64,000 nt of DNA, from assembly GCF_004010195.1 (NCBI RefSeq), contig NC_057759.1:7591910-7655909 (forward strand), given 5' to 3'. The position numbers and the translations under genes were made by a program. A model generated the notes under the pieces. That model made no database searches. It worked only from the letters and a program-made list of their open reading frames with translations, and was not told the origin of the DNA. Numbering within the stretch: the first letter of the stretch is position 1; each line of letters begins with the position of its first letter. Shown here one piece after another: positions 1 through 64,000 of the stretch. Source of the DNA: Chiloscyllium plagiosum (taxonomy: Eukaryota).

Positions 1-1290
1 AACCCTGGGACCTGCAACAGCCAATCCTGTCCCTGTTCTAGTCATGTCTCCGTAATAGCCACAACATCGAAGTCCCAGGTACCTACCCACGCTGCAAGTT
101 CACCTACCTTATTTCGTGTACTTCTTGCATTGAAGTATACACACTTCAAGCCACTTTCCTGTTTACAGGCACCCTCCTTTGTGATTGATGCCATTTTCCT
201 AACCTCCCTACACTCCAGGTCCTGCACCCTGAAGCTACAATCTGGGTTTCCATGCCCCTGCAGAGTTAGTTTAAACTCCCCCCAAGAGCACTAGCAAACC
301 TCCCAACAAGGATACTGGTGCCCCTTAGGTTCAGGTGTAGACCATCCTGTTTATAGGGGTCCCACCGTCCCCAGAAAGAACCCCAGTTATCCAAAAACTG
401 GAATCCCTCCCTCCTGCACCATCCCTGTAGCCACGCATTTCAGTGTTCTCTTTCCCTATTCCTCGACTCTCTATCACGTGGCACGGGTAACAAACCAGAG
501 CCAACAACTCTGTTCGTTCTAACTCTGAGCTTCCAACCTAGCTCCCTGAAAGCCTGTCTAACATCCTCGGCACTCCTCCTACCTATGTCGTTGGTGAAAA
601 TGTGGACCACGACTTCGGGCTGTTCCCCTTCCCCCTTAAGGACCCGGAAAACACGATCAGAGACATCACGTACCCTTGCACCTGGGAGGCAACATAACAA
701 ACGTGAGTCTCTCTCGCCCCCACAAAAACGGCCTATCTGTGCCCCGAACTATCGAGTCCCCAATTACTAGTGCTCTGCTCTTCTCCAGCCTTCCCTTCTG
801 AGCAACGGGGACAGGCTCCGTGCCAAAGGCCTGAGCCCCATTACTTACCCCTGGTAAGTCGACCCCCCACAAGTATCCAAAACGGTATACTTGTTCTTGA
901 GGGGAACGGCCGCAGGGGGTCCCTGCACTGGCTGCTTCCTCCCAGTCCCCCTCACCTTCACCCATCTGTCTGCAATCTTTGGAGTTACTACTTCCTAAAG
1001 CTCCGATCTATGACCCCCTCTGCCTCCTGAATTATCCTAAGTTCATCCAACTCCAGCTCCAGTTCCCTAACACGGTCTTGGAGGAGCTGGAGATGGGTGC
1101 ACTTCCTGCAAGTGTGATCAGCAGAGACGACCATGGCATCCCTCACCTCAAACATGTTGCAAGAGGAACATTGCACTGCCTTCACTGCCATCCCTCTAAA
1201 AGTAACCTTTTTAAAAAAAAACTGGTGTCTAAAGAATAGAACAAGCAAAATGCACCACTTACCTACTTACCACAACGGGTCTTATTATTA
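1..1290 (-). mobile_element. CR1-clade LINE, 5' part (frameshifted ORF1 and start of ORF2 endonuclease); runs off the window
   Basis: Minus-strand ORF pieces: Cys/His finger plus zipper (CSSC..HTCRKC..LQDRVRELELELDEL, ATG at 1191), SGNH/GDSL esterase motifs (VIGDSIVRG, CCLPGARV, VVVHIFTNDIG), then APE endonuclease start (CVYFNARS..NK..DVVAITET). Confidence 0.9.
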
Positions 1291-1399
1291 GTACGAAGAA
1301 TTACATCTTTGCCGTTTTTAATCAGGAAGACATTTTAACGAAATGACAGTTATGACCAGTGCCCACATGAACGGCGTTTTCAATTTTTTTTTTCAAAAT

Positions 1400-2170
1400 T
1401 CTTCAGTGCAATTTGAGTGTGATGGTGCTATCTCTGATGGCCGTTATGCGTCAACTGTGTAGGAATCTCGGAGAGAGTGTATAATGGAATTAAAGCTTTA
1501 TTGGGAGAATGTGACAATGTCAGTGAGTGTCATGATGGGAGTACGTTCATGTGTGATTCAGAGTCAAAGAGTGTTTTTGAGTTTTTTTTTAAATTTGATA
1601 TGCATGTTAAGGGTGCGTGTGGATCAGACAGAGCGTGTGTTTTGCGTGTTTTTTTTAATTTGAGCGTGGGGTATAGAGCCTCTGTTGACTATGCTTCTGA
1701 TAATGCCTTGGAAATACGTGTTATTCTGTCACGTTTTGTGTGTATCATATTTGTAAGTTTGTGTGAGCACACGCATGTGTGTCTTTCTCAGTGTATGCCT
1801 GTTCATGGGTGACTGTGCATGATAGTTGCGACGGGATGGGAGAGTTTATGTGACTTAGATATTTTGCTAGAATATGTCTGTGTGTCAGATAGTTTGTCAG
1901 AGATCATATGTAGTCAATAGTGTAACTGTTTGTCGTTCTGTATGTGACAGTGTTTAAGAATGCACAGCAGTATGATTATGGGTGAGCAAGACATTGTGTA
2001 CCACAACAATTGTCTGTGCCAACATTTGATTATTGAGACTGTGAGAATGTTTAAGTGCATGTGAGAGTATCGATGTCACTGAGTTAGTACGTGAGTTGTT
2101 TTATGCATACATATTTGTTTACGAGTGCAAATTTGTATGTGTGCATAACTGCGCTGCAAAGCAAATGCTT
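1400..2170. repeat. Degenerate TG-rich low-complexity tract
   Basis: Strong excess of TG/GT dinucleotides; ORFs here are C/V-rich artefacts. Confidence 0.55.
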
Positions 2171-2369
2171 TATTCATTTCCCATTTCCTTCCTTTCATTA
2201 TTCTCTATTTCACAATTTCTTCATACTTCCCTGACAATGTATTTTGATTTTATCCATTGTCTTTTCTTGAATTTTATCTTTTCATTATTTTAGAACGCAA
2301 GATCTTTTCACACACCCTTTCTTTGCATTTTGCGTCCTCACTTTCTCACACTCACAACCCCCACCACGG

Positions 2370-2945
2370 ACAGACACACACACACAGACAGAGAAAGACC
2401 CACATGCACATATATTTTGTGGGGTGAATTTGTACTTGCAGAGTTACATTGCACTTTGCTCAAAAACTGCATACATTCATGCAGAACTCTGAGCTCAAAA
2501 ACTGCATGAATTTATGTAAACCTCTGTTATCTCACTTTTTAGTTTAAAATCAATCTAAACATTAGGTCATAGACAGAGAACACAGGGGGCTAACACCTTT
2601 AACATATTGTCTAGCTATCACCATTGTTAACAGCTAACCCGAGAATGCAACTTTTAAAAAAAAGGTTTTGTGATTTACACATGAAAGAAGTGAAACAATC
2701 ACTGTATTCTAACAGATGAAAGACTTAACAGACAATCAATTTTTCAACGTATAATTTCAGTTACATCACACTGCAAATTTTTGCTATAAATTCTGTGTTA
2801 CGATCGAGCCCTCCATTATCACCTGATGAAGGAGTGTCGCTCCGAAAGCTAGTGTGCTTCCAATTTAACCTGTTGGACTATAACCTAGTGTTGTGTGATT
2901 TTTAACTTTGTACACCCCAGTCCAACACTGGCATCTCCAAATCAT
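2370..2945 (+). mobile_element. Penelope-like element 3'/pseudo-LTR fragment
   Basis: Non-coding repeat containing a hammerhead core (CTGATGA..GAAA, 2823-2847) near its end; it truncates the adjacent Gypsy RT at its YLD motif. Confidence 0.6.
2818..2856 (+). ncRNA. Minimal type I hammerhead ribozyme motif
   Basis: cac-CTGATGA-a-GGAG(tgtcg)CTCC-GAAA-gc-TA-gtg: both conserved boxes, a stem II, a palindromic AGCT in place of stem III, and a 3-bp stem I (cac/gtg). Confidence 0.7.
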
Positions 2946-3370
2946 AATCCAGGTAGACTGCACAGGTTGTATTCCCAGCTATGACTCTGTTCATGAGTCA
3001 CTGGAAAGTGGCTCGAGCGTTCTTCATTCGAAACGGCATCTTTGTGAACTGATAAAAACCATTTTGGCTCACAAATGCAGAAACCTATTTTGCTTTCTCT
3101 GATAAATGTACCTGCCAATAACCACGCTATAAGTCCAAATTCGCGACGGAACTGGCTTGTTCAACTTCCTCGATAGAGTCCACCAATCTTGGTATTGAGT
3201 ATCAGGCTGGTTTTGTTACAGTGCTGGCCTTCCAACAGTCCACACAAAATTGTTGAGTCCCATCTGGTTTGCGAAGTAAAGCGATCTGTGAACTCGACTC
3301 GCTCAAGATCTATTCGATGATATCTTCATTAAGCATCGCATCTACTTCCTTCTCAACCTCATAGGGTGAT

Positions 3371-3698
3371 AGAATCCCTACAGTGTGGAAAATGTCCTAG
3401 CAAATCCATACTGACACTCTGAAGAGTATCCCACCCAAACCAATTCACTTATCTTACATTTGCCCCAGACTAATGCATGTAACTTATATATTCCTGAACT
3501 CTATAGGCAAATTAGCCAGGCCAATTCACCTAACCTTCGCATCTTTGGATTGTGGGAGAAAACCGGAACACCCAGAGGAAACCCACGCTGACACGTGGAG
3601 AAGGTGAAAACTCAACACCGACTGTCGCCCGAGGGTGTAATCAAAGCCGGGTACCTAGCGTTGTGAGGCAACAATGCGAACGACTGAGCCATCATGCC
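3371..3698 (-). mobile_element. tRNA-derived SINE (HE1/V-SINE type), degenerate, nested in the Gypsy element
   Basis: Homologous to the cleaner copy at 45274-45596 (gaggaaacccacgc..ggagaa..aaactc core; tail ccctacagtgtggaaa). Confidence 0.85.
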
Positions 3699-5984
3699 AA
3701 CCTGTGTACCTTTGAAAAGATTAGGCCTGTAGTGGTGTTCTTTTCTCAGAAAAACATACACAACCTCTGCCTCATGTACAACAGTATTAGTTCTCCCCAT
3801 CATGTTCCTACGTGTGTTCTCGCAATGCTGCAACAATCGTTTCAACTGGATTCTTTGCTCCTAAGACAGGTAGTTCACCCACCTATCTCACTCCTCAACG
3901 ACCACTGTTTCATGTATTTGTGGTACATCGAACTCCACGACTTCTGGACTTAATTTCTCACTCTGCGGGGCAGTAATGAGCACGTGTTTCTCAAGTTAAC
4001 TCTCTCTATTATAATAATGCTCGAACACATTCACATGACATAGGTGATGTAGTTTTTTTTTTCTATCAGGCATCTTTACCGGATAATTTACCTTCCTCAT
4101 CGTTTTTCAATTTGCTCGGGCCACTAAATCTGACTTTGAAGGAGTGTCCTGCCACTGATAACAATGATAATTCGTCACCACTTCGGAAAACGTCCACATT
4201 TTATAGCTTTTATTTGCCACCTGTTTCACTCTATCCTGTGACCTCTTCAGGCGCTGTATGGCGAACTCGTCTCCCCGATTTAATGTCTCCTTCAACTCAG
4301 ATACATAATCCAAATGTGATATCTCTGACATCAGTCCTGTTAATTCGTCTTCTAATCGCAAACAATGCGAATGGGATAGCTTTATTCAAATCATTCAGGT
4401 AATTTTGACACAACACTTCTTATATAGTCTTCAGCACCTGCTACCATCTTTCCAAAGCTCCCTGGGATTCAGGATGGTGCACGCTATATTTAAAGTGCTC
4501 TATGTCTCAGCTATCCATGACTTCTTTAAACACACTAGCAGGAAAACTAGGCTCTTGGTTTGATTGAATCAAACCTTTTCCCAGTGAAAATACCTTTTCC
4601 CAGTGTCCCTCTTGAACCATTGGCACTGTAATTTTCTGTATTGCATTTCAGTGCAGTGAAAACTATTAATGTCGTTCACCTCCTTTCTACCCTCTTGGAC
4701 TTCTTTTTTTAACCTGTGGTAAACAATTACCAGTGTTCTATACTCTTTGTTTTGTATTGTACGATTGCCCCTTCTCCCAATTTCTGTTCCTCAAAGGATA
4801 AAATTCTTGCCTTAATCTCAACTTTGTCTTATGCACCGTTGCAAATTCGTCTGCCATCTCTGCCACTCGGCTCTCTTCTTGAATTTTCTGTGCATCCTCA
4901 TGAATTCTTATCATCTCTGGAAGTGAGCTTTTAAAAGCCCAGGACAATATTTTTTGAGCGCCTCATATGCCTTATCTACGTTTAAGGCCCGCACTCATCT
5001 CTCAAAATTAATTTGTTGAGTTCTTTCGAACATATTATCAGTCTGACCTGGTTCCTTCTTTATGTTTCTGAACCGCTATCTATACGCTTCTGGTACCAAT
5101 CCATAACCACACAAAATAGCCTGTTTGACATCTGCATAATCTCTTCAACCCTTATCTAACAGTGGTGGAAGTAATTCACTCTCTGTGACTACCAGCGTAG
5201 TCTGAACTATCATTCCCCCCAACTTCCCTGGCCACTCCATCTGCCGAGACAATTTGCAAATGAAATAAAGAAGACTTCGACACCTTTCTCATTAAAATGG
5301 GCAATGTTTTAACATATTTGCATATCTCACTGACTTCTGTCTTCATTTTCATTGTGCTAACCTGATTTTCCTGACTAATTTCTAACTTCTGAAATTCAAC
5401 TACTCTCTCCCTCTCTCTTTCTATTTCTTCTCTCTCTCTTTAATTAGCTAAGAACCTCCTCTCTCTTTCGTTTCCCCCTCTTTCTCTTCCTTCTCTCTCT
5501 TCTTCTCTTCTCTCTCTCTCTGTCATTTTCTTCTCTCAAGGCACTTCTTTCTTTACTTTATAACTCCATTTTCTTCAGTTGTAATTTCAGGTTTTCTAAC
5601 TCTACTGTCCTAGTCTCTTTCTCTGATACGGCGAGTGCCAAACTAATTGCCTTACAATTTCAGCGTTACTTTAGTCCCTGGTTAGATCCAATTCTAACCT
5701 ATTTACTAATTAAAGAAATGTGGTCTTCTTCAGGTTTTATTAACTTTCTTGGCAAATTTGGGAATCATCTTCAAACCCCCGACCTCCTTCACAATCTTAA
5801 AGAGCCATTTCCTCCAATTTGAATTTCATGAACCACAAGTAACCGAAATTAAACAAATTGTCACACTTCCATTTTATTTGAAGACCCAAGACACTAATTG
5901 GCAAGTGGCTAAATCTGCTCGGAATTATTTGCACCCAAATCTGTTCAAATCTGTCCAAACCTCAGACGGGATCTGTGTCAACTT

Positions 5985-6776
5985 GCCCAGAACACGGCCC
6001 CTTCTGCCACTTTAATCAAACACCCAGAAAAAACTCATCTCGCCTCGTAATCTGTTGAAGTATGAGTACCAGAGAACACCCAAATTCCACTATTTCAACA
6101 AAAATTATATTAATAACTTCATTAACTCTAAAAGTGAGAATTAAAAATAATAATTCACAACTCTAAATCACCCTTTTTCTTAACTACTTGTTATCTGCTT
6201 CCAATTATATAACAATCTACTGTTTCAATTTCAAAAAAAACTATATTGAAATTCCCTCAAGTTAATTTCAAAAGCACACAGAAGATGTTATCTCCGGTGT
6301 TCTGCTTTCAGCTGAAAATCTTTCTGAGTCTTTTTCTGTCTTTTACTGTAAGTATGTTTAATATGAAAAAAAGTATCGTTGACAGAAAGTGTTTTCTGAA
6401 CTGCAGTCTTTCTCAATGGCAGTTACACTATGTCAATGACAGCTGCAGACTGACTAACTTTCAAAATGTCTCTTTTACTAATATCGCAAACATTAGTTCG
6501 TCTCATTGGTTCGAGGTTGGCAAAAATAATAAATTGAAACCTCGATTGGATTTTATAATTCTTGGATATGGTTTAAATTGATTGGCTAAACTCGAAATAT
6601 TCTCAAAACAGAAACCATCTCAGGTATCTATTTCACAGCCAGATGTTAGATATTTTCAATGTTCCAGCACACTCTGAGATTGCTATCTAGTCATACGCAG
6701 GTGCCTGTGAGTCTTTAATGCAAAACAGCAATCCGTCTCTCGTAATGGCAGACTACACGCTTTCAAATTCATAACG
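5985..6776 (-). repeat. 5' LTR of the first Gypsy element
   Basis: Its minus-strand start (gttatgaa..gtgtagt.tgccatta) resembles the LTR start at 31331; its 3' part aligns with the LTR at 19095-20591. Confidence 0.7.
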
Positions 6777-7924
6777 AATCAAATTCAGTGAATTAATCAA
6801 ACACCAACAATCGGTGTGTAATAGAACACCCCGTCCCTATTTTGCATGAAAGTATAAGATATAAGTGTTTGTGTTACTATTCCAGCTCATGCATTAAATG
6901 CTTTGATTGAGTAACAAGTACGTCTTGTTCATTATGTTATTTGGCTGGAAGAAAGCCAAATAACACAGCCTGTTTTGCCGCTTCGAGAACTGGAAAGCGC
7001 TTAACTCTTCCAGTGGACGTCACAGCTAATCCCGATGCTGAGCAATGAGGTCGACAAAGGTGAAAATACCACTATTCACTCTGGGCGTCCTGGTGGTGAC
7101 GCAATCTATATCTGCTGAACGTCAATTAATTTTTTCAATTGACAGGAAAGCATGTCGCGAAATTAATGTTACTTTTAACTAATTCCTTCTCTATTTGGTC
7201 CTGACATTGCTTGAAGAAGATGATATATTAACAGTAATAAGATTTATTCCTTTAAATCGTTTAACCAGATATTGCTAATGTGTGGGATTTATCACCGTTG
7301 AAAGTGTGGTTTGTTCGGCAACTGCATGAAGTAGATTCGAGTCATCCATATTGCTTTGTGTATTAACTGACAAGTAAGGTCGTGGATTTCCTTCACTGAC
7401 GGATATTAGACAATCAGTGATCTGACGACAGTCAATGTAAATTGTTGGGGCCACCATTACTGAGATCGCATTTGAATTGCTGATTTATCAATCGAATGCG
7501 ATTTTAATGAATTGTTGTGATCTGTATTTAAACCGTGCACCGAGACTGTTAGGTTGGACTATAGATCCAGATATGACTTCCTACCTAATTCCCTGTTTAC
7601 AACTCATGATTGTTTTCATGGTGTCTGGAAGCTTTTTGTGATTTGTTGTCAAACTACGGCAAGACAATGCAACAAAAACAAATGATAACTTTGCTATTCA
7701 GCGCAGGATTCAAGAATCTCAAGTAGTCTTACTGATCCAGACAATTTCATTGAGTGCTGACGAAGATACTGAGTTTGATGATTCTGCGTATTTAAATTTG
7801 TTTTTGTAGATAGAGAGCATGCAGGGGATGCGTGTGAAAAGAGAATAGAACGGTCGAAGTGCATTTCTTGAAATCTCACAGATGAAGAATCATATGCTGA
7901 CATGATTATTTACAATGGCAGAAG

Positions 7925-10410
7925 GATGTGGGATGCGGGCAGATTCGGGAAAAATGCAAAAGTAACAGGGTTTTTGTTATGGGTGATTTCAACTTTCCCA
8001 ATATCGACTGGAACCTCCTAAGTGCAGATGATTTGGTTGGAGCCATTTTTGTCAGGTGTGTTCAGGAGAGTTTCCTTACTTGGCATGTAGACAGACCGAC
8101 GAGGGGAGAGACCACTTTGGATTTGGTGATCGGCAACGACCCAGTACAGGTGTCAGATCTCGCGCTGGGAAAGCACTTTGGTTAAAGTGATCACAACTGC
8201 CTCACATTTAGCACAGCCTTGGAGAGTGAAACGTGCAGTTACCGAGGGAAGATATTTAACGGCGGAAAAAGGAAATTATGACGCTATCAGACAGGAGTTG
8301 GGAAGTACAGACTGGGAGCAATTGATCCACAGAAAGGACACAGCAGACATGTGGAGACTATTTAAGGAGCAGTTGTTGCGAGTGATGCACAAATTTCTTC
8401 CTATGAGACAGGTTAAAACGGGTAAGATTAAGGAACCTTGAATGACGAGGACAGAGGAGCTTCTCGCCAAAAGGGAAAAGACAGCTTACATAAGGTGCAG
8501 GAAGGAAGGATTACACAGCTTTAGAGGATTACAGGCTTTCCAGAAAGAAGCTCAGAAATGGACTGAGGAGAACCAGGAGGGGGCACGAAAAAGGTTTGGC
8601 AAGAAGGATTAAGGATAAACCAAAGGCGTTTTACTCATACGTAATGAATAAGAGAATGATCAGGAAGAAGGTAAGGCCGATCAGGGATAGCGGAGGGACC
8701 TTGTGCGTGGATTCTGAGCAGATACGGGAAGCCCTAAATGAGTTTTTTGCTTCAGTTTTCACCAAGGAAAGGGAACTTGTTGTAAATGAAAACTTAGAGG
8801 AGCTGGGATTGAGTCATGAGAAGATCAAGATTGATGAAGTTGATATGCTAGAAATTTTGGAAAACATTAAGATTGATAAGTCCCCAGGGGGAGACCAGAT
8901 TTACCCTAAGCTGCTCCGGGAAGCGAGAAAGGAGGGTGCTAAGCTGCTGGCAAGAATATTTGCCTCCTCACTCTCCATGGGAGTCGTAACGGAGGATTGG
9001 AAGGAGGCGAATGTTGTTCCATTTTTCAAGAAGGGTAATAGGAAAATCGCTGGCAATTACAGACCAGTCAGTCAAACGTCTGTGGTCAACAAAGTTGTGG
9101 GAAGAATTCTGAGGGATTGGATTTATGACTATTTGGCAAAGCATAGTTTGCTTAAAGGCAGTCAGCATGGATTTGTGAGGGGTAGGTCATGCCTCACAAA
9201 TCTTGTTGAGTTCTTTGAAGAGGTGTCAAGGCAGGTCGAAGACGGTTGAGCAGAGGATGTGGTGTATATGGATTTCAGCAAGGATTTGATAGGGTTCCCC
9301 ATGGTAAGCTCATTCATAAAGTCAGGAAGTATGGGAAACAGGGAGATTTGGCTATCTGAATTCAGAATTGGCTAGCTGACAAAGGGCAGAGATGGAAACT
9401 ATTTTTCCTGGAGGTGAGTGGAGTCCCACACGGCTCTGTTCTTAGGCCTCTACTCTTTGTAGTTTTTATAAATGATTTGAATGAGAAGGTTGAGGGGTGG
9501 GTTAGTAAATTTGCAAATTACACACAGGTTGGAGGTGTCGTCGATAGTATAAAGGGCTACTGCAGGCTGCAGCGTGACATAGACAGGATGCAGAGTTGGG
9601 CTGAGAAATGGCAGATGGAGTTCAACCTATAAATGCGAAGTGATGCATTTTGGAAGGTCGAACTCGAATGCTGAATACAGGATTAAATACAGGATTCTTG
9701 ACAGTGTGGAGGAACAGAGCGATCTAGTTGTGCAAGTACATTGAGCCTTCAAAGTTGCCACCCAAGTGGATGGGATTGCTAAGAAAGCATATGGTGTTTT
9801 GGCATTCATTAACAGGGGTATCGAGTTTAAGAGCCACGCGGTTTTGCTGCAGCTCTACAAGTCCCTGGTGAGACCACACTTGGAATATTGTGTCCAATCT
9901 GGCCGCCCTACTATAGGAAAGATAAGGAGGCTTTGGAGAGGGTGAATAGAAGATTTACCAGGATGCTGCCTGGACTGGAGGGCTTGCTTTATGAAGAAAG
10001 TTTGAATAAGCTCGGACTTTTCTCTCTGGCGAGAAGGAGGAAGAAAAGAGACCTGATGAAGGTGTGCAAAATTGTGAGAGGAATAGATAGAGTCAATAGC
10101 CAGAGAGTTTTCCCCAGGGCAGGATTGGCAGGTACGAGAAGTCATAGTTTGAAGATATTAGGAGGAATGGCTAAAGGAGACAACAGAGGTAAGTTCTTTA
10201 CGCAGAAAGTTGTGAATTTTATGAATGTGGTGCCAGCTGAGTTAGTGGAAGCAAAGTCATTGGTACATTTAAGTGACTGCTGGACATGCACATAGATGTC
10301 AGTGAGTTCAGGGGTGCGTAGGTTAAGTTTCTATCGTTTACATTAGGATAAAGTCTCGGCACAACATCGTGGGCCGAAGGGCCTGTTCTGTGCTCTACTT
10401 TTCTATTTTC
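7925..10410 (+). mobile_element. CR1 LINE, 5'-truncated, ORF2 disrupted
   Basis: Endonuclease motifs (VMGDFNFPNIDW, TLDLV), RT motifs (ANVVPFFKKG, NYRPVS, SQHGFVRGRSCLTNL, SGVPHGSVL, LQRDID) and 3' tail gggccgaagggcctgttctgtgct..ttctattttct; multiple stops and frameshifts. Confidence 0.95.
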
Positions 10411-10439
10411 TTAAAATCCTGATGGGAAATCAATTCATG

Positions 10440-11270
10440 AGGGTTATACACAGAGTCTAAAAGGTGGTTTATCGATGTTAAAACGTGGGAAAAATGAACA
10501 TTGGCACAAGGAATGCAATGCAGTGAAAGCACTTTGGCAAGAAGATTAAGGATGATGAATCCGATTTTCAAGGAGAAACGCTGTGCAAAGAAGAAAAATT
10601 ATAGATTTGGAGCACTTTATGGATATTTCAAAAGAAATGAGGTGTAAAACTTTAGCAAGTAATCAGGAAGGAAAATGCATTGCTGGTGCTCATTTCAAGG
10701 AGAATAGAGGGTACAAACAGAAAATACAAGTTATCCTATAGGTGGCATTCTATAGGACAGATTTGGAATACGTTGAGCATTATTGGTCCTCCTAGTATTT
10801 GGGTTGTCCCGAGAATGAATATTAAGAGCAACCTTGGAGACATTGAATAGGCTAAAGCCTGTATGCACCGTGCTTTGAAGGCGAGAATATAACATACTGA
10901 AACGTATATGTGCCGTATGGGATTTGTCACGACATATGCAGAGGCGAATTTACTTGCATGGGAGGGTCTCGGCCGAGAATATCCTTACAGTTATCTAGGA
11001 GGCAAAGAAGGTCGTCTCGTTCGAACAGAGTTGAGAAAGAATATTTTCTGTCAGAATGCACGCATTTCGTGGAATCCTTTACCACAAAGGACTGTGGAGA
11101 TTGTGTCATTAAATATGTTCAGTTAAATAGACAGTTTTGAAATCAGTAAGGTAATCAAGGTATAAGGAAAATGACAGATAGTAGACGTGATGATTATTGG
11201 ATCAGTAGCAATATCATTGAATAGAACAGCTGATTTTATGAGATGACTTGTTAACTTCTTGTCCGACTTG
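10440..11270 (+). mobile_element. Old CR1 LINE 3' fragment
   Basis: Residual ORF2 C-terminal motifs (RTELRKNIFCQ..WNPLPQRTVE). Confidence 0.6.
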
Positions 11271-12985
11271 TCTGATGGTGTAGTCAGCTAAATTACTCAT
11301 CAGACATTTTAAAAATTATCGAAAACAACTGTGGTTTGTTTCCCCCATTCACCGGTTTCAGCACGGACCAGCTTAAAGGTGCAAATGGACAATTGGGTCA
11401 ATTTTCAGCTGACAATAAAAGACATGTTCTTTTCGGATTTCAAATAGAAGATTGGAGGTTGGTTTGCTATTTAGAGTCATAAAGATTTAGAGGGCAGAAC
11501 AATAAGCCCATCGTGACAGTGTTTCCCACAAGTCAATATCTATATATTCAAAAACGAAATCAGGTATTGCTGGTGCAATTCAACAGGTCTGACAGCATCT
11601 CTGAAGAGAAAAAAACAAACTTAATGATTGAGTCTGGTCAAACCGCTTCATCGTTTTATCTCAAGTAATTGCAATCTTATTTTACAGAATCCTGAACATG
11701 CTTCAGATTAAAAATACCTTCTCTAAACCTCCCACCCCTTAGCTTAACTCTACGTCCCCGGTCATTGGATATTTCACCAATAGGAAAAGTTCCTTGTTGG
11801 CTATACTATTTATGCCGTTCGTGACTTCATACTTTCGACTTCTGCGGATGCAATCTCATACTGACGCAGGGCTGAAATATGCTGGTTTTGCTTGTTTCTT
11901 GGACCGATTTGCCTTGTTGTTTTCCAACATGCGGTATCAATATTTGAAATTAAAGTAAAACTATACTCATCAATTCTGCTCACAGGGAATCTTCTTTGAA
12001 GTCAAAGATTTCTTTGATTTATCTCTGGTATGAGAAAAACAACCTTGGCTGTACTTCAGGACAAGAAAAGCATATATACATGTTGGGTGAGTGGAGCCTT
12101 TTGAGACGACGCTCAATGCACTGGACAATGATGAATGTTTATTGGCTGGATCGCAGTAATCCTGTTAAATTCAAATTCCGACATGTGACTTACTTTATAT
12201 CTTTTCATTCGATTTCTGATTTCAGAAATTTTCGGTTGGTGCAGCTGGTCCACAACAACCTGTCGTTCAAAAACTTGTCACAGCGATGAGTCAATTATTT
12301 CCCTCAGATGCCCTCGGGTATTGTTCTGCTGCAGAACGGTTGAGTGGAAGGTTCTACGTTGAGTATTGATGGAATTCTGTGAATAATTCCCAGTTGCTCA
12401 AAAGCTTCAAATCTGGTAGATTTATGTCCTGACAAGCAGTGTCAGTTTTCGTCAGAAAGTGCAACAAGCGACTATTTAGATTCATGCATTGTGATTCTCG
12501 TTTTATTTTCTGAAACAAACATAAAGCTGCAAACTTCTTACAAATGTCTTTTGTTGTTTGTATGTAATGTGGATATCTGGAGAGGAGCTGTTTTTGTCTG
12601 GGATTTTACTGTGAATAGAGATGGGAAATGAATCCATGCTTTTAGAAAATCGTCATTTCCAAAATTAAATTGATTTCTGCAAATATCTCAAGGAATAATT
12701 GATTGGTGTCTCACATTTCTCATCAATTTTTGCTCTGGTATTTTACTATTTAGCAAACATTGTGTCAAATATGTTCAAACACAGCGCAGAAACATCCATT
12801 GCATGCATACAGTCGCCAACACATCCACAAATCCCTCTCTTTTAAGGTAGTACAGTGTTATTTCCAACACCCCTGAACCAGGAGGCACAATTAGCAGAAC
12901 GTGAGGACTGCAGATGCTGGAGATCAGAGCTGAAAAATATGTTGCTGGAAAAGCGCAGCAGGTCAGGCAGCATCAAAGGAGCAGG

Positions 12986-13024
12986 AGAATCGACGTTTCA
13001 GGCCTAAGCCCTTCTTCAGGAATG
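12986..13024 (-). ncRNA. Minimal hammerhead ribozyme motif in the Penelope terminal repeat
   Basis: Minus strand reads ttc-CTGAAGA-a-GGGC(ttag)GCCT-GAAA-cg-TC-gat: CUGANGA box, stem II, GAAA, GUC cleavage triplet and palindromic ACGT. Confidence 0.7.
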
Positions 13025-13083
13025 TGGGGGGTGTGTCAAGCAGGCTAAGGTAAAAGGTAGGGAGGAGGGACTTGGGGGAGGGG

Positions 13084-13496
13084 NNNNNNNNNNNNNNNNN
13101 NNNNNNNNNNNNNNNNNNNNNNNNNNNNNNNNNNNNNNNNNNNNNNNNNNNNNNNNNNNNNNNNNNNNNNNNNNNNNNNNNNNNNNNNNNNNNNNNNNNN
13201 NNNNNNNNNNNNNNNNNNNNNNNNNNNNNNNNNNNNNNNNNNNNNNNNNNNNNNNNNNNNNNNNNNNNNNNNNNNNNNNNNNNNNNNNNNNNNNNNNNNN
13301 NNNNNNNNNNNNNNNNNNNNNNNNNNNNNNNNNNNNNNNNNNNNNNNNNNNNNNNNNNNNNNNNNNNNNNNNNNNNNNNNNNNNNNNNNNNNNNNNNNNN
13401 NNNNNNNNNNNNNNNNNNNNNNNNNNNNNNNNNNNNNNNNNNNNNNNNNNNNNNNNNNNNNNNNNNNNNNNNNNNNNNNNNNNNNNNNNNNNNNNN
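13084..13496. other. Assembly gap (413 N)
   Basis: Run of N inside the G-rich 3' region of the Penelope element. Confidence 1.
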
Positions 13497-14756
13497 GGAG
13501 AGGTCGGGAAGAAGATTGCAGGTCAAGAGGGCGGTGCTGTGTCCGAGGGTTGGGACTGAGAAAAGGTGGGGGGAGGGGAAGGAGGAAGGTGGAGAAATCT
13601 GCATTCATCCCTTGTGGTTGGAGGGTTCCTAAGTGGAAGATGAGGCGCTCTTCCTCCAGTCGTCGTGTTGCCATGGTATGGCGATGGAGGAGGCCAAGAA
13701 CCTGCGACTCCTTGGCGGAGTGGGAGGGGGAGTTAAAGTTTTCAGCCACGGGGTGGTTGGGTTGGCTGGTGCGGGTGTCCCAGAGGTGTTCTCTGAAACA
13801 TTTCGCAAGTAGGCAGCCTGTCTCCCCAATGTATAGGAGGCCACATCGGGTGCAGCGGATGCAGTAATTGACGTGTGTGGAGGTGCAGGTGAATTTGTGA
13901 CGAAATGGAAGAATCCCTTGGAGCCTTAGAGGGAAGTGAGGGGGGAGAAGTGGGCGCAAGGTTTGCATTTCTTGCGGTTGCAGGGGAAGGTGCCATGATT
14001 GGAGGTTGGGTTGGTGGGGGGTGTGAACCTGACGAGGGGGTCGCGGAGGGAGTGATCTTTCCGGAACGCTGATAAGGGAGGGGAGGGACATATATCCTTG
14101 GTGGTGGGGTCTGTTTAGAGGTGGTGGAAATGACCAAGGATGATACGATGTATCTGGTAGTTGGTGGAGTGATAGGTGAGGACCAGTGGGGTTCTGTCCT
14201 GGTGGCGATTGGAGGGGCGGGGTTCAAGAGCGGAGGAGCGGGAAGTGGAGGAGATGTGGTGGATAGCATCGTCAACCACGTCTGAGGGGAAATTGCGGTC
14301 TTTGAAGAAGGAGGCCATCTGGATTGTTCGGTATTGTAATTGGTCATCCTGGGAGCAGACACGGCTGAGGCGAAGGAATTGGGAATATGGGATGGCGTTT
14401 TTACAGGGGACAGGGTGGGAGGAGGTGTAATCTCGGTGGCTGTGGGAGTCGGTCGGTTTATATTAAACGTCCGTGTTGAGTCAGTTGTCCGACATAGAAA
14501 TGGAGAGGTCTCGGAAGGGGAAGGAGGAGTCTGAGACGGTACAGGTAAATTTGAGGTCGGGGTGGAAGGTGTTAGTAAAGTGGATGAACTGTTCAATCTC
14601 CTCGTGAGAGCACGAGGTAGCGCCGATACAGTCATCGATGTAGCGGAGGAAAAGGTGGCACCACCCCCCATCCAGGCCTGGAGGAAGACCGCCTCATCTT
14701 CCGCTTAGGAACCTTCCAACCACAAGGGATGAATGCAGATTTCTCCACCTTCCTCA

Positions 14757-15087
14757 TGGGTGATGGGTGTGGACAGGGATCTGCAGGGCATGAGGTGTGG
14801 GCGGTGTTGGATGGTGTTTGGGAAGCAGGCGGGGGGCGGTGTTGGTTGAGATTGAAGGTGGAATAGGGGCATTGTCGGATGCGATTGGGGCCAGTGAGGT
14901 GCAGTGTTGTGAGCGGACGGGGGCTCATGCGCGCTGTGCTGCTGCCTTGTCTCCTGAACGGGCTGCCGACTTAACAGAAAAGTTCCAAACCCCAGAGGAA
15001 AGTTATTGAATGGATTCACTGAATAATCAGTTATCCAAACGAAATAGTGCCCGCCCATCTCTTTCGGATAATCGAGGTTCCACTGTA
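14757..15087. mobile_element. Probable end of a Tigger/pogo-like non-autonomous DNA transposon
   Basis: Ends in TTCGGATAATCGAGGTTCCACTG-TA (reverse: TA-CAGTGGAACCTCGATTATCCGAA), resembling pogo/Tigger TIRs with a TA target; the partner TIR was not found. Confidence 0.5.
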
Positions 15088-15129
15088 TATACTATTATCT
15101 TCTCTAGTTCACCTTCCCGCAATTATCCC

Positions 15130-15840
15130 ATAAACCTGCATGTTATGACGTTTCAAGTGTTCTCGCGAGTTCTTAATGTTTCCTACCTCAACTACCTTAC
15201 CAAGTATTGCACCATACTCTGAATGAAAATGCTTTCCATAAAATTGCCTCCAAAGCTCCTGCCTTTCTCTTTCAAAAAAAAAAGTTCGATCGCTTTTTAC
15301 TGACATTCAACGAAGGGGAATAAATAGTTTCTGTTTTTGCTGGCCATGCTTCTTGCATTATAATTGTGTTATCTCGATCAGCAACACAACTCCCCTCACA
15401 CCAGCTTCTCTGCGCCACCGAAAATAACCAGACCTTATCCAATCTTTCTTCATGCTGAAAGGCTCCAGGTTAGATGGCATCGTTGTGAATTTCCTTTGCT
15501 TCCCTCCAGAATAATCACGTTCTTCAATCTTGTAGTGCACACAGTATTCCAGCTAAAGCATAAATAAAAGTCCTGTACAGCTCCACCATGACTTACCTGT
15601 TCTTATAATCTATGCCTCGACTGATGAAAGCAAACCTGCCATATTGTTTCTTAGGAAACCATTAACTTGCCCTGCACTTTCAGAAATCTCTGGATAATCA
15701 CACAGTCTCCCTATTCCGCTGAACTTCTTAATGTCTTACCGTACTTTGAGTTCTCCCTTGTCATTTCTTTTTTCCAAAATGCAGTATTAGGCCTTTTGTA
15801 AGTATGAATTCCACCTGTCATTATGCTGCCCACGTTCATT
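15130..15840 (-). mobile_element. Old CR1 LINE 3' fragment
   Basis: Minus-strand remnants of the ORF2 C-terminus, similar to 9600-10300. Confidence 0.6.
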
Positions 15841-16799
15841 TTTGATTTTTGTATGGACAACTGCATAGACGATTTCTTTGAAATGAGAGAGTCATCATGG
15901 TTTTGTCTGAAGGCGGATATGTCTACCTAAATCACGCGAATGTTTCAAGAAGGCTACCTTAATTTTGGCCGATCTTTGAGTGATGAGTAATCTTTCTTAT
16001 CATCCAGTCAATTTCTCATCTCCCCTTTTGTGCGCATCAGAAGCAATCAATGGTGTGTGAAATATCGAAGTCATGTCGTGTTTGTGCAAATATCAAGAAT
16101 GTGAATGGCAATATCATAGATACACAGTCGACGAAAATCATTTAAATCGAATTGCCAGTTTCAGATTTTTTACTCTTTGTGTTTCATTTCAACCTTCCCC
16201 CGCCTATCCCCAACAGCATTTACTTATTCCCATATCACCTTTCAATTAATCATTTCCTATCTTGCAGTAAAGGTAGAAATGAAAAGGAGTAAGAATCCTT
16301 GTGTGAACAAGGCTTATTATGTTCTAATTGAGTTGTTTGCAGTCAGAGCAAACATAGCCACATCGTTATATCTGTTCATGAGAAAGTTCTGCGCATTCAC
16401 TGGAATGTGAAACTGTTTTATAATTTATTATATTCCTCTTAATACTAAAATGAAAGGATACATATTGACAGACTTTAGTCTCACTGTTCAGCTGTACGTT
16501 TTGTTGAATAATGTAGTCAATAAATTAAAATCCTAAGCAAGGCCAAACACACTAGAAGCAAAACCCTGGATAAAATTAGATAATCTGCTCAGTTCAAGAA
16601 AAATCTAAGAACGAGAGAATCTAAATAGTTAATTCGATTAATGCACAGCAAAGGTAAGGAGAACTCTCTCCATCTTGTGCCCCCGGATTCCTGTCTATTT
16701 CTATTACCGCTAATATCCACAGCAAAATATGAGCTTTTGTCTCCTCCCTGTGTTTGCAAACTCGTCCACAGCAAGAGGGTGGGGATTACTGGACGTGGA

Positions 16800-17710
16800 T
16801 GGATTCAGAGAGGAGAATGAACATTCTAAGGTTTTGGGAAACTTCCAGAAATAGGAAAAAATCAAATACCTACATTTACAGATGACAAGATCTGGCTAGG
16901 GATATCTGGTATGAAAAGGATATAAGAAGACTGCGAGGTAATGTGAACAGGTTAAGCAAAGCTAAACAATGGCAAAGATCTTTCAAATGGAGAAAAGTGA
17001 AATTATCCATTTGCGAATATACAAAAAAAATCAAAGAAATAAATATCTCATGGGTGACACCTTGGAGGACTCTGAGATGCAGTAAGATCAGAGTCCCTTC
17101 ATTCCCGAATCAAAGAATGTTAATAGGCACATACAGCAAGTAACCGAGAAAGCTGATAGGAAATTGTGATTTAATTTATTGTAAAATAGATGCAAGAGTT
17201 GGGAAGCTGTGCTTTACGTGTAAGTGGTATTGGGAAGAATTAGTGTGTCATGTCCAATACTGGTCACCAAATTTCAGGAAAAGTATCATATCATTCGAAG
17301 TAGTACAGTGAAGGCTTACTAGATTAATGGCTTGAAATAATAACAAATTGCCGTACGAATATATTCTCTGGAGGCGAGACCTGTATGATCTGGAGATTAA
17401 AAGAATCTGAAGTGACATACTGAAACGTGTAAAATCTGAATGGTATTGACCTTCGAATGTGGAAATGATGGATGGTCTTATGGAACACAGTCTTTCTGTC
17501 GCGGTGATTTGTGTTTGGAATTATATTTCTTGAAAGGTAATTGAGCCAGTGCTTTTACTTATTAAGGTAGATGTAGACAGATAATAAGGTTAACGATAGA
17601 ATGAAAAGTTATTGAGGATATTCAGAAATATAAAGTTGACTTGGCAATTATGTCATCTACGATCTTACTGAAATGCAAATCAAAACGTATGAGCCAAGCG
17701 ACCAAGTGCT
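16800..17710 (+). mobile_element. Old CR1 LINE RT/3' fragment
   Basis: Residual F(T)DD, NRLS..KQWQ..F..KVK and C-terminal motifs. Confidence 0.6.
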
Positions 17711-19094
17711 CTTGTTGATACGTTTGTAATCACCATCATTAGTTCTTTTTCATTTTTGATGGAATATAAGAAGACTAATTTGAATAATATATTTAGGTGC
17801 AGACTAAAGGGCCGTTGGGAGGCGATGCAAAATACAAACACTTGAATGGTAGACTTTACAGTCGTGAGATGATTCTTTAGAGTTTCACAGGTGTGAAGCA
17901 TCATGCAAGGATTAGAACATATCGTGCCAAACTACAAAGACTATCAAGGTATAAAATAGGACAGAAGAATTTGTCAATGGGGAAACACTAACATTTCAGG
18001 TGCTAAAGGATGCAACAACGAAAGATAAGAATGAACGGCTATGAGGGACTTGAATTATCGTTTAAGACCTATTTTGGGGCAATGTACAGTTCTCTTTCTT
18101 CAAAGGAGCAAGTAAGCTTTAGTAACACGATTCCGGTCAATAGAGAGACATTTTAGATAATCAGTCAGACGCAAGTATGTGATGGTGTATAAATACATTT
18201 TTCTTCAGAATTGCAAATTTTAGTATGTGATGTACTGTGCTTATTAGAGAACATTCGTCATGGGCATCAGACCGTGAAACATTGCAAGGGTCAATTACAG
18301 GCAGAACATAAATGCATTAATGCGATCTCAGCAGCTGCACAACAAAAAACAAGGACAGAGTCGGGTAATGTTTCGTGTGTGAATAAATGGATTGGGAAGA
18401 GGGTTAATGCATGATCAGGTCAGATCTCTGCGTGAAAATGTAAGGGTGCAAAGCCTTAAACATCAGGCAGAACGCCAAAGCATTCACTGACTTGCAAATT
18501 GAGTTGGCAGGATGATTCTGGTTTTACATTTTAAAATGAAGGGATGTTTCGACAAACACAACTGAAATTTTCAAGCTACAGCAAAATGTGATGATGAAGA
18601 CAGATTAGAAGTGGAGCTGTTCTGTTCGAAATGGGGGTTTTGGAGACCTCTGTATTACACGGAGTACATATGAAAATTAACTCGTATATCTCAAACGATG
18701 ATACTGAGAATAAATAGTTGTCATCCATATCTCAAAGTTATCTAATTCAGGTTAATTCGGAGAAAATGATTTGAGAAGTGCCCTAACATGCTCTCCTACT
18801 CGCAGGTGAGTTTCCATGTCGAAACTCTGCTCATATCATAGCTGCATAGAGGCTAATTAGGCAGACTCCAGCAGATAGTGCAACTCAAACTGCCTGCTAT
18901 TTTTGGTCGAATTAAAATTGACGAAAAGAGGACAAATTTGCAGTTAAATGAATGAGCTTCTAATTGGGAAATACTCCATTTTGGCGTGTCTTCTTTCTTT
19001 CAGGTGAGGAAATCATCCATATATGGCCTGGGCGAATTGTGACTTCAGGTATACAGAAATGTCGTTCACACCTTTCTTGCTGTTGAGATGGCGG

Positions 19095-20591
19095 TGTTAC
19101 GAACTCCATAGAGTTGGACGTTCACTTAAAGGTAATAAATTTTAAAAAGAAACTTCAGGAAATATAAAATGCAGCCTCAGCTGCCAGAACAGAACAGTTA
19201 AGTTACAGGCTGTATAAAAATAAATACACATAACTGTTAACTGGATATCTGAACTTTGGTTGCTGATTGGAGGATAAAACAAATTGAATCAATTAATTGT
19301 AATTATACCCTGGATAATATAACCCAATTGAGTTTGAATTTCTTGTATTGACAACATCAGACCAATAAGAGTGAACGATGTTGCGGGTGTATAAAATGAG
19401 AGCATTTTGAAAATTTGTCAGAACATCTGCCACTGAGCAGCACAGCAACGACCGTCGAGCCAGAGAGCTAACTGCCCATCCAATATGAAAAGCTCTCAAA
19501 GACATCAGAAGGCATTATCTATCAAAAGTTATCTATTCCTATAAAAGGTAATCGAAGAAAAATGAAATAAGATGACTCGAGGAGAAGACAACAGAATCGA
19601 AAGACCAGAAGGAAGGCAGCATTTGAGACTGAGTAGACTTGTGATTAAGTTAATGTACTTTTTAAAAAGTAATTGCGTTATTGGAACAGCATATAGATAG
19701 AATTGTGTTAGTTAAAGGACAATGGTTATTTGGGGAAAGGGTTTTCAGTTTGTTAATACTTTTGTTTACTGTTCACAATTACAGCGAGGAAACTAATTTT
19801 TTATCTTTCTTAAATAGTGGAAATTCGGAGTTTTCTTTGTTATGGTCAAGGCCAGACCACTCAAAATATTCTTAAACAGACAGCCCCCAGAACATAGCTT
19901 TGTAATTTGCTTCAGAAAGTGCACAGTCAAATTTACCCGGAGTAAGATAGTAAGGTTAACGGTTAGACTTTAAAACAGACCCAAAAAAAATCACAAAATT
20001 ACACTATGAAACACAACGAACAGAATAAAAATCCCTGTAGAAGTCAACCTATCCAAGTAGACTTAATTATGTTGTTCAGAAGATACACAACAGTCCCAAT
20101 AAGCAAACTCCCTTTAAAACGAGTATAAACGGAACCCATGTTTGCAGGTTGAAGTTGAAGGGCAGAAAAGAGAGAGAGAGGGTTCCCACACAGCTCCTTG
20201 TTGAACTTCCCACTTCAAGGCTGAACTAAAACTGTTCAGTTCAGTTCAGCTAAAAATCTGACCACACCCCTTTCATTATACAGGTCACTTCTTAAACATG
20301 ACCACTTTGGCCTGAAGTCTCATCTGTTTACATATAAACACAAGGCCTCTCAATTTTTTTTCACCCCAATACCAAACCAGACTGATCGGAGCCCGGCCTG
20401 GGTTATGGCCCCGATGAAAAATAATTAAGTCCAGAGTCTCCTTGAGCCAAGGAAGAGATTTTAGAAAAACCGAAGGAACTAGCTTTGAGACATCTTTCAG
20501 TCACTCGCTCATTTAACAGATTGCGAGACGAGGTGAGCGTGCTGGGTATTTGGTTTTAATGAGCAGAGGAGTTCGATCACCGTCTCATAAC
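19095..20591 (+). mobile_element. Solo LTR (related to 5985-6776), interrupted by a second solo LTR
   Basis: Starts TGTTAC, internal TATAAAA at 19390; the sequence either side of the insert joins into a stretch homologous to the reverse complement of ~6000-6100; ends cataac. Confidence 0.7.
19838..20492 (-). mobile_element. Nested solo LTR related to the LTR at 48162-48803
   Basis: TGTTAT...GAGACA termini; 4-bp TSD TCTT (19834-19837, 20493-20496); visible similarity to 48162-48803 in the same orientation. Confidence 0.8.
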
Positions 20592-20899
20592 CCTGTCAAA
20601 CTGGTCATGTGACTTCGTTTCTTGTAAAGGAACTTATCTGAATGGAGCACCTGGTATAAACCCTGAACAACAAACAACAGAGGTGAACACAAGTTTGTGA
20701 GCATCTCAATGTACCCCCTGAACCTGACATAAATGCACTGAGGCTGTTATCCCGTCACCAATTCATTCTTTATATTCTTATGCACAGTACATTGGTTGTG
20801 GCCAGCTAGATCGAAGTCACAGAGTCATAGAGATGTATTAAGCATAAATATTTCGTTCATTCCGACCAGATATCCGTACCCAATCTTGTCCCGTGAGTG

Positions 20900-23800
20900 T
20901 GTGTTTGCGTTCATTAGTGCAAAATAAAAACAAACAGTTAACATGAACTTAATGCAAGAAACAACCATTATCAGGGGAAAGGGGCACGAAAGCCCAGATC
21001 TCAAATCTCGTTCAACCAGTTTTCTGAGAAATGAAAACTGAACTCAAATCTCACATCTAGTCATCGCAAAATTAACAGTAACAGATACTAACATGACAGT
21101 CCAATACATTGATAAACAGTGCATAGAATACAGACCACTCACACCACACAACGTCCCCCCCCCCCCCCCCCCCCCTCAGCAACCCAGCAAGCCACCAGTC
21201 CCTCCAAGCTTCTGACCACTCTAAGGCAGCCTGCCCCGAAGCCCTTCCAACTCTCGGTCCACCCCATGCCCTCTCTGGCTCTCAGCCTACGCTGGCACAG
21301 CTTCTGGCCACTTCTTATTCAGCTTGGCCTGTTTCCCCAACACACCAGGACGACAGCGGACAGGACAACCTACCCTCTTTCGGCTTCCCTAACTGTCCTT
21401 CCGCACCTTCCAGCCCCGTCTCAAACAACCTGCCTTTGTACCTTCCCGGCCAGACAGCGCTGAGGATGGTCTACTCACCATCTGGTTCTTGTTCTGCCCC
21501 TACATAGAATTTGGTTCTCGCCCACCACGATGCACCAACCAGCCTGGGGACTGGCCTGTCTGACGTCTGGACCACCCTCGAACACCGTCTCCCTTTCCCT
21601 AGAACGATTGTGCACAGGGCAGCCCAGAAACCTTCTGGATCTTTCCACCCCTAAGTGACTTCTGGTTCTCGGCCACTCTGAAACACCTTCCAACCACATT
21701 GACGACAGTCCATCCTGGTAATGCCTTCTCAGGGCGACAGCCTTCAGAACAACCTACCCACTTGCCGACTCTCAGGCCAGCCTACCCACCCTCCAGTTCT
21801 CAGAACGGCCTAAGGAACGCCCGGCTCACGAATGGACAGCTTTTGCGAAGATCTATGTGCCTCCCAACTCAGAATAAGGCATGCCAGAAACGGGAACACA
21901 CAAGACAGTGCAGGTAATAAATCCGAAAAGCAACAAGACAGAGTCAATTGCCAACAACAGAATTCCTTCTGGTACGCAGAGTCTATTACAAAAGCACATA
22001 AATAAGCTGCAGAGCTGTGCTGAGAGGTGGCAAACGTAGTTTAATGCTGAAAAGTGTGAGGTGATTCACTTTGGAAGAGGAGCAGGAATACAGGGTACTG
22101 GGCTAATGGTAATATTCTTGGTAGTGCAGATGAGCAGATTGTGCTGTCCATGTACATAGATGCATGAAAGCTGCCAACCAATTCGATATTTTTGTTATGA
22201 AGGTATACGATATGTTGGCTTTAATTGGTAGAGGGATTGTTTTGGGGAGTCACGTGGTCAAGCTGCAGTTGTACAAACCTCTGCTGCGGACACACTTGAG
22301 TATTGTGTACAGTTCTGTTCACCGCATTCTCGGAAGGATGTGTATATTTTGGAAAATGTGCTGAGGAGATTTACAAGAATATTGCCCGGTACGAAGGGAA
22401 GGTCTTATTAGGAATGGTTGAAGATTCGTGGCTGTTTTCGTTCGAGAGAAGAAGGTTGAAAGGTGACTTAATTGAGACATGTAACATAATCAGAATTAGG
22501 TAGGGTGGACAGTGAGAGTCTTTTTCCTCGGATAGTGAGACACCTTCTGGTGAACTCGAGGACAGCCTGTCCCCTTCACTGGGATGACAGCTTCCAGGGC
22601 TGCCCACAAGCCTTTTGGATCTCAACCTTCCCAGCACACATTCTGGCCCTCGGCCGCTTCAATGCACCTTCCTGCTACCTCTAGGATAGACCATTCTGAT
22701 TGTCCCTTCTCAGGACGACAGTGCTCAGAACGGCCTACCCACCTTCCAGCTCCCGGAGTGGCTGACATTGGGGGGGCCCACATATTTTCCGGCCATCGGC
22801 GTGGCCTACCGACTGTCCAGTTCTCAAGATAACAGCTTTCGGGACGACCTATGAACGCCCTGGCTCACAGTGAGACCTGCCAGACCCAGGGACACACAAC
22901 ACAGTGCAGGTGATAAACCCAACAAGTAACACGACAGAGTCAATTATCGACAAGACAGAGTCGCTTCTGGTACGCAGAATACATTCCCAGGAACAGAGTC
23001 CACCCCAGTATGCAGAATGCATTATCACGGATAGACTCCACAACCACAGGCAGAATCCACTCCGGTATGCGGAGTCTACTCCTGAAGGCAGCAAAAGCAA
23101 ACCCAACAGCACACACACAGATGTTCCATCTCCATAGAGGCCTTATCTATCCACAGAAAACCAGGTGCGCTCACAGGAATACAGTTCATTGTAAAAGGTC
23201 CAGTTAACTTATAGGGGATGGTCACCTGCAACAGGCAGGGTCCGCTCCAGATGCAACAAACACTCAATTCCCATCACACACACATATACCTGTTCAGTTT
23301 TTACAGAGACCTGGCTTACCCACAAAGGGCTAGATCTACCCATAGAGGAACAGTTCAGCTAGAAAGATCCATCGTCTCACGGGGCCTCAGTTCAAGCATC
23401 AGAAAAGTGAAAACACAAGCAAGAAAAAAGCCAAAGTGCAAGGGCTAGGCCCTGGTACAAAATCAGCATCGTCTTTTTCCCAAAATAAGAGAAACGAGTT
23501 ATATACAGGCTGTAACCAGCCAGTGAAAACAAATCAGTTTCCTAATGAGACTGAAATACACCAGCAACACATTGAGTATGTAACTTAGCCAGTTTAGAAA
23601 TCTGTCCGCAATAAAAAAATAGAATACCGATTAACAAACTATTTGTGTCGACCAGCCAGCTCAGGAATCAGGTTTTCACCAAAGAAATCACAGGAAACAA
23701 AAGCAGCAGTACACATTGACTGTGGGCAGTCAGCCCAGAGTAATTTTCCTGAACTGAGGAATTCCCTATACACACACATACTTTATTTAACCAAACAGTA

Positions 23801-25350
23801 CAGTTTACAAACAATTAACATTAACATGTGTATACAGAGAAACAGCAATTGATAAGAGAGATGAACAGCAAAGCCAGGCCTCAAAGCAACCGTTTCAGGG
23901 AAATGAGGACAGGCCTCAAATCACACTTTCAATTATCACAGACGTAGCAGTATCAAATACATACAAGATAGGCCAATTCGATAGGAAACATTGCACAGAA
24001 CACAGAAACAGCCAGCAACCCACCAAGCCACCCTTCCTTCCCAATCTTCTGCCCATTCAAAGGCAATCACCCTACTCCCTTTTTGTGTCTCGGTCTGCTC
24101 AGACATCTTCCTGCCCCTGCCAGGACAACGCGTCCTATTTCCCAAAAACCCCGCCCAGGGCGACAGTGATCATGACTGCTTACCCATCTTCTAGCTTCCC
24201 AAGCTACCCTCTCGCACCTTCCTGCCAAATCTAGGACAGCCCGCCTAGGTACCTACCCGAGGTTACAGCGCTCAGGATAGCCTGCCCGTTTCCACCTCCC
24301 AGACTGCCCTTACATACCGTCTGGCTCTTGCCCACATTGACGCGCCATTCGGTCTGTGGGACTGCCTTGATACACCTTTCAGCCACCTCTAGGAGAGCCC
24401 GTCCCTCTTCCTGGGACGACGGTGCACAGGGCAGCCACCAGCCTGCTGGATCTCAGCCGGCCCCTATGGAAAATCTGCTGCTCGGCCTGTCTGGCACATC
24501 TCTGGTCACTTCTAGGACAACCCGTCCAGATTACCTCTTCTCACAATGACAGCACTCAGCACAGCCTAACCACCTTCTGCAAATCCGGGCGATCGGCATT
24601 GGGGTGGCCTACCAACCTTCTAGCCTTCAGAGAGGGCTATCCAACTTAACGTTTTCAGTGTGGCCTACCACCGTCCGGCTCTTTGGGTGAAACCTTTTGG
24701 GAAGAACTATGAACCTCCCAGCTCACAGTGAGCCTTGCCACACCCAGGGACATATAAGACACTGTAGGTGATAAACCTAACAAGCAATAGGACAGTGTCA
24801 AATAGGAATGAACAGACTTCTTTCAGGTGCACATAATCTATTACAGTAAACAGTCCTCGTAAAAAAGAAGAACCCATTATTAGGAATAGAGTCCACACCA
24901 GTACGCAGAATGGCAGAGTCCACCCCTGAAGGCAGCGAATACACATTCCACAAACACACACCAGTGTTCAGTCTCCATTGAGGCCCGGTTTATCCACAAA
25001 AAACTAGGCCCACTCAAGGAACATAGTACATTGTGAAGGTGGAGTTAACTCATAAGGGTTTGGTCGACGCACAAAGACAGAGTCCACTCCCGAAGGCTGA
25101 GTCCACTCCCGAACTGCAGGACACAGCAAATGCTTACCTCCCCGAACACACGGAGGTGTTCAGTTTTTACGGAGGCTGAGTCCACTGACAAAGTACAAGG
25201 CCTACCTACAGGAACAGCTCATCTGGAAAGGTGCATCTTCTCACAGGGGCAGAGCACAATCAGCAAAACGAAGTGAAAACACGTACAAAAACAGGAAGAA
25301 AAACGGAGTGCAAGGGCTAAGCCCGGTCCCAAAATCAGCACAGCCTTTTC
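20900..25350 (-). repeat. Three diverged head-to-tail copies of an unclassified unit (up to ~1.86 kb) with internal subrepeats
   Basis: Homologous blocks at ~21836, ~22833 and ~24691 (..cacagtgcaggtgataaacc..gagtcaatt); also 23330-23483 vs 25197-25354 and 20935-21140 vs 23817-24015. Minus orientation inferred from TTTATT at ~23782. Confidence 0.7.
22005..22535 (+). mobile_element. CR1 LINE fragment inside the tandem units
   Basis: Colinear with 9590-10110 (WQ..FNAEKCEVIHFG, LQLYK.L.R.HL, FSFERRRLKGDLIE). Confidence 0.85.
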
Positions 25351-25724
25351 TCAATTAGGTTACAGCCCCACCCCCATTCGCCCCCACCCCCACCTCCAAC
25401 AAATAGAAACCAACAGCAGCAGTACACACTCGCTGTGTGGCTAGCCAGCTCGGAGCCAGTCGCCTGCAGTGAGGAGACTGTGACTCCCCTGTTTTTATTT
25501 GTTGTTTTTTCTTTGTACTTTTATTTCTCCTGAACACAGCTCAATATAAAGGGAAAAACAAGGACAAGAAAACAATGAAGAAAATCAAAAGAATAAATAT
25601 CTTCCCCGGAAAAGGGGAAAGAGAAAAAACTCCTGTCCTCAAAACCAACAGAAGAAGGAACACACTGATTGTGGCTCAGCCAGCGCAGAGGCATTACGCT
25701 AAACTGAGGAGACGCTATATCTTC

Positions 25725-26830
25725 TGCTATTTTTCCCTCTCCCACACTACTGCCGAACAACGGAAGTGCTGATAATTTCCCCAGCATCCATGATGTGTGT
25801 GTGCAGGTGTAAGACGCAGTAACAGACAGCAGGTGTACAAATCATTATTCAATTTCCACCACAAGAAAGAAAGAAAATACCAAAGTGGCCAATGACAAGC
25901 AGTACCCTTCTCATCAAAGGGCAATGCTACATGATCAAAAAGGTGAAGGGGAAGGCCCGAATTTAAATTATAATACAGTAGGAGGGGGAAATAAAACATT
26001 CCTTTCCCAGCGGTGCCAACCTCTTCCTCAAAATCTCAGGGTGTTGGTAGGCACCACTAGGTCCTTCTCCAGGGACACCCTGGGCTCGAACGTAACCATG
26101 AAAGTGGGGCAGGAAATCAGCCGTAAGGAATCCCTCTACGGCCCGCTGCCTGGACCTGTTTATGGCTATTTTGGCCAGGCCCAGGAGCAGACCCACAAGG
26201 AGGTCCTCTGACCCACCTTCCACCCTTCCAACCGGCTGCTGAAAGATCAGAAGTGTGGAGCTGAAGTATAACCAAAAGCAGAGATTTTTTTTAAAATCAA
26301 AAGGGGAATGCAAATGCTCACACCCAATATATACATGGTCCATGGTTCCGCGGCACCGCAGAACAAGCAAATGAGCTGGGAGTCCTTAAACCACTGAAAT
26401 CTGCGGTTGCACTGGACTACTGTGTGCAGCACTCGCCACTACAGATCCCCAAGAGAAAGTGGGGGGACTCCTATGTAAAGAGACCTCCAGTGGGGATCCT
26501 CACCGCACAGTGGCGATTGGGCAGGCCAAGGCATGTCCCAGTGGTGGATGAGGGGAAGGAAGTGGATGGTGGGCATCAAAGGTCGATAAAGGGTCGATGA
26601 AGGGGTCAGATCTAAAACTCCAGAGGCAGCTCAGGTTGTTGGGCACAGGCTCCCAGGGGAATTACAGGACCTTGGGGTCAATGTGAATTTCTGTCCGGGT
26701 GGTAATGTACGCAGACGTGATTCCACCATGCACCTGAGCATCCTCCAACTGGTGCACTATGTTGGATCCGAGCCCTACCATTTTTAAGGCATCGAATAGC
26801 GGTGGCCAAGAAACAGATGTCTCCTGCCCT
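25725..26830 (-). mobile_element. Tx1/L1-clade non-LTR retrotransposon, 3' fragment
   Basis: ORF2 C-terminal zinc knuckle (CLFCG..DHVYIGCEHL) and LLLGLAKIAINRSRQRAVEG; 3' UTR homologous to 26858-27130. Confidence 0.8.
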
Positions 26831-26844
26831 GATATCTGCTTATA

Positions 26845-28990
26845 TATTTTTTTCATTCTCTTTGCCCCACACTACTGCCCAACAACTGCAGTGCTTATAT
26901 TTTCCCCTGCACGCACGTTGTGTGTGTGCAGGTATGAGACACAGTGTAAGGTGCAGACTTACTTATTCAATGCCCACCACCAAGAAGAAAGGAAATACTA
27001 CGATGGCCAGTGACAAGCAATATCCTTCCCAACCAAGGGGAATACTGTGTGATCCAAAAGGTGAAGTGAAGGGCAGGGATTGACCCAAAATAGAGTTGGA
27101 GGGAGAAATAAAACATTCCACTCCCTGCAGTGCCCACCTCTCCCTGAACAGCTGAAGGGTGTTGGTCAACACTGCGTGCTCCTTCTCCAGAGGCAATCAA
27201 GCTCGGACACCGCAGTGTAAGAGGGGCAGGCAATTGGCCATGACGACCCCCTCCACGGCCCGCCGTCTGGAACTGTTTATGGTCAGTATGGCCAGGCCCA
27301 GGAACAGACCCACGTGTAGATCTTCAGACCTACCTTAACCCCGCCCCTCCGCACTAGGTGCACAAAGATCAGCAGCATTGGACTGAAGCGCAGCTAAAGA
27401 CAGAGGAGAAGGTTCTCTAGAAAACTAGAAAGGAAGTGCAAACGCCAAAACCCCATGTATGCATGGTCCACGGACTCCACACCACCACAGAACCAGCATT
27501 TCAGCTGGGCGTCCGTGAACCACGACAATCTGCAGTTACAGGGGATGCTGCGTGCAGCACCCTTCACCTCAGATCCCCGAGACAAAGTGGTAGAACGTCT
27601 GCGTAGAGAGCCCTCCACTGGGCTCTGTTTCATCCTGTTGAAAATGGGCACGTTAAGGCATATCCAGGCGGTGAATGAGGGAAAGGGCGTGGATGGTGTG
27701 CAGCATCAGTTTATACAGGGCTCGCCATGATACATCCCTGAAGGGGACAAAACCAAAATTCCGGAGGTGGTTCAGGTTGTGGGACAAAGGTTTCCGAGGG
27801 AAATATGGGAGCTTGGAATAATGTGAAATTCCATCTGGGCAGGTGTAAGTTCAGATGAGATTGCACTGCACCTTGAGCAGCCTCCAACTGGTGCACGATG
27901 TTGGATCCGAATCCTGCCATTTTAAGGCGTTGAAAGGCACTGGCCACGAACCAGACATCTACTGCTGCCATGCTTGCTATATCCTGCGGCAGCATCCAGG
28001 ACAATTCCCCGCCACCCAGCACATCACCGACCTTGGACAACTTCCCCTCCAACAGCTATTCAAACCCGTGAGTGTGGGGGTGCAGTTTTCCTGCCAGATG
28101 GTATGCGTGACACGATTCTACCATGTTCCAGAAAGAGTTTCAGGTCCTGGTAAAAGACCAGCAGCGGCCTGAGAGCTACGTCCAGACCATCACGGTCAAT
28201 CTGCAGGTGCTGCATGTCGTAGTTGAGGTCATGCAACTGGCAGAACAAAAATATCTCACCAGGGCGCACTACCTAGGAGGAGGTTCAAACTGAAAACATC
28301 ATTGCAAGGTCTGAAGATGGAAAGTCACAACCTGTGTTCGCATCCACACCAACGAGTGACCATGCTCCTCAATGGGGAGACTCAGAACGTATGCTGCGAC
28401 CCGTTTTATCCCAGAAGAAGTAAATCAACGATCTCTGGATGTCAGCGACTAAACCCAGGACGAGGGATCAAAGGGACCAGTTGGTACCACAGTCTAGTGG
28501 CCACCAGCTGGTTTATGACCAGCACTCGACTGCTGTACGAAGGCACTCAGAGCAGTCCAGTCCAGCGGCGTGGGGTGAGCCGAGACCTTGGCCTCCAGCT
28601 CCTACTAATTTGCCGGTCAGAATTCCTCAGCCAGTCTGATGTAGAGCCCCAGATAGAGGAGATGGGTGATACATAACTGAACCCCTATAACTCCATTAGC
28701 AGAGACTTAACCGCTGTGACCGATCAGCAGTCTGGAACATTTGGCCCAGTTGATCCTGGCGGAAGATGCGACCGAGTACACCGCCTGGCACTTGCATATT
28801 CTCTCCAGGTCAGCTGGGTCGTTGAACGTGAGGGCACATCGTCGGCGTAAGCTGGGCCTTCCTGATTGGCCGAGGTCAACAACCCCAATCGCGGATCTCT
28901 TAACCAACGAGATCCACCTCGTTCCAAACACGACAAGAGCATCAGGGGTTCGTTCAAAAACTTGTGAGCGTTCTCACAGGAGCATCGAAC
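26845..28990 (-). mobile_element. Tx1/L1-clade non-LTR retrotransposon, 5'-truncated within RT
   Basis: RT motifs AYADDV and ASSARINWAKCS; C-terminal CWFCGGVESVDHAY; frameshifted. Confidence 0.85.
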
Positions 28991-29689
28991 GGCAGCTTGA
29001 CACCGTCATGTACACAGAGTGAGAAAATTCACCGTCGTGGTGATGATGAAGTGGTATACCTGTGGGTTCTTTGTGATTCGTAAAAAATTAACGCTGAACA
29101 CTACGTAATGTGACGCCATTAAGTAAACAATGAACACATAAACCACCAGTTAATATACTGCATCGCCTGCTATCAACTGACAAATCTGTTCTTGACCAGA
29201 GAGAACATAACTTGAAGGAAGGACTGAGAATTGCATGTGTGCAGTGTATGTTTTGCGTAGGAACATCAATGGTTACCACCAGGAGTGGCTCAGCACCTCC
29301 ATGAATCGTCGAGGTGGTCGAGGTTTCAAAGAGGGCGCTCCCAGGCTCTGCCTTCAGCAGCTAATTATCAGGAAGAAGGATATATTGACGTCATCCACTC
29401 CAGCTTCACTGCTACAGACACATTTGCCAATCACATTATCTGCAATGTTCTTAGTTGAGAGTAGCTTACATTATGTTGTGCGGCATTATCATAATGTTAA
29501 AAGGGATTATTCTCTGAAATACCTTCCAACTCACGACTGGGTATCCATGAGGTGCAGTGGACGGTCAGGTGCATACAGCAACGTACATCTTCCAGTGGAT
29601 CACACAACAGGACAGATGACAGCCTCCAGCCAATTCAATGCATTCTGTGTGGTATCAAGAAGCGTTTGAGACATTGGAAACTCTAATCG

Positions 29690-30800
29690 AGCAGATTTTC
29701 TGTCATTAGCTGCAGTACTCACCAAACTGTTTCAGGACAGCTAAAGCACTTAAACGACCCAGCAATGTGAAAAAGTGACCAGGTAAGCCATTTAATCTAA
29801 TTGGCAGGGAAGGTCCATCCCAATCAATCACATTATCAGCCCCCAACCAACTCCGCCCCCCCCCACCCCACCCCCAGTCTACGTCGATAATCAATACAGT
29901 GATGGAAAACATGAGAAATAGAGTTGTGAGTGTTCACCTGGTCCAAAATTAACCCGTTCGCCGCCTCCCAAGTTAGGTTCAGCAAGGTCCACTCCGCGTT
30001 TAACTATATCACAGCCTTGATTCTAGTATGGACGGCAGAACTGAATGTTAGAGGTGTGTTAACAGTAACTTCAACTCAAATCAAAGTTTCATTTTATTGA
30101 AGGCCGCAGTGTGCAGCCCTTCAAAGCAGTATTGAATGGGAATAGCAGGGTGAATTCTACGCTGGCTGGAGCCATATTTAACACAAAGCGATATGCCTGT
30201 GACTGCTACATGTCAAGTTTTGCAGCTGATGAAAATCATTCCAGGTGTTCCTTAGGGTAATATCCTGTGTCCAAATATCGATAGCTGCTTCATAAACGCC
30301 CATATTCCATCATCATGTTAGAGCTTAGGATGGTTGTAAAGGCTTCACGGTGTTAAGCTGAATTCGTGATACACCAGATACTGAGGTTCTCCATCCCCAA
30401 ATGCAGAAAAATCTGGATAACAAACAAGTTTCAAGTGAAAAGTGGCAAGTTAAAGTTTTGTCCAACACAACTACCAGGTAATATCCACCTTTGAAAAGAG
30501 TAAATCACAACATTGGTCATTGAAATTTGAATGTGATACTAAGGCTGAAAGCGAGTTTATCAGCATCCTGGGAAGTACTATTTTCCAAAAATAAAATTAC
30601 CTGGATTAGCGATATAAATTGTAGCTTACAACAGCAGGTGAGGCTAGGAATCCTGAAGCAACTAAATCATTTGCTGACTCCCGAAAGCATGCCCACCACC
30701 CTCAAGGCACAAGTGAGAAGTTGTTTGAATTATCTCCACTTTCCGAGTGAGAGCAACTGGAACAAAGCTCAAGAGGCTTGACAACATCGATGGCAAGAAG
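29690..30800 (+). mobile_element. Highly decayed LINE RT fragment (CR1/L2 group)
   Basis: Remnants resembling LTKLFQ, GF..HS, GVP.G.ILCP.I..CFIN and TTLKAQVRS. Confidence 0.6.
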
Positions 30801-31330
30801 TTGCTCTCTCCGATACCGGATGTAGGATTCAGCGCTCTATATCATGCTAAAGTTGTATCTGCTGCAGTTTATCCTTCTTGACAGTTTGGCTGTGAGTTTG
30901 TAAGGTGGTCTCCAACGATACTTGGTGACTTCCTGTGTTGTATCTCTGTAAGATTAGCGAAGACGCATGAAAGTATATGATTGCTTGTTGTACCTTACAT
31001 TACTCTACAATGCTTGGAAATACTGCATGAAATATTATGATATTTTAAAACACGTATGATGCATCCTAAATTTTCTAAGCGATTGTAGTTCAATGCTACT
31101 ATCCCTTAACGAATGAAATAATGAATTAGTCGTGGATTCTTTACATTATTAATGATACAAAAGCTGAACTGAACTATTATCAAGCATTTTGAAATCAATT
31201 AAACTGTGTGTACTGCAATAATTTCGAATTCCTTTCAATACATTATAACATTGATAATCCTTCAAGATCCATTATTAACAATTAACAATTTAAAATTTAA
31301 GTAATTTCTAAAGAAAATGCTAAAAGTAAT

Positions 31331-34300
31331 TGTTATGAAGAAATGAGTGTAGTATGCCATTAGAAGATTATACGCTGGCAGTATCAGCACCAAGAGTTTT
31401 CAATAAGGCACAATGTAAGATGTACTCCGCCTAATGGAGTAGCTAGTTGTCTTGAAATGACAAAATGGATTCGAATTGGCGAATCAGTTTAAATTATACT
31501 CCTAAAAATGCAGAATTCGAATCAAGTTTGTAGTGAGCTTATCGACAATCTTAAAAACAAATGTGTCAATCTGATGCTTTGCGGTATAAAGCTTTTTTTT
31601 TTACATTACATTACCCGGAGCACCCGGAGGAAACCCACGCAGACACTGGGAGAACGTGCAAACTCCACACAGTTAGTCGCCTGAGGCGGGAATTGAACCC
31701 GGGTCTCCGGCGCTGTGAGGCAGCAATGCTAACCACTGTGCCACCGTGCCACCCCAAAAGCTGGGGAACATTGAACAATTGGGAGGAGAACTGCCACCAG
31801 ATCATTCGATGTAGACTACTAGTCAGAACTCTCTGACAGGTATCTGGCAAGAAAAGGAGTTTGCACAGAGAAAACTCTCAACGCAGACTTGAAGAGCCAA
31901 TCTACCAACGAAGATTAAGAGAAGATTCGACTGCTGGCGGGTTTTAAAATTTGAAATTTACTGTAAATCTTAATTGGAAATTTCATCGGAGTAGTATTGT
32001 AAAAAGGGAAGGCAAAAGATAGGTTAAAGAAAGGACATGTAGATATATATTAGTTAATTATTCTCGAATATGCTTTAAGAAATAAAATTTAATTTTGCTT
32101 TAAATATTTCTTGCCTACTCCAACTTTTAAAGATTACTGCATGGGATAAATACTTTCTGTGCTGCAGGAACTTTACCCCGTGTTGTAACAGGTTTTGGGT
32201 CTCCTCTGGGACTTGAACTGCTTTCGAAAGATTTGAATAAACTTAGGGGTACACAAAATCCCAGCCGATTTAAACACTTGAAGGTTAATGTCTAAGATCT
32301 TCAAATAAAACGCAGGTGAGACAATTCGTTTAATTTCGCTGACTTGTGATGCATTAAATTAAAAGTGAGAGAAATGGCTCCTAAAATTGAAAAAGAGGTT
32401 CTGGAATTTGAGGACGATTCTCAAATTTGCTAAGAAAGTTTAGAAGGAAAGGAAAAGGCCATACTTTTAGAATGAGCAAATAAATTAGCTTTGCTTTTAA
32501 CCAAGGAAAAAAAAACAAAGCTGAAATTTTAAGCAAGTTACTCAAACACTTAGGTATGCCAGAGAAAAAGACAAGTGCAGTAGAGGTTGAAAAACGTAAA
32601 CTCTAATTGAGAAAAATGGACATAGAATATAAAGAAAGCGAGAGAGAGAGAGGAAAGAGAGGAGAGAGAAAAGAGGGGAGAGAGAAAAAGAGAAAGAGGG
32701 AGAAAAGAAAGAGAATGAGATAGAAGAGAGGATGAGAGACCAAGAGAAAGAGAGAGAGAAAGTACTTGGTTGAACAAAGATAGAAAGAAGAAAACGACAG
32801 AGAAAGAGAAAGAGAAGAGAGAGAGGGGTAAAAGAGAAATTTCTTAGCTGAGCAAAAAGAGAGAATCGAATTTGAGAAGTTGTGACTTAGTCAACAAAGT
32901 CAATTTAGTAGGAAGGAGATTAAAAGAGAAGGTAGCAATATATATAAAAATATCAAAATTCTGCCACATGTTAAAAAAAATGTTGAAGCCTTCTTTATTT
33001 CATTTTCTTAAATTAGCTAGGCAGATTGAGTGGCCCGAGGATTAATAGTTAATGCTAGTTCAAATTAAACTGGTAGCAGAGCTACTGAGGTATTTCCCGT
33101 TTTGTCAGATGAGACGTCAAGAGATTATGAAGAGGCTAAGCAGGCCATTTTATGGGTTTATGAATTGATACCAGAAGCATAGACAGTAGTTCAGAAATTC
33201 AAACAAGGAACCAGGTCAGACTAATGTTGAATTCGAAAGACTGAATCATAGTCATTTTGTTCGATGAGTACGTGCTTTGAAAATACACAGGACAATTAAG
33301 GTTCTCAGAAAGATTATTCTGCTGGAGGAGCTTAAAAGCTCACTCCCAGAAATCATTAGAATTCACGTGGAGGATCAGAACGTTCAGTAAGTGAGAAGGG
33401 CAGCAGAATTTTCAGATAAGTACGTGTTGGTACAGAAGACAAGCTTCCAGCCAGAATTCCATCCTGCGAGGGATAAAAGTTGGGAGAAGAGGAGATCCTG
33501 CACGACAAAACCAAGAGTAGAGAACACTGGTAAATGTACCACATCATAGAAAAGAAGCCCAAGAGGGTAGCAAGGAGATGAAAGGCGTTTCCAATGTGGT
33601 AACGTGGGGCGCATAAAGTCCAGTGCTGGTCATTAAAGAAAGGCACTGTGGGAAAAGATGGGGTAAAAGAAGCTAAGCCAGTGGCATTAGTGAAGGTAGT
33701 AGGAAGAACGAATCAGGCTAAGGTACTAAAATGTTTTTTTTTATTGGCCTGGAATGCACAAAGATGTGGTTAACTTTTGCCATACAAGTCATACATGACA
33801 AATGGTGGGCAAGCCGCAGTTCGTAATAAACCAAGCACCTTTGTGGCCAATTCCCGCATTTGAAGAACCTTTCTCGTGAGTCATATTTCATTGTGTAGGT
33901 CGACTCCTGAGATTTCAAAGTGGAAACTAATGCTTGCTAACCATAATGTATGTGTCTACCAAATTTCCAGAGGCAATTCTTTAACGGACCATAAAGACAA
34001 AAAGTTGGTCGAGTAGTTATTAGTTTTCTCCACAGGGTATGGGCTACCCAAAGAGATTCAGTTGGGCAAAGGGTCAACTTGCACTGCTACGCTGTTTAAG
34101 GAGGTTAAGGATAGCTTAGGTATAGAGCACTTTAAATCCAGTGGGCATCACGCTGAATCCCAGGGAGCTTCAGAAAGGTGACATCAGACATTGAAGACTA
34201 TGGTGAGAGCACACGGTCAGGACTACCCGAATGGTTGGGATAAAGTTATCCCATTCTTAATGTTTATCATTAGAAATGCCACAAACTCTCTTTCAGTTAG

Positions 34301-37034
34301 TAGTCGGGCATGAAGTGAGACGCCCTTAGAAATTAATTAAAGAAAAATGGACGGCACCAAAGTCGGCGATCTCACGCTTAGATTACGTCTTGGAGGTGAG
34401 GGAGATACGAAATCGAGCAGGTGGGTTAGCTAAACCACACCTGAGGAGGTCAAAGTACAAAATCAGGCAGGTGACACTTGCATATTTACCCGAAAGGATA
34501 ATGTGTTAGTATTATTACCAGTGGCAGGATATCCCTCTAAAGCCAGGTTTACTGGTCCCGATCAAATTGAGAAAAGTTTGAATCAAGTGAACTATTTAGT
34601 AAACAGGCCAGACAGAAAAAAAGTGTGGAGTATGTCACGTCAACATGTTGAAACTGTATTAAAGTAAAGCGAAAGAACTGGAGAAACAGGTGTTAGTTAC
34701 TTCCCTGCAGAGTGAGGAATCAAATCCAGATGATGTGAATTTTGATGTACCTCAATATAGAATAAGAAATGAAGAAGTCCTTCAGTAGTGGCATAGGTTA
34801 GTAAGCAGTCTGTCTCAGGATCATAGAACGCAGTAGAAAGATTTTTTTTACTGCAGTACAAGGGTATATGTAAGAATCAAAATGTGGAGGACGTAGACGT
34901 GGAAAATACTGCTCTGATAAAGCAACACTGCTATCGGCTTAATCCTTTTAAAGACAGGCAGGTCTAGAAGGAGGAGGAGGCCATGCTCGATGAGAACATT
35001 ATCGAACCAAGCCAGAGCAAGTGGAGTTCGCCGATTGTCCTAGTTCCCAAGCCGGATGGGGTTCAACGATTCTACGTGGATTATCCAAACATCGGCACCC
35101 TCACAAAATCTGATTCAAATCCAAGTCTTAGATTGGAGGACTGTAACGAGGAAGTCGGACAAGTCAATTACATCACCAAGTTAGACTTAATGATTGGTTA
35201 CTGGCAGGTACATTTATCAGAGTCGGTAAAAGACATTTCCGCGTTTGTGACCCCAGTTGGGTGATATCAGTTTAAAGTGATGTACTTTGGAATGAAGAAC
35301 TCACCTCCTCATTCCATGGATTCGTGAAAACAATTGTGGCTGAGTTAACAAACTGTGCAGTCTATTTGGACTATGAAGTGATCTTTAGCAAATCCTGAAA
35401 AGGTCCCATGATACAGTTGGCAGAGCTCTCTGAATGACAACGAAAAGCATAACTGGTGACAAGCTGAATTTGCGAAAGCAGTGCTGACGTTCTTGGGACA
35501 TAACATCGGTCATGGAAGGTCGACCCCGTGGAACGCACAGATGAATGCTTTCGAAGAATGTCCAGGACCAACCTCGAAGGAAGAGGTGCTTCCATTCTTA
35601 GGACTCAGCCGCATCTGTCAGAAGCGTATTCTAAACTTCAGTGGTGTAGTGGCACCAATGACTGATTTGTAGAAAAAGAACACAAAATTTCGGTGGCTGC
35701 AACCATTCCAGGAGGTATTTGATCATGTGAAATCAATATTGAGAACCAAACCAGTTTCAGCTAAAACAAACTTATTGAAACATTTTAAAGTCGCCATCGA
35801 TGTTAGTGGCATTGTAGTTGGAGCTGTAGTCCTCCAGGAAAATGAGGATGGGATTCAACTGCCAGTTGGTTACGTTATGAAGAAGATTAACATCCACCAA
35901 AGGAAATCCTCCATGATCGAATAAGAACTATTGCATTTGGCACTGGACTGACAACATTTTAATGTGTTTATCATGAACACATGTTGAAGACGGGTGTGTA
36001 CACTGAACACACTCTGCTTACATGGATAGAACGCTTTAAAGACAAGAATTTGAGAATATATTGTTGGAGTCGTATGATGCAGTCTTTTAATTTAAAAATC
36101 GTTCATGTTGGACTTTGGAAGAATGCAACTGCAGATGTATTATCGTGGATTTAACTGATAGAGTTCAGACGAGACTTTTCATTATTTAATATTATTTATG
36201 CAGGTCTCTGGGAAGAGGTTAAGATGTACTTATCTTCAAGTTATCTGTATGTTAGGGTAATATGTTTAAAACATAGAGAAAAAATGAAGTCATATTTTCA
36301 TTATGATGGTTCATTTTTCTTTTGTTAATGGGGGAGATGTTATGAAGCTTTGGGTTTACTATAACTTTAACATAGTGAAAGCTAGCAGTGACAGCACCAA
36401 TTATTCTCAATAAGACACAATATAACATGTGCTCTGGCTGCTGGGATAGCCAGTTATTGGAAATGACAAAACAGATTCGAATTAGGCCAATCAGTTTAAA
36501 TTATATCCCGAAAAACACCAGATTCTAGTCAAGGCTAAATTGAGTAGAATGACAATCTTAAAAAACAATGGCACAATCCGATGCTTTGGCGTATAAGACT
36601 GGGGAAAATTGAATAGTTGGGAGGAGAACTGCCACCAGACCAACAGCTGTTGGCCGCTAGTCAGAACTCTCTGAGAGGAAACTATCGGGAGAAGGAGTTT
36701 GTACAGAGAAAATTTTCAACAGTGACCTGGACACCGATGATAAAGAGACAATTCAACCGTTGGCTGGTTTTGAACTTTGTCTGTTCCTGTAAATCTCAAT
36801 TGGGAGTTTTATTGGACGAGTATTATAGAAGGGAAAGTCAAAGAGAAGATACAGGAAAGAATGGTAAACCATTGTTAGTTAATTATTCTATGTTATATTA
36901 TAAGAAATTAAGCTGTTAATTTTTACTTTAAATAGACCTTGGTCACGCGATTTTTTACAGATTACTGCACGGCATAAATCTTTTCCGTGTTGCTGGTTAT
37001 AAATTAAGCAGGAGCTTTACCCGATGTCATAACA
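31331..37034 (+). mobile_element. Gypsy (Gmr1-like) LTR retrotransposon with both LTRs; decayed, internally deleted
   Basis: LTRs 31331-32190 and 36338-37034 (TGTTATGAAG...TAACA); 4-bp TSD TAAT; degenerate PBS after 32190; PPT ~36327-36337; gag, integrase (~33720-34660), RT (IEPSQSKWSSPIVLVPKPDG, KLDL..GYWQV), RNase H (FKVAIDVSG..VGAVVLQ). Confidence 0.93.
31594..31756 (-). mobile_element. Short, internally deleted HE1-type SINE in the 5' LTR
   Basis: tRNA-like head nearly identical to 45274-45412, joined directly to a (TAATG)n/poly-A tail; TSD AAAGCT at 31588-31593 and 31757-31762; absent from the 3' LTR. Confidence 0.9.
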
Positions 37035-37929
37035 TAATTCAAACAGCGAGTAAGTCCCTTACCTCCCTTCTCCAATCACATTGAAATGATTTAACATTTC
37101 TGGGATATTCTGCATGACGTGACAAGCAAACAGATACACCATACTGTGTCACACAGTATCATTAGTTACTTGTTCACTCGCACAGAATCTGATTATTTTT
37201 GCTTCACCAAATATTTTGTCAAAGCTTTTCATCTTGCCCTAATAGGATATTTGTGATCCAACAAAGAGAGGGATAAATGTGAATATGGAGGGCCGTTTCT
37301 CCAATTCAGTACGTTTATTACGCTCAGTGTTGCAGGCTTCCTTACTTTATACAACAATACATCAAAACCTGAGTCAGAAAGAGAGAAGGTGGGCAGAAAT
37401 GTGAAAAACGAGAAAAACAATAGGCAAATCGTCTTCCCACTAAACTGCATCAAGACACGTCCCTCCATATTAAACTTCAAATGCCACTTACCTGAACTCT
37501 CCTTCAAACTGACAAGTTACAACTGCCACTGTTTACAATGCTTCCACACTTTGATAATTAGCATAAAAGTCGAGAAAAACAACACTGCATATACCAATGC
37601 CTTGATAACAACACTACTCTCTGTGCTCGAGGACCATCCATTCGTCTGTCATTTACTTATCCATGTCCTCCCCCTTCCAATTATGCCATGAGCTTGAATT
37701 TGCATCATAGGTCTGTTGCGTGACATTGTATTGAACGTCTTTTGGAAGTCATTTTACATCACAGCAACAGCATATCCCTGGTGAAACCTCTCTTTGCTTC
37801 ATCAAGACAGTTCCAGTAAAACAATTAAACACTATTTTATTTTAGGAAAACAATTCTGACGTTCATTTATAAAGGGTATTTGTGTCTTCGTCTTGTAATT
37901 TTGTGCACAATTATCCTTCCAATTAGTTC

Positions 37930-39640
37930 CTCCAAAACAGAAGTTAAACTGAACTATATTTTTCTATCTGCTCCTCCTATGCAAGGACAGGTGATCCGCC
38001 TCACTCAGGTTTGGTTAAAATCAGCATTGTATTTGTTCACTCAGACGATTTTAATTCTTTACAATTTTCAATGCCAGGGAGCATTATATATATATTCGCT
38101 GCTATTCAAAAATTCCAAAGCTTAACTATCTTCTGAATTAACAAACCATCGTTCTTCGCCATCATCAATTTAGGCCCTGCTATCTTGAGATACTACAGTA
38201 TCTTTTATTCAGTCGTGGAAAGTTGGAATCTCTACTGGCTCGCATCTAATTCCCAATGCTAGTTGTCTTTGAACAAACTGTCATTAGCTGCCTACTTGAT
38301 TCAATAAATTCCATATGTCCTGGCTGGGCACTGAAGCAATCGGCAAAACAGATTTCAGTTTATGACCTAATCACAAAGTATTTTCTGCATCTGTTTGGCA
38401 TCTTTCCGAAAAGAAAAGCTGTAAAGACAGAACAGTTATAACCACACAGGAACATGCATGTCAACTGTGAACAACTTCACTCAACACTAAAAGATGCCCT
38501 GGAACACCTCTTATCTTCCTCAACATGTTATCCTACTTCTGCAATCCTTCCTCACTCTCTGACCCAAAAGTCCTTCAGAATCACTATCTCACTCGCCTCC
38601 AACAACAAATTCCACATGACAGATTTCCTTCCACGCATTGCAAATGAGAAGAGTTCTGATGTTTTGAAGTCCTGTCATACCTCATTGATCTCAGACTGGT
38701 GAGAGCATTATAATGCAGTGTCTTGGCCATGTACTAATTGACATGGTTATGATGCTGCAATGTCATGACACAGTATATACAGAACAAGATATTGCCCCTG
38801 ACATGTTGATCAAGACGTCTCATTTGTATTTATGAATGGGGCATATTTAAAATTGGCATTACGAGGATTTTGCTTCTTCTCAAAGAGTTAAGCTTGAACA
38901 CTAATCGCTTCATGAAAAGTTGATGAAAGCTTATTGTCACGGATATCCTGATGGAAAACCGATCAGTTACTTCGTTATGGTGGAAAAGCAGGGTGCAATG
39001 AAATGCAAATTTAAAATTGAGCATATATCACTTTGTGCGAATGTCAGATGGCATTTCTCTACACTAAGAAAATCTGTACTAGATACGTAGGAGTTGCACT
39101 TTAGCTGCACCACCACCGTTACCAAAGGAAGATTACGGCTGAAAAGTAGCAGAACTGTATTTTTCGACCTGCTCCTCTTACGCAATGACAGGTGATCTCA
39201 GTCAGGTTTAATGGAACTCAGCATTGTATTTCATCACTCAAAGGATTGTTATTCCTTAGAATTTTCAATAGTAGGGAGCATTGAATATATTTGCTGCTGT
39301 TCAAACATTCCAAAGCTTAACAATCATCCAAATGATCAAACTATCGTTCTTCGCCACCATCACTTTGGCCCCTGTTATCTTGCGTTAGTGCAGTACGTTT
39401 TATTCACTCGTGGAACGTGAGAGTCTCTACTGGTCAGCATCTATTCACAATACCAGTTGTCCTTGAGCAAACTGTTTTTAGCTGCCTACTTGATCCACTG
39501 AATTCCATATGTCCCGGATGGGTACTGAAATGTTCGGCAAAACAGGTTTCAGTTTATGACCTAATCACAAAGTATTAGTTGCCACTGTTCGCCATTGCTC
39601 ATAGAAAATAAACTTGTAAAGAAAGATCAGTGATAACCAA
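37930..39640. repeat. Pair of ~0.5-kb diverged direct repeats (~37930-38444 and ~39130-39639)
   Basis: Colinear shared blocks such as attccaaagcttaac, atcgttcttcgcca, ttagctgcctacttgat and tttcagtttatgacctaatcacaaagtatt. Confidence 0.9.
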
Positions 39641-41099
39641 GAAAAAAAATCTGAACAATCTGGAACGTAATGGAAAAGCAATCCAAATCTTTGTATACAA
39701 ATTCTCTGTTGACAGATATGCAAGACATATCCCGAGTTCTGGTTTCAATCAATGAAGGCCCCCTTGTTTCCCAGGGAGTTAAAGACAATTAGTATTGAAT
39801 GAACGGGAATAGTTCATCGATGATATAATGATTATACACTGTCTCTGAATTCCTGTCATTTCAACTTTTTGCTCCCCACTTATCCATTGCCCTGCTCGGC
39901 ACAAAATGAGTAAACATTTCACTTTAAGTTTTGGACTTCAGGGTCTCTAAGTTGGTGCAACATGGGCTATAGGAACATGAGATCAGAATCACTGTGAATC
40001 TAACGAGTTGATCGCTATCCTGCAGCGTCCAATTACAGTGGCATGATGGAGACAGGTGTTATCATCTGTGCCCCAGCAAGCAAACCGAATTATCTCAGTT
40101 CACACTAAATGAAACCTTGGATGGTGTGAAGTAAAGACCGCTTCACCAATCCAGCGTCACAACTCCTTCGTCGTGTGTTACTGCTGACTGAAGAGATTTT
40201 CTCTCGATCGAAAATGTATGTGTTAATCATTGTGCTGTTTCTCTTAAAGAAATAGGCGCCTGAATGCCAGATGTTTGGGACAGTGTTAAATCCATTGGTT
40301 GATTTGATGGGATCTTGGGGGAAGAGGAAGAGTGTACCACTGCTCTAACTCACTCAAAATTCCCTATAAGCTTTTCAGAAAAGATTTTTAGGACGCGGGT
40401 CGTCTGGAAAAGATGTGCTGAATGGATGAATATTCGTGCTGCTGTTCAGAATGATTGGTTCATTTTGCTGCTGAATTTAAATTTGGAGTTTATATTTTTG
40501 ATGTTCTCAGAAATCACTGCACTTGACCTGTTCTTTGAACACAGAGATACCATGGCAGTTACCCCCCCCCCCCCCCACCCCCGGCCGCAGTGGTTAAATG
40601 TGACATTCCATCAGACTACAAGTTGTGTTCTTTGCCTCTTGATTTACATTTTTTTTGTCAGACCTCCAGGTGGATCTCAGTTCCCAGCGCTTACCATTGT
40701 CCCACATCAACTGTTAGCTCTTTCATGGCTTGACCTCCCATTCAGTGTTTTTTTGGACTTTCTATAAAGAAACATAGATACTTCGAAACTGAAGGGGAAC
40801 TCAAAATCCCTCCGGAATAGAATGAGGTAATTAAAGATAAAATAATAGAAGATGTATTTGCACAAAGATGTGCAAGCATATCCTGTACTCTTAAAAGTTG
40901 CCTCTTGCTTCGAGATCGTTCAAAGGAATCAACAGAATGCGGTCTATACAAAGCAAGGGTCATTAGTATTTTAAATTAAGGCACCTTGACGCAATTCTGT
41001 CCAACAACACAGAGGTCAAAGCTCTTGTGTTCCCTGGTGAAGTTGCACAATTACATTCGAAACTTATACATTATTAATATGTTTTTTTTTAAGAGACAG

Positions 41100-41300
41100 T
41101 ACAGCCTTAATTACAGGAAGGGACCATTGACATATTATAAGGTAGGACTATTTTCAACAGTTTAATCCAATGATATTTCCTGGGAAAGAGGTCTTAATTA
41201 CAAGAAAAGTCCAATCAGCTGCAATATGGTGACATGATTGACAACAGGCTACTTCAATGATATTCCCCGAGAAATTAAGTCTTAATTTCGTAAAACATCA
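41100..41300. repeat. Degenerate ~87-bp tandem repeat (2-3 copies)
   Basis: cttaatt at 41106, 41193 and 41281; caatgatatt..c recurs with the same period. Confidence 0.6.
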
Positions 41301-41969
41301 TGCCGTGGGAGCAGTTCAAGGTTAGTTCGAATGGTCAATTAATAGGTCAGTATTCATTTTATGAATACTCCATTATACTCTTATCTTTGGTTTTTAGCGT
41401 AATTCTGCAAAACAGCAGTACAAGTTCACATGGTTCAATCACTATTCTTAGGCATTTTGTGATTATTAAAAATCTACATATACTTGTTGTTTCTGACAAT
41501 AATCTAAATTCAAATTTTAGAGCCTCACTCTCATCTACTCCAACAGAATGAGAAAGGATATTTCCACCCTCGGAAGTTTTTGGAAAGCACAGCCACCAAT
41601 GATCCATGTACTTCTGACAAACCTGAAATTACAAGTCCAACTGAATTCAAGCGTGTGTGTTACGCAATTTTACAAAATGTGTTATTTTGTTTTCATAGGA
41701 TATATTGAGGCGCAATATGTAATTGCTCGACTTTGTCATCTATGGTTCATCTGTACATGCTCGGAAGTTGCTTATTAACGGAGGTCATATCAAACTCAGC
41801 ACAACATGAGAAATTACATGCACGTGGACAGTTTTTCCATGATCAAGTCAACGCTAATTTGAACCTGCACATCAAACATGCATAATTTGGACTTCTCTAC
41901 CTCTGCGGGGTGCACTTGCAATCATAAAATCTCCTGTGCAAATGCACGCACATACCAATAAGTGGTTTT

Positions 41970-41988
41970 ACACACACGCCCGCGCACG

Positions 41989-42027
<39 letters not shown>
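41970..42027. repeat. (CA)n microsatellite
   Basis: Direct reading. Confidence 0.95.
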
Positions 42028-42029
<2 letters not shown>

Positions 42030-43534
42030 AACTTCCTCTCTTTCTCTGCAAGAAAACAATGTACCTTTTAATAACATTTGAGACATGTGCAAAATGTTTC
42101 CCAACGTTTGGCTTGCATTCACTGAAATCACATAATACTAACACACTGTCATCTTTTTCATTATTTGGATGCCTTCTACCAGACTTAATATGCAAGTTTG
42201 CGAATGCATCAATGATCTGTGTTGATTTTAAACTTCAGTTTGGTTATAAATGATAACATTATTATCGCACCGATGGCAAATAAAGAAAATGGGCATCAAC
42301 ACTTTTGAAAACTCTCATAACTCAGTTTCAGAGAGATTATGTTTGGATAGAAACTGCCGTATTTGCACCTAATCAATCCCCTGTTTTTCTACTTGCACTG
42401 CAGTCATCAGTGCACAGTTCAGACTTTGCAATGACATCTGTGAATGCTGAAGTCTCCCAAACATTGCATAGAGCAAACAATTATCCCCAACTCAAAAATT
42501 GAACAAGGAAGGTACTGTATCATTACTTCATAACTTGTGATTTTTCTTACTCTATTAAATTGTAATATGAACATAATATTTCTGGAATCTTCTCTTCTGA
42601 ACATGCATATTTTAATCTTTATAACATCAGACTACTATGGTCTTTTCGTTCTTCCCCTCTACTACCTTACCTCATGGATCCACCGTTACAAAGCTTGTTT
42701 CATAAAATATGACGCCACAATCAGGATTCAGAATCAATTGCCAAATATAGCTTATTCCACGATTTTCCAAATGTAAACAAAATATGGAATAAACATTTGA
42801 CAGTGTTCCTTACGTCATCTCTGAATTTTGTCTGAGTCATAGCCTAAATATCAATGTCGGTCCAGCCTGGGGTTTAACAGTGACAACAAAAAAACTGAAC
42901 TCGCCTACAAATCTATAGTCACAATAGCAGGTCAGGGGCACAGCATACTGGAGTGACTAACTTACCTCTTCACACCAACAGCCTGGCAAGGCACAAGTTA
43001 AGAGGGTATTCGAATTCTCTCCATGTGCCTGGAGAGTGCTACTCCAACAACGCTCAAAAGGTTTGACTACATCTCGGACAAAGTAACCTATGCATCCACA
43101 AGCACCTGTCGCCTTCATCATTGACGCTTAGTAGCAATAGTGTGTATGATCTGCAACAATTCCACCAAAGTGTCTACGATATAATATTTCAAGCCTAAAA
43201 CTATTCAGTCTGGAAGGACAAAGACAGAAGGTACATCAGAATGCTAACAAACGCAAGACCCTCCTCAAGCTACTTAAGGAACAGTCTTCTGGGAAATTTA
43301 CAAATGGTAGTGTCCACATGTATCTGCTGCTCTTCTCCTTGCAGATGATACTGTATTTAGCATTAAATGCTGCTGTCTCAAGATTTTGGCGATTTTTGCC
43401 CAGAACCTTGAGGACACTACACATTGATGTTATAGGCATTTATCTAGAGAGGCAGTGAATGTTGGTGGATATGATAGCAATGATGTGAACTGTTTTATTC
43501 AGGATGGCACCAACTTTCCTGAATGTGTTTTGAA

Positions 43535-43790
43535 GATTAGATTGCCCACAGTATGGAAACAGGCCCTTTGGCCCAACAAGTGCATGCCGGCCCACATGAG
43601 GACTAACCCACCCAGACCCATTCCCCTACCTACATTAATTCTGTGTAATGCACCTAACCTGCGCGTTTTTGGACTGTGGGAGGAGACGCACGCAGACATG
43701 GGGCATTGTGTAAACTCCATACAGACAGTTGCCCGAGGCAGGGATCGAACCCAGGTGAGATAGCAGTACTAACCACTGAGATATCGTGCA
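43535..43790 (-). mobile_element. HE1-type SINE, degenerate
   Basis: Tail agattagatt..cagtatggaaacaggccc and core ggactgtgggagga..cacgcagacatgggg..aaactcca. Confidence 0.85.
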
Positions 43791-43955
43791 GTCCCCTATG
43801 AGCTGCACTGCTCCAGGCAATTTAAAAATACTGCATTGCTCGACTCATTCGAGGCATGTAAACTGAGGGCATGATTCTGGAAATCAGAAGGTAAGTTACT
43901 CGCAACAGTATTCCTGGTCTCCAACCTGCTCTTGCATCCATTCCCTTCATATGAT

Positions 43956-44046
43956 ATAGATTGGATTCCCTACAGTGTGGAAACAGGCCCTTCGGCCAAA
44001 CAAGTTCACACAGACCCTCCGAAGAGTAACCCACCCAGACGCATTC
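43956..44046 (-). mobile_element. HE1-type SINE 3' fragment
   Basis: gattccctacagtgtggaaacaggcccttcggcc tail. Confidence 0.75.
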
Positions 44047-45273
44047 CGTCAACAAGTCTTCAGTGTCTGGTCCTTGCAACCACATAAAGGAAGATAGTTG
44101 TTGATTCTGTGTTGGTGACGACATTGACTGTCGCATGGGGTTCGTTCGAATTTCCTTTATGAAGGCAGGAACGTACTAGAAATCAAACCTGCCGTCGTTT
44201 TCACAGAATCAGCAGGCACTTATGTAGCCAATGCTTTTATCCATTTCTTTCTCTCACTTGGAGTGACTCAAATTGTTGAAAGACTGGCAAATTTACCTGC
44301 CAATATCCCCTGAGGAGATCCAAATTAGCAATATCAGTTGCTTGCCCCCACCTTCTCAATGCAGTTTTCCAAACGCGCAATCAGATATGCATCAGTCTTT
44401 GCAACTGCATTGACTTTGCAAAAGTCCATATATAACTGTTGAGTACCAAATGATTTTGGGAGCAGAACTGTGGGTGTGCTCAAATTACTCCACTTCTCTT
44501 CCAATACATAATATTGGAGTGTGCGTTCAATCTAATTTTAGGCTATGTCAAATTTAGAGTGCTATGCCTTTCAGGATGTTGCTCATTCAGAACAGCATCT
44601 CCTATACCTATATCATGCATAATTACTTTAGTGCTTCCCAACGTGTTTTTACTTATCTACCCGTGTGATTGTGAGAACTCTTCTAGGTGATTTCGATATT
44701 CCTTTGGAAGGTAACTCAATAATTTATACCAATTTTTCGAAACTTGCACATTGTCCAATTTAATTTGACGCATGTTCAATTCTGAATCCTCTGAACTTGA
44801 TAGTTCCCTCTGTGTTGTCACCAATAACACAGTCTCCTTTGGCTTTCCTTCCCTGTCTAAATACCTTTTGAGCATATTTACATGACACGCTCAGTGGGAT
44901 TTCACTCTGTCTGGAGTCCTTATCAAGTAGTTGGCCTCACTCAATTTGTTTTCCATTTGATGAAGTCCACTAAACATTGCTTTTAAAGTTTTACCTATCG
45001 ATGGAAGTAATATCCCGATAGCAAATTTGCGAGTTTTTTTATATTTTTTGTTTGCTTCCTGTTTCATTGTATGCTGTGAAACTATTAAATGCTGTCCAGC
45101 CAACTCCCAGCTCTATTTATTGGTTCCCGCAAATTTGACACATAATACAAATACATGGAATGTGAATTCGGACTTAGCAATTCGTCCTTAATCGGTTTTA
45201 GCGGTCCTCTCACTTCAAAGCCAAAAACTAATTGAAATGGACTGAATTTCTTCGATTCATTTGGTGCATTTCT

Positions 45274-45596
45274 GGGCGGCACGGTGGCACAGTGGTTAGC
45301 ACTGCTGCCTCACAGCGCCAGAGACCCGGGTTCAATTCCCGCCTCAGGCGACTGACTGTGTGGAGTTTGCACGTTCTCCCCATGTCTGCGTGGGTTTCCT
45401 CCGGGTGCTCCGGTTTCCTCCCACAGTCCAAAGATGTGCAGGTCAAGTGAATTGGCACTCCCCCCGTCCCAGAGAGCCCGTAGTGTTAGATAAGGGGTAA
45501 ATGTAGGGGTATAGGTGGGTTGCACTTCGGTGGGTCGGTGTGGACTTGTTGGGCTGAAGGGCCTGTTTCCGCACTGTAAGTAATGTAATCTAATCT
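45274..45596 (+). mobile_element. Full-length HE1-type tRNA-derived SINE nested in the Gypsy integrase
   Basis: A-box-like tggcacagtgg, B-box ggttcaattcc, central ggagtttgcacgttctccccatgtctgcgtgggtttcctccgggtgctccggtttcctccc domain, LINE-like tail ending (TAATC)n. Confidence 0.93.
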
Positions 45597-46535
45597 CTGA
45601 TTGCAACAATACACACAAACAGAATTTACTTATCCCAATCACGTGAATCGTCCTGAATATCAGGCCACAAATGGTCTTTAATGACTGATACCACCGTTTT
45701 GGCACACTCTCCGACTGCGGATGGGACACAGTAGATTTGAATTGTTTTATTCCTATAACTTCCTTGAATAATTTTGATGTGAAATTTAACTCTTGACCTG
45801 ATTGAGTTTCTGTGCGTACTCTGTACTTAGACACACATTTTATTAACTCCTCTACAATCAGTTTCACTGTGATATTGCTTAATGGAATGGCCTCTGGAAA
45901 TCTCTTGGACAACTATTGTCGTTAGCAAATACTGATTACCACTTTTTGTTTTAGGTAGTGGTCCTGCACAATCAAATATGCCTGTTGTAAGATGTTCCTC
46001 AAATGATGGAATAGGTATTAAAGGTGTGGATTTTATCACTTCCTATGGCTTTCCAATTACCTGACATGCATGACACGCCTGGCACAATTTAACAACACCG
46101 TTGTGCAGTCCAAGTCAGGAAAAGTATTTTTTGTGTTGTAGCGTGTGTTTTTCCCCATCCTAAATGAGCCCGTAGAGTAAACGTATGCGCTATTCGCAAT
46201 ATTGACTTTCTATAACCCACTGGCAATAAGATTTGATTAACTTCTGCCTATATCTCATCGTCTGAATATATGATGGTCTCCATTTCTTCATTAAGACATC
46301 GCATTTAAGGTACTAACATTAAGGGGTACCTTCAGATTCGTTTCCTGTGTATGCCTTTTTATACCATTACATTGAATTTTCATTCATCTGCTGTACTTCA
46401 TTGAACTTATCTGAGCTAAATATGTTGCATTGCCATGTATCTGCTCCTGGTTTGTCTCAAGCAATCTGATTAAACCGTATCTCTGCTAATTGCACTCAAC
46501 TTTCTAATCTGCATTCTTTGATCACTTGATTGTTT

Positions 46536-46727
46536 GTTGAAAAATGTGTTGCTGGAAAAGCACAGCAGGTCAGGCAGCCTCCAAGGAGCAGGAGAATCGA
46601 CGTTTCTGGCATAAACGTATGCCCAAAACGTCGATTCTCCTGCTCCTTGGATGCTGCCTGACCTGCTGTGCTTTTCCAGCAGCACATTTTTCAGCTCTGA
46701 TTTCCGGCATCTGCAGTCCTCACTTCC
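46536..46727. mobile_element. Fold-back (palindromic) Penelope terminal-repeat insertion
   Basis: 76-bp inverted arms 46538-46613 and 46618-46693; same family as 12900-13005; flanked by the 14-bp direct repeat TCACTTGATTGTTT. Confidence 0.9.
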
Positions 46728-49700
46728 TCACTTGATTGTTTCAACTGGTGACTTCGTGACCTCGTGACCATACAGTTTCGAAAAATCTTATGATGTGTGT
46801 TCTTCAACAGTTCAGTTGCCTGACTTTCCACTGTTTTTTTCAAACACAGTCGGCAGCACGCCTATCTGTGAACCTGCTATATCGTTAGGAAGGACAATTT
46901 GCATTACTGGAGCTGAGAGTGTGCCCTGTACACCTACCACGACATCTCCACTCTTCACCTGACACTCTAAACTCACGTTATTGTCTCACTGTGAATTCTC
47001 TTTACTTGCACCTTTTATGGCAAAAGTCCTTTAGATGCATGTCCCCGCATCACAGATTGAGAGGATTCTGTGTCTTAAAATTGTTGCCTCTTTAACTGCT
47101 GCTCCTGACCTATGCGAGTAAACTTTACCTTGACAGATATATCGTTTAAGAAGATACGTTAATTTCTCCTTACACGACCTCAGACCAGGTTTCTAGCCCC
47201 CACTGTGCTTTCCATTATCGCTCCAACAAAATTCACTGTTTCTTATCTTGTTTTCCTACATCTGGCTTCCCAGTGCTTTTCCGAACCCACTATTACTGTG
47301 ATGACATGTGACCTATGTTATTGCAGTGAAAACACCGGTGCTTTTTAACTTTTCTTTCCTCTTCATAGGTTTCCTTTTTGCGCCGTGGTAAGTTATCCTA
47401 ATGATCTTCGCTGAGATCAACCTTTCCTGTTCCATGTGAGGATTTCCCTTTTCCCCAATGTCTGTTCCTCATGCATGAAAAAATAAAGATTATGGAAGCC
47501 AAACATGGATTTATGGACCAATTCATAATCACCAGCCATTTCAGCTGCTGCTCTTAACGTTTTAACGCTTTGTTCTTCCACATGAGTTCTCAGTGCTTCA
47601 GGGCGAAAACGTTAGATCTCCTGTTGAAGGGCAAATTGCTGAAATTCAAACTCTCTCTCTTTCTTCTTTCCCCCTTTCTCTTTCGCTCTCTTTTTCTTTC
47701 TGTTCTGCTAAAGCAATTCGTTGTTTTTCTCTTTCCTCTGTGTTTAATCGCAATTCAACCTGTTTCATTTCGGTTGCTCTTTCCTTGTCTTTTGACTCTA
47801 ACTTCACCTATTTTTCTTTCAATTGAACTTTAGCCCTCTCCAGCAAATCTAAACGCTGAACTGTTGCTGTAATCATCACTGTTTTCATCATGGAAGGAGG
47901 CAGCTTCAAATGCAAGTTGCCTGCAACTTCCAGCATCCTGGCTTTAACCAAATTTTGTAAAACCCTCAAGTTCACTTCTTCCAACCCCAGAAAACTCATT
48001 ATGACTGAAACAGCCATTGCCATCCCAATCACTGTTTAAGGTAACTGAACTGAACACGCAGAGTAAAAGACACTAACAGCTACCACGCCCTACCTTTGAA
48101 CCCAATAAACGTAATCCCATTTTGAAACTAGAGAAAGAAATCCCGCAAAGAGCCCCCGATCTGTTATTGACCAGGTCAGACGCCACCCCCCTTTCAAAAC
48201 ACTTTAAGAAGCTAGCCTAGACCCTAACTTCCACTAGTTGTTTTAGATGCGTGTAACACAGGTGTTCCAGGAGGGAGACAGCACGTCAAACCACTTAGTT
48301 TTAAACAAAACAGAATTTAGTTACAATATTACCGAATGAAACACAAAAAAAAGACAACAGTACACCAAATAACTTAAACTATCCTAAAACCCAACAGATT
48401 CTACCAACTCATTGACGCTATTCCAATACTTACCGCATTTCCCATAAACAACCCTTGGCACAAAAGTTGTAATAAAATACAGGGTCTGAGAGGAGAGAGG
48501 TCGGAGAGAGCTACCAGCCTGGACCTGCTTCTTTGGATCCAGCTGTTTCTTCAACTTTATTCTTAACATACAAAGAAAACCAGAGAACAGCGAATTGGGA
48601 GAAGCGACCAAACCCATTTCATTGTACGATTGTTTTTTTTAACTTGAAAGCCTTCTGACTGAGGCAGTATCGGTTAGCTATAAACTAAATGGCTAATAAA
48701 CCCTTCAAACACAAACTTATCGGAGTCTGTGTCTTTTACGACCTCTCTGAAAAAACCCCCACCAAGATCAGCATAATCTTGATGAAGGGACAGCTTTGTC
48801 ACACAATTGAAAGTCGTCTGTGTGCAATTGACGTTGACCTTTAACAGCTAATCACATTGCTGTTGCTTTGATGTCACGTGGAGCCCAAAGTACTACAAAG
48901 TACGTATTTCATTCACTCAAAGTCATTCGTTGGCCAGATGAAGACTTACAAAATTGATAATTGTTCATAATGATTCTGGAATCATTTTTCATATTCCATG
49001 TTTTTAAAAGGTCAAAACATGCATCAGTTCCCATGTTGAAAATCGCCCCAGTGTCCCCAAACTATCATATTTTGAAACTGAAATTCTATTCAATGGGCAT
49101 TCGTACTGATTTGAGCAATGTCAAAGACTTGTCGTAACTTATAAATGGCAATAATTGGTTAATTGAAATGGTCCGTTTTTATTCTTTTTTCTCACAGTGG
49201 GCAGTTTGCCTGCTTTAAAGCTGTATGTTGTGCAATATAAATTCAGTATTTCAGTAGACTGATTAAACATTATTTAATAAGTTTCCCACATGAATAAATT
49301 GCTTCTTGCTTTACTTTCTCATCTTAGCTGTCAACCTATCACGGGAAGAGAAAGCAAATGTCGGGAAAGCATCGACATAGAATAAGGGCATATTGTAAGG
49401 AGTTTAGCTGAATGAGGGCATCCCATAAACAGCTTTTAAATTCGAACAGGACGAATGAATGCAATTTCATGACTGATAATTCAAAAGCAAACGTTCACAT
49501 GTCGACGTTATAGGATGGGAGATTTAGGACGAATGGATGGAGAAATTCAGGAGAGTGGTGCATCTGTGGGATTGGCTGGCATTGAATGCTGTTGAATTCA
49601 AAACTTTGAGAGTCTTAAAGAAGCAGTTAAATACAGTTCTTGTGGCTAAAGATTCATGTAGTATGGGGAGAACATGGGAACAGAATATTTTATACACAGA

Positions 49701-52056
49701 TCACCCACTACAATGTTGATTGGCAGAACAGGCGAGATCGACTAACTGACTCCTCCTCTTATATCTTATGAGTACAGCCAGCACTAATTGTATGCAATAT
49801 TCTCTGCCCCTAATCTGAATTAGTAGGGAATCAAGTATAACCTACACACCATATTACCGACAGGTTTTCTGCATGATGTAAAGTTTACAAAGGCGAGCTC
49901 TATTCAGAGGAAAATAACATCTCGACTTTGATAACTTATTATGCATGAATAGCTGCTGCACGGGTATGGAGGATGAATGGGAGCAGTTATAGGAAATTTA
50001 GCGCACTTTCATATATTGGAGTAACACGCTTTTAATCACAGCTACATATCTCGTTTAACTTCTGGACATGACATCACAGAAAATTGGTATAATCTGTTGG
50101 GATGTCGGATTGGGCAAGTTATTCATTATTCAGTAAAATTAAGTGGTTTGACTAGTGGTATGTCTCCTAGAATATCCACGTTATACCTGCTTAAAATAAC
50201 TTGCAAAGTTAAGATCTGAGCTACCTTCTTGAAGCATTTTGAGGTGTCTCACGTAGTCCTGAGCAATTGCCGTTAAGAACAAACAGTGCTGAGGACTTTG
50301 AGCTCGGTGTATTTGTTATTATTGTACAGAAGACGATTGAAGTTTGAAGGAGAGGATGTAGACAATGTGAAGACTCACGCAATGTCAACATTGTTTTGTG
50401 AGGTAATGTAGAATCCAGCATCTCTCAATTGTCTCTATTCATCAAATTTATATTATCAAATAAAGCAAGTCAACACAGAATTGTGTGTTACGTCGCTTCC
50501 TATTTTAAATTGCAAATGTTTGACCAATCTGCAAAATATGTCAGAATTCATTATGTTAGAATTGTCCATCTAGCTCAACGTCAGTTGGTAGATCCGAAAC
50601 ATTTCCTTGTGCTTCCCTCGTACACGTTGTCATGACGAACTAATACTCATTAAGTTATTAAGCTTGAATATAAATCTCAGTGGAGACGTTGTCATCTCAG
50701 ATGGACGTTTCTGATAGAGAGACAACGATCAGAAAGCACAGCTGGAAGTTGGCAAATCATAAAAGGGAACTTATTTGAAATGTCAAGGGATTTGGCATTT
50801 TTTTTGTTTAAAGAAACTGTATGCTTTTAAATCGGTTGTTTGATTCTTTTTAATATAATGTAAATAAGGTTCCAATACATACCACAATCGATTTACTCTT
50901 TTATCGAATCTGCTCACGATGACAACGTCGGAACACTGTTGCATATTTGTCATCTAGAATACCCGTATAATGGCGCAAAGGCAGCATGTGACAGTTAACA
51001 ATCAAACTGACATTTTAACAATGATAAATGCATTCAAAGTAGATGCTCATTCTGGTTGATGGCAGGGTGTCTCTGACTTTAAACACATTTACAACGGACA
51101 CGAAGTTGACAAATGTCCACGCCGTTTTGCAGAATACATTCGATCTCAATCCTATGGTGGCAGAGAAAAAGCTGTTTGAAATAAGAGTTGAAATAGTATT
51201 CTTCTATTTAGGATATTAATTTCAAATATCTGGCTGAAGCTTTCTACCAAGCACCAATTTCATTCATGTCTACACAAATGTCATGTGTAAAATTGCATCT
51301 GTATTTTGCTCAACTGACTTGAGCTTCAGTTCTTTCCTCCAGTACCCCAAGCTATCGACATTCAAAAACATTATCTATTTTAATGATGTTAATTTCGAGG
51401 GATTTATATGTTTTATTCACATTGGAAGACGTCTTAATTTTATCATGATTGTTGAGATTTTGTTCAGTGACTTTCCATAAAAAGGGACTATATTTTAATA
51501 TTGGACGATCTTTACAAGCTATGAAAGAAAATTATCATTTTATCTGAAAGAAGTTTGTATCTCTCCAGTAGTATTTAAAATGGATGTTCTAATCTAGAAC
51601 TCTCACTGAACCATTTCGGTTTACAGTGCATTCTCTTGTAAATCTTTGAAAATCTTAACTCCGAAGTTGAGCCAAAATAGATTCTAAATGGTCACTCGGT
51701 TCCTCTCTCTGAGCCCTGCCGATCCAGGAGAATTTTACCCTTACTGTCTTTCTCACTCTCTTTTTTCTCGCTAATGTTGAAAACGCTATTAAATTTGTAA
51801 CTTGATTAACAGGAGCAAAGACATTATGGAAAATGATAGTAAAGCTCCTGACAACTTCTCAATCAATAAATTATAACTTCACCTCGTTTTTGTTTCTCTA
51901 GATAAGTTTTGTCGTCAAAACGGCGAGGGCGTGCTGGGCGCCATCTATTTTTCATTTCAGATAAGAATGTGCTGATGTAATTTATTTGTTCACGCCTCTG
52001 TAACTAATAGCAGGCAGTCTTTGGTGAAATTGTGTCAGTGGAGATTTATCCTTCTT

Positions 52057-52063
52057 TATAAAA
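52057..52063 (+). promoter_or_regulatory. Candidate TATA box of the GPCR gene
   Basis: TATAAAA 93 nt upstream of the ATG at 52150. Confidence 0.55.
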
Positions 52064-52149
52064 TCTGGTCCCATTTGGAAGTTTCAGCTCGGTGTGTCTG
52101 CTGGAAATGTTTTTGTCTGCTCTCCAACAAAAGACTACTTCTGATTGCA

Positions 52150-52219
52150 ATGCAGTACCCAGCAATTATTCAAATTGAACGCATTTACTATCCTGTACTT
52201 GCAGTATTTGGAGTCTTTG
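52150..52219 (+). CDS. GPR139-like GPCR, coding exon 1 (short N-terminus and first part of TM1)
   Basis: gcaATG; MQYPAIIQIERIYYPVLAVFGVF+G; donor G|GTGAGC at 52220; phase 1 matches the acceptor at 56560. Confidence 0.88.
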
Positions 52220-52529
52220 GTGAGCTGTCTTCAAGACTATTATTTGTCCAGATAAGATTCTAATTGTATTGACGAGAAAAGGCATATGCCATTTTTAAAA
52301 ATTAAAGTAGTGACATCCGCTGCCTGAACTAAACTCTGATATGCCAAGTTTCTCAGCTATTTAGAAATCTGCTTTCGTTAATGGAGATTCAAGCAGATCA
52401 GATTTCTGATTGACAAAGAGACATTGCAATGTCTTTTTTTTTTGAAAATTGTTATTTCTTTTCGTGCAGCATATTGTTCCTTCTTTGCATTTTCTTCTTT
52501 AAAATGCAGTTTAATTCTATCAGACTCAG

Positions 52530-52930
52530 ACTCACTTATGAGGATAACAAAGAACAAAGAAAATTTCAGGACAGGAACAGCCCTTCGGCTCTCCAAACCT
52601 GTCGCCTATTTGGTAAGGATTTGTTTCCCTCTGCTCCCTACCCATTCATGTATCTGTCTAGATACAACTTAAATGATATTATCGTGCCACCCTTTACCAC
52701 TTCTGCTGGCAACGCGTTCCAGGTACCCACAACCCTCTTGAGAAGAAAGTTCCACGCACATCTCCCCTGACCTTTTCCCCTCCTGAACTCGTGAACCCTA
52801 GTAATTGAGTTCCCAACTCAAGGAAAATCATCTTGCTATCCACCCTGTCTATGCATTTCGTCATTTTGTGGACCTCAATGTGGTTCCCCCCTCAACCTCC
52901 TTCTTTCTAATATCAATAATCATGATCTAC
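52530..52930 (-). mobile_element. CR1 LINE 3' end (intronic)
   Basis: Tail ggaacagcccttcggct and ORF2 C-terminal remnants on the minus strand. Confidence 0.7.
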
Positions 52931-53379
52931 TGACTTTTGTGCTTCACTATTGAAGTATTCCCACATCTAACATTGGCCTTTGAATCTGTATTTCATTTGT
53001 CTCTTCACGGGACTCAGAGAGGCAATGCACACCCTTAACGCTCATTGAGTAACTAGATTTTCCCTATTCAGGTCACCAGATGCTGGAATGGAGTTTAAAA
53101 CTCCGCTTCTAACAGATGCCCTCCACATTTATGTAACCAGCCCTCACACTCTACTTTCTTCAGAATTGTTGTATCCAGGTGAATATTTGTGCTTATGTCT
53201 CACATTGAATATGGATGCTGATATCTATGGAAGTGAACAAACACGGTGTATTCTTTTCCTGCAGTGTTAACTGTAAAATGAGAATTCTGTGCGCCAAAAA
53301 TGAGGAATATAAATATCATTCTTCTGAAATGAACTTGAATCGATATTGCTGGAAATAGTAAATGAACAATAGCAAAGCC

Positions 53380-53810
53380 AGTATGGTGCCGCAGTGGTTA
53401 ATGCTGATGTCTCATGCAAGGAACCCGGTTCTATTCCAAACTCGGGCGTCTCATGATGATAGAGTTGAGGTGAATATTTAAAAAATGTCCTGAAACTTGT
53501 TCAGTTGTTGACGATTTTACATATTCGATGCAGCAAGATTGATTGTTTTCGTTCTGGGTTCTCGAAAGAACAGACAAATCATTAGAACGAAGGGCAAACT
53601 ATGTTAGACAAAGGAGATGGTGTGAATGATTGCAATCCTGTGCCACAGTGAAGTGTAGAAGTATAGTGATTAGGTAATGTCAGGTAATGTTGGATTCATT
53701 GTCATAAATGCCCAGAGTAGTGTGAATGTGTTCTGTGGAGGTCAATAATCAGTGATGATCTGGCATGGTGGAGGAGAATCAGGGGATGAACGGCCTACCC
53801 TACCTTTGTC
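53380..53810 (+). mobile_element. Degenerate SINE head followed by an old CR1 3' fragment (intronic)
   Basis: ggtgccgcagtggttaatgctg..ggttctattcc head; CR1-like tail gaatcaggggatgaacggcctac. Confidence 0.55.
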
Positions 53811-54399
53811 TTACTTTCACTCAATGAGGGTGAATAACTGCAGCATGATGTGACTAGGCTTCATTGAGTGCAGTATTGAATATATTGTGCTAATATTCAC
53901 TCGTTTTATGTGATATGACTGGGCTGAAGAAAGCAATACGTGGTTCATGACAACTGGAATGTTCCTGTGGAAAATGATATGGACAATCGTTTTGACTCAA
54001 AATTTTGCAAATCGGTTAGCATTAAATTCGTTGCACTGACATCTACTTTCTCACATGATTGACAACTGGGGGTTCTTTGCCAAACCTCCTTCAGAGTGCT
54101 GTTAATGGTCCAGAAATAATCAGGTGTTTCCAAATGAGGACCAAAGAGACTTAATCGGAATTACGGACATTTGAGAAGGTATTGCAGCCTTTTTTGTGGA
54201 ACCTGCTGAACATACATGGTTAGTGCTACTTTTACAATTCTGCGCTAGCCTCCTCTTTGAAGAAAAGTGACTTGATAATATTCGCAAAGCTGAGTAATAT
54301 AAAGAAAATATATCTTTTTTGACACACTTGTGTTACCTTTGACAGTTGATCGGTTCTTCTACAAGCCTGACATTAGCATTATTACACTTTTCATCTGTA

Positions 54400-55950
54400 A
54401 GCCCGTAAGACATAGCAGCAGAAATTCGGCTTTTGGACCCATTGAGTCTGCTCTGTCATTCAATCATGGCTGATACCTTTCTCAAACTCTTTATCCCCAT
54501 ATCCCTTAATCCCCTTGACAAACAAGAACTTATCTATCTCAATCGTAAATATATTCAATGGCCTGGCCTCCACCGCTTTCTCTCGCATTAGATCCCATAG
54601 ATTCACTACTCTCTGGCTGAAGAGGTTTCTCCTTATCTCAGTTCTAAAAGACGCCCCTTTACTCTAACTGTGTGCCCTCGGGTTTTCGTCCCTTCTAACA
54701 ATGGAAACATCTTCCCAACATTCACTCGGACAATTCCATTCAATATTCTGTATGTTTAAATTAGGTCCTTGTAAATTCCATTCAGTATAGATCCAGAGTC
54801 CTCAGACGTTCATGATAAGTTCAGCTTTTGATTCCTTGGGCCATTCTCAGGAACCTCCTCTGAACATGCTCCAAGGTTAGTACATCCATGCTGAGATTTG
54901 GGGGCTAAAACTGCGGACAATACTCCAAGCGTGGTCTAACCAGAGCCTTATAGAGACTCAGAATTATATTACTACTGTTATATTCATGCCCTCTCAAAAT
55001 AAATGCCAACATTGTATTTCGCTTCCAAACTACTGATGCAACCTGCAAGTTTACCTTGAGAAAATCCTGGAATAGAACTCACAAATCTCTTAGTACTTAA
55101 GACTTTTGAAATTTCTCTCAATTAAGAAAATAGTTCATGCTTCAATTCTTGGTATAGTATGCATGACCTTATACTTTCCTACTTTGTACCCCACCTGACA
55201 TTCCTTTGCACACCCTCCAAACCTGTCAAGATCCTTCTTCAGCATCCCTGCCTCCACAATGCTGTCAGTCCTGTCTTTGTATTGTCTGCAAACATAGCCA
55301 GAATGCCTTCAGCTTCTTCATCGAGATCATTAATGTACAAAGTGAAAATTTGTGGTCCCAAAACTGATCCATGCAGAACATCACTTGTCACAGGCTGTCA
55401 TCCTGAGAAAGACCATTTCATCCCTATAGTTTGCTCTCCCCCAGATAGCCAATCGTCTATCCATTTTAGCCCCTTGGCTCGAACACCGTTGGTCCCTATC
55501 TGGCTCAGCAGCCTCATTTATGGCAACATGTCGAAGGCCTTCTTTAAGTACAGATTGAAAACATTCATTGGCTGTCCTTATTCGACGTGTTTGTTACTTC
55601 CTCAAAGAATTCTAGTAGATTTGTTAGGCATAACGTCGCCTTTATCAAACCAGACTGACTTTGCCCTATTTTAACCTGAAATTCCAAATGTTTAGAAATT
55701 TCATTCTTCACAATGGACATAAAAATTACAGACGACCGAGGTTAGGTTAATTAGCCTGTACTTTTCCGCTTTTTGCCTTATTACTATTTTTCAAACAGGG
55801 CTGTCATGTTCGCGATTTTCCATTCCTCTGGGACCGTCCAGAAAGATAAAGTCTACCGCCTCCACAGTATGTTCAGCTCGTTCCTTTAGAACTGCAGTCC
55901 ATCATTTCCAGATTATCTATCAATTTTTATGCCATCCAGCTTTTCTATCT
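54400..55950 (-). mobile_element. CR1 LINE RT/3' fragment (intronic)
   Basis: Minus strand encodes FSGWQPVTSDVLHGSVLGPQIFTLYINDLDE..LAMFADNTK; CR1 3' tail near 54400-54480. Confidence 0.88.
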
Positions 55951-56560
55951 GGATAACCTCCATGAACACATATACACAAAGCTGCTGAAAAACAGAGTGT
56001 GTTTAGTTACATTTTTAGGCAGAAAGTCGGATTGTACTCGTCTTGCTGAATGGCTTCCATCTATGTTTATTCCCATGAATTTGAGTTTGTTGTAGGACCG
56101 AAGAAATGGATCCTGATTTTGTTGCCAAGATACTCTCACCACTCCATTACACATGCCGTCTTTCCAACGTTGCCATGGAGATATGCAAAGATAACAAGGA
56201 GGTTATTGCTGAATTGCTTTAATTAGTTCCCTCATCACACTTTGTTGTAGTCACAATTTATGAAGTATTGTTGCATCGACTCTGCTTGTCAGGACACGTG
56301 AGGTGCTGCTATCCATTATTGCGAAAAGACATTGGTACTATATAAATTGTAAATATTGTACATGGAACATATTTTAGGTATTTCTTTGAGTGATGCTGCT
56401 ATAAGACACAATGGATCATTTGCTGGAAGGATGCAGAAGGCAATGATCAGCACGATGTCCTTGGCTCTTGTTTCACCTGATACCATGTGCTGGGGAATCT
56501 GCAGTTGGAACGCTCATCAGAACAATAATTATTTTGTCTGTGTTTCTCTCTCTCTTACAG

Positions 56561-57465
56561 TTAACCTGTTGGCAATTGTGATTTTGCCCCGAGGAAAGTG
56601 TGGTCTCTCTAAGTGCATTACTCGCTATCTGGTGGGAATGGCAGCGGCCGATTTTCTGGTGGTTATTTCAGAACCGATATTGTACAGGATTGTTCAGAAT
56701 TATCTCCCTGTTTCTTTTTTCTTCATTACTCCTGTGTGTAGCCTTATTTATTGTTTAGTCTTCACATCAACAGTCATATCTGTCTGGCTCACAGTCGCTT
56801 TCACATTTGATCGATTTATTGCCATTTGCTGTGAGAAAGTGAAAACAAAATATTGCACTGATAGTGTGGCTACCCTGGTGATAGGAATAGTGTGTCTAAT
56901 TAGTTGCTCAGTATCTGTACCTTGGTATTTCAGACACGAACCTGAGTATATTGTTGATAATGTTCCCTGGTATTGCATCACCAAACCGACCTTCTTCTCA
57001 TCAAAAGCATGGGCAGCATTTGTCATCTTTTACGTCATTTTAACCCCTTGTGTGCCATTCCTTCTGATATTGCTATTCAATCTTTTCACTGTCAGACGTA
57101 TTGTCATAGCCAGTAAAGTCCGCCAAGGCCTCCGCAGCCAAAACAATGGACAACATGACAGAGATGTCGAGATGGATAACCGAAGAAAGTCCATTGTCCT
57201 ACTATTTAGCATATCTGGTAGTTTTGTATTGTTATGGATGACACAAGTTGTGTTCTACATTTATCGGCGAATAGTGCAGATTTATTCATATCCGGTTACA
57301 GACTCACTCTACATCACAGATTCTGCAGCAAATATGCTACAGCTTCTCAGTTCCTGCACCAACACATGTATTTATACCGTGACCCAGAGTAAATTTAGAG
57401 AGGAGGTGAAGGAATTGGTAAAATATCCATTCAATCTTCTTCTTAAATTAGTTAAGTCGAAATAA
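56561..57465 (+). CDS. GPR139-like class A GPCR, coding exon 2 (end of TM1 through TM7 and C-tail); spliced product 324 aa
   Basis: Pyrimidine tract and ttacAG acceptor at 56560; open frame with hydrophobic segments, MAAAD (TM2), TFDRFIAIC (DRY equivalent), TM3/ECL2 cysteines (TPVC, WYC), LLW (TM6), NTCIY (TM7), QSKFR (helix 8); stop TAA 57463-57465. Confidence 0.93.
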
Positions 57466-57466
57466 A
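57461..57466 (+). promoter_or_regulatory. Candidate polyadenylation signal overlapping the stop codon
   Basis: AATAAA formed by the last Lys codon, TAA and the next base. Confidence 0.35.
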
Positions 57467-57718
57467 AATACATTTCATTCATGATCTAGAATTAAGAACT
57501 ATTTCATATGATATGTTCAACAATTTAATCAAACTCCATTTAATAGGCATCACTTTACTTATTGGATGCTCAGAATTCTGAAAACAAAATACATCTCATT
57601 CAAATCTGAAACGTCAATGTCACAACAACAGTTCACCGAAAGCAAGTCGGACATATCCACAATTCTGATCCAGCTGCTTATCTTCGAATCAAAATCAACG
57701 GAATACTGGCAAATAGAA

Positions 57719-57782
57719 ACACAGACACACACACAGACACACACACACGCACACACACAAACACGCATGCACACACACACAC
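57719..57782. repeat. Imperfect (CA)n microsatellite
   Basis: Direct reading. Confidence 0.9.
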
Positions 57783-58964
57783 TTGCAAAGGGAGGTCAGC
57801 ATTGATTTAAGTGCAAAGATAACGAGATAGAGAAAGATCGAGAATGAAATTTAACAGGGTGCAAATGCAAAGAGAAAATGATGAAATAGACAACTTACCG
57901 ATGCAATAGGTGGCGAAACGATAGACCGAAAGAGATTTATAGGTGGAAAACAGAAAGCAGTAGAATTACATATCATGGTTATGCAATGGCAAACGTGATT
58001 GTTAGGAATTTGATATTCCGGGGATTAATGCCAGCTTGTCGTCCTGTTGATCAACGTAGAATTCATTGTGCGATCAAACAGACTTTCGAAATCAAAAACA
58101 CAGACAATAAGAAACTTATTGTGAGTGAAGAGCTAGCCAATCAAAAGAAAACACAGATGATAAGCGTTCCAAAGATACTAAAATACGGAAAAACTCATAA
58201 AATTAATGTTGGCCAGCATTGGAATGAATTGAGAGTGGAAAGGGAGGACATCATGAACATTTTTTAACAGTTAATCTCTCTGCCTCCCTGTATCCATCGG
58301 TCTATTTGTACGGTCCGTGTCACTCTGTCTGTGTCCGACCATCACTCTATCTTGCCCCCTTTTTGATATAGACATATTTTCATATACCTGTCTCCTTCCT
58401 CTCTCTATCTCTTTTCTCTGTCTCTCTCCCAGCATGTGTATATGTATGTATGTATACCTTCTCCTCCCTGCACCTTCTCTCTTTCCATCTCTGCCTATCT
58501 TCTGACTGCCATTTTGTCTCCCTGTGTCTCTTTCCAAACAAACGTTACTACGTTCCTTCTGCAATCTCACAATATTCCCTCCTTCTCTCAATCTATATTT
58601 GTCGGTCATAGACAGACCATAAATTAGTAAATGGTTGATGTGTCATGGAGAGCAATAAAGAAGGAAAGAAAGGTGAGGCCATGATGTGCTCATGCATTAT
58701 CATAACAAATGGTGGGGTACACTCGAGAGAATGATTTGAGCGTGTTTGTTCCGAGGTTTCAAGCTCATATATTGTTCCTCTCGTATCTATTTATTCACCA
58801 TTTGTCTCTTTCAGTCAACGTCATTCTCTCTCTCTCTCTCTCTTACTCTGTCTCACCGCCCCTCCACCCCATTCCTATAATCACAGCTTTCAAATATTCC
58901 AGTGTCAAACGTGTATCCGACAATAATTGGAATATTCGTGATGGTGGTCCACAATTTCATTTTG

Positions 58965-60040
58965 ATAACTGGAGGATGGCTAATGTGATATTATTGTTTA
59001 AAAAGGTGAAACTTGGCAACTTTAGACCTGTCAGTCTGGATTCAGTTGTGAGCAAGTTGTTGGAGGTGATTGTAAAAAAAAGGATTTATTTACATTGAGA
59101 GAGACAAAAAATGATTAGGGATAATTAACATGCTTTTATGTGAGGTAAATCATTATTCTTCAAAAAATAAGTTTTTTCGTGAAAGTTATCAAAATTGACA
59201 GTGTCAAAACAGTAGATATTGTTTATTTGGATTTAGTAAAGCCTTCGACAGTAGATGAATTAGAAACATTAGGTCATGTAAGGTTGAGAGTGACCTTGCC
59301 AATTGGCTGAACAGAAGGAAACACAGCCTGGTGGTGGAGGGTTGCTTTTCGGACAGGAAGCCTGTCCACAACAGGTTTCTACAGCAATTGGTTCTGGGTA
59401 TTCTTTTGTTTGTCATTTATATACATGATTTGTGTGGGAATATGAACAGCATGGTTCGTAAGTTTGTAGATTACACCAAAACGTTTTCTAAGCAGAAAAA
59501 GGGGACTAGATCAAATGGGTCAATGAGCTAAAAATATCAGGTGGCTTTCATTCTCGACAATTGAGAGGTACTTCGCTTTGGTACAAAAAGCAATGGTAGG
59601 GATGATAAACTTAGAGGTGAGACATTGGATGGTATTGTAGAAAAGTGGGACCACGGGCAACAGTTACAAAAGTCTTCAAAGTTTTCATCACATGTAAACA
59701 GGTTGTTTGGTTTGCGAGGGCCTAGAACACATTTACCAGGGTGTTGCTGTATATGGAACGTTCCAGTTTTCAAGAAAGGCTCGATTGACTGTGACTGGAT
59801 AGTAGGAGGCTAAGTGGCCAACTGGTCGAAATTTGTAAAATAATGAAAGGCATATTATGGGAATTGTCATAATTACAAGGTACAAATGACATTTGGATAA
59901 CTACATGAAAAGAAATGTTTGGAGAGATATGGTCTACGAGCAGGCAACTGGGATTAGTTTAGTTTGAAGTACTGTTCGGCATGGGCTGGTTGAACTGGAG
60001 GGTTTGCTTACATGCTGAATGACTCTACGACTCTATGAAG
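58965..60040 (+). mobile_element. Decayed, internally deleted CR1 LINE
   Basis: NWRMANVILLFKK..NFRPVSL.SVV.KLLE; VVEGCFSD.KPV; tail (ctctatga)-like repeats at ~60020-60038. Confidence 0.85.
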
Positions 60041-60758
60041 CTTCCTTCTCCGTATCCTCACGTACGTTCAATTTAATTCTGATATTTTATCAGCTGCAGC
60101 CTGTCTACCTAATGTCTTTTAATATGAAATTTAAGTGCTTGCATTCCATGTTATGTGTCACCTTCCTTTTTTGATTTTGCTTTAGGGAAAACATTAGTTC
60201 CTCTGCCATCACCCATTGAATCTCTTTAACAACAAAGATGCAAAATTCACGTCAACAGGATTAGGGAGTGGGGTTGATGGAATTTCAATAGATGAGTGTT
60301 TCAGGCATGTGATTACACTTGCAGACCAATACTTCAAAGCAGCTGACGGTATTGATATCCAACCTGGGAAATATGAAAAATAGGATTCCCTAATGTTCTT
60401 AAATTTCAGAAATCTGTTATCTTTTTAGAGTGTGGTCTACAATATGACTGTGCAATTCACGGGAACGTGTTTGATTCTGAATAATGTCGCAAACGTTTAA
60501 ATAAAATGACAATTACGCATGGACACCACATATTGGACGTATCAGAGATGGCCACGTTCAATCGTGGGAAGTATATAAATAAAGATGGAAATAAATAAAT
60601 GGATGGATACATAAACACACAAATGAATTGCTGGATGAATAAATACTTAACCAACAGACAATAAAATAAATAAACAATGTCATACACTAAAATAATACAT
60701 AAGTTAACAGATAGGTAGATACATAGACAGACAGAGAGAAAGGCAGACAGATGGATAT

Positions 60759-60831
<73 letters not shown>

Positions 60832-60840
60832 CAGACAGAC
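60759..60840. repeat. (AGAT)n tetranucleotide microsatellite with (AGAC) flank
   Basis: Direct reading; about 17 perfect units. Confidence 0.97.
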
Positions 60841-61669
60841 AAAGAGACAGGCAAATAGATAGATAACGTGGACGCATGTCATGGCTGAAAGGAAACACCA
60901 AGTCATGTTCTTTGCATCCACATCAATTTCGAGTGTAGAAGAAACTAGGTATTGGTTTCAATTAATTAACGAAAGTGCAACTGGAATATCGTTAGTCATA
61001 ATGTAATGATCAAGTGTAATTTACCCTTAATGTAAGGTGAATGGTACGTGAGCACATCGAGAAAGAGAGAGAGAGACTTACGCGTGGGTGGAATAAGTCA
61101 GGGATCCTGATAATTGGTTGAGATGAGACAAAACGTTGGAGGATTGTCTAGATTTATATAATATTTGCAAAACCTAATCAGCCCTTTTTGCTTTCCCAAG
61201 ACTAATGCTCAGCATCTTATTGTTTTATATGGGAAGTTATTTGCTACAGCATGTAGAGGAAAATTTGCCGCATGTGAGAAGTCATAAAATGCATCAAAAT
61301 AACATTCCCCGGAGCTTAAAATGTTCACGAAATTAAAGAAATGAAAGTTACCATAATTTATATGCTAATATTTTGTTTCAAACCAGATATTGTACTACTT
61401 CTAAAGATCAAGTATTATATCCTAACGGTTGTGACCAGTATGTGGGAGTGGTCACCTAATGATGAAGTCACTTGACAAGTGATCCAAAGGTGCATGCTGA
61501 TACTCTGGGGACATTTCTTCAAATCACATGATGCTGTTTCGGAACTAGAAAACCGGGAAGAAATCTAGGCTCAGGAATTTTAAATGTGACAGCAATTCTG
61601 AATTATTCGTACACTATTCCTGTTTCCCGTTAATTTAAGGTTAAAATTTTTGACAACGTTATTCGGATC

Positions 61670-63920
61670 AGAGAGACAGCACAGCACAGAAACAGATACG
61701 TCAGTTGAAGTATCCATGCCTAACATAGTCCCCAACTAAAGCACTACCACTTGCTTTGTCCGAGACTATATCCCTCCAAACATTGCTATTCATGTACTCT
61801 TTTAAATGTTGTAATTGCATGAACACCCACCACTTCCTCAGGAAGTTATTTTTCACATGTGAACCATGCGCTGTGTGAAAAGGTTGCTGCTTATGCATCT
61901 TTAAAATCTCTCTCCTCCCGTCTTAAGAATATGTGCCCCCTAGGTTTGAAATCCCCATCATAAGGAAAAGGCATCGACTATTGAGGCTATCTATACCTTT
62001 CATCACGTTATTATCTTCCATCACATTACCTGCCAACTTCCTACGCTTCAGTGAAAAATGTCCCAGCCTATTGAACCTTTCTATCAGTCTCAAAACTTCC
62101 ATACTGGGCAACATTCTGGTTAATGACTTCTGAGTGCTCTCAGTTTAATAAAATGTTCTGTAAAACTAGGCGACCAGACATGAACACAGTATTCCAGAAA
62201 AGGCCCCACTAACGTCTTGTATAAACGCCACACGATTTCCCAAATCCCATACACAAAGGACTGAACAATGAAACCAAGTGTGCCAAGTGCATTTTAACCA
62301 CCCTGTGTATGCATGATGCAAAATTCAAATAATTATGTATCTGCTAGTTCCTGCTGTTCTACAACACTACCCAATGCTCTTAAATTTATTGTATCAGCCC
62401 AATTCTTGCTTGTTGAACCAAAATGCAAAAACTCGCATTTAACCAGTTTGTACTTCATCTGGCATTGTATTCAGCCTTTGGACCCAATTGAGGAAGACAC
62501 CTTTTTACACTATGTCAACCATGTGATTAAGTTTGGTGTCGTCCACAAACTTACTAACTGTGCCTTCTATATTCTCATCCAAACTAGTTTTTTTTTAAAA
62601 TTTCCAGCAGAAAAAATCCCAGAAACAATACCAGCAGAGAACCGCTGATGACTGGTTTCCAGTCTGAAAAGCAATTGTCCACCACCACTCTTTGTCTCCG
62701 ACCGTCAGACCAATAAGGTATCCAATTAGGAGGCGCACTCTGAATACCATGTGGCCTAACTTTGCTAATTCGTCGAAGGCTTCATTAAAATCCAAACAAA
62801 CATCCTCTACTGATCTGCCATCAACAATCGTTTTGCTAAATTTCTCAGAAAGCTCAATCAAGTTTGCCAAACACGATCTTCCTCGCACAAAAACATACTG
62901 ACAATCCCGAATCAATACTTACCTGGTTAAAAGTCCACAAATCCATTTTTTAATAATTACATCCAACAATTCACCCATAACTGAAGTCAGACTCATAGAC
63001 TTGCAGTTCTCTGGGTTCTCCTGGCAACCTTTTTTTTCAGCAAGGGTTTAATATTAGCCATCGTCCAGTCGTCGGACCCCTCACCCTTAGTGATAAATGG
63101 CACAAATACTTCTGCAAGTTGTCTCGAAATTTTCTCTCTGACTTATGTGATGCACGAGATGAAGTCTGAGACATTTACCCATATTTATACTCTTTAAGAC
63201 CGCCTGAACTGCCTCTTCTGTAATGTTGAACTGTTTTTAAACATCAAAGTCGTTTGCTCTACCTTCTGTAAACTTCCTTTCGTTGTTCACAGTAAACTCT
63301 GACATGCAGTATTCGTTTTGTATCTCTCCTATCCCCTCGGGGTCAAAACAAGGACGGCCTCCTTGATCTTTAATAGATCCGATCTACTCTCTCCATAGTT
63401 ACCATCTAATTCTTTATGTACTTACAGAATCTCTTTGTCTTAAACTTAACGTTATCTGCCAATGCTAAATCATATCCCTTCTTTGCCTTCCTGATTTCTT
63501 TCTTAAGATTAGCCCTCACTCTTAACACTGATTAAGAGCCTCAGTTGAACCAAGTTGTTTTTATCTAAACTAAGATTCGCTTTTATTCTTAACTAGAATA
63601 TCTTTATTCAATATCTCAATATCTTTATTCGTTCACTATTCCTTAATTTCACGAGACTTTTCCTTCGCTCTAACGGAAACGTCACACTTCTGAACGCTCG
63701 GCGTCAGTCTTTAAAGCCTCCCACTTGTCAGATGTCCTATTTACATTTGAACACTCTCCTCATCGCAAAACTTTAAAATTTGCTTACTGAAACCAAACAA
63801 AGCATTCTTTGGAACTCTGCAACCGTTTCCATAATCATTTTGAAACTCACGGAATTGTGATTGCAAGACCCAAAATATTCCCCTACTTTTACTTCAGTCA
63901 CGTGCCCTACTTTATTACCC
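61670..63920 (-). mobile_element. Decayed CR1 LINE ORF2
   Basis: IRDCQYVFVRGRSCLANLIE..DVCLDFNEAFD; RLGHFSLKRRKLAG; 3' tail near 61675-61700. Confidence 0.88.
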
Positions 63921-63926
63921 AAAATG

Positions 63927-64000
63927 GGCAGCACCATGGCTCAGGGGTTAGAACTGCCGCCTCACAGTGCCAGAGACCCGGGTTAGATTCCCACTTTGGG
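63927..64000 (+). mobile_element. HE1-type SINE head (runs off the window)
   Basis: gggcagcaccatggctcaggggttagaactgccgcctcacagtgccagagacccgggtt matches 45274 onward. Confidence 0.85.

Follow-up and report, generated by a model that had tools for sequence, protein, structure and literature searches.

A shark GPR139-like receptor gene and its putative place in a large cartilaginous-fish receptor repertoire

The gene at 52150..57465 (+ strand) of the window, the whole 64,000-nt stretch of DNA that was analysed, is read with about even confidence as an old member of a receptor repertoire that is very large in cartilaginous fish and derives from the GPR139/GPR142 branch, its product being, as part of the same joint reading, a functional class A GPCR. 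Taken alone the gene is ordinary; of the family as a receptor repertoire no description was found in the literature within reach. Cartilaginous fish are called poor in GPCRs in PMC8455134, and PMC6368271 gives only 5-8 genes each for the catshark OR, ORA and TAAR families. A large repertoire-type family under one automatic name challenges the GPCR-poor view and makes it testable how sharks sense many chemicals with few known receptors.

Gene structure and predicted receptor

Coding exon 1 (52150..52219, 70 nt, + strand) encodes ~10 residues on the extracellular side plus the greater part of TM1 and corresponds to profile match positions 1-24. It is followed by a phase-1 GT-AG intron (52220..56560, 4341 nt, + strand) with a GTGAG start, a polypyrimidine tract and a CAG end, and by coding exon 2 (56561..57465, 905 nt, + strand), which runs from the end of TM1 through TM7 and helix 8 to the stop. 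The predicted phase-1 join at codon 24 yields an intact frame of 324 aa plus stop, and an in-frame stop lies 18 nt 5′ of the ATG. A TATAAA box (52057..52062, + strand), 93 nt 5′ of the start codon, is the likely core promoter, and candidate polyadenylation signals are an AATAAA that overlaps the stop codon (57461..57466, + strand) and a second AATAAA at 58654. Neither a tandem-repeat search nor autocorrelation at lags 25-27 and 52 revealed a 26-bp satellite upstream of the gene.

The exon 1 region (52000-52199) was matched in tblastn by 68/120 homologues at E<=1 (best among the matches listed, 2e-6), and 49 of the 120 relatives have, as the shark gene does, exactly 24 residues before N1.50; exon 1 was thus not picked by chance. 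A single-exon reading with a Met at 56362-56485 was ruled out since that stretch, unlike exon 1, is not matched by relatives. The in-phase, intact two-exon structure given in a preliminary description of this DNA is therefore upheld by coordinates, frame and homologue matches to exon 1 together, as is its remark that the ORF track misses the start: the ORF listed from stop to stop (56353-57465) crosses the 3′ boundary of the intron. Many database models, of the family and of the low-copy group described below alike, break at the phase-1 intron point before N1.50, and human GPR139 presumably has an intron at the equivalent place in TM1.

The intron carries high-copy repeats at ~52500-52900 and 54300-55700 (repeat depth), and the region around the gene is repeat-rich. 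On the minus strand, 9.3 kb upstream, lies a probable C-terminal tail remnant (after TM7) of another family member (42769..42843), matched in tblastn by 62/120 homologues at E<=1 (best among the matches listed, 0.001) and by the family profile at i-E 0.0046, which is weak but consistent; the rest of that gene was not found. No further protein-coding gene was recognised in the window from the ORF list and Pfam, and Rfam gave 0 matches there.

In Pfam, 7tm_1 was the only domain (73.9 bits, E 1.9e-20). The AlphaFold2 model of the 324-aa protein (pLDDT 90.7) has seven helices, helix 8 and an ECL2 beta-hairpin, and with N1.50, D2.50, R3.50, W6.48 and Y7.53 these features place the protein in class A (rhodopsin-like). 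Exon 2 contains D54 (2.50), C83 (3.25), C162 (ECL2), W249 (6.48) and Q252 (6.51), and the motifs DRF, LLWMT and NTCIY stand at 107-109, 247-251 and 291-295. The short N-terminus and altered motifs singled out earlier are present, but they are family-wide and not peculiar to this gene: among the best 120 of 2097 relatives, DRF was found in 116/120, NTCIY in 108/120, T6.50 in 107/120 and W6.48 in 119/120, with C3.25 and the ECL2 cysteine in 117/120 and 120/120. Human GPR139 itself has F instead of P at 7.50 (PMC8807744), so the three motifs are not special to the gene, and the idea of a broken or unusual receptor was rejected because they are common to the family. The reported lack of an N-terminal sequon was confirmed and extends to the whole protein, which has no N-X-S/T at any position.

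The cartilaginous-fish family

Of 3976 candidates, 2097 reached E<=1e-10; the family, one of cartilaginous fish, goes under 'probable GPR139', an automatic NCBI name that conceals the expansion. The detailed relative set was the best 120 of these 2097, chosen by likeness to the query and including 43 Heterodontus and 37 Heptranchias proteins. Clustering at 50% identity and E<=1e-30 gave 111 clusters, with many shorter fragments among the representatives. By this database family size the gene belongs to a large multigene family; it has all of the family hallmarks (24-residue leader, GKCGLSKC, SVWLTVAFTFDRF, RKSI, NTCIY) and is nested among family rows in the tree. Summed contig depth at 56796 was ~148x (X1) and 132x (X2) the own-contig depth, which fits many similar copies and is not a copy number. 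The ESM Atlas held only automatic 'probable GPR139' and FMRFamide-like clusters. A literature search, with most subscription papers outside its reach, found no paper describing the expansion, and a search of 12 of the 24 supplement files of PMC8455134 gave 0 hits.

The nearest NCBI 'probable G-protein coupled receptor 139' models were those of Rhincodon (XP_048476959.1, 87% identical), Scyliorhinus (XP_038642630.1, 74%) and Heterodontus (XP_067911623.1, 75%), all of which, unlike the model of the shark gene, are without the exon-1 peptide. Rhincodon P0002, Scyliorhinus P0005 and the shark gene form one group in the tree (97/85). From these comparisons the gene is taken to be no recent duplicate but an old family member, with a counterpart in each of two further orders of sharks.

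Relation to GPR139, low-copy receptors and a salamander gene

Human GPR139 (PDB 7VUG-7VUJ, 9M42) was the best PDB sequence match (E 1.5e-9, among 23 PDB sequence hits) and led the search of the family profile against PDB (E 1.1e-29, 106.8 bits; next 78.1; chemokine-type receptors 67.2); in the fold search 7vui ranked first by a thin margin. GPR139 was also the nearest characterised receptor for relatives P0238, P0267 and P0227. Against human GPR139, amphioxus P0257 scored 100.8 bits, coelacanth P0238 70.4 and the shark gene 41. Identity of the shark protein to human GPR139 is ~21-24% (Foldseek 21%; hand count ~69 identities/286 residues), versus 70% for zebrafish GPR139 (PMC7318219), and on sequence grounds the gene is almost certainly a paralogue rather than an orthologue of GPR139. 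Searches from coelacanth P0238 (best 120 of 145) and amphioxus P0257 (9 hits, all amphioxus or without a name) recognised no true GPR139 or GPR142, nor did a motif scan of the retrieved proteins; the trees accordingly compare rows that include neither.

The shark gene keeps F3.33, W6.48, N7.38 and L7.42 of GPR139 and shares with it the absence of P7.50 and the two coding exons (PMC7318219). The GPR139 pocket depends critically on a positive charge at 6.51 (PMC8807744), whereas the shark gene has Q252 there, and in place of the acidic 2.61, 3.29, 3.32 and 7.35 and of H5.43 it has Y65, Y87, V90, S278 and Y181. Unlike GPR139 it thus lacks R6.51, the acidic wall and P6.50; it has the C3.25-ECL2 cysteine pair, whereas GPR139 has no C at 3.25 in the alignment, and its family is multi-copy with a variable pocket. 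Without the essential R6.51, Trp/Phe sensing in the manner of GPR139 is unlikely.

These residues bear on the possibility that the family senses nutrients or metabolites inside the body (gut, islet, brain) and so widens the role of GPR139/GPR142 to cover many amino acids and their derivatives. The first place of GPR139 among PDB matches in sequence, profile and fold speaks for it, as do the retained F3.33, W6.48, N7.38 and L7.42 and the presence, in the best 120 of 2097 relatives, of R6.51 in 28/120, K6.51 in 7/120 and H5.43 in a majority (80/120). We nevertheless regard it as rather unlikely, given the substitutions in the shark gene itself, the low-copy shark paralogue (P0276, P0279, P0283) that already has the full GPR139-type pocket, and tens to hundreds of pockets, which would seem to exceed what internal sensing needs.

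That paralogue belongs to a group of low-copy GPR139-like receptors of non-mammalian jawed vertebrates (the coelacanth XP_005988539.1/P0238 group), which resemble the shark gene in their short N-terminus, T6.50, absence of P7.50, C3.25-ECL2 pair and RKSI-like TM6 start. Hit about once in each species, in a range that runs from sharks to reptiles (best 120 of 145; not genome copy number), the group has a near-invariant GPR139-type pocket: E2.61 in 120/120, D/E3.29, Y3.33, Q5.43, R6.51 in 119/120 and D7.35 (best 120 of 145). It probably falls within the GPR210A/B subtypes of Rinne et al. (2019; PMC6504862). A clade of the shark gene with this orthogroup was rejected (p-AU 1.25e-36), and the pocket differs too.

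A salamander 'probable GPR139' (Pleurodeles XP_069092602.1; also Ambystoma, Lissotriton) is 32% identical to the shark gene and stands as sister to the 28 family rows in the tree (93/89); its grouping with the low-copy orthogroup was weakly rejected (p-AU 0.03). It forms a single cluster of 5 members and, unlike the shark family, keeps P6.50 and a basic 6.51. By sequence it is likely sister to the shark family, its placement being uncertain because of a long branch. The earlier proposal of a divergent paralogue from a lineage-specific expansion is therefore retained as regards a paralogue within a cartilaginous-fish expansion, but not as regards confinement to cartilaginous fish.

Receptors for diversified endogenous or pheromonal peptides are a further candidate reading of the family, and one we consider improbable. 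An ECL2 beta-hairpin with a cysteine pair is typical of peptide receptors, and here the hairpin is modelled and the C3.25-ECL2 pair is present in nearly all of the best 120 relatives. The wider branch includes invertebrate FMRFamide-like receptors, and GPR139 responds to alpha-MSH (PMC8807744). Against this, the extracellular N-terminus has only ~10 residues and no sequon, and a sequon is present in 0/51 of the full-leader relatives. We know of no large peptide family that would match.

Pocket variation and possible use of the family

Pocket positions were assigned by means of helix anchors and an alignment of the sequence with that of GPR139, with no superposed model. Entropy (bits, pocket/cytoplasmic) was 1.56/0.51 in Heterodontus, 1.45/0.34 in Heptranchias and 1.77/0.61 in all 120 relatives, and was reversed in the low-copy orthogroup (0.63 and 1.13; mean identity 0.63 vs 0.71 in the family). 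The low cytoplasmic variation could come partly from recent duplication or gene conversion. Nine-site pocket signatures differed among all 43/43 Heterodontus proteins and numbered 117 in 120 relatives, versus 16 in 120 in the low-copy orthogroup. Within the family, sites facing the pocket exceeded the remaining outer-TM sites in variability (p 0.014), likewise in the 48 near-complete of 70 divergent representatives (p 0.0009), and they were less variable in the low-copy orthogroup (p 0.0007). Between the shark gene and each of Rhincodon P0002 and Scyliorhinus P0005, 19/21 variable pocket sites were identical, against a mean match of 27% at these sites for 110 paralogues and an overall identity of 74% for P0005. 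The pocket is thus kept among orthologues and variable among paralogues, the mark of a repertoire reportedly proposed by Man, Gilad and Lancet in 2004, and the sequences make a ligand-diversified repertoire very probable.

This pattern alone does not separate sensory from immune or gut use. A variable pocket over a fixed cytoplasmic side would equally be expected of an immune or barrier repertoire, in which leukocyte or epithelial receptors for microbial metabolites or peptides are diversified by pathogens, in the way of mammalian formyl-peptide receptors and MRGPRs. Such a role could be filled by another family because cartilaginous fish are without MAS1 and its relatives, according to PMC8455134. 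We hold this explanation to be unlikely: a pocket kept across shark orders points to a stable ligand more readily than to an arms race, and the nearest solved relative is GPR139, well ahead of chemokine-type receptors.

Very improbable, in our judgement, is a selfish or neutral by-product of amplification, with many copies of little function and the shark gene possibly a pseudogene. The tail remnant, the repeats and the many fragments among representatives would suit it, and in RNA run X5 (single-cell, ~2% read) 0/47 mapped reads lay on an exon and no joint matched the intron. The frame, however, is intact, 74/79 columns conserved at >=95% in the family are matched, and the 87% and 74% identical counterparts in two sharks have kept the pocket better than the rest. 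Two other sequencing runs showed no gaps in the coding contigs; the three listed coding differences assigned to the gene's own contigs were synonymous. The region-specific variation is unlike neutral decay.

External chemosensation, the use we prefer for the family, is given nearly even confidence. No GPCR is among the 50 leading genes of a library made from catshark brain plus olfactory epithelium (PMC11979771), which weighs little against this use because the known receptors are missing there as well. The preliminary suggestion of a chemosensory or amino-acid repertoire gains from the repertoire-like contrast of pocket and cytoplasmic entropy, but its amino-acid part is weakened by Q6.51 and the absent acidic residues. 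Each member would bind its own small ligand in a TM3/5/6/7 pocket under the disulfide-tied ECL2 hairpin; binding would shift W6.48/F6.44, and the common cytoplasmic face would pass the signal to one shared G protein, by analogy with GPR139 Gq/11. Since the pocket of the shark gene (Y65, Y87, V90, F91, Y181, Q252, Y256, N281) is mostly aromatic and uncharged, its ligand may be neutral or hydrophobic rather than zwitterionic Trp/Phe. Most likely, sensory cells would use the receptors to detect chemicals in the surroundings, be it in the nose, in taste buds or as solitary chemosensory cells. Somewhat short of even is our confidence in the fuller account, a further vertebrate chemosensory family that arose from a GPR139-like amino-acid receptor by pocket diversification, with tens to hundreds of genes per genome, of which bony vertebrates keep only a minor remnant, for instance the salamander gene.

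If chemosensory, the family would outnumber known OR, TAAR and V1R genes many times and overturn the GPCR-poor, near-V2R-only view; should it prove to serve immunity or the gut, it would remain a large receptor repertoire of vertebrates not described before. As a first target the shark gene is well suited, since the catshark, a laboratory species, has a clear counterpart that shares its pocket (XP_038642630.1). Natural controls are at hand in the low-copy paralogue and in the salamander gene, and the family as a whole amounts to a mutagenesis series made by nature around the pocket of GPR139. Though no sequence kinship to the shark gene was found (Pfam 7tm_1 only; none among the 23 PDB hits), the vertebrate chemoreceptor repertoires (OR, TAAR, V1R/ORA, TAS2R, FPR) and MRGPRs are like its family in being large, in their short genes and in the pattern of their pockets.

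Structure and surroundings of the receptor gene

The GPR139-like receptor gene consists of exon 1 (70 nt, 52150–52219, + strand) and exon 2 (905 nt, 56561–57465, + strand; Pfam 7tm_1, 73.9 bits), separated by a 4341-nt phase 1 GT-AG intron. The spliced frame encodes 324 residues with no internal stop and zero N-glycosylation sequons; two exons, an in-phase splice, this length and an N terminus lacking a sequon had all been described previously, and the window sequence bears them out. A TATAAA element (52057, +) lies upstream of the ATG, which is preceded by an in-frame stop 18 nt 5′ of it, and an AATAAA (57461–57466, +) overlaps the stop codon and, if used, would give a 3′ UTR of merely ~15–25 nt. 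Downstream of the TATA box, an out-of-frame upstream ATG (52107–52109, +) begins a short reading frame overlapping the start codon; judged by position, it could damp translation. The AlphaFold2 model of exon 2 (103-row alignment; pLDDT 90.7) shows the TM helices, helix 8 and a hairpin in ECL2. Homology supports exon 1, which was matched by 68/120 relatives, and 49/120 have exactly 24 residues ahead of N1.50, like this protein. The nearest database models, P0002 (Rhincodon XP_048476959.1), P0004 (Heterodontus XP_067911623.1) and P0005 (Scyliorhinus XP_038642630.1), contain no exon-1 peptide, and the small exon was thus missed in these models too.

Contigs from two other sequencing runs, X1 and X2, span exon 2 without gaps, and X1 also spans exon 1. 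Among the differences listed, the three coding ones assigned to the gene's own contigs are all synonymous, while those at 56753–56796 and 57069 were read as coming from paralogous contigs. One base is absent at each of 52073 and 52434, both non-coding, in X1 and X2 contigs, possibly through assembly errors or as alleles. No splice reads over the gene were found in the single-cell RNA run X5 (~2% read), where all 47 reads fell on intron repeats and none reached ≥99%.

The only other trace of the family in the 64,000-nt window is a stretch resembling its C-terminal tail (42769–42843, − strand; weak homology matches, preceded by a stop), which is probably, from its sequence, the remnant of a lost paralogue in the opposite orientation. 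Seven other ORFs yielded one reverse-transcriptase fragment and six without a match. A decayed LINE reverse-transcriptase region lies at 8494–10295 (+; weak RVT_1 match), the receptor intron holds further high-copy repeats, a 413-N assembly gap (13084–13496) falls within a repeat-like region, and Rfam gave zero matches in the window.

The expanded family and its low-copy relatives

With exon 2 as the query, 2097 of 3976 candidate proteins matched at E ≤ 1e-10. The top match was from Rhincodon (87% identity), and 119 of the best 120 came from sharks, skates or rays, including 43 Heterodontus and 37 Heptranchias proteins (species read by hand), so that the lineage-specific expansion proposed in the preliminary description was borne out. 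An unindexed search gave 111 clusters (50% identity) at E ≤ 1e-30; 17 of the 19 looked up were cartilaginous fish, including the chimaera Callorhinchus, and one was a salamander. Most of the best 120 bear the automatic NCBI name "probable G-protein coupled receptor 139." Other members are named tachykinin-like 86C, GPR15-like, GPR39-like, vasopressin V2-like, capa receptor-like or uncharacterized, and name-based counts therefore understate the family. No paper on a GPR139-like expansion in cartilaginous fish was found in the literature searched, which left out most subscription journals.

The short sequon-less leader and altered motifs, earlier pointed out in this gene, proved common across the family: DRF occurs in 116/120 relatives, NTCIY in 108/120 and T6.50 in 107/120, and leader sequons are absent from all 51 relatives whose leader is complete. 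W6.48 is present in 119/120, C3.25 in 117/120 and the ECL2 cysteine in 120/120. P6.50 is kept in 8/70 divergent representatives, placing its loss inside the family. Human GPR139 itself has F instead of P at 7.50, and restoring P nearly abolishes signaling (PMC8807744).

A search from the coelacanth protein P0238 (XP_005988539.1) returned about one match per species, from sharks via teleosts and amphibians to reptiles, with no bird or mammal names (best 120 of 145 matches). The group probably belongs among the non-mammalian subtypes named GPR210A/B, alongside GPR139/142, by Rinne et al., 2019 (PMC6504862), who do not mention sharks. Members of this low-copy orthogroup in shark and frog (P0279, Stegostoma; P0377, Hyla) are annotated as TMEM183A isoforms, which suggests that the gene lies within or beside TMEM183A and offers a synteny handle.

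The orthogroup was separate from the expanded family in a quick tree (91 rows) and a careful tree (46 of those rows, LG+G4 without a mixture model), both built without true GPR139 or GPR142 sequences, and forcing the receptor gene into it was rejected (p-AU 1.25e-36). In the careful tree the gene nests with P0002 (100/100), then P0005 (97/85), then P0004 (100/94). A salamander protein, P0227 (Pleurodeles XP_069092602.1), 32% identical to the query protein, was placed on a long branch as sister to the 28 rows of the family (93/89, not starred), and its grouping with the orthogroup was weakly rejected (p-AU 0.03). The salamander cluster is likely a bony-vertebrate relic of the lineage, which on this placement probably predates the split between cartilaginous and bony fish, with expansion in cartilaginous fish only.

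Variation in the ligand pocket

Thirty-five pocket-facing positions were numbered from helix anchors and alignment to GPR139, and the numbering was checked in the low-copy orthogroup against positions named for GPR139 (PMC8807744). There E2.61 (120/120), Y3.33 (119) and Q5.43 (116) are kept, and D or E at 3.29, R6.51 (119) and D7.35 (118) are also near-invariant (n = 120). In the expanded family the GPR139-named positions are among the protein's most variable. Mean pocket/cytoplasmic entropies were 1.56/0.51 bits for the 43 Heterodontus proteins, 1.45/0.34 bits for the 37 Heptranchias proteins and 1.77/0.61 bits for the best 120 relatives, versus 0.63/1.13 bits for the orthogroup, despite its lower mean pairwise identity (0.63 vs 0.71). 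Relative to the remaining residues in those outer helix halves, sites that face the pocket were more variable in the expanded family (1.77 vs 1.18, p 0.014) and in the 48 near-complete of 70 divergent representatives (2.54 vs 1.98, p 0.0009), with the reverse in the orthogroup (0.65 vs 1.21, p 0.0007), these p values being rough because sites are not independent. Nine-site pocket signatures differed among all 43 Heterodontus proteins and numbered 16 among 120 orthogroup proteins. Set beside this pattern, neutral amplification of family copies is very improbable.

At 21 variable pocket sites, defined leaving out the 10 rows nearest to it, the gene agrees with both P0002 and P0005 at 19. P0005, whose overall identity is 74%, agrees at 19/28 other hypervariable sites; six other near-clade rows that were examined share 12–17 of the 21, and 110 background paralogues match at 27% on average. 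In olfactory receptors, odorant-binding sites have been located by looking for residues that orthologues conserve and paralogues vary. Here this pattern indicates, at the sequence level, that family members would bind different ligands and that this gene's ligand has long been stable. New to this analysis are the comparison of pockets between orthologues and paralogues, the use of the low-copy orthogroup as a control and the likely sister in salamanders. The family is apparently an undescribed, large class A repertoire with ligand-diversified pockets, of which this gene, taken singly, is an ordinary, well-kept member.

Possible ligands and relation to GPR139

A small ligand would bind amid TM3, 5, 6 and 7 beneath the disulfide-tied ECL2, W6.48 and F6.44 would relay the ligand-induced change, and the cytoplasmic face common to the family would engage a single G protein, by analogy with GPR139 probably Gq/11. 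A repertoire of this kind would most likely serve to detect outside chemicals, at even odds or slightly less, and the odds that the family is a sensory receptor family are a little lower. Immune or barrier sensing is an unlikely use, internal nutrient sensing slightly more so, and peptide sensing improbable. A relative paucity of GPCRs has been reported for cartilaginous fish (PMC8455134), and in the catshark V2Rs are described as dominant, the remaining three olfactory families holding 5–8 genes apiece (PMC6368271); no gene names beginning "gpr" occur in the main text of the catshark reference paper (PMC11979771).

Among receptors of solved structure, human GPR139 comes closest in sequence (E 1.5e-9), scores 106.8 bits with the family profile versus 78.1 bits for neurotensin receptor 1, and is nearest, by a narrow margin, in fold comparison. 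Identity to the query protein is only ~21–24%, compared with 70% between zebrafish and human GPR139 (PMC7318219), and an amphioxus and a coelacanth relative outscore it against human GPR139. Together these comparisons argue that the gene is not a GPR139 orthologue, in line with its earlier placement as a divergent paralogue.

The preliminary interpretation as a whole is supported in part: its proposed receptor repertoire fits the pocket variation, but the amino-acid idea is weakened, Trp/Phe sensing in the GPR139 manner being unlikely for this gene. In the P0238 group R6.51 and an acidic pocket are near-invariant from sharks to reptiles, yet S or C replaces W6.48; its receptor is a good candidate amino-acid receptor. 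R6.51 is present in 28/120 relatives of the query gene, which may sense Trp/Phe in a GPR139-like manner. The query protein has Q at 6.51, where GPR139 requires positive charge (PMC8807744), and none of the acidic residues (2.61, 3.29, 3.32, 7.35) that the Trp/Phe amine faces when docked in GPR139, while F3.33, W6.48, N7.38 and L7.42 are kept, as in GPR139.
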